Source: a virus
Taxonomy: Duplodnaviria > Caudoviricetes
IMG/VR virus record: IMGVR_UViG_3300017978_000114
Span: 1-34,645 of that record
Direction: 5' to 3' (one strand)
DNA length: 34,645 nucleotides
In this document: piece by piece, positions 1 to 34,645 of the stretch
Numbering within the stretch: the first letter of the stretch is position 1
Layout of the letters: the number at the start of each line of letters is the position of its first letter
Made by a program: the position numbers and the translations under genes
Notes under the pieces: model-generated
Told to the model about the DNA's origin: nothing
Database searches by the model: none
What the model saw: only the letters and a program-made list of their open reading frames with translations

Positions 1-679
1 TTCATCAAGGCTCGTCCCTCGCCAGCGCCGAGAAGAAGATACTGCAAGGCGTCATGGACGTGGCTATACATGTTCTTGTCGGGCTTGTCGGCATACCGCT
101 CCCCCGAAACCTCCATCCGCTTGTAGGAATAGCCACCCTCGAAGCCCTTAATGATGGTAGAACACCTACGATCTATGAGAAACGCAGGCTTTCCCTCCAC
201 CATTTTCGTCAATTGGGACGAAACAGCCTCAATCCGCAGGTCTGGAGAGTTGGATGGAGCGGGAAATGCCCTCAATCCAGCGCCACGAAGGATGTGGAAC
301 GGCGTAGATTCATCCGTCTGCGCTCTGAAATCGCCAGCCGGATCACCATAGATGATAGTTTCGCCCGCTGCCGCAAATCTAGTTGCCAGTTCATTGCGTA
401 GAACCTCAGCAAACCTGACAATCCCCATGTCAATTGCCACGATCTCAGACTGGATGAGCCATCGGCCCCTGATCTTCTGACCAATTGCAGCCGCTGGCGT
501 CAGACCAAAGTCCAATCCAACATAGACTGGAAGCCCCGCAGCAATCGGAACCTCCTCTGTGGCAATGTGGGCCTCTGCCGCGAACATAGGATACACTGGT
601 TTCCCATCCTGAATGGTGCCAAGGCGGTTCATCACATAGACATCAATCCAACTCTTGGTCTTGCCCTGAATTAGATTGG
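1..679. repeat. Diverged direct terminal repeat, copy A (pairs with 33967-34645)
   Basis: Colinear ungapped match at offset 33,966; roughly 85% identity by eye, differences mostly at third codon positions. Confidence 0.95.
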
Positions 680-1421
680 GGTAGTAACTCTGCATCATGT
701 TCTTGCGGTTCTCAGCAAGAGCATTCGGGACATACTTGTCTACCGATCCCTCGTCGTCCTTCACCTCTGACATACCGGGAGGCTGGGTGAAGAAGCGCCA
801 GTTGTCTGGCTTCACCAGCATCTTGGCCTGCTCTCGCGGAATGTGGTCTGGAATCGGAACCTCGCCCGACATAATCGGCCACCAGTGATCCTCTTCTGGT
901 GCGTTGGTATCTGCAATCACGCCAGTCCAGCTAGGGCCACCATCACGCATAGAAGGGTAGCGACCCACACGCATGGTGCAGGCGTCAATAATGCTCTTGG
1001 GAATCTCTCTGGCTTCGTTGATCCAGATGCCCGTGAGTTCCAGTGATAGAAGCTTCTTCACATCTTCGGGTCGATCAAGAGCGAGGAAGATAACCTCAAG
1101 CTCCATGTCGCCCTTCTTGATGTTGTGCGTGTAAGGCACTGACCAAGTAAACTTGCCCCAGTCATTCTCTGGGAACCAGTCTAGCCAAGTCTTGATCGTC
1201 GTCGTTCTTAGCTGTGGGTTTGTGTTTCGGATGATGGCCCATCGACTCTTGCGCTTACCATCCGGCCCCTTCGCCTGCATCAAGGCGCGACGAAACACCT
1301 CGACGCAACAGCCGACAGACTTGCCGCTGCCAACTGGACCCCTAATGCCACGAAAAAAAGTATCGTCCTTCATGAACTGCTTTAGCACTTCACCATCAGG
1401 CTTATACTTGAAGTCGATCAT
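1..1421 (-). CDS. terL: Terminase large subunit (copy A, runs off the left end of the window)
   Basis: Manual translation from ATG 1421: MIDFKYKPDGEVLKQFMKDDTFFRGIRGPVGSGKS (Walker A), IWINEARE (Walker B), VGLDFG nuclease motif, HVHDALQY. Absent from the ORF track because it has no stop in the window. Confidence 0.95.
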   Translation of the reverse strand, partial: MIDFKYKPDGEVLKQFMKDDTFFRGIRGPVGSGKSVGCCVEVFRRALMQAKGPDGKRKSRWAIIRNTNPQLRTTTIKTWLDWFPENDWGKFTWSVPYTHNIKKGDMELEVIFLALDRPEDVKKLLSLELTGIWINEAREIPKSIIDACTMRVGRYPSMRDGGPSWTGVIADTNAPEEDHWWPIMSGEVPIPDHIPREQAKMLVKPDNWRFFTQPPGMSEVKDDEGSVDKYVPNALAENRKNMMQSYYPNLIQGKTKSWIDVYVMNRLGTIQDGKPVYPMFAAEAHIATEEVPIAAGLPVYVGLDFGLTPAAAIGQKIRGRWLIQSEIVAIDMGIVRFAEVLRNELATRFAAAGETIIYGDPAGDFRAQTDESTPFHILRGAGLRAFPAPSNSPDLRIEAVSSQLTKMVEGKPAFLIDRRCSTIIKGFEGGYSYKRMEVSGERYADKPDKNMYSHVHDALQYLLLGAGEGRALM

Positions 1422-1606
1422 CGAAGTCCTTTGTCCACTCCGAAGCGGATCATCTTCTCTGCAATCTCTGGCCCCAAGCTTTCAATCAGCTTGTCGCACT
1501 CTTTGTTGGTAGCGTGTTCCTTGGGAACATAAGCCAAATGAACCTTCCTCACTATGCCGCGAAGAAGGTCCAAGTCCTGCTTTCCAATTGTGCTGATGAA
1601 GCTCAC
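1418..1606 (-). CDS. Hypothetical protein upstream of terL
   Basis: 62-aa ORF, GTGA/ATGA overlaps with both neighbours. Confidence 0.75.
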   Translation of the reverse strand: MSFISTIGKQDLDLLRGIVRKVHLAYVPKEHATNKECDKLIESLGPEIAEKMIRFGVDKGLR

Positions 1607-1770
1607 TTCTTGCCCTTAGCTGCCATCTCTTGGAACTTCTCTTTGCCATACTTCTTGCGGCCAATATACGCAGCCAGCGACCTTGGGTCTTTTGCGCCCT
1701 TAGCTGCCAACTCCTTGACCAGCTTCTTGTAGCGGCCACCACCGCCAAGCTTCATGCTGTCAGCCATCAT
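1603..1770 (-). CDS. Small basic protein (MMADSMKLGGGGRYKKLVKELAAKGAKDPRSLAAYIGRKKYGKEKFQEMAAKGKK)
   Basis: Manually read 55-aa ORF below the track cutoff; start and stop overlap the neighbouring genes. Confidence 0.75.
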   Translation of the reverse strand: MMADSMKLGGGGRYKKLVKELAAKGAKDPRSLAAYIGRKKYGKEKFQEMAAKGKK

Positions 1771-2165
1771 ACATCATCCGCAAAGAGTTGGCTCCAACGC
1801 TCAACAGCAGCGCCCATTCCGCTTCTCGACCGAGAGCCGGGGCCGCGAGAGCCGCCAGCAGACTTGAACAAGCTCTTCCTTACTCTGTCTTTTTGCTGGA
1901 GAACCATGGGCTTTGCGCCAGTAGCGGGACGAACACCAGCCTTCGCTTTCTCTGCGGCAGCCTTATCACGCTTTTCTTTCTCAACCTTTGCCTCGGCAAA
2001 ACTTGCATTGGCTTCCTTCAGTGCGGCAGAGGCAGATTCATAGCGCGCCTCATTCCTAAAGGTGTCGCTGGCTTTAAGGTTAGCATACGCCTTGTCCTTT
2101 GCGCTCTCAGCTTTGATTACTGCGCGGCGAAAGGTCTTCAGTCTTTTGATAAGTTCATCAGCCAT
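1767..2165 (-). CDS. Basic Ala/Lys-rich hypothetical protein
   Basis: 132-aa ORF in tightly packed late operon. Confidence 0.7.
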   Translation of the reverse strand: MADELIKRLKTFRRAVIKAESAKDKAYANLKASDTFRNEARYESASAALKEANASFAEAKVEKEKRDKAAAEKAKAGVRPATGAKPMVLQQKDRVRKSLFKSAGGSRGPGSRSRSGMGAAVERWSQLFADDV

Positions 2166-2340
2166 TGTTCATCCCCATCGGCATCAAGAGGCTTCTCTGC
2201 ATCTGTCCAGTCTTCCGCGTCTGATACTGAGGACCAGTCCGCTCAACCTTCGTCCCCATATCAAGAGAAGGCAACGGACCATAGTCCGGCTTCTCATACT
2301 CAATCTCAGTCTTCGGCAAAGCCGCGCCACCAAAGCACAT
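2158..2340 (-). CDS. Small putative virion protein with MCFG N-terminus (T7 gp6.7-like start)
   Basis: ATG 2340 preceded by AAGGA; 60 aa. Confidence 0.65.
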   Translation of the reverse strand: MCFGGAALPKTEIEYEKPDYGPLPSLDMGTKVERTGPQYQTRKTGQMQRSLLMPMGMNNG

Positions 2341-2344
2341 GATC

Positions 2345-2644
2345 TCAATCCTTCTTCGCTTTGAGACGCTTGCTGATCGCCCGCGCCTTCGCCTTCGCAT
2401 CATCCTTACTACTAGCGCCCCATGCCTTTAGGCTAAGAAGAAGCCGAGTAGGCCTTCCCTTCTCATCCTTCTCCGGCCCCGGCATGTTCCCCATCCGCGC
2501 TAGGAAGCTCGCCCGCCTCGGGTTGTCCCCCGACTTCACCGGAGGCTTCAGCGTTCCCCCCTTGTAGCTGGCTCTTCCTGCGGCGTTTAACCCGCCCGCC
2601 GGATTCTGCCCCTCTTTCCTCTGCCACGCCGGAGTCTTTGCCAT
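2345..2644 (-). CDS. Conserved basic phage protein (DUF6321-like, MAKTPAWQRKEGQNPAGGLN...RRASFLARM)
   Basis: Recognisable motif set common in aquatic phages near terminase genes. Confidence 0.8.
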   Translation of the reverse strand: MAKTPAWQRKEGQNPAGGLNAAGRASYKGGTLKPPVKSGDNPRRASFLARMGNMPGPEKDEKGRPTRLLLSLKAWGASSKDDAKAKARAISKRLKAKKD

Positions 2645-2871
2645 TCCCAATACCCTTCTTAGCCATAGAAAGATCACCAAAAGGCTGTCGTTCAGGAACC
2701 TTATTCCCAAACCTCGAACCCATCATAACTCCAACGCGCATCAGTCATCTCCTGTTTTAGCGGACCTTGGTGGGAAAAAATACGAGTGAGGGAGTATATG
2801 TAACCTTGTGTCTGTCACTTTTCCCCCCACCCCCTACTATCACACTGAAACCGTAGGGAGTTTTTTCTCCG

Positions 2872-3252
2872 CTAGCCTAGGTCTATCTGAACTCTGATGT
2901 CACCAGCGACTTGAACCTGTGATCTATCTATCGGCTTGAACCCAGCGCGATCTAGCAAATCCTTAGCCGCTTCTAGCTGAACATACTCACTCTTAGCGCT
3001 CTTAGCTAACCCAGCGACCTTACCTACTGCCATCGCTGCGTGCATACTGAATACCTCTGCTGTCTGCTGCATCAGATACTGCTGCACATGGGGTGTCTTC
3101 ATCGCCTTCCACGCAGTCACTCTTCCGCTGTTCCCTTCGGAGTATCCTGCTTCTTCTGCGGCTTTTGTCAGGTTACCGCCGTTTGCAACATACGCTTCAA
3201 CCAGCGCCTTCTGTCTTGTGGTTAGCTTACGCTGTTCTAGCGCTCTAGACAT
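2872..3252 (-). CDS. terS: Terminase small subunit
   Basis: LTTRQKALVEAYVANGGNLTKAAEEAGYS HTH, AAKDLLDRAG motif, C-terminal beta strand; first gene of the operon leading to terL. Confidence 0.85.
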   Translation of the reverse strand: MSRALEQRKLTTRQKALVEAYVANGGNLTKAAEEAGYSEGNSGRVTAWKAMKTPHVQQYLMQQTAEVFSMHAAMAVGKVAGLAKSAKSEYVQLEAAKDLLDRAGFKPIDRSQVQVAGDIRVQIDLG

Positions 3253-3303
3253 ATCTCATGGCCCCCCCTGATCCCCCCCATAATCACCTCCTCCAAATGG
3301 CTG

Positions 3304-3315
3304 TCAACGCACAAA
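3304..3315 (-). promoter_or_regulatory. Putative late promoter motif TTTGTGCGTTGA, running into TTGACA, upstream of terS
   Basis: One of four copies, each upstream of a late unit. Confidence 0.7.
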
Positions 3316-3330
3316 CCCTGCTATCGCCCT

Positions 3331-3360
3331 TTGTTACAGGCAATCGTGATAAGGCATACT
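3331..3360 (+). promoter_or_regulatory. Putative sigma70-type early promoter (TTGTTA-N18-CATACT)
   Basis: Partial consensus match at the divergence point between late and early arms. Confidence 0.4.
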
Positions 3361-3409
3361 AAAAGCGTTCATCACGGTCTCCAAGATTGGTTTGCTTGGC
3401 ACCTCTGGC

Positions 3410-3644
3410 GGTCTCCTGTTGCTGCGGCCACCTCGCCCTTCATGCTGGCGTCGCACCAGCGGTAACAGTTCGCAAGTATAATCCTCTTGCACAGTCGCTG
3501 TTGCTCTGTGCGTCTCCGTTCCGCCCTCGAACGCCTCCGCCTTGGGGGGATTACACTTGCGAACTGCAAGCCTCCTTCGTCGGTTACTCGCAGGTGCGTC
3601 TTGCATTCATGGCGAGGGTGGTCCTCGCCAACAAACAGGAGACC
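3410..3644 (+). ncRNA. Long nested fold-back structured leader of the first early gene
   Basis: Nested inverted repeats 3410-3420/3634-3644, 3428-3437/3611-3621, 3453-3466/3583-3597, 3466-3486/3546-3566. Confidence 0.65.
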
Positions 3645-3649
3645 TAGAC

Positions 3650-4057
3650 ATGACCAAGCAAACCAACCTTGTCGACCTCAAGCTCGCCATCATCAAATAC
3701 CACAATGCAAACGAATACCTAGAAGTCGCAATCGCTCGAGACGCCTGCTTCACGAGTCACAACGCCCTCATGTGGAAGCGCACTGGTCAGGGTCAGATGT
3801 TGGACCTGACCGCTGAGATCAAAGAGCTTCTGCCTCAGCGCGGGCAAGAGATCACCGATGTCAAACTCGACCGCCTGCTGTCGCGCTATGAGCAGATGGA
3901 AACCGAGCTTGCCATCCTGCAAGAGCGTCACGATGCGGACAAGGCAGTCTACAAGATCATCGCTCAGGACGAGTGGTCCGCTAAGCCCAAGCGCACCCAC
4001 GTCAGCGAAGGCCACGGCATCGACAGCCGCCTCGCCAAGTTCGGGTTCGCAGCCTGA
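3650..4057 (+). CDS. Hypothetical first early protein (coiled-coil, 135 aa)
   Basis: ATG 3650 with AGGAG RBS; phage-like codon use; followed by a hairpin. Confidence 0.85.
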   Translation: MTKQTNLVDLKLAIIKYHNANEYLEVAIARDACFTSHNALMWKRTGQGQMLDLTAEIKELLPQRGQEITDVKLDRLLSRYEQMETELAILQERHDADKAVYKIIAQDEWSAKPKRTHVSEGHGIDSRLAKFGFAA

Positions 4058-4067
4058 ACCCCCACGG

Positions 4068-4089
4068 GGGGGCGCAAGCCCCCTCTTCA
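4068..4089 (+). terminator. GC hairpin with GCAA tetraloop (possible terminator or processing site)
   Basis: GGGGGC-GCAA-GCCCCC then TCTTCA; weak U tract. Confidence 0.5.
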
Positions 4090-4108
4090 TCAACCTTCGG
4101 AGATCACC

Positions 4109-4174
4109 ATGGAACTTGCAGTCATCATGTTCTGCTTCGTCATTGGATCACTTGCCTTGATCCTCGCAGACTAA
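4109..4174 (+). CDS. 21-aa hydrophobic peptide MELAVIMFCFVIGSLALILAD
   Basis: GGAG RBS 6 nt before ATG; TM-length hydrophobic core; flanked by hairpins. Confidence 0.55.
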   Translation: MELAVIMFCFVIGSLALILAD

Positions 4175-4281
4175 CCGAGAAGGCGGGTCAACAGGCCCGC
4201 CCATCTCTTAACGGGGAAGGGCCGGGGCATGGGGTGTCGGGCGAATCGTGCTGATCTTTAACGCATCAAGGAAAATGAAAC

Positions 4282-4473
4282 ATGAATGATGAACCAATCT
4301 TCCCATACCACCCAGACTATGGGTTGCCTAACGACTATCGAAGCAAGGCTGTGCTGCTGTCCATCCAGTATGGGGTGAAGCGGGCATCCGATGAATGCAA
4401 AGTATCACCATCAACAATCTACAAATGGCGGGCCGACATGGGCCTTATCAAAAAGAGGAACGCAAATGTTTGA
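4282..4473 (+). CDS. Small HTH DNA-binding protein
   Basis: GVKRASDECKVSPSTIYKWR HTH pattern; AAGGA RBS. Confidence 0.75.
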   Translation: MNDEPIFPYHPDYGLPNDYRSKAVLLSIQYGVKRASDECKVSPSTIYKWRADMGLIKKRNANV

Positions 4474-5296
4474 CATGATCCACAACGACTACAATTTTCC
4501 GGTGGAAATGCAGCCTATCTATGATGGGTTTGGCAACACCATTCCCGATCAACGCTGCGTCATGCGGACTGATACCAACGAGGTGCTTGGTGTGCATGGC
4601 TCTCGCTATCAGATCGTTCAGCATGACGATGTGGTCAACAGTCTGATGGATGCACTCAAGACTGCAAACATTAGCCAAGACTACACGACCAAGTTCACTG
4701 TTGCTGAAGGTGGCCGCAAGTTGCGCGGCGAAATTCTCTTCAATGACCTGACTGTCCAGCCAAAGGTAGGTGACTACGTTAAGTTCCGCATCAGCTTCTT
4801 CAACAGCTACGATGCAAGTTGGGCATTCAGCCAAGCAGCAGATGGCCTGCGCTTGTGGTGCATGAATGGCTGCACCAATGCGGAACATGCAGCCGTGTCT
4901 CGCTTCAAACACACGCAGTCTATCAACATCGAAGGCTCAGCCACGAAGATGATGCTTGGCTTGGACACTTTCATGAACCAGCCTGATCGCTGGCGCAAAT
5001 GGATGTCAACGCCTGTTACTACTGACATGGCCGAGACATTTTTTAAGGCCACTGTTGCTAAGGCATACACGCAGCAACAGGCTGGCAAGACCAACGAGAA
5101 ACAGCTTGAGCGTTTGCTTTCTATCTATGGCACCGAGGCTGACAACTTGGGCGGCAACAAGTGGGCCTTGTATAACTGCCTGACCTACTGGGCTAGCCAC
5201 ACCAGCGACCTGAAGAATCCTGAAGTGGCCCGCCGCAATCGTGAGGATGCGATTGCCAAGGCAATGCAACACAAACTCTGGGGAGAAATCGCATGA
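4466..5296 (+). CDS. DUF932/DUF945-like phage/plasmid protein
   Basis: RTDTNEVLGVHGSRYQIVQH, FFNSYDAS, RLWCMNG, FKHT, NKWALYNCLT motifs; GAGGA RBS. Confidence 0.85.
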   Translation: MFDMIHNDYNFPVEMQPIYDGFGNTIPDQRCVMRTDTNEVLGVHGSRYQIVQHDDVVNSLMDALKTANISQDYTTKFTVAEGGRKLRGEILFNDLTVQPKVGDYVKFRISFFNSYDASWAFSQAADGLRLWCMNGCTNAEHAAVSRFKHTQSINIEGSATKMMLGLDTFMNQPDRWRKWMSTPVTTDMAETFFKATVAKAYTQQQAGKTNEKQLERLLSIYGTEADNLGGNKWALYNCLTYWASHTSDLKNPEVARRNREDAIAKAMQHKLWGEIA

Positions 5297-5517
5297 CGAC
5301 TATAGTTTCAAAGCACAAGATCACAACTCTTAGACAGTATGTGAACAGGTTCAATGACTTCACTGTCTATATGTTTGTCGGCGTTGATGCGCGAGGCGAT
5401 CAGGTTTGCGTGGAATTCTATCACCACGATGGAGACACACTGGTTTGCGAACCAATCGAAAAGAAAGACTATCGTTCAGAGGAGAGAAAACATGAAGATG
5501 TCACGCCAACACTTTGA
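5293..5517 (+). CDS. Hypothetical protein
   Basis: ATGA overlap, GGAG RBS. Confidence 0.7.
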   Translation: MTTIVSKHKITTLRQYVNRFNDFTVYMFVGVDARGDQVCVEFYHHDGDTLVCEPIEKKDYRSEERKHEDVTPTL

Positions 5518-5704
5518 TTTCATTGCAGATACGGTCGGCCCCATGGTGGGCTGGCCGAGTCAGCTTCATGACTTGGCAGATAAACTTGCAGCCTCGAACC
5601 CTAAGTTCAATCGCGAGAAGTTTATCTCACGCGCAACCAATGCTTGGGAACAGGAACACAAGCATATCTATGAGGAACCAATCGATGACGAAATCATATT
5701 CTGA
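5492..5704 (+). CDS. Hypothetical protein (MSRQHFDFIA...NPKFNREKF family)
   Basis: GAGGAG RBS; acidic DDEIIF tail. Confidence 0.8.
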   Translation: MKMSRQHFDFIADTVGPMVGWPSQLHDLADKLAASNPKFNREKFISRATNAWEQEHKHIYEEPIDDEIIF

Positions 5705-5870
5705 GGGATGGATTGACTGCCCTGAATGCAATGGTGCAGGTGAGGTAGAAGTGGAGCACTACTCTCGCATGTCAGCAAGCGAACCATATGGGGACATCTA
5801 TGTCAGAATCGAAGTGTGTGAGTGTTGTCATGGGAACGGATACATCCGTGATCATGACGACGAGACCTGA
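5685..5870 (+). CDS. DnaJ-type zinc-finger small protein
   Basis: CPECNGAG and CECCHGNG repeats; GAGGA RBS. Confidence 0.75.
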   Translation: MTKSYSEGWIDCPECNGAGEVEVEHYSRMSASEPYGDIYVRIEVCECCHGNGYIRDHDDET

Positions 5871-5970
5871 TGGTGTGTATGTGTGGCAGAATGGTTATCT
5901 TATTGGCTACCTTCCTGCCGCCTCATGCCTCAACTTTGTTCGGCAAATCTTGAACGAGGTTGACATATAG
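5854..5970 (+). CDS. Small hypothetical protein
   Basis: 38-aa ORF filling the gap in the operon. Confidence 0.45.
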   Translation: MTTRPDGVYVWQNGYLIGYLPAASCLNFVRQILNEVDI

Positions 5971-5990
5971 CTGCGAGTATGCAGTTATCC
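5960..5990 (+). promoter_or_regulatory. Promoter (TTGACA) with CTGC-N6-GCAG operator
   Basis: Perfect -35 at 5960; operator repeated at 8239-8257. Confidence 0.55.
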
Positions 5991-5994
5991 CGGC

Positions 5995-6276
5995 ATGAAA
6001 TCATATATCACCATACTCAAGGAACGTGCCGAAGAATGTGAGCTGACCTTGCTCAAAGCATTCAAGGCTGCGGACATCCCGACTTCCACTTACTATCGCA
6101 CCATCAATGGTGACACAGAGCTTCGCCATGAAACCGCAGCGAGGGTAATGCAAGCCATTGAGAAACTTTACGCACTTCAACAAGCCCGTTCGCATTCCGA
6201 GCAACTACGAGGACTTGGTGTTAAGGTTAATAATCGCACGATCAGAGCGCGGTTTAAGCCAAGAAGCACTGGCTGA
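5995..6276 (+). CDS. HTH transcriptional regulator (Cro/CI-like), possibly leaderless
   Basis: AFKAADIPTSTYYRTING HTH; no RBS, promoter immediately upstream. Confidence 0.75.
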   Translation: MKSYITILKERAEECELTLLKAFKAADIPTSTYYRTINGDTELRHETAARVMQAIEKLYALQQARSHSEQLRGLGVKVNNRTIRARFKPRSTG

Positions 6277-6409
6277 TAAGATCGGATGCACAGTCTCGCT
6301 CATTCACAAGTGGGAACAGCACAAGCGGATACCCTCTGGGTTCATGCTGATGTGCTGGCTGGACGCACTGGACTATGACATTGAAGTCATCCAGCGGAAT
6401 CAAGTGTGA
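6158..6409 (+). CDS. XRE-family HTH regulator
   Basis: RSERGLSQEALADKIGCTVSLIHKWEQHKRIPS; TTG start uncertain. Confidence 0.85.
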   Translation: MRNFTHFNKPVRIPSNYEDLVLRLIIARSERGLSQEALADKIGCTVSLIHKWEQHKRIPSGFMLMCWLDALDYDIEVIQRNQV

Positions 6410-6665
6410 CAACTGCAACTCGCATGTGTCCAACTTTGTTGCCATCCTAAAACAATACGGTGGTCACTGGTTGATCTGCATGTCCTGCTATGAAAGCGAC
6501 CAATGCCCAACAGAAACAAAGCCAAAGGAACCTACCATGAGAACTGGGTTGTCGACTGGCTCAAAAAGATTGGCCTCCCAGCTAAACGCCAGCCCCTCTC
6601 GGGCGCATTGGGAGGAGAGTATTCAGGGGACATCATCACAGAAATCATGGGACACCGACTGGTAA
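6375..6665 (+). CDS. Putative zinc-finger protein
   Basis: CDNC...CMSC in the non-overlapped part; C-terminus overlaps the resolvase. Confidence 0.5.
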   Translation: MTLKSSSGIKCDNCNSHVSNFVAILKQYGGHWLICMSCYESDQCPTETKPKEPTMRTGLSTGSKRLASQLNASPSRAHWEESIQGTSSQKSWDTDW

Positions 6666-6868
6666 CAGAGGTGAAGTATCGGGATGCGTCCAGCTTCCCA
6701 AGTCCCTTCACTGTGCTGACCAACCGTGACCTAGCTATCTACAAGCGGCGAAGAGGAGAGCCGCAGGTCGTCGTGATTATGTCCGGCGAAACATTTCACA
6801 AGCTGATGGAGAGCAGCAATGACAGAAGCGCAGAACCAACAGGTGTTGTCTTACCTAAAGACGGGTAA
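6503..6868 (+). CDS. Holliday junction resolvase (Hjc-like PD-(D/E)xK)
   Basis: KAKGTYHE, PLSGA, GDI, EVK motifs. Confidence 0.85.
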   Translation: MPNRNKAKGTYHENWVVDWLKKIGLPAKRQPLSGALGGEYSGDIITEIMGHRLVTEVKYRDASSFPSPFTVLTNRDLAIYKRRRGEPQVVVIMSGETFHKLMESSNDRSAEPTGVVLPKDG

Positions 6869-7049
6869 GGTTCTCACGCCCATCCAAGCCCTTGATATGT
6901 TTGGATGTTTTAGATTGTCAGCCCGCATCTATGAACTCAAAGACAAAGGCTGGCCCATCATGTGTGAACGCAAGGCAGTTGAGAGTGGCAAGGTTGTTGG
7001 CCACTACAGCATGACGCAAGACAAAGCATGGTGGCCATCACGTCTTTGA
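6819..7049 (+). CDS. Winged HTH protein
   Basis: LTPIQALDMFGCFRLSARIYELKDKGWPI pattern; GGAG RBS. Confidence 0.85.
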   Translation: MTEAQNQQVLSYLKTGKVLTPIQALDMFGCFRLSARIYELKDKGWPIMCERKAVESGKVVGHYSMTQDKAWWPSRL

Positions 7050-7064
7050 TCTGCTAAAAGGAAT

Positions 7065-7096
7065 GGGCGGGGAGTGTTGGAGCACTCGACCCGCCC
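7065..7096 (+). promoter_or_regulatory. Stem-loop upstream of the replication initiator
   Basis: GGGCGGG/CCCGCCC plus GAGTGTT/AGCACTC arms. Confidence 0.5.
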
Positions 7097-7124
7097 TAAG
7101 CAGAACATGTAGGGGAGAAACCAC

Positions 7125-7799
7125 ATGATCCACTTCGATCTGTTAGCAGACATTGCGCTGACGCGCATCAAAAATCCTACAGCCAAGGTCGTTCTCTTAG
7201 CGATAGCCCGCTATGCCAACGGCTATGGAGAATGCTTCCCGTCTAGGGAAACAATATCCCAAGACTCATGTGTTCCGATAAGGTCAGTGGTTCGTGCCAT
7301 CCAATGGCTCGAAGACGAGGAATACATTCGTATCGCAAGACGATCTGGAACATCCAACTTCTATGTCATCGCATCTATGGAGGACGACATGAACGACGAG
7401 ACCCGTGCCAATTTGGCACACGAAGAGGATAGTAATATTACTAAGTTAGATTTCTCTAAGAAGAATATAGCTAAGAGTAATACTACTTCCCGTGCCAATC
7501 TGGCACACCCCCTCGACACTCCCTTCTTCCTCGCCTTCTGGCAGGCATACCCTCGCCGCATCGGGAAGGGTGATGCCCGTGCTGCATTCACCAGAGCAGC
7601 AACAAGAACCGATCCTAACCTGATCGTTCAAGCGGCACTGGCCTACGCCAAGCATGTGGCAGAGGCAGGAACCGAACAGAAGTTTATCCCACACGCATCA
7701 ACGTGGTTGAATGGTGAGCGTTGGGAAGACGACCTTGAAGCTGAGAAAGTAGAGCGCAAGTCCAAGTCAGGATGGGGGGATGCACTCGATGGACTATAG
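7125..7799 (+). CDS. Replication initiator protein (N-terminal wHTH, C-terminal FWQAYPRR...HASTWLNGERWED domain)
   Basis: KVVLLAIARYANGYGECFPSRETIS wHTH; internal repeats like lambda O. Confidence 0.85.
   Translation: MIHFDLLADIALTRIKNPTAKVVLLAIARYANGYGECFPSRETISQDSCVPIRSVVRAIQWLEDEEYIRIARRSGTSNFYVIASMEDDMNDETRANLAHEEDSNITKLDFSKKNIAKSNTTSRANLAHPLDTPFFLAFWQAYPRRIGKGDARAAFTRAATRTDPNLIVQAALAYAKHVAEAGTEQKFIPHASTWLNGERWEDDLEAEKVERKSKSGWGDALDGL
7402..7508. repeat. Putative replication origin: two palindromic iterons around an AT-rich tract
   Basis: CCCGTGCCAATTTGGCACAC (7402-7421) and CCCGTGCCAATCTGGCACAC (7489-7508). Confidence 0.75.
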
Positions 7800-8259
7800 C
7801 CAACGCATCTCGCACATCTCTAACTGGTTCAAGTCTGACATCATCATCAGGTTCAACATGCCTCGGGATGTAGACGCCAAGGTGTCAGCGATGGATGTGA
7901 TCGAAGCCATCAACGCTAACCTGCCATCACCCATCTCAGCAGAGCAGATCGGAAACCTCCTCGCTTCAATTACGAAGGAGGTTTCACGATCTGCCAAGAG
8001 CCGCACCCTGCCGACGATCAAAGAGTTCATCGACGCAGCGCGAGCTTCATCGCAGAGCCGCCAAATAGCCACGCACAGCGCAGACTCTACGTCGTCTTGG
8101 CGCATCGACCCACTGCAAATCGCAGTCAAGCGTGTACGGGCAGGAGAATCGCTGTGCGAATCATGGCTGCACGGAGCCAAGCGCAAGCAACTTCTTGAGC
8201 ATGTCACTGAAGATCAGCTTCAGAAGTATGACCTTTACATAGCTGCACATAAGCAGTAG
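7789..8259 (+). CDS. Hypothetical protein, possible helicase loader by position
   Basis: Overlaps initiator stop; RTLPTIKEF motif. Confidence 0.75.
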   Translation: MDYSQRISHISNWFKSDIIIRFNMPRDVDAKVSAMDVIEAINANLPSPISAEQIGNLLASITKEVSRSAKSRTLPTIKEFIDAARASSQSRQIATHSADSTSSWRIDPLQIAVKRVRAGESLCESWLHGAKRKQLLEHVTEDQLQKYDLYIAAHKQ

Positions 8260-8262
8260 TGT
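8234..8262 (+). promoter_or_regulatory. Promoter TTTACA-N17-TAGTGT with operator in the spacer
   Basis: Consensus-like boxes; spacer contains CTGC-N6-GCAG. Confidence 0.55.
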
Positions 8263-8293
8263 AATTACTGGGATAACAAACGGGAGAAACACT

Positions 8294-9058
8294 ATGATTA
8301 GGACTGGCTTCATCGGCGGGTCTGATTGCGTTCGCATTCTTGAAGGGGACTGGCTTGATCTTTGGCAGGTCAAGACGGGACGCAAAGAGAGCGACAACCT
8401 CAGCAACAACATCGCAGTTCAGCTTGGCTCACACACTGAGTCGTTTAACTTGAATTGGTTTCAGGTTCAGCGCGGCTGTTTGCTTCACGATCATCAAGCA
8501 AAGTTTAGCCAGACCATCGGCAATGTCCCTGCCGTTGGCACCATCGATGCCAAGTGGGGCAATGAGATTGTCGAGGCCAAGCACACCAACCACTTCAACA
8601 CTATGGATGCAGTGATTGAGCGGTACATGCCGCAGGTGCAGCTATACGCTAAGCTTGCAGATGCAGATGGCGCTTACCTCTCGGTGATCTTTGGCAACAG
8701 CAAGTGGGAGTCGGCCTATGTCTCGCGCAACGAAGAGTATTTCAATTCAATGTGGGCGGTGGTGTCTGACTTCTGGGGCTACGTTCTACGGGATCAAGAA
8801 CCTGTTGGTGTCGATACGCCGCAAATCTCCATCGACAAAATCCCGGTGGACCAGATGGTCAAGCGAGACGCCAGCCATGACAACGAGTTTATCAGCCGAG
8901 CGCATGACTACATCCAGAACAAGGACGCAGCTAAGGCTTTTGACAACGCCAAGTCAGACCTGAAAGCAATGGTCGGTGACAACGAACGAGAAGTTTACTG
9001 CGACCTTCTAACAATCAAGCGCTCCAAGAGCGGATCACTTTTATTTACGGTGCGATAA
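8294..9058 (+). CDS. YqaJ-like (lambda exo family) exonuclease
   Basis: RTGFIGGSD, LWQVKTG, GTIDA, VEAKHT, YMPQVQLY. Confidence 0.9.
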   Translation: MIRTGFIGGSDCVRILEGDWLDLWQVKTGRKESDNLSNNIAVQLGSHTESFNLNWFQVQRGCLLHDHQAKFSQTIGNVPAVGTIDAKWGNEIVEAKHTNHFNTMDAVIERYMPQVQLYAKLADADGAYLSVIFGNSKWESAYVSRNEEYFNSMWAVVSDFWGYVLRDQEPVGVDTPQISIDKIPVDQMVKRDASHDNEFISRAHDYIQNKDAAKAFDNAKSDLKAMVGDNEREVYCDLLTIKRSKSGSLLFTVR

Positions 9059-9059
9059 C

Positions 9060-9530
9060 ATGAATGAACGAATGTATGCTAAACCAGAAAACCTTAAGCT
9101 CTGGGATGAGGTCTGCAAATCCGATCCCAAGTATCTCAAGAAGGTCACGCTTGGCGCACGATCCTTCACCTCCATTGACCCTCAGTATCAGGTCAAGTCA
9201 GCGACCAAAGCCTTTGGTCCTGTTGGTCATGGCTGGGGCTGGACTGCCAAGACCCACTTTGTAAACCTGTCTAATGGGGATACCGCCGTTGTCTCAGATG
9301 TCGAGGTGTGGACCGATTGCCCCGGCAATGTCTTTGGTCCCTTCCCCGGCTGTCGTAAGTTCTTCGACGCAGCCAAGGGCAGGGTGAATGAAGATGCACC
9401 GAAGATGTCGGTGACTGACGGATTGACCAAGGCTTTGTCTCACCTTGGATTCAATGCCGATGTGTTCCTTGGGGAATATGACGGCAACAAGTACGAAGCA
9501 GACTCAGGCAAAAATGAAAGCGGTTGGTAA
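9060..9530 (+). CDS. Single-strand annealing protein (Sak/Rad52-like)
   Basis: FGPVGHGWG, KMSVTDGLTKALSHLGFNADVF; sits between exonuclease and SSB-like gene. Confidence 0.7.
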   Translation: MNERMYAKPENLKLWDEVCKSDPKYLKKVTLGARSFTSIDPQYQVKSATKAFGPVGHGWGWTAKTHFVNLSNGDTAVVSDVEVWTDCPGNVFGPFPGCRKFFDAAKGRVNEDAPKMSVTDGLTKALSHLGFNADVFLGEYDGNKYEADSGKNESGW

Positions 9531-9552
9531 TCTCATACAAGGAGCCAGAAGC

Positions 9553-9933
9553 ATGGCAGACTACGACAACACGGACAAAGGCGCAGCGTTCAAGCCCTTT
9601 GATAAGCAGCGCCTCATCCTTCAAGGCAAGGTCAATGACAGAGGCCGTGAGAAGAAGGTCGTCCTAATCAAAGACGAAACAAAATCCGGCAAGCAGATCA
9701 TTGAAATCTTCGAGAAGGTTGGAACCCTGTTTCCCAACGAAAAGAAAGAATCTGAGAGTGCGCCGGATTACACAGGCCCAATCACTGATGGCAATCGTGA
9801 GCGCCGCCTCGCAGCATGGAAGCGCATGAAGGATGGCAATCCTTACATGACCTTCGCTGTCTCTGACCAGCGCGGAGACGCAGGCAAGTCGGAATCAAAA
9901 GAGGATCGTCTCAACGACGACATCCCGTTCTAA
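9553..9933 (+). CDS. SSB-like (DUF736-like) protein
   Basis: APDYTG motif, acidic DDIPF C-terminus; AAGGAG RBS. Confidence 0.7.
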   Translation: MADYDNTDKGAAFKPFDKQRLILQGKVNDRGREKKVVLIKDETKSGKQIIEIFEKVGTLFPNEKKESESAPDYTGPITDGNRERRLAAWKRMKDGNPYMTFAVSDQRGDAGKSESKEDRLNDDIPF

Positions 9934-9940
9934 CAACTTC

Positions 9941-9960
9941 GCCGGGGTGAAAGCCCCGGC
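9941..9960 (+). terminator. GC-rich hairpin after the SSB-like gene
   Basis: GCCGGGG-TGAAAG-CCCCGGC; weak U tract. Confidence 0.45.
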
Positions 9961-9978
9961 ACCTTCTGGGAGAGAGCC

Positions 9979-10404
9979 ATGACACACGAAGAGAAGTACG
10001 CAAATTTTCTGGCCAAGAGCGCAGAGGAAACCAAGAAGGCCAGTTACCGCAGGGAAAAAGGCTTGGCTTACAAGCAACCAAGCATCTTTGTAACCATTCG
10101 CAAAGGAAACGATCACGACGAAAACGTAATTATTGAGACCTTTGCTGAGCTAGCTGGCGTAACCAAGGATGAGTTCATTGGCTACAACAATACAGCAGCC
10201 ATAGCTAATGCCCGTCACATCATGGCCTACACGTTTCGTAAGAGACTAGGCATGTCGCTTCAACAGATCGGTGCTGTTGTTAAGCGCGATCATTCAACCG
10301 TGGCATCATCAATTCGCAGAGCAGAGATTATTCTTAGGGAAAATCCAGTGCTTATCGACGTGATTGATAGCGTAGTTGAGAGAGCCAAGAGGGAGAAGAA
10401 GTAA
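9979..10404 (+). CDS. DnaA C-terminal (domain IV) HTH protein
   Basis: ARHIMAY...MSLQQIGAVVKRDHSTVASSIRR matches the DnaA domain IV signature. Confidence 0.85.
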   Translation: MTHEEKYANFLAKSAEETKKASYRREKGLAYKQPSIFVTIRKGNDHDENVIIETFAELAGVTKDEFIGYNNTAAIANARHIMAYTFRKRLGMSLQQIGAVVKRDHSTVASSIRRAEIILRENPVLIDVIDSVVERAKREKK

Positions 10405-10619
10405 TGTTCTTTCGTAGGAGCAAAGAGGTCATGCCGCACCGTGACATCCAGTCAGAAGCGGCACTGGGGATCAGCAATGCGGCGTCCGTGCTTCCGCCAA
10501 AAAGGTTCATGGACCTCGTCTACTGGGCCATCATCACCAACAGACAGATCAGCACCGAGGACATGGACACGTTGGCCAATCGGCTGTCGCGGGCGGCTTG
10601 GGAACGGGGGCGGAGATGA
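10404..10619 (+). CDS. Hypothetical protein
   Basis: TAATG coupling. Confidence 0.7.
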   Translation: MFFRRSKEVMPHRDIQSEAALGISNAASVLPPKRFMDLVYWAIITNRQISTEDMDTLANRLSRAAWERGRR

Positions 10620-10783
10620 GAGACTTCTGGATAACCGTGCCGCTGGCGGGCATCGCCTGCCTTGCGTTCTTTATCTACGGCATCGGTCATCTGATCCTTG
10701 CCGACTTGGAGCGAGGTCAGGCGCGGTATGAGCAGTGCATCGCCGCCGACAAGCAGTGGGTGCAGGGGAGTTGTGTGAAATGA
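10616..10783 (+). CDS. Small membrane protein
   Basis: ATGA overlap; N-terminal hydrophobic helix. Confidence 0.7.
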   Translation: MRDFWITVPLAGIACLAFFIYGIGHLILADLERGQARYEQCIAADKQWVQGSCVK

Positions 10784-11043
10784 CTGACGACAAGGAACTG
10801 ATCGCACGGCTGCGGGGTGCCTGCTACTTGGCCTTTGATGACGGGACCAATGACTTCGGAACAGCACCCGAAGCCGCCGACCGCATCGAAGCCCTGACCG
10901 CCGAGCGGGATGTGCTTCGGTCTGCACTAAACCGCATTCGCCCTATCCCAGAAAGAATTTTGCGCGGCATTCCTGTTCGCGATTTAGCAGAAACACTGGC
11001 AGAAGCTGACAGCGCGTTGATCAAAGGAGAGAGCCATGAGTGA
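10780..11043 (+). CDS. Modular hypothetical protein (AADRIEAL ... IKGESHE)
   Basis: ATGA overlap; shares motifs with the next gene. Confidence 0.75.
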   Translation: MTDDKELIARLRGACYLAFDDGTNDFGTAPEAADRIEALTAERDVLRSALNRIRPIPERILRGIPVRDLAETLAEADSALIKGESHE

Positions 11044-11302
11044 CCAAACATGCTGTGGCGCTTGCGGCTATCCAGTACGTGCGACCAAAGAAATGGCTTG
11101 CGATTGGTGCCGCAAATCCGCCGCCCGCATCGAGGCTCTGACTGACAAGCTGGCGAAGGCGGAAGCTGGGCTGCTCGCCATTGCTAAGCGCGATGAGCAA
11201 ATGATCTGGGGCGAAGACTATGAGGTGGAAGAAGCATTCAAAGATATGCGCGACATCGCCCTCGCCACCCTCGCAGAGATCAAAGGAGAGAGCCATGACT
11301 GA
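11036..11302 (+). CDS. Modular hypothetical protein with CxxC pairs (AARIEAL ... IKGESHD)
   Basis: AAGGAG RBS in repeated junction. Confidence 0.75.
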   Translation: MSDQTCCGACGYPVRATKEMACDWCRKSAARIEALTDKLAKAEAGLLAIAKRDEQMIWGEDYEVEEAFKDMRDIALATLAEIKGESHD

Positions 11303-11492
11303 CCTGCAGAAATATACCGACGAAGAACTGCTACGCGAGTTGGTTCGCCGTAATGGGCTACGGTATGCACCGAGGAGCCGCACCATGCACCAGCACGAAG
11401 TGTTGCTTGGCATAGGCAAGAGCAACCACTGCTACCTCACGTTCACAGACCTGACTGACGTGACAGCGTTGATGGGGGAAAGCCATGACTGA
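11295..11492 (+). CDS. Hypothetical protein (DLQKYTDEELLRELVRR)
   Basis: AAGGAG RBS in repeated junction; ends GESHD. Confidence 0.75.
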   Translation: MTDLQKYTDEELLRELVRRNGLRYAPRSRTMHQHEVLLGIGKSNHCYLTFTDLTDVTALMGESHD

Positions 11493-11658
11493 CATCCGCG
11501 TCTTGAAGGGCGACGGCAAGAGGGCCGAGGACGTGACCGGGGAACTGGGTGATCGGATCAAGGCTCTGATCTATGAGTATGAGGGTCGGATGCCTCTCGC
11601 CGCAGCCGTTGGTGTCCTGCATCTAGTATCTTACGAAATCACAAGGGACAGCGACTAA
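11485..11658 (+). CDS. Hypothetical protein (57 aa, MTDIRVLKGDG...)
   Basis: Manually read; overlaps both neighbours. Confidence 0.7.
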   Translation: MTDIRVLKGDGKRAEDVTGELGDRIKALIYEYEGRMPLAAAVGVLHLVSYEITRDSD

Positions 11659-11855
11659 TGACCCGATCCGCCAGCGATAGCCCAGCAGCCCGTGCTCTAA
11701 GAGACGCGGGTTACGTCAAGCTTCCCGGCTGGTGGGTTACACTGGAACAGTATGAGATGATTCTCTGGATGGCAGAGAAAAACAAAGCAGAGATCGACCG
11801 CATAAAGGAGGCGGCAGTTGACAAACATTACCGAGATTCGTGGCGTAGTTTTTAG
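11658..11855 (+). CDS. Hypothetical protein
   Basis: TAATG coupling. Confidence 0.7.
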   Translation: MTRSASDSPAARALRDAGYVKLPGWWVTLEQYEMILWMAEKNKAEIDRIKEAAVDKHYRDSWRSF

Positions 11856-12177
11856 ATCACAGAAAGAAGCAGCGCAGTGGGCAGGCGTCACACCCTCAGC
11901 CATCAGCACCAGACTATCTCACACTGGAACACTTGAGCGCGTTGGCCTTAATCTGGCAGGCGGGCAGATTGGCAATCAAGCTGGAGCAAAGCCACTAACT
12001 CTAGGCAAGACAACTTTTCCATCAAGGACAATTGCTGCCCAAGAAATAGGGATAAGCCGAGACCAGCTAACAAGAGCATTGTCTCCAAGAGCAACGACCG
12101 CAATGAAAGAAAGATTGCTCCTTGCTATCATGCGATACGAAGCCTTGAAGACCAATCATCAGGGCATTAGGATGTGA
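11818..12177 (+). CDS. Tandem HTH (NUMOD1/IENR1-like) DNA-binding protein
   Basis: Two repeats: IRGVVFRSQKEAAQWAGV and LGKTTFPSRTIAAQEIGI; TTG start after GGAGG. Confidence 0.7.
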   Translation: MTNITEIRGVVFRSQKEAAQWAGVTPSAISTRLSHTGTLERVGLNLAGGQIGNQAGAKPLTLGKTTFPSRTIAAQEIGISRDQLTRALSPRATTAMKERLLLAIMRYEALKTNHQGIRM

Positions 12178-12180
12178 TTC

Positions 12181-12256
12181 GAGGGGCGCACAAAGCACAG
12201 CTTTGTATTGGTCGAAGATCAGACTGCGCTACGGCTCATCATCACCAGCGCCCCTC
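12181..12256. other. Multi-branched structured element at the early/late convergence
   Basis: GAGGGGCGC/GCGCCCCTC outer stem with three inner hairpins. Confidence 0.45.
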
Positions 12257-12262
12257 ACGACA

Positions 12263-12877
12263 TCACGCTTTGAGCCAAGCGTAAATCTTTTCAGTCTCTT
12301 TCTTGCGGTGGTCCAAACCAATGTAACCACCATTCACCCGCTTGGTGATCTGCTTGATCGTGTCCTCGCTCACGCCCTTGTCTGCGATAGCGAACAAGCC
12401 GTTCTTCTCGAAGAACCACATGGCAGTCTCCATTGCATAGTCAGTCTCGACCAGCGAAGGGTTCTCCATGACATCAGGCACACGCATGTCAGAGGCAAAG
12501 GATCGGTAGTTATCCTTGCCTGTCAACTGCAAGAAGCCGCGACCAATCCAGATGTGACCCTCACCCTCAGCATTGCCCATGCGTCCAGAGTAAACCTTAT
12601 CAGCCAACGCCTTGGGATTGCGGGCATAAGGTGCAGCCTCAGCTACACTCTTGAACCGCGAAGGCCAAACCTTGCACATGGTTTCAGCTGAGTAGTTTAA
12701 GTTTTCCTTGGTCAGCTTAAAGCCACCACTCTCATGGCTAGCCTGCCCCAACAGATGAGCGCCACGCTCAGGGGAGAGCTTGTAGTGCTTAGCAATAGCC
12801 CGTGCTGTGTTCGGGCCAAAGGCACCATCAGCAGCAACTCCACACTTCTCTTGCAGTTTCTTCATTGCATCAGACAT
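12263..12877 (-). CDS. Endolysin, glycoside hydrolase family 19 with N-terminal peptidoglycan-binding segment
   Basis: LGQASHESGGF, ENLNYS, GRGFLQLTGKDNY, ITKRVNGG; ADGAFGPNT. Confidence 0.93.
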   Translation of the reverse strand: MSDAMKKLQEKCGVAADGAFGPNTARAIAKHYKLSPERGAHLLGQASHESGGFKLTKENLNYSAETMCKVWPSRFKSVAEAAPYARNPKALADKVYSGRMGNAEGEGHIWIGRGFLQLTGKDNYRSFASDMRVPDVMENPSLVETDYAMETAMWFFEKNGLFAIADKGVSEDTIKQITKRVNGGYIGLDHRKKETEKIYAWLKA

Positions 12878-12882
12878 CGTGC

Positions 12883-13287
12883 TTACTCCTCGCACCAAGA
12901 TTGTTTTGCTTCGCCCTTATAAGGACGGGCAAGACCAGCAGAGATTAAGCTTTGAGCTAGGCTCTGATGGTCTAGGTAAACTTCACCCAAGACTCTGCCG
13001 CCGTACTTGTCCCACTTGAGTATTTTGACATCGACCTCAAGCGCATTGGCAACCGCGTCTTTTGTAAAGGCGCTGGCTTTCTTAGCCAAAGCTGCTTCCG
13101 CATCGCATTGAGCGCGAGGTGCTTTCTCTGGGGTGTCGATGCCCATCACCCGGATCGAGAGCTTGGGCGGGAGGGGCGACGGAAGAAAATCCACCGCAAT
13201 CTCCACGGTATCGCCGTCAATGACACGGGTGATTTCATAAGCATGAGCAGGCGCAGCCGTCAATAAGAGCAGGGACAGCCACTTCAT
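12883..13287 (-). CDS. Thermonuclease (SNase-like) with signal peptide
   Basis: VIDGDT, IRVMGIDTPE, DKYGGRVL; MKWLSLLLLTAAPAHA signal with AxA site. Confidence 0.9.
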   Translation of the reverse strand: MKWLSLLLLTAAPAHAYEITRVIDGDTVEIAVDFLPSPLPPKLSIRVMGIDTPEKAPRAQCDAEAALAKKASAFTKDAVANALEVDVKILKWDKYGGRVLGEVYLDHQSLAQSLISAGLARPYKGEAKQSWCEE

Positions 13288-13511
13288 TTCTTGGGTCTCT
13301 TGATCGGAACCTTCTTGGTGATTGCACCAAGCACAGCTTCCTGCGCCATGTCCTTGCCCATGCCGCCGAGCAAATCACCCACGTTGCCAGTGGCGGCAAC
13401 CTTGATTGCAGTCTCCACTGGGTCAGGCAGGTTCACCTTGTCCAGTACTGCATCAACCGCTTTCTCTTTAAGCCTGCGGCCCATAAACATTCCAATCATG
13501 CGTCCAATCAT
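13284..13511 (-). CDS. Hypothetical protein in lysis cassette
   Basis: ATGA overlaps. Confidence 0.7.
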   Translation of the reverse strand: MIGRMIGMFMGRRLKEKAVDAVLDKVNLPDPVETAIKVAATGNVGDLLGGMGKDMAQEAVLGAITKKVPIKRPKK

Positions 13512-13777
13512 TCTTCTGTCTCCTGCTGGTCAGCGTCACGTTTGCGGTTATTGCCTGCGGCCATCACACCTCCAAGCGCACCCGTGATGAACGAGGCAAT
13601 AGGGGTAAGGATAGCAAACAAGGCGCGGTCATTTTCAGAGCTTTCACCCAAAGGCTGGGTGACAAAGACCAGTGAGTATAGAATGATGAAGATGCTAAAG
13701 CCCAAGATCAGAGTCAAAGATACGCCAACAAAATAGCGCAGCTTGGCTTCCAGAAAGTCAGGGTCATTCTTTCTCAT
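13508..13777 (-). CDS. Putative holin (two TM helices)
   Basis: Two hydrophobic segments, charged C-terminus, near the endolysin. Confidence 0.6.
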   Translation of the reverse strand: MRKNDPDFLEAKLRYFVGVSLTLILGFSIFIILYSLVFVTQPLGESSENDRALFAILTPIASFITGALGGVMAAGNNRKRDADQQETEE

Positions 13778-13965
13778 GGCGCAACACCTCCTGTCAGATC
13801 ATCAGCGCAGTTCTTTGTGCGAAGGCAAATAGGCGGTTGGCACTCAATCAATGCCCAGTTAGCAGGGTCTTGGCACGGATACCGATACCATCCATCCTCA
13901 CTGAAATAGAAAAGTCCGCCAATAATGATAGCAAAGATTGGCCATATCCAATGTTCCAGCACCAT
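13774..13965 (-). CDS. Membrane-anchored Cys-rich small protein (YRYPCQDPANW...C..P.C)
   Basis: GGAGG RBS; TM helix followed by four Cys. Confidence 0.7.
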   Translation of the reverse strand: MVLEHWIWPIFAIIIGGLFYFSEDGWYRYPCQDPANWALIECQPPICLRTKNCADDLTGGVAP

Positions 13966-14456
13966 CACCACCTCCCTAAATAGCGGCCCCAGAAGTAAAG
14001 ACCAAAGCCTGCGATAACGCTTGTAGCCAAGATAATTCCAGTCCACAGCGCAGCTTCGAGTATGCCTTCGATTAGTTCTTTGCGACGATAGACTTGCTCA
14101 CGCTGCTGCTCTCGCACCCGACGCTCAATTGCCTGAAACTCTAGCCAAGCATCGTTGCCGTATGTGTAGCTGATAAGCTGGCGCAACTCTTTGCGCTGTT
14201 GTTCGCACTGCTTCTGAGCGGCGAAGATGTCGATGGCGCTCTTCTGGTTGTTGTTTCCAAACAACGTCTTGAAAACGCCGGGAGGCTCGTTGGCCTTGTC
14301 AGCCGCGTAGGCAATGTCAGAGACGGCCTTGCCCCACTCAGACAGTTGGGACGCCATGTCCTGTATCTCACGGCCAGCGGCAATACCCTGCTTGAGCAAG
14401 CCAAACGCCTTGCTGCCCACGCTAATAGCCATGCTGATTGAAACTGGATCGAACAT
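13965..14456 (-). CDS. Membrane protein with coiled coil
   Basis: MFDPVS start; C-terminal TM helix. Confidence 0.8.
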   Translation of the reverse strand: MFDPVSISMAISVGSKAFGLLKQGIAAGREIQDMASQLSEWGKAVSDIAYAADKANEPPGVFKTLFGNNNQKSAIDIFAAQKQCEQQRKELRQLISYTYGNDAWLEFQAIERRVREQQREQVYRRKELIEGILEAALWTGIILATSVIAGFGLYFWGRYLGRW

Positions 14457-14599
14457 CACAAACTCCAGAATGGAGGGCAGGGATAAAGCGGATGAACCGC
14501 CAATGCTACGTCAGCAGTATATCTGCAAATCTTAACAAATGTCATTTGCCCATCTATCCACAGGTGAGTGTAGCCCACCCAGACGAGCAACACCTTCAC
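14456..14599 (-). CDS. Small hypothetical protein (47 aa, MKVLLVWVGYTHLWIDG...)
   Basis: Manually read; GTGA and TGATG overlaps fill the gap exactly. Confidence 0.6.
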   Translation of the reverse strand: MKVLLVWVGYTHLWIDGQMTFVKICRYTADVALAVHPLYPCPPFWSL

Positions 14600-14838
14600 T
14601 TGGCAAGGCTCCGCATCAGTTCGTCAATCTTCTTGTCGAGGTTGTCTAGCCGCGAGATGACACGGTTCATGTCGGTGTGCATTTCAGACCGCGTAACGTA
14701 GTCACGGGCGACTTCCTCGCGTGTGCGGTTCAGCAGGATTTGCAGCCGCTTTACTTCCTCGACGTGGTTCTTCAGCACCCAGCCGATCAGGCCAAGTGCT
14801 GCACTAAGACCAAGGCTCCAAAGCATCTCGGGTGTCAT
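14596..14838 (-). CDS. Single-TM coiled-coil protein (holin/antiholin-like)
   Basis: N-terminal TM, RDYVTRSE...LDKKID. Confidence 0.75.
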   Translation of the reverse strand: MTPEMLWSLGLSAALGLIGWVLKNHVEEVKRLQILLNRTREEVARDYVTRSEMHTDMNRVISRLDNLDKKIDELMRSLAK

Positions 14839-15020
14839 GCGTCTGCCTCTTGGATCACCAGATCGCCAGCGTCCACCTGTGCCATGATGGCGTCGTGGTG
14901 ACGGTTGCCCGGTGCCAGTGGGACGAAGCACTCATTCCCGTCGATGGTGGCCTTGATGCTGGCTAGTTGGCCCGTAAGGCTGTCGTTGATGTATTGGGCT
15001 GAGGTGATGTTCATGGTCAT
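14835..15020 (-). CDS. Small tail-fibre-associated protein
   Basis: FVPLAPGNRHH motif; follows a tail fibre gene. Confidence 0.75.
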   Translation of the reverse strand: MTMNITSAQYINDSLTGQLASIKATIDGNECFVPLAPGNRHHDAIMAQVDAGDLVIQEADA

Positions 15021-16003
15021 AGCTCCGCGTCTGCTGTCCAACTGCTGATGTAAGTCTCAGAAGCAGATCGAGCAAAATAAAATTTTTCGGTATCAGGAGA
15101 CCCTGCTCCAACAGGAGACGGGCCGGAAACAGTCACCGTTGGAGCGGCGCGCATACTTGTTTTAAAGTACACATCGCCGACATACAGAGTCCCGTTATAA
15201 CTACCCGCATGGGAGTTGGAGCCTCCCGATTTTGCGTAATACCGCTGGCACCGAGCCAACTCCGGCCCCATTTCAGGCTGGCGATAGAGGTCAGCCGCCG
15301 CGACAGTGTGGGTGCCTTGCTTGATGTGGATGCCCCACAGGTCAACCCCGATGGTCTGGAGGCCGAGGCTGTTGGTGGATGCGTTGTAGTCGCTGCCTGC
15401 GGATGTCCAAAACATGAGGCGAAAAAAGTCATTCCCATTGATACCAAGCGTCTTGCCTGCAATGGAAGGAATAGCGAAAGTCGCCGCAAATGGCTCCCAA
15501 GAAGTTGTAAGGGTGACAGACACATTAGACGACGCGGATGTGGTCGCGGAGGGGCTTCCACCTGTGCCAAAGTTTTGCTCTGCGCGAATGGTTATGTTTC
15601 CAGAGCCAGACGACCGACGCGCCCAGCCAAGAACGGTGATGGTCTGCCCTGCGTAGCTGCGGACACCCTCAATGCGCTGCTCAATGATCGCAAGCTGGGA
15701 TGCCAGCGTCTGGCCGCTTACGGTTTGACGCAGGAAGTAGGTCGGGTTGCTCGACCCCAAAGTATCGCCAACAGTGAAAGCCTGCCGCGACATCGTGACA
15801 GTGCCGCCACCCGCCGCGTTTTTCCACCTATCTGCCCCGTAAGCGTCAGCAGTAAAGCTCGTCCCCCGCTGCCAGAAGTCGAAGGCCCCGTTGATGATGC
15901 GGTTCTCAGGGTCAAGAACACCGGGGCGCAGAGGCACAGTGTTGATCGTCCCGTCAAAGTCTGGTGCCGTAACGCCCGTGGTTCCGTCAATTACAACGCT
16001 CAT
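15017..16003 (-). CDS. Tail fibre / receptor-binding protein
   Basis: NRIINGAFDFWQRG...ADRW...ELARCQRYY...MRAAPTV pattern. Confidence 0.8.
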   Translation of the reverse strand: MSVVIDGTTGVTAPDFDGTINTVPLRPGVLDPENRIINGAFDFWQRGTSFTADAYGADRWKNAAGGGTVTMSRQAFTVGDTLGSSNPTYFLRQTVSGQTLASQLAIIEQRIEGVRSYAGQTITVLGWARRSSGSGNITIRAEQNFGTGGSPSATTSASSNVSVTLTTSWEPFAATFAIPSIAGKTLGINGNDFFRLMFWTSAGSDYNASTNSLGLQTIGVDLWGIHIKQGTHTVAAADLYRQPEMGPELARCQRYYAKSGGSNSHAGSYNGTLYVGDVYFKTSMRAAPTVTVSGPSPVGAGSPDTEKFYFARSASETYISSWTADAEL

Positions 16004-16356
16004 GCTTGGGTCTCCTCGGGGTAGGGATAGCGGCCTTTGATCTCAGCGACCTTGGCCTGCCATTCTTCGACAGTGGCCTCTCCGCGCTGGGACATGAAGA
16101 ACAGTGGGTCAGCTTCTGCGGTATATGCCGCCTTGCGGTTGGCCTCTTGCTCTTCCTTGGTGGGAACATAAGCCGGAGGCTCTACATAATCAGCCGTAGA
16201 TGGGTCTGCGTTCATCTGAGAATAAAGCGTGGCTACATCGAACAGAGCCCCGGTGTCGTTTGGGTTGCAGGTAAAGGGTATCCACCCAAAGGTCTCATGC
16301 TTAATCTCGCAGTCGATCCAGCCGTTAGCGAGGCGGTGCGCGTTGCGGTAGTTCAT
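16000..16356 (-). CDS. Tail fibre assembly/chaperone-like protein
   Basis: IDCEIKHETFGWIPFT; EADPLFF...EIKGRYP. Confidence 0.7.
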   Translation of the reverse strand: MNYRNAHRLANGWIDCEIKHETFGWIPFTCNPNDTGALFDVATLYSQMNADPSTADYVEPPAYVPTKEEQEANRKAAYTAEADPLFFMSQRGEATVEEWQAKVAEIKGRYPYPEETQA

Positions 16357-16958
16357 CAGGAAATCCTCAAGTAGACGTTTTGCTTTCCGGAGGCTGTGGC
16401 CCCGATGTTATTGCTACCCATAAGCCTCCACGTCCCAGATAGAGTCGCCGCTCCACGGATAGCGCCAGATGTCTGACCCGTACCAGCCACCATTGAGTTG
16501 ACCACATAACTCCCGGCAGGGCTTAAACTGGAGCCAGAAAAGGTCGAGCCTTCACTGAGGTTTGAGGTGGTGTTGATGTTTAGGTAGGCATATGTCCCGA
16601 CGTCCCCATATGCCAAGCCAGCCGTAGCCGTGCCGACCTGTGCGGATGTGGGGGCGGGAATGGGAAGCCAACTTGGAGCCACGCTAGAGCCGCCAGAAGT
16701 TAGAACTTGGCCAGCCGTGCCATAGTTTGTCCCCCCAAAACCAACTTCACCGCTTGGGCCAACAACAAAATTAAGGCCACCTGCCGTTGAGATTCCAACT
16801 GTGTCGGCTGCTGGAAAATAAATGCCAGTATTCAGGTCGCCAATATTAGTAATGGATGGGGCAAGTCTGGTTCCATCAGCCACGGACAACCCATTCGGGA
16901 GGCTAGGTGCGCCAGTGCCAGCAGCGTCGGTGATCAAGTTTGCGCGAATTTCGGACAT
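16356..16958 (-). CDS. Tail fibre protein
   Basis: DLNTGIYFPAADT, GTAGQVLTSGG..APSW, GTWRLMG motifs. Confidence 0.75.
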   Translation of the reverse strand: MSEIRANLITDAAGTGAPSLPNGLSVADGTRLAPSITNIGDLNTGIYFPAADTVGISTAGGLNFVVGPSGEVGFGGTNYGTAGQVLTSGGSSVAPSWLPIPAPTSAQVGTATAGLAYGDVGTYAYLNINTTSNLSEGSTFSGSSLSPAGSYVVNSMVAGTGQTSGAIRGAATLSGTWRLMGSNNIGATASGKQNVYLRIS

Positions 16959-16959
16959 G

Positions 16960-17484
16960 TCATTTCACCCCGTAAATGCGGATGGAGCCAGCGTCAAAGG
17001 TTCCGGCTGAGATCGTGAACGTGATGCTGGTGCTGGCTGTGGTGAGGCCGGATGCTCCACCTGAACCAAGTGTTGCTGTATTTGCACCTGCATTATAACT
17101 AACGGAACCGCTATACCAAAAAACTCCTGACGCTAAATCGACAGTGCCGCCGCCAATACAAAAGTCTCCTGCGGCAAGAAGGGTGGCATCCGAAACAAGT
17201 TTGCCATTCAGCCTAAGCACGGAAGCAGTTGCTGAACCTGAGACATTATCAACCACAAACTGCAACTGCTTGTAGTCCGTCAGCGTTAGCCCAGAGAGCG
17301 TGACAGACGATCCGCTTGTGGTGGCGATTGTGCCAAGGTGCGTAATACTGCCAAGATCAGCAGTCCGAGCCAGCGTCCCTGAAGAATCCGGCAGCGTCAG
17401 CGTCCGATCCGTGTTCGTGCCGGGGGCTGCGATGGAGAACGTCCCGGTGCCGGAAGCGTTAGGGGTTAGTGCAATTTTGCTCAT
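16960..17484 (-). CDS. Tail fibre-associated protein
   Basis: RTLTLPDSSGT; C-terminal GSIRIYG. Confidence 0.75.
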   Translation of the reverse strand: MSKIALTPNASGTGTFSIAAPGTNTDRTLTLPDSSGTLARTADLGSITHLGTIATTSGSSVTLSGLTLTDYKQLQFVVDNVSGSATASVLRLNGKLVSDATLLAAGDFCIGGGTVDLASGVFWYSGSVSYNAGANTATLGSGGASGLTTASTSITFTISAGTFDAGSIRIYGVK

Positions 17485-18938
17485 CAGATCACCACATATC
17501 TTGCGCCGGATGACACCGTGACGGTGATACCAGAGTTGATGGTTATTGGGCCAGTGGACATGCCGTTACGACCAGTCACAATGGTAATATCCTCAGCAAT
17601 CGTAGCCGAGTTCTCGTAGATAGCGTCAGACGTAGCTCCACCACCGATAGAACCCCATTCAGAACCGTTATAGCCCTCAAAGGATGTGGCGTCGGTGTTG
17701 AAGCGAAGCTGACCAGTTGCAGGCGTGGGCCGCTGAGCCTCAGTGCCTGACGGGATAACCGCAGCGCCAGTGGTTGATGTGCGCGGAACCTTCTCGCTGT
17801 CCAGTTCTTGAATGGCAGTCTGCACATTCGTAGCTGCAATGTTGCCAGCAGGCGTAAAGCCAATCGAAGATGCCACACCGGGAACATAGGCAACAACCCA
17901 TGCCGATCCAGTGTAAAGCTTCATCACGCCTTCGACAGAGTTGAAGTAAAGCGTTCCGCCAACTAGGGCATTACCATCATTATCTAGCGTAGGATCACTT
18001 GTTTTCGATCCGAGATAGCGATCATCAAAGCTATCAAAGGCAGCAAGGGTCGCATCACGCGCAGATTCAGCAGTAGAGGCTGCACTGGAAGCAGTAGCCT
18101 CACTCGCGGCGGCATTGGTTTCGCTAAGGGCCGCAGCCACCTCGGATGCAGCCGCAGCAATTTCAGATGCAGATGCAGCAGCTTCACTTGCCGCAGCGTT
18201 GGTTTCACTTGTTGCAGCAGCCAACTCGCTTGCGGCAGCAGCAGCTTCACTTGCAGCAGCAGCAGCTTCACTTGCAGCAGCAGCAGCTTCAGAAGAGGCG
18301 GCATGAGATTCAGAAGAAGCAGCCGCAGCTTCAGACGCAGCCGCAGCATCCTCAGAGTCAGAGGCGGCAGCGGCAGATGCAGCCGCAGCAACAGCATAAT
18401 CTTCAGCGTTGATTACTTCATCAATGGTAGGTCCATTGATTACAGCGCCAGTCGTTGCATCGAAAGCAAGCGTCTTGCCCTTGCGAGAAGCAACAGTAGG
18501 AAGCACAAGGCTAGGAGATACCTCATAGGGATTGGCGCGGATCGTGCGATCAATCCGATCCTTGGCATCAGCAACCATTGCCGTGAGAATGTCGAACTGT
18601 TCGTTCAGCGCAGCGCGGTTGATGTCAGCGCCAGCCGAGAAATCGCTTGTCCGTTCAATTGGGGTAGTGCGGATAATCGTAACCTTTGACCCGCCAGTAA
18701 TCCCAGTGACCTGCTGAACATCAGGAGGAGTTGCCGCAACAAACTCAATATTACCCGTCGAGCCATCGCCACCAGTGATTGTGTAGTCAGTGCCTTCTGC
18801 CTTTAGCACCCCATCAACATAGACACTCAAGTCAGAGTCGTTAAAAAACTCAAATGGCACAGCAAAGGTTTGCTGAGTCGCCCCTTGAGCAACTGTGTAT
18901 TCAATACGCGGATTGTTGTCGGCAAGATTGATGGTCAT
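17484..18938 (-). CDS. Proximal tail fibre with T7 gp17-like N-terminal adaptor and Ala-rich heptad stalk
   Basis: TFAVPFEFF...LSVYVDG...IIRTTP...ALNEQFD; AAASE repeats. Confidence 0.85.
   Translation of the reverse strand: MTINLADNNPRIEYTVAQGATQQTFAVPFEFFNDSDLSVYVDGVLKAEGTDYTITGGDGSTGNIEFVAATPPDVQQVTGITGGSKVTIIRTTPIERTSDFSAGADINRAALNEQFDILTAMVADAKDRIDRTIRANPYEVSPSLVLPTVASRKGKTLAFDATTGAVINGPTIDEVINAEDYAVAAAASAAAASDSEDAAAASEAAAASSESHAASSEAAAAASEAAAAASEAAAAASELAAATSETNAAASEAAASASEIAAAASEVAAALSETNAAASEATASSAASTAESARDATLAAFDSFDDRYLGSKTSDPTLDNDGNALVGGTLYFNSVEGVMKLYTGSAWVVAYVPGVASSIGFTPAGNIAATNVQTAIQELDSEKVPRTSTTGAAVIPSGTEAQRPTPATGQLRFNTDATSFEGYNGSEWGSIGGGATSDAIYENSATIAEDITIVTGRNGMSTGPITINSGITVTVSSGARYVVI
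18060..18390 (-). repeat. 21-nt tandem repeats encoding (AAASEAA)n
   Basis: GCAGCAGCAGCAGCTTCACTT units and degenerate copies. Confidence 0.85.
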
Positions 18939-18982
18939 AGATCACCTCGTTGCCCTAGCAATTACAGCCTAGAGAAGCTGCA

Positions 18983-18994
18983 TCAACGCACAAA
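18983..18994 (-). promoter_or_regulatory. Putative late promoter motif TTTGTGCGTTGA upstream of the tail fibre/lysis unit
   Basis: Exact copy of 3304-3315 in a 57-nt intergenic gap. Confidence 0.7.
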
Positions 18995-18995
18995 G

Positions 18996-21900
18996 TTAGC
19001 TACGCGATAATGTGCGGGCAAACTCGTTGACCTCTCCGCGCAGGAACCACAGGTTTGAGAACGGCAGGTTCTTGATGAACATGGACGCACCCTCGCCATA
19101 CTCTCCGTTTGCAAACGCAGCACCAGACCGAGCCATGTCAGCAACCCAAGAGCTACTGGCCCCAGTCAATCCAGTCACAGCGTCAACCATGCTAGGCTTC
19201 TGAGGGAAGCGCGGTGAAAGAACGCCGCCTGTGATGTTGGGTCCACCAAGCGCCAGCGAAGTTTGCAAACTGGTGTAGAACAAGTCGCTATAGAGCGCGG
19301 CAATGCCACCCATATCAAAGGAGCGGGCAATCTTGTCTTGGATAGCCATGTTCTCCCAGACCTGATCTGGCGTCCTGATTGCGGTAATCATGTAGCCAAG
19401 GCCCATCATAGCAGCGACACCAGTCATGCGACTACGCACTGCGTTCTGCATCATCAGGCCAACAGTCTTGTTCACGTTGGCAAACGCATAGGCGTAGAAC
19501 TGGAAGGGAAGAGCAATGAAGGCGTTCTCAATGCGAGAGTAGCCGGGGTTACGAGGATCAGGTGCAAGTCCAATCCGTGCGCCTAGCTCTTCACGCACAT
19601 AGACCACGCCATCCATCATGATCGGCTTGTCAGCAGGCGTAGCCATAATGACGGTATTGTTGATTGCGGTGTTCACCGCAGTCTTGAAGCGATCAGCCGT
19701 ATCCTGTGCCACTTGTTGAGACTTCTTATGCTCAGCCATCGCAAGCTGATTGATCTTGTTCTCATACTCAGGGCTACGAGGCGGCAGGCCAAGGTCTTCC
19801 GCAGAGAAGCGGGTGTGCATGATTTCATGCAGCATAACAAAGTTAGACCACTCGCGGGGAGTCTTGAACGCATCTTCCGGCATGGCCTTCACACCTTCCA
19901 TGCGCGGCTTAGTCCAAGCCTTCTCCTCAAACTTGACGGTCTCAATATACTCCCGGTCAAAGTAGATCGTGCCACCCGGTCCTTCTTCGTTGGGGCGATA
20001 GTAGGCAGAGACATACTCACCAGCGTCATTCGTTTTGCCTACAGAAGAGCCATCCTCCATCACCTCAATAATGCGGACGCGATTGCCATCAACTGTTGGG
20101 ACTGCGTAGTTGCCAGCCCACTCATCGGCATTGGGAAGAATGAAGCCAGTCTTGGGATCGACCTGATACGGCGATGCAGCAATACGAGCAGCAAGCTCAG
20201 CATCAATGCCATGCCGTGCAAGGTAGCGCACTTCGAAGTCATCTGCCTCGCCACGGGCCAGCTTGCCAGACAGTTCGATCATGTTGTGACCAGACAGTGC
20301 GCCAGTGAATTGTTTGGCAATCGTGGTCATAGGGCCAAGCAGGTTCATGGTGTGGAAGGCGTTGCGAACACGATCCATGACGCCATTGCTTAGGACGTTG
20401 TAGTTCTGATCGTCCACCATCCGCAGATGCGCTGAGCCAAGAAGCATGTCCAGTGCGCCACCTAAGGCGCGGACTTGATCCCTCGAAGCGCGACGAAGAA
20501 CGGGATCAAACATAGCCTGTGCGCCACGCACAACAGCCTGCCCTTCATGCTCCATGATGATGCGACCAAAGTCACCGATAGCCGCAATGCCAGCGCCACC
20601 AAGGTAAGTCATTGAAGCAGCATCACGAAGAACAGTAGCAACCCGTTGGTTCCAAGCATCAGGGTTCTGCACTACGCGACCAACCACCCGATCATAGAGG
20701 TGGTTAAAGTCACGCACTGTCTTCTGAACCTTTGCCTCTGGAACACCAGCCGACAACATCTGCTCACGAAGGCGGCTAACAATCTTGCCGCGATTGCCGC
20801 CAAACTGTTTGGCAAAGTGATACGAGGCGCTGGTGCGCGAAGTATAGTTGCTCATCACGTTGATTGGGTTCTGCTCAATGAACTCGAACACCTTGCTGTT
20901 GGGGATGTCGAGTTGGCGAGAGCGCAATGCGCTAGGGCGGCCAGCGCCAGTGAAGACGTTCTGACCTTCAGGGTCCAGTCGATTGCCAAGAATGGTTTCG
21001 ATGGTTTCGTCTGCCCGCTTGGCAATAGCATCAGGTGCAGTCGATAGATCGACACGCTCCCACTTCATCGACTCCTCGCTAAAGCGGATGATGTATGGGT
21101 TCTCAGTATACCAGTCGATCAGGATTTTCTTGAGCTTGTCACGGCCAGCCTGAACAGCGCCAGTGTTCCAGTAGCGCGGCAAGAACGGCTCAGACTTTTC
21201 AGTCAGCATCGGGTTATCAAACTCAAACTGAGTTTCATCCAGCACAGCCTTGCGCTCAGCCAGCGTCTTGTTCAGCGTGGGAAGCTGATCTGCCGGGGCT
21301 TGGTCAACCTTGGCTTGGAGTGCATCGACCTCAAGGCGCAAGTCATTGAGTTGGCGACCAAGCGTTGCCTTGGTGCGAAGCTGCCCGGTCTCAATCAGGC
21401 GCTCCTCCCAGCGGGCAAAGTAGTCGTCCATCATCTTGGCGGCTCTTGCCTCAGCAGCGGTCATGTCACCACCAGTGACGCGCTTGCGGTTCACATCAGA
21501 CAGCCATGCCGTGATGGTCGATCCATTGCGCTGAACAGCACGGGAAATGCTGGTTGCGTTCACATCTGGATTGCTAAGAACAGAAGTGCCGGGAGTGGGT
21601 GCGCCCGTATCCTCAGCCCACAGCTTGACCATGCCATCATAGGCCACGGCAAACTCGCCCATGTCCTTGGTAGATAGTTGATGCACAGAGAGAGGAGCGG
21701 ATACGCCAGCCTCATGCAGCTTTAGCTGAGTGCCGCCATCTCCAGCCAGCATAACAAAGGTGCGCTTCACCTCATTGTTCACCGATCCGTAGTTGTCAGT
21801 GATGGTGCGACGAAACGGGTTGGTTACGAAGTTGATGAGCGGATTGTCAGCGCCAGCAGACGGACGATACAGGTCATTCAGGTCAACGCCCTTCTCTTCT

Positions 21901-22802
21901 ACCTTGCGGAAGAAGGATTCATCGGCCAAGCCCTGACGCTCTACGCGCAGTTGCTCAATATCGTCCTTGATAATCCTAGCCTCACCGCTTCCCTCTGGAA
22001 GAGTGACAAGCTGATCCTCAAGGCTTTGGATACGGGCATTGAGGCCAGTAAGGCTTTCATCGACGTTCTCAACCTGACCAAGCGGACGAGCATCACGCCG
22101 AGTAAAGCGTTCAATGACACCAGGAGCAGTGCCGCCCATGTCGTCCAGTGCGCGGGACGCAGTGAAGATAGCCTCAGCTTGCGTTCTGATCTTGGCTTGA
22201 GCATTCAGTTTAGAAACAAGCGGAGCAGCAAAGACACCAGTTGCACCAGCCCCAAACAACGCTGCTGTTGTAGTGTTGACTGTTGTCTCAGTCCAAGTCT
22301 GAACAGGGTCAGTGTCTTTAGCCACTAGGTTTAACCCAAGCTCAGTTCCGCCAACAACCGTCCCGCCCTTAAGCGCGGTTCGAGCCAAAGATACTCGCCC
22401 AATATTTGCCGCAAAGCCAAGAGGGATTGGAAGGTAGTTAACCGGATTGGCAAACTGAGCGACCATTGAGTATCCAAGTGGGGTAACAGCTTGGTCCTCA
22501 CGAAGCTTCTGTCGATCCATGATGAAGCTGGTAACATCGGCAGCATGTTGTGGGTTTACAGTGCCAACATAGGAAGCGCCAAACGCTTCAAAGCCTTGAG
22601 GGATGTGCTTCTTGTAATCGTATCCCGGTTCGATGTTGGGGCCATAAACCACAGTCTGACGCAGCTTTTCAGCCATGCCACCAAAGTAGTAGCTCAGTTC
22701 ATTACCTACTGCCTCTTGCAGGTTTGGAACAGTAGCGCGAAAGCCCGGTCCAGTTTGAGTCACCGGGCCAGTCGGAATAATATCGCGCTCTGTAACTGCC
22801 AT
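18996..22802 (-). CDS. Large internal virion (ejection) protein, T7 gp16 position, with HExxH insert
   Basis: About 1268 aa; synteny; GGAGG RBS; FLPRYWN, QFYAYAF, LPFSNLW motifs. Confidence 0.75.
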   Translation of the reverse strand: MAVTERDIIPTGPVTQTGPGFRATVPNLQEAVGNELSYYFGGMAEKLRQTVVYGPNIEPGYDYKKHIPQGFEAFGASYVGTVNPQHAADVTSFIMDRQKLREDQAVTPLGYSMVAQFANPVNYLPIPLGFAANIGRVSLARTALKGGTVVGGTELGLNLVAKDTDPVQTWTETTVNTTTAALFGAGATGVFAAPLVSKLNAQAKIRTQAEAIFTASRALDDMGGTAPGVIERFTRRDARPLGQVENVDESLTGLNARIQSLEDQLVTLPEGSGEARIIKDDIEQLRVERQGLADESFFRKVEEKGVDLNDLYRPSAGADNPLINFVTNPFRRTITDNYGSVNNEVKRTFVMLAGDGGTQLKLHEAGVSAPLSVHQLSTKDMGEFAVAYDGMVKLWAEDTGAPTPGTSVLSNPDVNATSISRAVQRNGSTITAWLSDVNRKRVTGGDMTAAEARAAKMMDDYFARWEERLIETGQLRTKATLGRQLNDLRLEVDALQAKVDQAPADQLPTLNKTLAERKAVLDETQFEFDNPMLTEKSEPFLPRYWNTGAVQAGRDKLKKILIDWYTENPYIIRFSEESMKWERVDLSTAPDAIAKRADETIETILGNRLDPEGQNVFTGAGRPSALRSRQLDIPNSKVFEFIEQNPINVMSNYTSRTSASYHFAKQFGGNRGKIVSRLREQMLSAGVPEAKVQKTVRDFNHLYDRVVGRVVQNPDAWNQRVATVLRDAASMTYLGGAGIAAIGDFGRIIMEHEGQAVVRGAQAMFDPVLRRASRDQVRALGGALDMLLGSAHLRMVDDQNYNVLSNGVMDRVRNAFHTMNLLGPMTTIAKQFTGALSGHNMIELSGKLARGEADDFEVRYLARHGIDAELAARIAASPYQVDPKTGFILPNADEWAGNYAVPTVDGNRVRIIEVMEDGSSVGKTNDAGEYVSAYYRPNEEGPGGTIYFDREYIETVKFEEKAWTKPRMEGVKAMPEDAFKTPREWSNFVMLHEIMHTRFSAEDLGLPPRSPEYENKINQLAMAEHKKSQQVAQDTADRFKTAVNTAINNTVIMATPADKPIMMDGVVYVREELGARIGLAPDPRNPGYSRIENAFIALPFQFYAYAFANVNKTVGLMMQNAVRSRMTGVAAMMGLGYMITAIRTPDQVWENMAIQDKIARSFDMGGIAALYSDLFYTSLQTSLALGGPNITGGVLSPRFPQKPSMVDAVTGLTGASSSWVADMARSGAAFANGEYGEGASMFIKNLPFSNLWFLRGEVNEFARTLSRS

Positions 22803-22803
22803 C

Positions 22804-25314
22804 TTAGTTGCCTCCAAGCGTGATTGGCGTCTTGCCTGACGTTAGATCAAGAAGCTCTTTTGCAGCAGCTTCTTCGCGTTCATTGCGAACCTTCTCAAGC
22901 GCCTCGTCAAGATCAGTGGTTAATTTGAATTTTGGTTCACGGGTTGAGACCATCAGTGGCGAACCATCTTTCCTGTTGATGGGTTGAGGAAAGCCACCAG
23001 TCTGAGGGTCCACTCGAACAACCATATAAGTCTCACCACCGAAGCGGTCTGTTCCACGTGGAACAAGTTGAAGGTAAGGCTTGATGCGTTCACCCCCCAA
23101 CTCTGCAATTGCTTGAGCCTCTGGTTGGAAATACTTCACATCAATCTCTGGAGCTTCAAGCCTAAGTTCTGCCTGAACGAAAGCAAGAAACTTAGACTGA
23201 TGCTTCGGAACAGTGCGTGACAGAGTTGCTTGAGTGCGAGACGATGGAAGTCCGTTGCTCATATCAATGACGTATCCATTCCCAGACGGGAACCATGTGT
23301 CAATTTGATCGTTGATGCGCTTAGCAATCGACTTTGGAGTTTGCTGAACTGGACTGCCAGCGAGGGTGTCTGCAACAAGATAAGTCACCAAGGACTTAAC
23401 TGCTTCTTTCTGAGAAGTGCTTAGAAGGCTGTAATCATCAACGGACTTCATCATCCAGTCGTTGATCTTCTCATTCTCCTCAAGCCCAAGAAACATTTCT
23501 ACAGTCTTTGGAAAGCCTTCCTTCGACATGTTTTGTTTCGCAGCGGCAACCATTGGCGCAATATTTGCTTCGCTTCCAGCGACCTGAACGATCTCGTTGT
23601 AATGCTCAAGCAGCATAATCTCATCAGGCTCCAGCGCCTTGAGCGCAGGATTAGCAGTAATGCCTTGAGGAGTGGAAATGCTTTTCATGGCATTGTAGTG
23701 AGCCATGATTGTTGGATTGTAGTTTCCAGCAGCCAACGACTTGAGAGAGGACAAAAGCCCGCTCGGCATTGCGTTCGGTGTTTTGTAAACTTCCTCAAAG
23801 GCGCGAACATATTGAGGGTCTTGCATGTAGGTTGGATTGCGCCACAGATCGGCTGGCAACGCAGTAAGCGGAACGCCTCCAACATTTGCTCTGGTGCGAT
23901 TAACTACATCAACAAGGAAGTCATCAGCCGCAGTCTGACCATCCTTGCTTCCGGGATCAGCAAATCCAGCAGACACATTGCTGACTGCATCCATTCTTGT
24001 CCGAGCATTTTGAGCTTCAGTAAGCTGCTCTCTCTTAGCCTGTTCCGCGCTGTTAAAAGCGGACTGGCGGAAGCCATTGTCACTGACGCCTCCGCCAAGC
24101 TGCACAAACGCATCAAGGTTCTTAAGGACATCTTGTGAAAGATTGCCAGCCTCGCCGCGACGAACATAGGCATCCATCTGAACAAGGTCAGCTTGAGATG
24201 CAGCAGAGTTAATTGCGGCCTGCAATACCTGATTGGCTAAAGCAATCTTTCCATCATCGGTCAGTGCTTTTGCCTCACCCTCACTCAGCCCAGTGATTGA
24301 TTTAATCTGCTGCTCAATCTCAACATTAGCAGCAAGGACTTCATCTGTGGTTCGTAGGCCGCGAACATTTACAAACTCTGCACGAAGATCAGCTGCTTGC
24401 TCAGAGGCAAGCCTCTTCTGCTCGGCCTCAGCAAACTTAGCAGGGCCAGCAGCATATGCGCCAAGCTCTGTGTCAACATGATCCCGCATATCTGGCGAAA
24501 TGCCATCCATGAGGATGAAGAAATTTGTCCGCTCATCATCGGTAAGGTTGGCATAGTTGTTATCGGCTACAGCCTGACGGATGCGAGTAACATCATCTGA
24601 TGTTTTGCCACGAACAAGTTGCGTAATAATGCCATCCGCAAGTGATGTCTCAATAGCGTTGGCGCGATCATTCAGAGAAGTAATCTTGTCTTCACTTGTT
24701 TCAACAAGGGCTTCACTGCGAAGCTTGGCAACATCTGCCCGTATATTACGAGCGTAACTTCCAGTTGCCTGAATGCTAGAGGCCGTATTGTAAACGCTAG
24801 TCTCGGCATCGGCAGTAGCAGCAGCAAACTTGCGAGCATCAACGGCAGCAGCCGCATCGGCCTCAGCCTTAGCCAGTGTGCTTACCGACTCAACAACTTT
24901 GATCTGACCACCAAGATACTCCTTGGCAAAGTCAACGTAATTGCCAAGAGCCTTTGGATTGTTCTGATAGATTGAAAGCGAAGGAACAAGCTCAGGGAAG
25001 AATTGCCCAAGGGCATTAAAGTCCTGAGAACGAAGCGCACCATCAACGCCCTTAAGAATAGTGGCGGTGTCTGGGTTGCTCTTGTCCAGTTTGTTGACAA
25101 AGTGCTTTAGGTAGCCGCGAGTGAGGGCTTGCTGTTGGTCAAAGTTAAGCTTCTCCATGGAAGGTGCAGGAGCAAGCTCAGCTTCAACCGCATTCTTCTG
25201 AGCAACCTGCATTGACATGGACAAGTAGCCAGTAAGGCTAGCAGGATTGGCCGTAGGATTAATCGGCTGAACACCGGAAAAGCTCAGCTTCGGTTTCTTC
25301 GTCGCTTCATCCAT
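22804..25314 (-). CDS. Internal virion protein (gp15 position)
   Basis: 836-aa Ala-rich helical ORF; synteny. Confidence 0.7.
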   Translation of the reverse strand: MDEATKKPKLSFSGVQPINPTANPASLTGYLSMSMQVAQKNAVEAELAPAPSMEKLNFDQQQALTRGYLKHFVNKLDKSNPDTATILKGVDGALRSQDFNALGQFFPELVPSLSIYQNNPKALGNYVDFAKEYLGGQIKVVESVSTLAKAEADAAAAVDARKFAAATADAETSVYNTASSIQATGSYARNIRADVAKLRSEALVETSEDKITSLNDRANAIETSLADGIITQLVRGKTSDDVTRIRQAVADNNYANLTDDERTNFFILMDGISPDMRDHVDTELGAYAAGPAKFAEAEQKRLASEQAADLRAEFVNVRGLRTTDEVLAANVEIEQQIKSITGLSEGEAKALTDDGKIALANQVLQAAINSAASQADLVQMDAYVRRGEAGNLSQDVLKNLDAFVQLGGGVSDNGFRQSAFNSAEQAKREQLTEAQNARTRMDAVSNVSAGFADPGSKDGQTAADDFLVDVVNRTRANVGGVPLTALPADLWRNPTYMQDPQYVRAFEEVYKTPNAMPSGLLSSLKSLAAGNYNPTIMAHYNAMKSISTPQGITANPALKALEPDEIMLLEHYNEIVQVAGSEANIAPMVAAAKQNMSKEGFPKTVEMFLGLEENEKINDWMMKSVDDYSLLSTSQKEAVKSLVTYLVADTLAGSPVQQTPKSIAKRINDQIDTWFPSGNGYVIDMSNGLPSSRTQATLSRTVPKHQSKFLAFVQAELRLEAPEIDVKYFQPEAQAIAELGGERIKPYLQLVPRGTDRFGGETYMVVRVDPQTGGFPQPINRKDGSPLMVSTREPKFKLTTDLDEALEKVRNEREEAAAKELLDLTSGKTPITLGGN

Positions 25315-25328
25315 GACTCAAAGTATCC

Positions 25329-25958
25329 TTATTGACCGGGGCCAAGCACTGCACCCATATCTTCCAACGCAGATAGCCCAGCAGCTTGGCTTGCATCGTG
25401 AGCCGCCTTTGCTGCGGCACGTTCTTTGTTTAACTGATCTAGTGCCATCGAAGTGCGAGTTGCATTGAGATAGCTAGTCCCGATGTCAACAATCATGCCC
25501 TTGAACTGGCCCTCTGCATTCTCAGCCATAGCACCAATGTATTCGCTCATGGCCGCAGAGTAACGATCCACTGCTCCATCATACTTAACTGAAAGCTCAG
25601 TAGCCTTAAGCTTAATCTCATCCTCAAGCGCCGCTTGAAAGCGAGTCTGGATCACACGCTGATAGGCTTCCTGTGCAATAACGCCCATGCCTCTTGGCGC
25701 TTCGTAAGCTTTCGGCGCACCAGTGGCAGGATCAATTGCCATAATCATTTCAGGTGCAGCAGAAGCCCCAGCCTCAAGACCCTTTTTCTCAGCAACCTGA
25801 GCGCCGCGACGAAAGAACATATCCGCCATCTGATCGGCAGAACGAGCAACGCTCTCAGCAATTGTCCCTGCGGCATTGGTGCCGGGGACAGGAGAAGACA
25901 GTCGAGCAACGCCAATCGGCCCGATACCAAACCGCTTTTCTTCTCGGATCACTGGCAT
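25329..25958 (-). CDS. Internal virion protein (possibly N-terminal part of a split gp15-like gene)
   Basis: 209-aa helical ORF; synteny. Confidence 0.7.
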   Translation of the reverse strand: MPVIREEKRFGIGPIGVARLSSPVPGTNAAGTIAESVARSADQMADMFFRRGAQVAEKKGLEAGASAAPEMIMAIDPATGAPKAYEAPRGMGVIAQEAYQRVIQTRFQAALEDEIKLKATELSVKYDGAVDRYSAAMSEYIGAMAENAEGQFKGMIVDIGTSYLNATRTSMALDQLNKERAAAKAAHDASQAAGLSALEDMGAVLGPGQ

Positions 25959-26483
25959 TTATCCACCCGTGCGAATGAGGTTGTATTGATGAAGGCCACC
26001 AGCAACAGTCGTGAATGCGCCAATCATCGAAGAGATAGCCTGCGCTTTGCCCTCTGCGCGAATGGCAGCAGCGCGTTGAGCGCCGCCAGCCTTAGCTGAC
26101 AAAGCCTCAGCCTGCATCTTCTGCGAAGTAATTTGAGCCATGAAGTCAGACCGCTTGGTGTCGCCAGCAGCTACTTCTTTCTGGCGCTCAAGGAACCGAG
26201 CCACGCTTCTGTCCTGTCCCCCAATGTCACGCCCAGCGGCAGCGAATGACGCAATGTTGGAGGACAGGTTTTCACGGTAAAGCTCAAGGCGATCATTGTG
26301 GCGCTGAGCAGCTTCGGCCATTGCAAGCTTTCGCTCAGTCTCAATGTTGAATGCCTCAAGGCGACCAGAGAAGTCAGCCTGCCATGCGTTAAACTTAGCA
26401 GTCCGAGCAGCGCCAATCCCGCCAGCGACTTGAGCGCCGGAGGATATGGCGGTGGACACCAAGAACATAGTGATCGGGTCCAT
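25959..26483 (-). CDS. Internal virion protein (T7 gp14-like)
   Basis: MDPITM start, Ala/Gly-rich ends; follows tail tube B. Confidence 0.75.
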   Translation of the reverse strand: MDPITMFLVSTAISSGAQVAGGIGAARTAKFNAWQADFSGRLEAFNIETERKLAMAEAAQRHNDRLELYRENLSSNIASFAAAGRDIGGQDRSVARFLERQKEVAAGDTKRSDFMAQITSQKMQAEALSAKAGGAQRAAAIRAEGKAQAISSMIGAFTTVAGGLHQYNLIRTGG

Positions 26484-28717
26484 TAGACAATCAACTCCGC
26501 AATGAGGCCGTTCACTTGGATCGGCAGAGGATACGGTTGAGTAATTGTAATCTGTGGGTCACGTCCATAGCCATTCAGTCGGAACTCTTTCTTTCCCGTG
26601 AAAGGCTCAGTCGTTACCAAAGGACGCCCGTTGACAGTGGCAGAGCGAGTGTCCTTAAGGTCAACGATTGCAGCAGAGATGCCGCGCACATCGCCAGTCA
26701 TAGGACCATCGCGTGTCACCGCGTCAATCGGATTGGTCTTGATCTCAATGGTAAACGGGATGCCAACGTAGAAGGTTGAGTATCCAGTAAACGACGAGAC
26801 GCTAACCGATCCGCTAGCCACAACTTGAGTGCCAAGGTAATCAAGCCGACCAGTGCTGGTAGCTGCACCCACAATGTGAACAGTGCTGCCATTCTCAAAG
26901 AGATTGGTCATGCTGATCGTTGGCCCAGCGCCAGAGGTGTAGCTGTCCAACCCAACATTGCCGATAAACTCGCAGAGCTTTAGGTATCCACCGCACCAGA
27001 CAGTAGCAAAGAGCCGATCATCAACTGCGGCCACGGTCCCAAACTCTCCAGATGCTGACTCCCACTTAGTCCAGCCAGCCCGCTTCTCAGCGCGGTTAGA
27101 GCCAAAGACAGAGAGATAGCCAGACTTGTTGACCATCGCCACATAGGACTCAGCTTCCTCAAAAGCACCATGAACCACATCCATGTCGATGGGGTCATTC
27201 AGTAGGTGTGATGCAATGGTAGAGACAGATGTCGCAGTGTAGGCATCTTCTGTGTCAGTGTAGAGATACTCGCGCACTACGTTGCCGCCAGTCTGAACAA
27301 ACATTGTTGCGCCATCCATCGGGACAGGCGTCACAAAAATTGTGCCATAAGGCGTCTGCTTCCTGATCTGAGCATTGGTCGGAGTGATAACCTGATTCAA
27401 GAAGGCAGGAACATAAAGCTCTGAGGCGTCCGTAAAGATTTGCAGGTCGCGGCTAGAGATCATGTAGCGAATTTCATTCACGTCACCAGTTGCGGCAACA
27501 AGATTGAAGGCATCATCGTCTGCGGCATCGCCAAAGTCGAAGTCAAAGAACTCGCCAATTTTGCTGAACCAAAGCGTATCTGGTTCTTGGATGGTGCCAC
27601 CAAAGACAAGACGGTTGTCATGGAACACCACCGCAGCAGGATAGCCACGCGCCGCTGAGAAAGACTGCTCATCCCACTGGTCGGTAGGTGCATGAGTTAC
27701 AATCTTGACCAAGCCACCGCCATCTTCGGCTGCGTTAGCAGAAGCACCAGCCGTAAAGGTGTAGGTGTTGTTGTCAATTACAGCAAGAACGGTTCGAGAG
27801 CCGTTGATCTGAGCAGCATTGATGCCGCCAACGGCAGACGCACCCTCAATCGTAATAGCTTCACCACCAGCAAAGCCATGATTGATGTGAGTGACTTCAA
27901 CAACCGCGCTGCCATCAGTCGTGCGAAGCGGATTTAGAATCTCCAATCGGATGCGAAGAGTTCCAATGATGTCACCAGTAACCTGCGTTGCAGACTGGAC
28001 GCTGGTGATTTCAATTTCAGTTTCTCCGTAGCGAAGCACAACCCCAACATGCTTGGAGCTTAGATAGTTGCCACCCGTTACTGATCCAGTTGTATCAAAG
28101 TATGCCTCACTTGCGGTGAAGGTGATGCCAGTGCCAGTTGATGCACTAGGATCAAGCGTTACACCGTGACGATGAAATACACTGTAAGGCTGGTAGGTCT
28201 GAGAGTCATCTGCCCGCATGTCAAACGTGTAGGGCGTAATCTCAAAGCTAGTTAGGCTGGTGCGAATCAACATCCGAGGCATGAACAGCGGATGGCAGAT
28301 GAACATTACATCGCCATACTGAGCATGGGTGTATTGATGCAGGTAATCATCATCGAAGGGCAACGGATCGGTGTTAGTATCTGCGGTTAGCGTCGATACC
28401 AAGGTCAACGAACCATTGGTAACACGGAAGCAGCGCACCTTCTCATGCTCAAGTGAGATCAGATACTTCTCATCGTCCGAGAAAACAAACGGCACAATGT
28501 AAGACTGGAACACCTTGCTGGTGTCCTTGGTAATATCATTGAACCGATAGTGGTTCTTGAGGCCCGGGCGCTTAATCAAGCTACCCTCAGCCATCACAAC
28601 CATGTTCTTCAAGCTCTGAGCCGAGGCGTTATAGACAGGGCTATCGGTCCGCATCATTGCAGAACGACTCACCTCACCATACTGAAAGCTATTGATGGGG
28701 ACGCGAATCTTCTGCAT
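26483..28717 (-). CDS. Tail tubular protein B / nozzle (T7 gp12-like)
   Basis: NSFQYGEVS, KRPG, GYPAAVVFHDNRLVFGG, LWFSKIG. Confidence 0.9.
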   Translation of the reverse strand: MQKIRVPINSFQYGEVSRSAMMRTDSPVYNASAQSLKNMVVMAEGSLIKRPGLKNHYRFNDITKDTSKVFQSYIVPFVFSDDEKYLISLEHEKVRCFRVTNGSLTLVSTLTADTNTDPLPFDDDYLHQYTHAQYGDVMFICHPLFMPRMLIRTSLTSFEITPYTFDMRADDSQTYQPYSVFHRHGVTLDPSASTGTGITFTASEAYFDTTGSVTGGNYLSSKHVGVVLRYGETEIEITSVQSATQVTGDIIGTLRIRLEILNPLRTTDGSAVVEVTHINHGFAGGEAITIEGASAVGGINAAQINGSRTVLAVIDNNTYTFTAGASANAAEDGGGLVKIVTHAPTDQWDEQSFSAARGYPAAVVFHDNRLVFGGTIQEPDTLWFSKIGEFFDFDFGDAADDDAFNLVAATGDVNEIRYMISSRDLQIFTDASELYVPAFLNQVITPTNAQIRKQTPYGTIFVTPVPMDGATMFVQTGGNVVREYLYTDTEDAYTATSVSTIASHLLNDPIDMDVVHGAFEEAESYVAMVNKSGYLSVFGSNRAEKRAGWTKWESASGEFGTVAAVDDRLFATVWCGGYLKLCEFIGNVGLDSYTSGAGPTISMTNLFENGSTVHIVGAATSTGRLDYLGTQVVASGSVSVSSFTGYSTFYVGIPFTIEIKTNPIDAVTRDGPMTGDVRGISAAIVDLKDTRSATVNGRPLVTTEPFTGKKEFRLNGYGRDPQITITQPYPLPIQVNGLIAELIV

Positions 28718-29295
28718 CAGCTACGCCTTTGAGCAATGAACCTCGAAGTGTTGAGCTTGCGCGTGGTCTGCTGTTGAGAGTCAAGACGACGAGCTTGCAT
28801 CATGTAGATATTAGCCTTCTGCTCCATAAGCGAGGCAAGCTGAGCATCCCGCGCAACAGATACAGCCAGTATTGCTGCCATCGAAAACTCCACAGCAATG
28901 GTGAAGTAGGCAGGCCAGTTGGCTTCAACGGCGCGGAAAACATAGTCAGCAATGACAGTATCAGCAGCCACTGCATTGCAGTAAGCCTTGTCACCGTAGA
29001 TGTCATACTCAATCGGCAGATCATTCACAGTGATTGCGTTCAGCATAATCATACCAGACGGAAGCTGGTAAGCCGCATCGAAGCGGCCAGTTGGTGCAGT
29101 TGCAAGCCGAGTCAGGGTTGCCTGATTCGTGGCAAAGCGCCAACGAGTATTGGTCAGAGAGGCCCGCGCAAGGTCTTCATACATTGCATCGCAGACATCA
29201 GCTTCAACCGTTCCATCCTCGAATGAAGCAATGGCAGAGCCACCCATTAGGATGGAGGCGCGGGAGCATACTTTGATTGCGGTGTTTGCGGGCAT
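28717..29295 (-). CDS. Tail tubular protein A / adaptor (T7 gp11-like)
   Basis: WRFAT, AYQLP motifs; synteny. Confidence 0.88.
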   Translation of the reverse strand: MPANTAIKVCSRASILMGGSAIASFEDGTVEADVCDAMYEDLARASLTNTRWRFATNQATLTRLATAPTGRFDAAYQLPSGMIMLNAITVNDLPIEYDIYGDKAYCNAVAADTVIADYVFRAVEANWPAYFTIAVEFSMAAILAVSVARDAQLASLMEQKANIYMMQARRLDSQQQTTRKLNTSRFIAQRRS

Positions 29296-29303
29296 ATGGG
29301 GTT

Positions 29304-29323
29304 AGGGGGGCCGAAGCCCCCCT
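29304..29323 (-). promoter_or_regulatory. cUUCGg tetraloop hairpin between SD and start codon of tail tube A
   Basis: AAGGAG-AGGGGGGC-TTCG-GCCCCCCT-AACCCCAT-ATG on the minus strand. Confidence 0.7.
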
Positions 29324-29331
29324 CTCCTTTC

Positions 29332-29601
29332 TTAGTCAGAGTCGGTGTTCGTGATAGCAACACCGTTCACCACATCAACGACACCGCCGCTGTTTGCGTT
29401 GACATAGGTGTGGCTCACAACCGGGGTGCCACCAGTTTCGGTAACGGCCATGATAACATCGTTGATGTTGAGCATGTTCGATGCCGAGTTAAAGTAACCA
29501 GCGGTGTTGACATCAGCAAGCGTGTCAGCCGTGGAGTAGTGCCACAGCGAAACGCCCGATGCACCAGCAAGGCGGTTCAGGCTAGAAGCAGTAAAAGCCA
29601 T
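29332..29601 (-). CDS. Small virion protein, putative capsid decoration
   Basis: GGAG RBS; strongly biased codons; follows the capsid gene. Confidence 0.75.
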   Translation of the reverse strand: MAFTASSLNRLAGASGVSLWHYSTADTLADVNTAGYFNSASNMLNINDVIMAVTETGGTPVVSHTYVNANSGGVVDVVNGVAITNTDSD

Positions 29602-29612
29602 GTCTGTTCTCC

Positions 29613-30425
29613 TTAGCCGTTGTTGTCGAGCAGTTCGTAGATGCCGTTGCTATCGATAACGATAGCGCCCATCGACATCATCGAAGTTGCAAGGTGCGAG
29701 ACTTTCTCAGGCACATAGTTAATTTCCGTCTGCACATCGGCGTTGATGCCGAGGCCGACCGACGAGGTGTGGTAGGCAAGGTTCTTGCCAGCCGTAACCG
29801 CCGAGGTCGAGAAAATCTTGAAGCCCAAGAATTCCTTCATGGTCATGCCGCCAGCAAACGGCAGGTTCTGCGGGCCAACATAATCCGAGGAAGCAAACTC
29901 GGTGATGTTGAAGAGGTCCGCGAAGCCCTTCGGGTGCATAGCGATATAACGCTGGCCATCTTCCGGGATGTCGGCAGTGCCGAACAGCTCGAACAGCGAC
30001 AGCATGTCAGCCTTGTCAACCGCAGCGCCAGTCGAGTTGACTTGGGTTGCGTTTGCGCCAGCGTCCATAGCGGTAATCAACAGCTCGTCGGTCTTGCGAC
30101 CCAGAGCAGCAGCAGCCGACTGAGCAACAGCCTGACGCTCGTTGATGTTGATCTTCAGCTCGTCCAGCTTGTCGATGTATTCGGCGGCGTAGTAGTCCGC
30201 CATCGTTGCTTCGACGTAGGTGTGAGCCAGTTCCATCGGAGTGACCATACCATTGCGGGATTTGGTCGAGGCAGAGCCAGCGCCGATTTTCTGGAAGCGA
30301 GCAGACGAACCCGTCACGTTGGTCGTGCGAACAGTGTTCCGCAGTTTGGAACCCATGCGCTGATACGCCATGTGAACTTCGGTCTCGAACTGCTTGATGA
30401 AGGCTTGGTCGATAGTGTTTGCCAT
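29613..30425 (-). CDS. Major capsid protein
   Basis: MANTIDQAFIKQF...GSSARFQKIG...ALGRKTDELLI; strong codon bias; synteny. Confidence 0.92.
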   Translation of the reverse strand: MANTIDQAFIKQFETEVHMAYQRMGSKLRNTVRTTNVTGSSARFQKIGAGSASTKSRNGMVTPMELAHTYVEATMADYYAAEYIDKLDELKININERQAVAQSAAAALGRKTDELLITAMDAGANATQVNSTGAAVDKADMLSLFELFGTADIPEDGQRYIAMHPKGFADLFNITEFASSDYVGPQNLPFAGGMTMKEFLGFKIFSTSAVTAGKNLAYHTSSVGLGINADVQTEINYVPEKVSHLATSMMSMGAIVIDSNGIYELLDNNG

Positions 30426-30502
30426 TTTCAAGGTCCATGTTGAAGTTGCGGTCGGACGGGTATCCGCCTTCTCACTTCAACGAGGGTATCCTTGCGGGCC
30501 TC

Positions 30503-31012
30503 TCAGTGCAGCACGGGCCGTGATGTCACAGTCTCACCAGATTTTACCTGTGGGCTGCAACGCACAAAACGGATGACCACTTGTCCATTTGTATTTTGAA
30601 TAGCACGTTCTGGCAAAAAGCCAAGAGAAACTAACCACTGATGGATCATCTCGTTCTCTGTCCAAACGTCACAGGTTAGGCGAGGATGCAGCAGGTTGTA
30701 GAAGGCCATTAACTTAATCGAAGCTCTGGCAAAACTAATCCAGTGTTTCCGCATGTCTTTGCTAAACATGGCCCACATGAAGCCGTGATCTGCATCAATG
30801 CCAGTCACAGCTAGTGGCTGACCATCCTTCTCGACGGCATAGACCAGAGGGTTGTGAACGATAGCCTCAAGGGATTCTAGCGGCGACCGTTGATACAGGG
30901 TCTCAAACTCTCTTAGGTTTTCTGCACTAAGGTTGGCTACGAAGGGTAGGATGTGGCGCTGCTCTAACGCCACAAGCCGTAGGCCACGCTCTTCAAGGAA
31001 CGGCTTAGCCAT
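30503..31012 (-). CDS. T7 gp13-like / GNAT-fold protein
   Basis: VWTENEMIHQWLVSLGF motif. Confidence 0.65.
   Translation of the reverse strand: MAKPFLEERGLRLVALEQRHILPFVANLSAENLREFETLYQRSPLESLEAIVHNPLVYAVEKDGQPLAVTGIDADHGFMWAMFSKDMRKHWISFARASIKLMAFYNLLHPRLTCDVWTENEMIHQWLVSLGFLPERAIQNTNGQVVIRFVRCSPQVKSGETVTSRPVLH
30557..30568 (-). promoter_or_regulatory. Putative late promoter motif TTTGTGCGTTGC upstream of the capsid gene
   Basis: 11/12 match, embedded in the 3' end of the upstream gene. Confidence 0.65.
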
Positions 31013-31748
31013 AGATTTTCTTGAACCCTGCATCAACCTTCTTCACGAAGTCAGCATCACGATGAGTGGGATTCCAGTAACGCTCGTCCTTCATCATCTC
31101 ACGCAGGTCTGCCGCAGAGATACCGCTTGCTGGATTGGCAGTCTGAGTGAAGCTGCCATCCTTCATTGCGTCCATCATTACCTCAAGAGCAATGATGCCT
31201 TCCGCGCTTTCGCACAGACGCTCAATGGCTGGCATGGTTTCTTGAGGGAAGAACTTCATGGCAAAGGCAGAGGCAGCTTCGATGCGCTGGTTTGAGTTAT
31301 CGCCAAGCTTCTTTGCCTCGACCGCAAGATCAGGCGGGGCAGGCATCGACTTCATGTAAATCTCAATGCCCTTGGCAAACTCATCCTGCGAGTAGCCATT
31401 CTCAAAGGCATGATCTGCCCACCAAGAGAGAAGCTCGTTGTTCACGGCTTCTTCTTCGACCACAAAGTCAGGAAGCTGATACTCGCCAGCAGATGCAGGG
31501 CGATCCTTGTATGCCTCAGCTACAAGCTCTTCCTGCAACTTCTTGCGAAGGTCTTCCTCCTTGGTGCCAAGCTTGGTCTCAAGCTCTTTGTAGGCTTTAG
31601 CCAAGTCCTCGGGAGACTTGTATTTCTCAGGGAGCCACTCAGGACGATCACCTTGCGGTGCAACTTGAGTTACCGAGTCAGTGATCTGGCTATTCTGCGG
31701 TGCAGCAGTGGTATCCTGCGGTGCAGCGCTCAAGAGGGATTCGCTCAT
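31005..31748 (-). CDS. Capsid scaffolding protein
   Basis: RPEWLPEKYKSPEDLAKAYKELETKLG; DERYW; acidic. Confidence 0.9.
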   Translation of the reverse strand: MSESLLSAAPQDTTAAPQNSQITDSVTQVAPQGDRPEWLPEKYKSPEDLAKAYKELETKLGTKEEDLRKKLQEELVAEAYKDRPASAGEYQLPDFVVEEEAVNNELLSWWADHAFENGYSQDEFAKGIEIYMKSMPAPPDLAVEAKKLGDNSNQRIEAASAFAMKFFPQETMPAIERLCESAEGIIALEVMMDAMKDGSFTQTANPASGISAADLREMMKDERYWNPTHRDADFVKKVDAGFKKIYG

Positions 31749-32008
31749 TGTTTGCTCCTATGTGCGTGGGCAATGCGGCGCTCAAGAAGGCCGACGAGAT
31801 AACGCTGTCCCTCCAAGTGCCTCAATTCTTCTGTGCTGATGCTGGGTCCACTGACCATTTCAATGGTCATAGAACGAAGATAGCGGAGAACTTCCTTTCC
31901 CGTAGGGGATGAGAAGACCTCCGCTATGTTCTGACTGATCTGTTTGTCCTGCTCGACTGATCGAGTCATGCCGTCTATGCCGATATTAACCTTGGGCTGG
32001 TTGACCAA
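31745..32008 (-). CDS. Conserved small protein between portal and scaffold
   Basis: FSSPTGKEVLRYL...LEGQR. Confidence 0.8.
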   Translation of the reverse strand: MVNQPKVNIGIDGMTRSVEQDKQISQNIAEVFSSPTGKEVLRYLRSMTIEMVSGPSISTEELRHLEGQRYLVGLLERRIAHAHRSKQ

Positions 32009-33524
32009 GTTGCGCTCCCGACTGTTGCTGCGCTAGCTGCTGCGCTATTGCAGCTATCTGCTTACGCTGCTCTTCGTCGCGGATCAAGCTTTCTGGCACA
32101 CCAAACTTCTTTGCCAGATAAATTGCGCTTGCTTCCGAGTCGATGAGCATCTGCAACATCTCAGGACCGAAGGTGCCACCGACCAATTGTAGGTAACGAG
32201 CGACATTCGAGATGTCCTGATTGGCCTGAGCTTGAGCCAGCGGAGACACAGAACGAACCTTGACCTCGCGGCCATTGATCGTCGGCACTTCAATCCGGCC
32301 CTGCTTCTTCAGGATATAGATCACGCGCTGAAGAACGGGCTGAACCAACTCGGCTTGCAGTCGGCCAAAGGCAGAACCGATGCGCCGCGAAAGGTCGGCC
32401 ATGCGCTCAGCCACTTCGGTAGCCGTAGCAGGCGTCTTGTCTGGGTTACCCAGCATATCGTTGTAAAGCGCCCGCTTAATGTTCAAGCGCATGTCACTTA
32501 GAATAAGCTGAGCTACGTCAAACCGACCAGCCGCATTGATAGGCTGCAAGCCTTGGCTTCCCATAGCTTTTGGAATGATCGTGCCGGGAACCAAGCGGAT
32601 CGTATCAGGGTTAATCACCCCATCGTCTTCCATCTGGTAGATACCGCTGATCGACATCTGAGCGTTCTCAAGGATCAACTCAATTGTCAGGTTCGTGGTC
32701 TTGATGGCCGATAGCGCATTAAGAAGCGGGCCGCGACCGTAAACCTCGCCAGCGCATTTCGACCAACGAAAGCAAACAAAGGGGTTCGAGCCAACGCCTT
32801 TCATCTGCTTCTTGTGAAGGACTGTCTCTGTCTCCATGCAGATTGCATAGTGATAGTAGCCCTCTTCGTTGCGAAGCTCGTAGTCGCGGCAAACCACCTC
32901 AAGCACAGTGGTCGTGTCGTCGCCCTTCATGCGGGACGTAACCTTCTGGTCAAACGTCCCCTTGGGATAAAGAATGCCAAGATCAGCAAAGCGGACCTTC
33001 TTGCGCTCACGGAAGATGTGGTCGATGCGATCATCCGGCCCAGTGTCCAAGACCACATGCGGCAATGGAACCGCAGCGAAGACAACCGGGTTGATTGAGT
33101 CGCCCTCTTCAACAGCCAAGATGCCAGTGCCAACGGCCAAATCCATGAACGACTCATGGACTTCTTGGTTGAAGTTGGAGCTTTGAAGAATCTCAAAGAC
33201 GTATTCAGTTACGTCATCAAGCTCTTTGTCCACGCCATCGCGCTGTTCCTTGGGAACCTCTGAGCCTGCAACGAGATCAGCCCACCGCGCAAAGTTAGGC
33301 ACAAGGCCACTTTGCAAACGGCTGGCAAACTCTTGCACACCGACCACGGCAGTCTCGTCAAAGATTTTATCATCTCGACGCTGACCAGCTTCCTCGTAGT
33401 AAAACGACTCGCGCTGAGGAAGCGCATACTCGTAGCACTCCTCAAACAACGGAACCCAGTTCTCCCGAAAAGCCTTGGCCTTCCGGTAGCGTTCCAGATA
33501 CTTTTTGGCCAAGGGGTCTTTCAT
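31986..33524 (-). CDS. Portal (head-tail connector, T7 gp8-like)
   Basis: RW...GEVYGRGP, TATEV, FGRLQAE, SPLAQAQ. Confidence 0.95.
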   Translation of the reverse strand: MKDPLAKKYLERYRKAKAFRENWVPLFEECYEYALPQRESFYYEEAGQRRDDKIFDETAVVGVQEFASRLQSGLVPNFARWADLVAGSEVPKEQRDGVDKELDDVTEYVFEILQSSNFNQEVHESFMDLAVGTGILAVEEGDSINPVVFAAVPLPHVVLDTGPDDRIDHIFRERKKVRFADLGILYPKGTFDQKVTSRMKGDDTTTVLEVVCRDYELRNEEGYYHYAICMETETVLHKKQMKGVGSNPFVCFRWSKCAGEVYGRGPLLNALSAIKTTNLTIELILENAQMSISGIYQMEDDGVINPDTIRLVPGTIIPKAMGSQGLQPINAAGRFDVAQLILSDMRLNIKRALYNDMLGNPDKTPATATEVAERMADLSRRIGSAFGRLQAELVQPVLQRVIYILKKQGRIEVPTINGREVKVRSVSPLAQAQANQDISNVARYLQLVGGTFGPEMLQMLIDSEASAIYLAKKFGVPESLIRDEEQRKQIAAIAQQLAQQQSGAQLGQPAQG

Positions 33525-33782
33525 TTACTGGAACCTTCCCAAGAAGCCAGCACCGCCAGATGTGAACAGGGAGCGACGACCAGCGCCACCGCTCATGCCG
33601 CGACGAGTTGTGCGCGAGGAGATTGCAGCTTCGATGTCGCCTTGCTTAGCTTCTGCCCGACGCTCGGCCTCTTCACGCTGAGCGGCATCTGCTGCTTCTT
33701 GCTGCTTGGCGGCAGCTTCTTGTTGGGTCTTCTGAGATTCAGCCGCAGCGGCCTTCTCTGCTGAACTTGGTCCAAAGCACAT
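33525..33782 (-). CDS. Small virion protein with MCFG N-terminus (T7 gp6.7/7.3 position)
   Basis: AGGAGG RBS; immediately upstream of portal. Confidence 0.75.
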   Translation of the reverse strand: MCFGPSSAEKAAAAESQKTQQEAAAKQQEAADAAQREEAERRAEAKQGDIEAAISSRTTRRGMSGGAGRRSLFTSGGAGFLGRFQ

Positions 33783-33829
33783 GGTTGCCTCCTATGTTTC
33801 CCTTGGAAAAGCACAGATGCGCCATCGCA

Positions 33830-33841
33830 TCAATGCACAAA
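33830..33841 (-). promoter_or_regulatory. Putative late promoter motif TTTGTGCATTGA upstream of the portal unit
   Basis: 11/12 match, intergenic. Confidence 0.65.
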
Positions 33842-33861
33842 ACAGCGAAGCGGCTTCGCTG
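33839..33861 (-). terminator. Intrinsic terminator after terL
   Basis: CAGCGAAG-N3-CTTCGCTG followed by TTTT on the minus strand. Confidence 0.65.
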
Positions 33862-33863
33862 GA

Positions 33864-34645
33864 CTACATCCTAGCCCAGAGTCCTTGCCTGCGCTTAGGC
33901 TTATCTTGCCGCGCAAACACGTCAAAGTCACGCTTGGCGACTGTAACCTGCGCTGGTTTCTGGCTATTCATCAAGGCTCGTCCCTCGCCTGCGCCGAGAA
34001 GAAGATACTGCAAAGCGTCATGGACGTGGCTGAACATGTTCTTCTCTGGCTTGTCGGCATACCGCTCACCAGAAACTTCCATGCGCTTGTAGGAATAGCC
34101 GCCCTCGAAGCCCTTGATGATAGTGGTGCAGCGCCGATCCAAGAGAAACGCAGGCTTGCCTTCGACCATCTTGGTAAGCTGAGAAGAAACAGCTTCAATC
34201 CGAAGGTCCGGCGAGTTGGAGTGCGTAGGAAAAGCCCTCAGTCCAGCGCCTCGCAAGATATGGAACGGCGTTGATTCATCGGTCTGCGCTCTGAAATCGC
34301 CAGCCGGATCACCATAGATGATAGTTTCGCCAGCCGCCGCAAATCTATTTGCCAGTTCATTGCGTAGAACCTCAGCAAACCTGACGATGCCCATATCAAT
34401 GGCGACAATCTCAGACTGAATCAGCCACCGACCTCTGACCTTCTGGCCAATCGCAGCCGCAGGCGTAAGACCAAAGTCCAATCCAACATAGACAGGCTGG
34501 CCCGCCGCAATCGGAATCTCTTCCTGAGCAACGTGAGCCTCTGTCGCAAACATGGGATACACTGGCTTTCCATCCTGAATGGTGCCAAGGCGGTTCATCA
34601 CATAGACATCAATCCAGCTTTTGGTCTTACCCTGAATCAAGTTCG
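33864..34645 (-). CDS. terL: Terminase large subunit C-terminal nuclease part (copy B, 5' end beyond the window)
   Basis: VGLDFG, YGDPAG, HVHDALQY; about 95% aa identical to copy A by eye. Confidence 0.95.
   Translation of the reverse strand, partial: NLIQGKTKSWIDVYVMNRLGTIQDGKPVYPMFATEAHVAQEEIPIAAGQPVYVGLDFGLTPAAAIGQKVRGRWLIQSEIVAIDMGIVRFAEVLRNELANRFAAAGETIIYGDPAGDFRAQTDESTPFHILRGAGLRAFPTHSNSPDLRIEAVSSQLTKMVEGKPAFLLDRRCTTIIKGFEGGYSYKRMEVSGERYADKPEKNMFSHVHDALQYLLLGAGEGRALMNSQKPAQVTVAKRDFDVFARQDKPKRRQGLWARM
33967..34645. repeat. Diverged direct terminal repeat, copy B (pairs with 1-679)
   Basis: Ungapped colinear match. Confidence 0.95.

Follow-up and report, generated by a model that had tools for sequence, protein, structure and literature searches.

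The non-coding DNA in front of the first early gene of a podophage genome folds back into a long imperfect rod (positions 3366-3687), and from its sequence patterns in this genome and its relatives we consider it probable (roughly 0.6) that the rod serves as a single-stranded DNA (ssDNA) promoter for the host RNA polymerase, with a predicted start near 3609. The molecule under selection is most likely the minus (template) strand, as DNA. Positions refer to the window, i.e. the whole stretch of DNA analysed (34,645 nt; IMG/VR record IMGVR_UViG_3300017978_000114), which is nearly the whole of a ~34-kb podophage genome.

Family scans of 35 window proteins placed the early genes on the plus strand and the T7-like head and tail genes, terL and terS all on the minus strand, and this layout agrees with that of the HTVC010P-type phages as described in PMC8477408. 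The 35 proteins gave no match to RNA polymerase, DNA polymerase, primase, helicase or integrase families, and the large virion proteins scanned, among them one of 836 aa without any family, gave none to the virion RNA polymerase family. The runs containing the window phage are mainly freshwater or aquatic metagenomes, and its host is presumably an alphaproteobacterium, judging from the closest isolate (Hodr, see below). The rod sits between the divergent terS gene, reading leftwards from 3252, and the first early gene, here called X, and it has one orientation only at all loci. In 43 of 60 loci terS is the left-hand neighbour, and many of the others are truncated. The DUF932 family, represented downstream, also occurs in the leading region of F. 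The surroundings of the rod are as follows.

2872..3252, minus strand: terminase small subunit gene (terS; PF03592), divergent neighbour
3280..3307, minus strand: ordinary leftward sigma70-like terS promoter from the promoter scan, TTGACA-16-GATTAT, outside the rod
3356..3365, plus strand: TACTA(A/C)AA motif abutting the rod base (54/58 leaders), a candidate nick, cut or binding site
3366..3687, minus strand: whole fold-back rod; from fold and strand bias, the working molecule would be the template strand as ssDNA
3650..4057, plus strand: gene X, first early gene, encoding a 135-aa orphan all-helical protein (model pLDDT 89)
4069..4089, plus strand: terminator-like hairpin after gene X, GCAA tetraloop
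4466..5296, plus strand: DUF932 gene, downstream neighbour (to the right of the rod in 30/60 loci, many others being truncated)

The pairings described in an initial annotation of this region were all found, namely the perfect one between 3410-3420 and 3634-3644, with AGGAG at 3637, the one between 3428-3437 and 3611-3621 with a one-base bulge, the imperfect one between 3453-3466 and 3583-3597, the 21-bp core 3466-3486/3546-3566 with two departures, and the apical hairpins 3489-3494/3506-3511 and 3517-3521/3529-3533. When both strands of 3367-3652 were folded and compared with 200 dinucleotide shuffles, no shuffle folded as well, and the z values were -6.4 (DNA) and -5.0 (RNA) for the plus strand and -7.7 (DNA) and -7.6 (RNA) for the minus strand. 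The fold-back was thus real, but the extent first given to it (3367..3652) was too short, the true span being 3366-3687, since 3376-3399 pairs with 3654-3677 and the rod thereby crosses the ribosome-binding site (RBS) and enters the coding region up to codon 13. The sequence taken for a second anti-Shine-Dalgarno copy at 3375-3382 is there, but as part of this mirror of the coding start rather than as a separate element. Coding positions +0..+32 matched the upstream arm better than seven control segments did in 49 of 59 leaders, a comparison that supersedes an earlier extension-into-gene test in which a control segment extended equally far; by eye, the rod pairing usually stops at K-L-A codons. 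In a 240-nt sliding fold (step 120) the rod ranked only seventh in the window, with no second rod there and none in MEP301. Rfam agreed with the earlier view that this is no named RNA family, as none of 4227 families matched over the rod at E values up to 10, and the three chance matches at that threshold all lay outside it; no 6S RNA was found in the window genome.

Relatives were collected with a gene X profile, keeping the best 80 of 114 viral and the best 80 of 113 metagenomic loci, and the 97 distinct leaders with at least 280 nt upstream were each compared with six shuffles and grouped by 12-mer overlap into 61 clusters; 58 of these have 420 nt upstream, and L085, whose left arm is rearranged, was excluded from most counts, which leaves 60. 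The clusters are related, so that the counts given below are not independent events. All 97 leaders, from these best-kept loci, folded below the mean of their own shuffles. A TTGCRA core is shared by 46 of the 61 clusters, and the other 15 have rods of the same plan in other sequence. Covariation, checked with RNAalifold on plain MAFFT alignments, was recovered for the core and the local hairpin but not for the indel-rich outer stems, with double changes at 7/24 and 16/26 consensus pairs. The core pattern matched viral sequences 52 times, 32 of them with X or terS and the rest apparently unrelated; it also occurred at 125 loci in GTDB genomes (21/64 parts), none of which matched any of 11 window proteins and which, among the matches listed, were REP-like or chance palindromes.

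The minus strand folded better than the plus strand in 92 of the 97 leaders with DNA parameters and in 77 with RNA parameters, and shuffles of the window also leaned to the minus strand as DNA, by 2.4 kcal/mol. With a strand-neutral fold, isolated oppositions on the minus strand comprised 105 G.T against 6 A.C over 58 full rods, and 36 against 7 in another count, for which shuffles gave 7:7. The same bias was seen in the coding mirror of the leaders that carry the motif, L054 excepted, with G.T:A.C at 164:22, G.A:C.T at 155:44 and G.G:C.C at 22:4, the exception being T.T, which exceeded A.A by 50:21. If the minus strand is exposed, deamination could raise the G.T:A.C ratio, but not that of G.A:C.T. 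By pairing energetics, selection for G-U in RNA would reverse a preference for A over T opposite template G, and at such positions the arm has 72 A and 32 T; it is therefore unlike G-U-rich RNA. The share of G.T among isolated mismatches (31%) does not separate DNA from RNA, the plasmid control being small (18 oppositions), and in the rRNA control for G-U content the DNA pipeline without G-U pairs did not recover the rRNA helices.

The loops of the rod point the same way. Mini-hairpins of the form X-C(GNA)G-X' in the apex and side zone numbered 38 on the minus strand (31/60 leaders) against 2 on the plus strand and 10.3±3.3 in shuffles, and only the C-G closing pair was enriched (38 versus 6, 7 and 14 for the others). 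Only GNA triloops form such DNA mini-hairpins, which have a Tm of 70-76 C, and the RNA counterpart tested was far weaker (PMC13037366), so that the C-G-closed GNA loops of the minus strand match the rule for DNA rather than RNA. An internal contrast is given by the terminator behind gene X, which uses RNA tetraloops on the plus strand.

On the 3' arm of the minus strand, the rod would present the elements of a sigma70-type promoter to the polymerase.

3366..3420, minus strand: non-coding mirror of the Shine-Dalgarno sequence (SD), start codon and first 13 codons, from comparison of the arms
3447..3452, minus strand: degenerate -10 position GACGCC, its A-11 at 3451 facing the mismatch T3599 (plus-strand letter)
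3453..3469, minus strand: 17-nt paired spacer ending in TG (3455-3454), the extended -10 position
3470..3475, minus strand: TTGCGA, a -35-like hexamer of the non-template (3') arm whose pairing partner is 3557-3562
3487..3545, minus strand: variable apex; the cores are ~80 nt apart here, and a subfamily has 20 nt and a GC(GNA)GC tip instead
3567..3583, minus strand: side hairpin extruded from the template arm, with a C(GAA)G triloop and G.A/G.A flanks on this strand
3599..3611, minus strand: template side of the mismatch bubble, with the plus-sense start predicted near A3609
3610..3630, plus strand: local hairpin with compensatory changes, predicted as the 5'-terminal stem-loop of a short mRNA

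Among 45 aligned leaders, drawn from clusters that were themselves selected by this hexamer, TTGCRA is present in 44 and TTTCGA in one, and the partner copy is more variable. The spacer measures 17-18 nt in 40 of the 45, and its columns hold 3-4 different Watson-Crick pair types in our own arm-to-arm alignments, which are biased towards pairing. T-15 (34/45, paired at 0.91) and G-14 (38/45, paired at 1.00) are followed by A-11 (34/45), which is paired at only 0.38; T-12 occurs in 5/45 and T-7 in 0/45. Promoters of alphaproteobacteria are often without T-7 (PMC8407463; PMC7703639). Pairing in the bubble falls to 0.26-0.78 over about 14 positions (0.65 or below at all but one) and then returns to 0.83-1.0, and 253 of 448 oppositions within it are purine-purine. 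Such a bubble matches the open complex at sigma70 promoters.

The full TG.xA pattern was found in 25 of 45 leaders against 4.0±1.9 in shuffles, a count inflated by kinship. When the hexamer was left out of the test, a paired TG with an unpaired A at -58..-46 from the ATG was present in 22 of 60 leaders and in 1 of 60 with the strands swapped, with 16 and 21 such sites outside that interval; by eye, the same TG/A geometry also appears in the rods of unrelated sequence L120, L141, L149, L130, L039 and L036. The -10 score favoured the non-template arm over the plus strand by 21:12 (12 ties, p 0.16) and 9:3 (3 ties, p 0.15), neither being significant, and several of the 15 clusters without the TTGCRA core show no clear -35. 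A consensus promoter scan found nothing inside the rod. The TATAAT noted earlier in the core is indeed at 3477 but is not conserved, being present in 1 of 46 core-bearing leader clusters (nAnAAT in 11), and its minus-strand partner is TGTAAT, without A-11; it was rejected as the working -10. A sigma54 reading of TTGC was likewise rejected, since by eye there is no upstream GG-type -24 box. In duplex DNA, the side hairpin at 3567..3583 sets the -35 and -10 of the plus-strand copy further apart.

The bubble keeps a fixed distance of 40-55 nt from the start codon, and a 5' hairpin and the SD follow it. With a start near A3609, the 3610-3630 hairpin would stand at the 5' end of the mRNA, whose SD would be freer, the computed unpaired probability of the SD being 0.00 in an RNA from 3371 and 0.41 in one from 3609. 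The local hairpin (3610-3617/3623-3630), which had been put forward as an alternative state able to free the RBS, is perfect and kept in 60 of 61 leaders, but it fits the 5' end of an mRNA and not a second state. The suggestion of a single-strand promoter like Frpo is the one that we favour, although on the minus strand and with elements other than TATAAT.

The closest isolate, SAR11 phage EXVC031P Hodr (OQ414635; cultured on HTCC1062; TerL 66%, capsid 52%), carries a gene X homologue (E 8.5e-13 against profile A2) and a rod of the same layout (z about -12), as do nine relatives (9/10 loci with enough flank). Its sequence is unrelated to that of the window rod, and the element is unannotated in the record. 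The minus strand folded better in 10 of 10 rods of this clade. Hodr itself has TTGTTA-16-TATATT on the non-template arm only, an exact form kept in 0 of 9 relatives; in all nine, TTGA|TC-17/18-TAC(T/C)TT forms only with the looping out of a hairpin of 24-27 nt, and at A-11 the plus-strand copy carries C instead (9/9), although this box pattern was chosen from the same sequences, which are close kin. GNA loops are nearly absent from the clade (1/10).

Protein X has 78 relatives at 50% clusters and belongs to no family in Pfam, PHROG or NCBIfam. A Gam-like or other known fold was considered and rejected, as structure matches were generic helical hairpins only, those in Atlas were all below 0.8, and the Mu Gam Pfam matched 1 of 81 members (E 0.009). 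Neither gene X nor the rod had a match in 72,556 plasmids, and a plasmid origin was therefore rejected. A terminator-like hairpin lies 3' of gene X in 38 of 54 relatives, with a plus-strand loop of GCAA, UUCG or UACG in 21 of these 38.

The arrangement suggests how the device may work. If the plus strand were missing, the template strand would fold into the rod, in which the host polymerase would meet a paired -35 (TTGCRA), a spacer of 17-18 bp, TG and a bubble that is already open; transcription would run from near 3609 towards the rod base and into gene X. RNA polymerase on a single-stranded template forms extended hybrids. R-loops have also been described at single-stranded ends (PMC10570047). 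Here the mirror of the RBS and of the first 13-20 codons would act as the non-template strand, so that the RNA would be released and a ribosome could load before the polymerase leaves the duplex; with 80-100 bp of duplex after the start, the RBS would emerge in time for this. Resynthesis of the plus strand would abolish the promoter, and the RBS of any read-through RNA would be buried; protein X would therefore be made only in the single-stranded phase. The sequestration of the RBS proposed in the initial annotation thus holds for read-through plus-strand RNA, where it may be a secondary lock, but an RNA switch is not favoured.

We know of no step by which this region would become single-stranded in a dsDNA podophage. 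The strand would most likely be exposed, speculatively, by 5'-to-3' removal of the plus strand, either from a nick or cut at TACTA(A/C)AA or from the entering genome end, and such removal, proceeding from the left, would leave precisely the minus strand in place. The window TerS resembles solved small terminases, which we take to be those of SF6 and PaP3, and on this likeness one may speculate that the packaging end is near terS and that the early arm enters first. It is possible, but in our view doubtful, that a programmed single-stranded phase occurs at the head of the early arm, brought about by a nick or cut or by a host end-processing nuclease, with X made only during attack on the end, so that resection would switch on the first, probably protective, gene.

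As regards the motif, CTA(A/C)AA is found in the same 54 of 58 leaders, often in 2-3 tandem copies, and TACTA(A/C)AA has a single exact copy in the window genome. It resembles both the Caulobacter -10 consensus GCTANAWC and the T7 end repeat CCTAAAG, and a -35 accompanies it in only 2 of 56 leaders. The motif is absent from the Hodr clade and is thus not required everywhere. Site-specific nicks are described for phage tf (TACT/RTGMC, top strand) and phiKMV-like phages (CCTA/CTCCGG) in PMC3517423; the present motif likewise starts with TACTA, often as CCTACT, on the top, early-coding strand of genomes with divergent early and late arms, but only the first 4-6 bases agree, and it forms one site or a short array rather than ~14 dispersed sites. 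The T5-like nicks described in PMC10644984 add nothing on the motif. Contig ends showed no excess near the rod, left and right contig-end distances being alike, and steps in contig depth near 3200-3300 were inconsistent between four runs. A 125-bp repeat is reported for related Skadi phages in PMC10504331 and does not settle the ends of the window phage. Contigs from the RNA runs of one study were set aside as evidence: none lies over 3310-3612, and X18 (depth 2.8) covers 3625-3944 without a loose left end.

Several other explanations share part of this evidence. The same ssDNA rod might act in replication or end processing, as a single-strand origin, as a snap-back primer for a terminal repeat or as a roadblock; the T7 M hairpin is such a snap-back primer for terminal-repeat duplication. 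All strand and DNA signatures fit this role equally, the scan of 35 proteins found no primase, helicase or polymerase gene, the rod adjoins terS and the repeated motif, and class 1 plasmid promoters prime, and ssp2 blocks, complementary synthesis (bioRxiv 10.64898/2026.01.09.698686). We nevertheless regard it as unlikely, because it leaves unexplained the fixed distance from bubble to ATG, the 5' hairpin and SD and the mirror that tracks the first codons, and the single orientation at all loci speaks against the flip-flop of a hairpin end; it is not mutually exclusive with the ssDNA promoter. The cost of extrusion makes a promoter formed as a cruciform arm from supercoiled duplex, with the help of SSB or a helicase and without strand loss, very improbable: a mismatched repeat of 320 nt would have to be extruded, with folding required of both strands although the plus strand is de-optimised, and the large virion proteins scanned have no match to the virion RNA polymerase family. 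Such a promoter would require no ssDNA phase and has a precedent in N4, whose promoters carry GCGGAGC-type loops on the template strand (PMC13037366).

The two-state plus-strand leader RNA of the initial annotation, starting near 3371 with its RBS buried until the local hairpin forms, would draw on a plus RNA that folds well and occludes the SD fully, on a hairpin that covaries and on TA(A/C)AA at 3360, which might serve as a -10 without T-7. The minus strand is the one on which wobbles, mismatches and loops are optimised, the plus strand having destabilising A.C and pyrimidine-pyrimidine oppositions and complements of GNA loops, with UUCG/GNRA loops not in excess over the minus strand. Moreover, no upstream promoter with a -35 was found (the 2/56 above), the last rod pairs would fall in an untranscribed discriminator, the local hairpin alone could not open a rod of 148 kcal/mol, and Rfam has no match; we consider this switch improbable. 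Equally improbable is a minus-strand antisense or 6S-like RNA of 320-400 nt, running from inside gene X to TT(T/G)TAG and acting as an open-promoter mimic or by pairing with the X mRNA. The minus strand is the optimised one, a rod with a central purine-rich bubble resembles 6S, gene X contains TG-n-(T/A)A at a suitable distance and the stem is followed by a short run of T; but TG-n-(T/A)A is forced by conserved Y/F-H codons and is without a -35, half of the tails are TTGTAG, the triloops are of the DNA type, 6S gave no match, and an invariant -35 sequence is unexpected, as A-form RNA would not be expected to keep one. A functionless quasi-palindrome, its arms kept alike by template switching or gene conversion, would account for a mirror identity that is equal at all three codon positions (0.78-0.80) and for an allele with both rod arms swapped that circulates in three runs, and copy-correction may be how the arms stay alike. 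Such correction is strand-neutral, would erase the bubble and gives neither the 164:22 and 155:44 asymmetries nor the fixed bubble, the C-G-closed GNA loops and a promoter present only in the fold, which makes this explanation very hard to credit.

If the ssDNA promoter reading holds, a device present in about 60 divergent leader clusters of widespread marine and freshwater podophages implies that infection begins with a single-stranded stage that has gone unrecognised; it would give a testable function to the unexplained site-specific nicks of podophages and would amount to a sensor of attack on DNA ends. The rods would also form a large natural alignment of ssDNA promoters, with a pre-opened bubble and a built-in non-template strand over the RBS, and a cultured model is at hand in Hodr on HTCC1062. 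Host-polymerase ssDNA promoters have so far been described in conjugative plasmids, whose single-stranded entry accounts for them, and a literature search covering few subscription journals found none in a dsDNA phage.

The N4 early hairpin promoters (PMC13037366) share with the rod a template-strand DNA hairpin, a GNA triloop and first-wave transcription in a dsDNA podophage, but they are 5-bp hairpins read by the phage's own virion polymerase, whereas here a rod of 320 nt has sigma70-type geometry and no polymerase gene was found. The class 1 plasmid promoters Frpo1/Frpo2 of F and ssi1-3 of ColIb-P9 (PMC9849209, PMC11541004) are likewise 300-nt rods of the transferred template strand that fold better than their complement, rebuild degenerate boxes by folding and precede early genes, with DUF932 nearby; they differ in having no sequence similarity to the phage rod, an A/T-rich UP-like apex stem that the phage rod lacks, and another -35. 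The same plan is seen in the class 2 promoters (ssp2; klcA/ardA of F, pESBL and ColIb-P9; PMC12672017), whose starts have been mapped in pESBL and which also have a long imperfect template-strand rod before an early gene, a TTGC(A/G) -35 beside a GC(GNA)GC tip and a mismatched -10 position on the 3' arm, towards the rod base, the box positions in the plasmid leaders being our own reading of their folds. The klcA tip of F is identical over 12 nt to phage loci L062 and L065, a tip of 12-16 nt being all the sequence shared with class 2, and a tip pattern drawn up after seeing both groups has one occurrence in the F stretch and two in that of ColIb, and is present in 15 of the 61 phage clusters. 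Against this, the phage has no conjugative ssDNA entry, its spacer is 17-18 rather than 15, the -10 is weaker in the window's family and the bubble wider, and the phage rod takes in the SD and 13-20 codons, while that of klcA stops short of the SD. A blastn search against plasmids gave only two short matches (23 and 35 nt) and no homology to Frpo, class 1 or class 2 over the element. The structure is not optimised on the mRNA strand and has no upstream promoter that we could find, as a leader RNA would, and it lies in the genome of a tailed dsDNA phage rather than in a conjugative leading region; like the plasmid ssp classes, it is a long template-strand stem-loop in intergenic DNA before an early gene. 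Judged by conjugative entry or by sequence, the rod is thus not a member of those classes, but in its manner of working it would be like the plasmid ssDNA promoters.

A second allele of the stem formed by positions 3453-3465 and 3583-3597 of the rod, the conserved fold-back between terS and gene X, is present in natural populations, being found at locus L082 and in metagenome runs X1, X2 and X6. At L082 both arms of this stem are changed in such a way that pairing is preserved. Another leader (L085, 96-426) combines a normal right arm with a replaced left arm, the core hairpin, i.e. the TTGCRA-bearing stem near the apex, being the sole remnant of the rod, and it provides a natural test case for rod loss.

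The same core rod also adjoins terS at loci L176 (reverse strand, about 1400-1540) and L197. At L176 it precedes a gene of 174 aa in which no homology to X was detected, and the mirror, the left-arm inverted copy of the Shine-Dalgarno sequence, start codon and first codons, follows the start of that gene. The abundant palindromes of L215-L291 (Planctomycetes, Ktedonobacteraceae and Saccharibacteria contigs) are REP-like, with many copies inside single genomes, and their match to the core pattern is due to chance.

Two further kinds of repeat were found in the window. The terL region recurs at both ends (1-300 versus 33967-34266), and the identity of only 85% between the copies suggests that sequences of two strains were joined during assembly and that the repeat is not a genuine terminal one. 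The others, three near-identical 27-nt repeats that are likely recombination cassettes, lie across the ribosome-binding sites and initiation codons of small early genes:

11019-11045, 27-nt repeat
11278-11304, 27-nt repeat
11468-11494, 27-nt repeat

At the base of the rod, the motif TACTA(A/C)AA (window 3356-3365) occupies the equivalent position in 54 of the 58 leaders, frequently as two or three direct copies spaced 9-12 or 16-17 nt apart, and its conservation is wider than that of the rod sequence. Candidate roles for it are a nick site, a pac site, a binding site for TerS and a -10 element that lacks a -35. One subgroup (L062, L064-L068, L056, L075, L041 and L046) has repeated palindromic boxes of the GTGACGTAGCGTCAC type left of the rod, in the interval that separates it from terS; these might be regulator sites. 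If the linear genome ends near terS, it would have to circularise before transcription from the terS promoter could extend into the late genes. This near-consensus leftward promoter lies directly outside the rod, both in the window (3280-3307) and in the SAR11 phage Hodr (L339, about 5380-5410).
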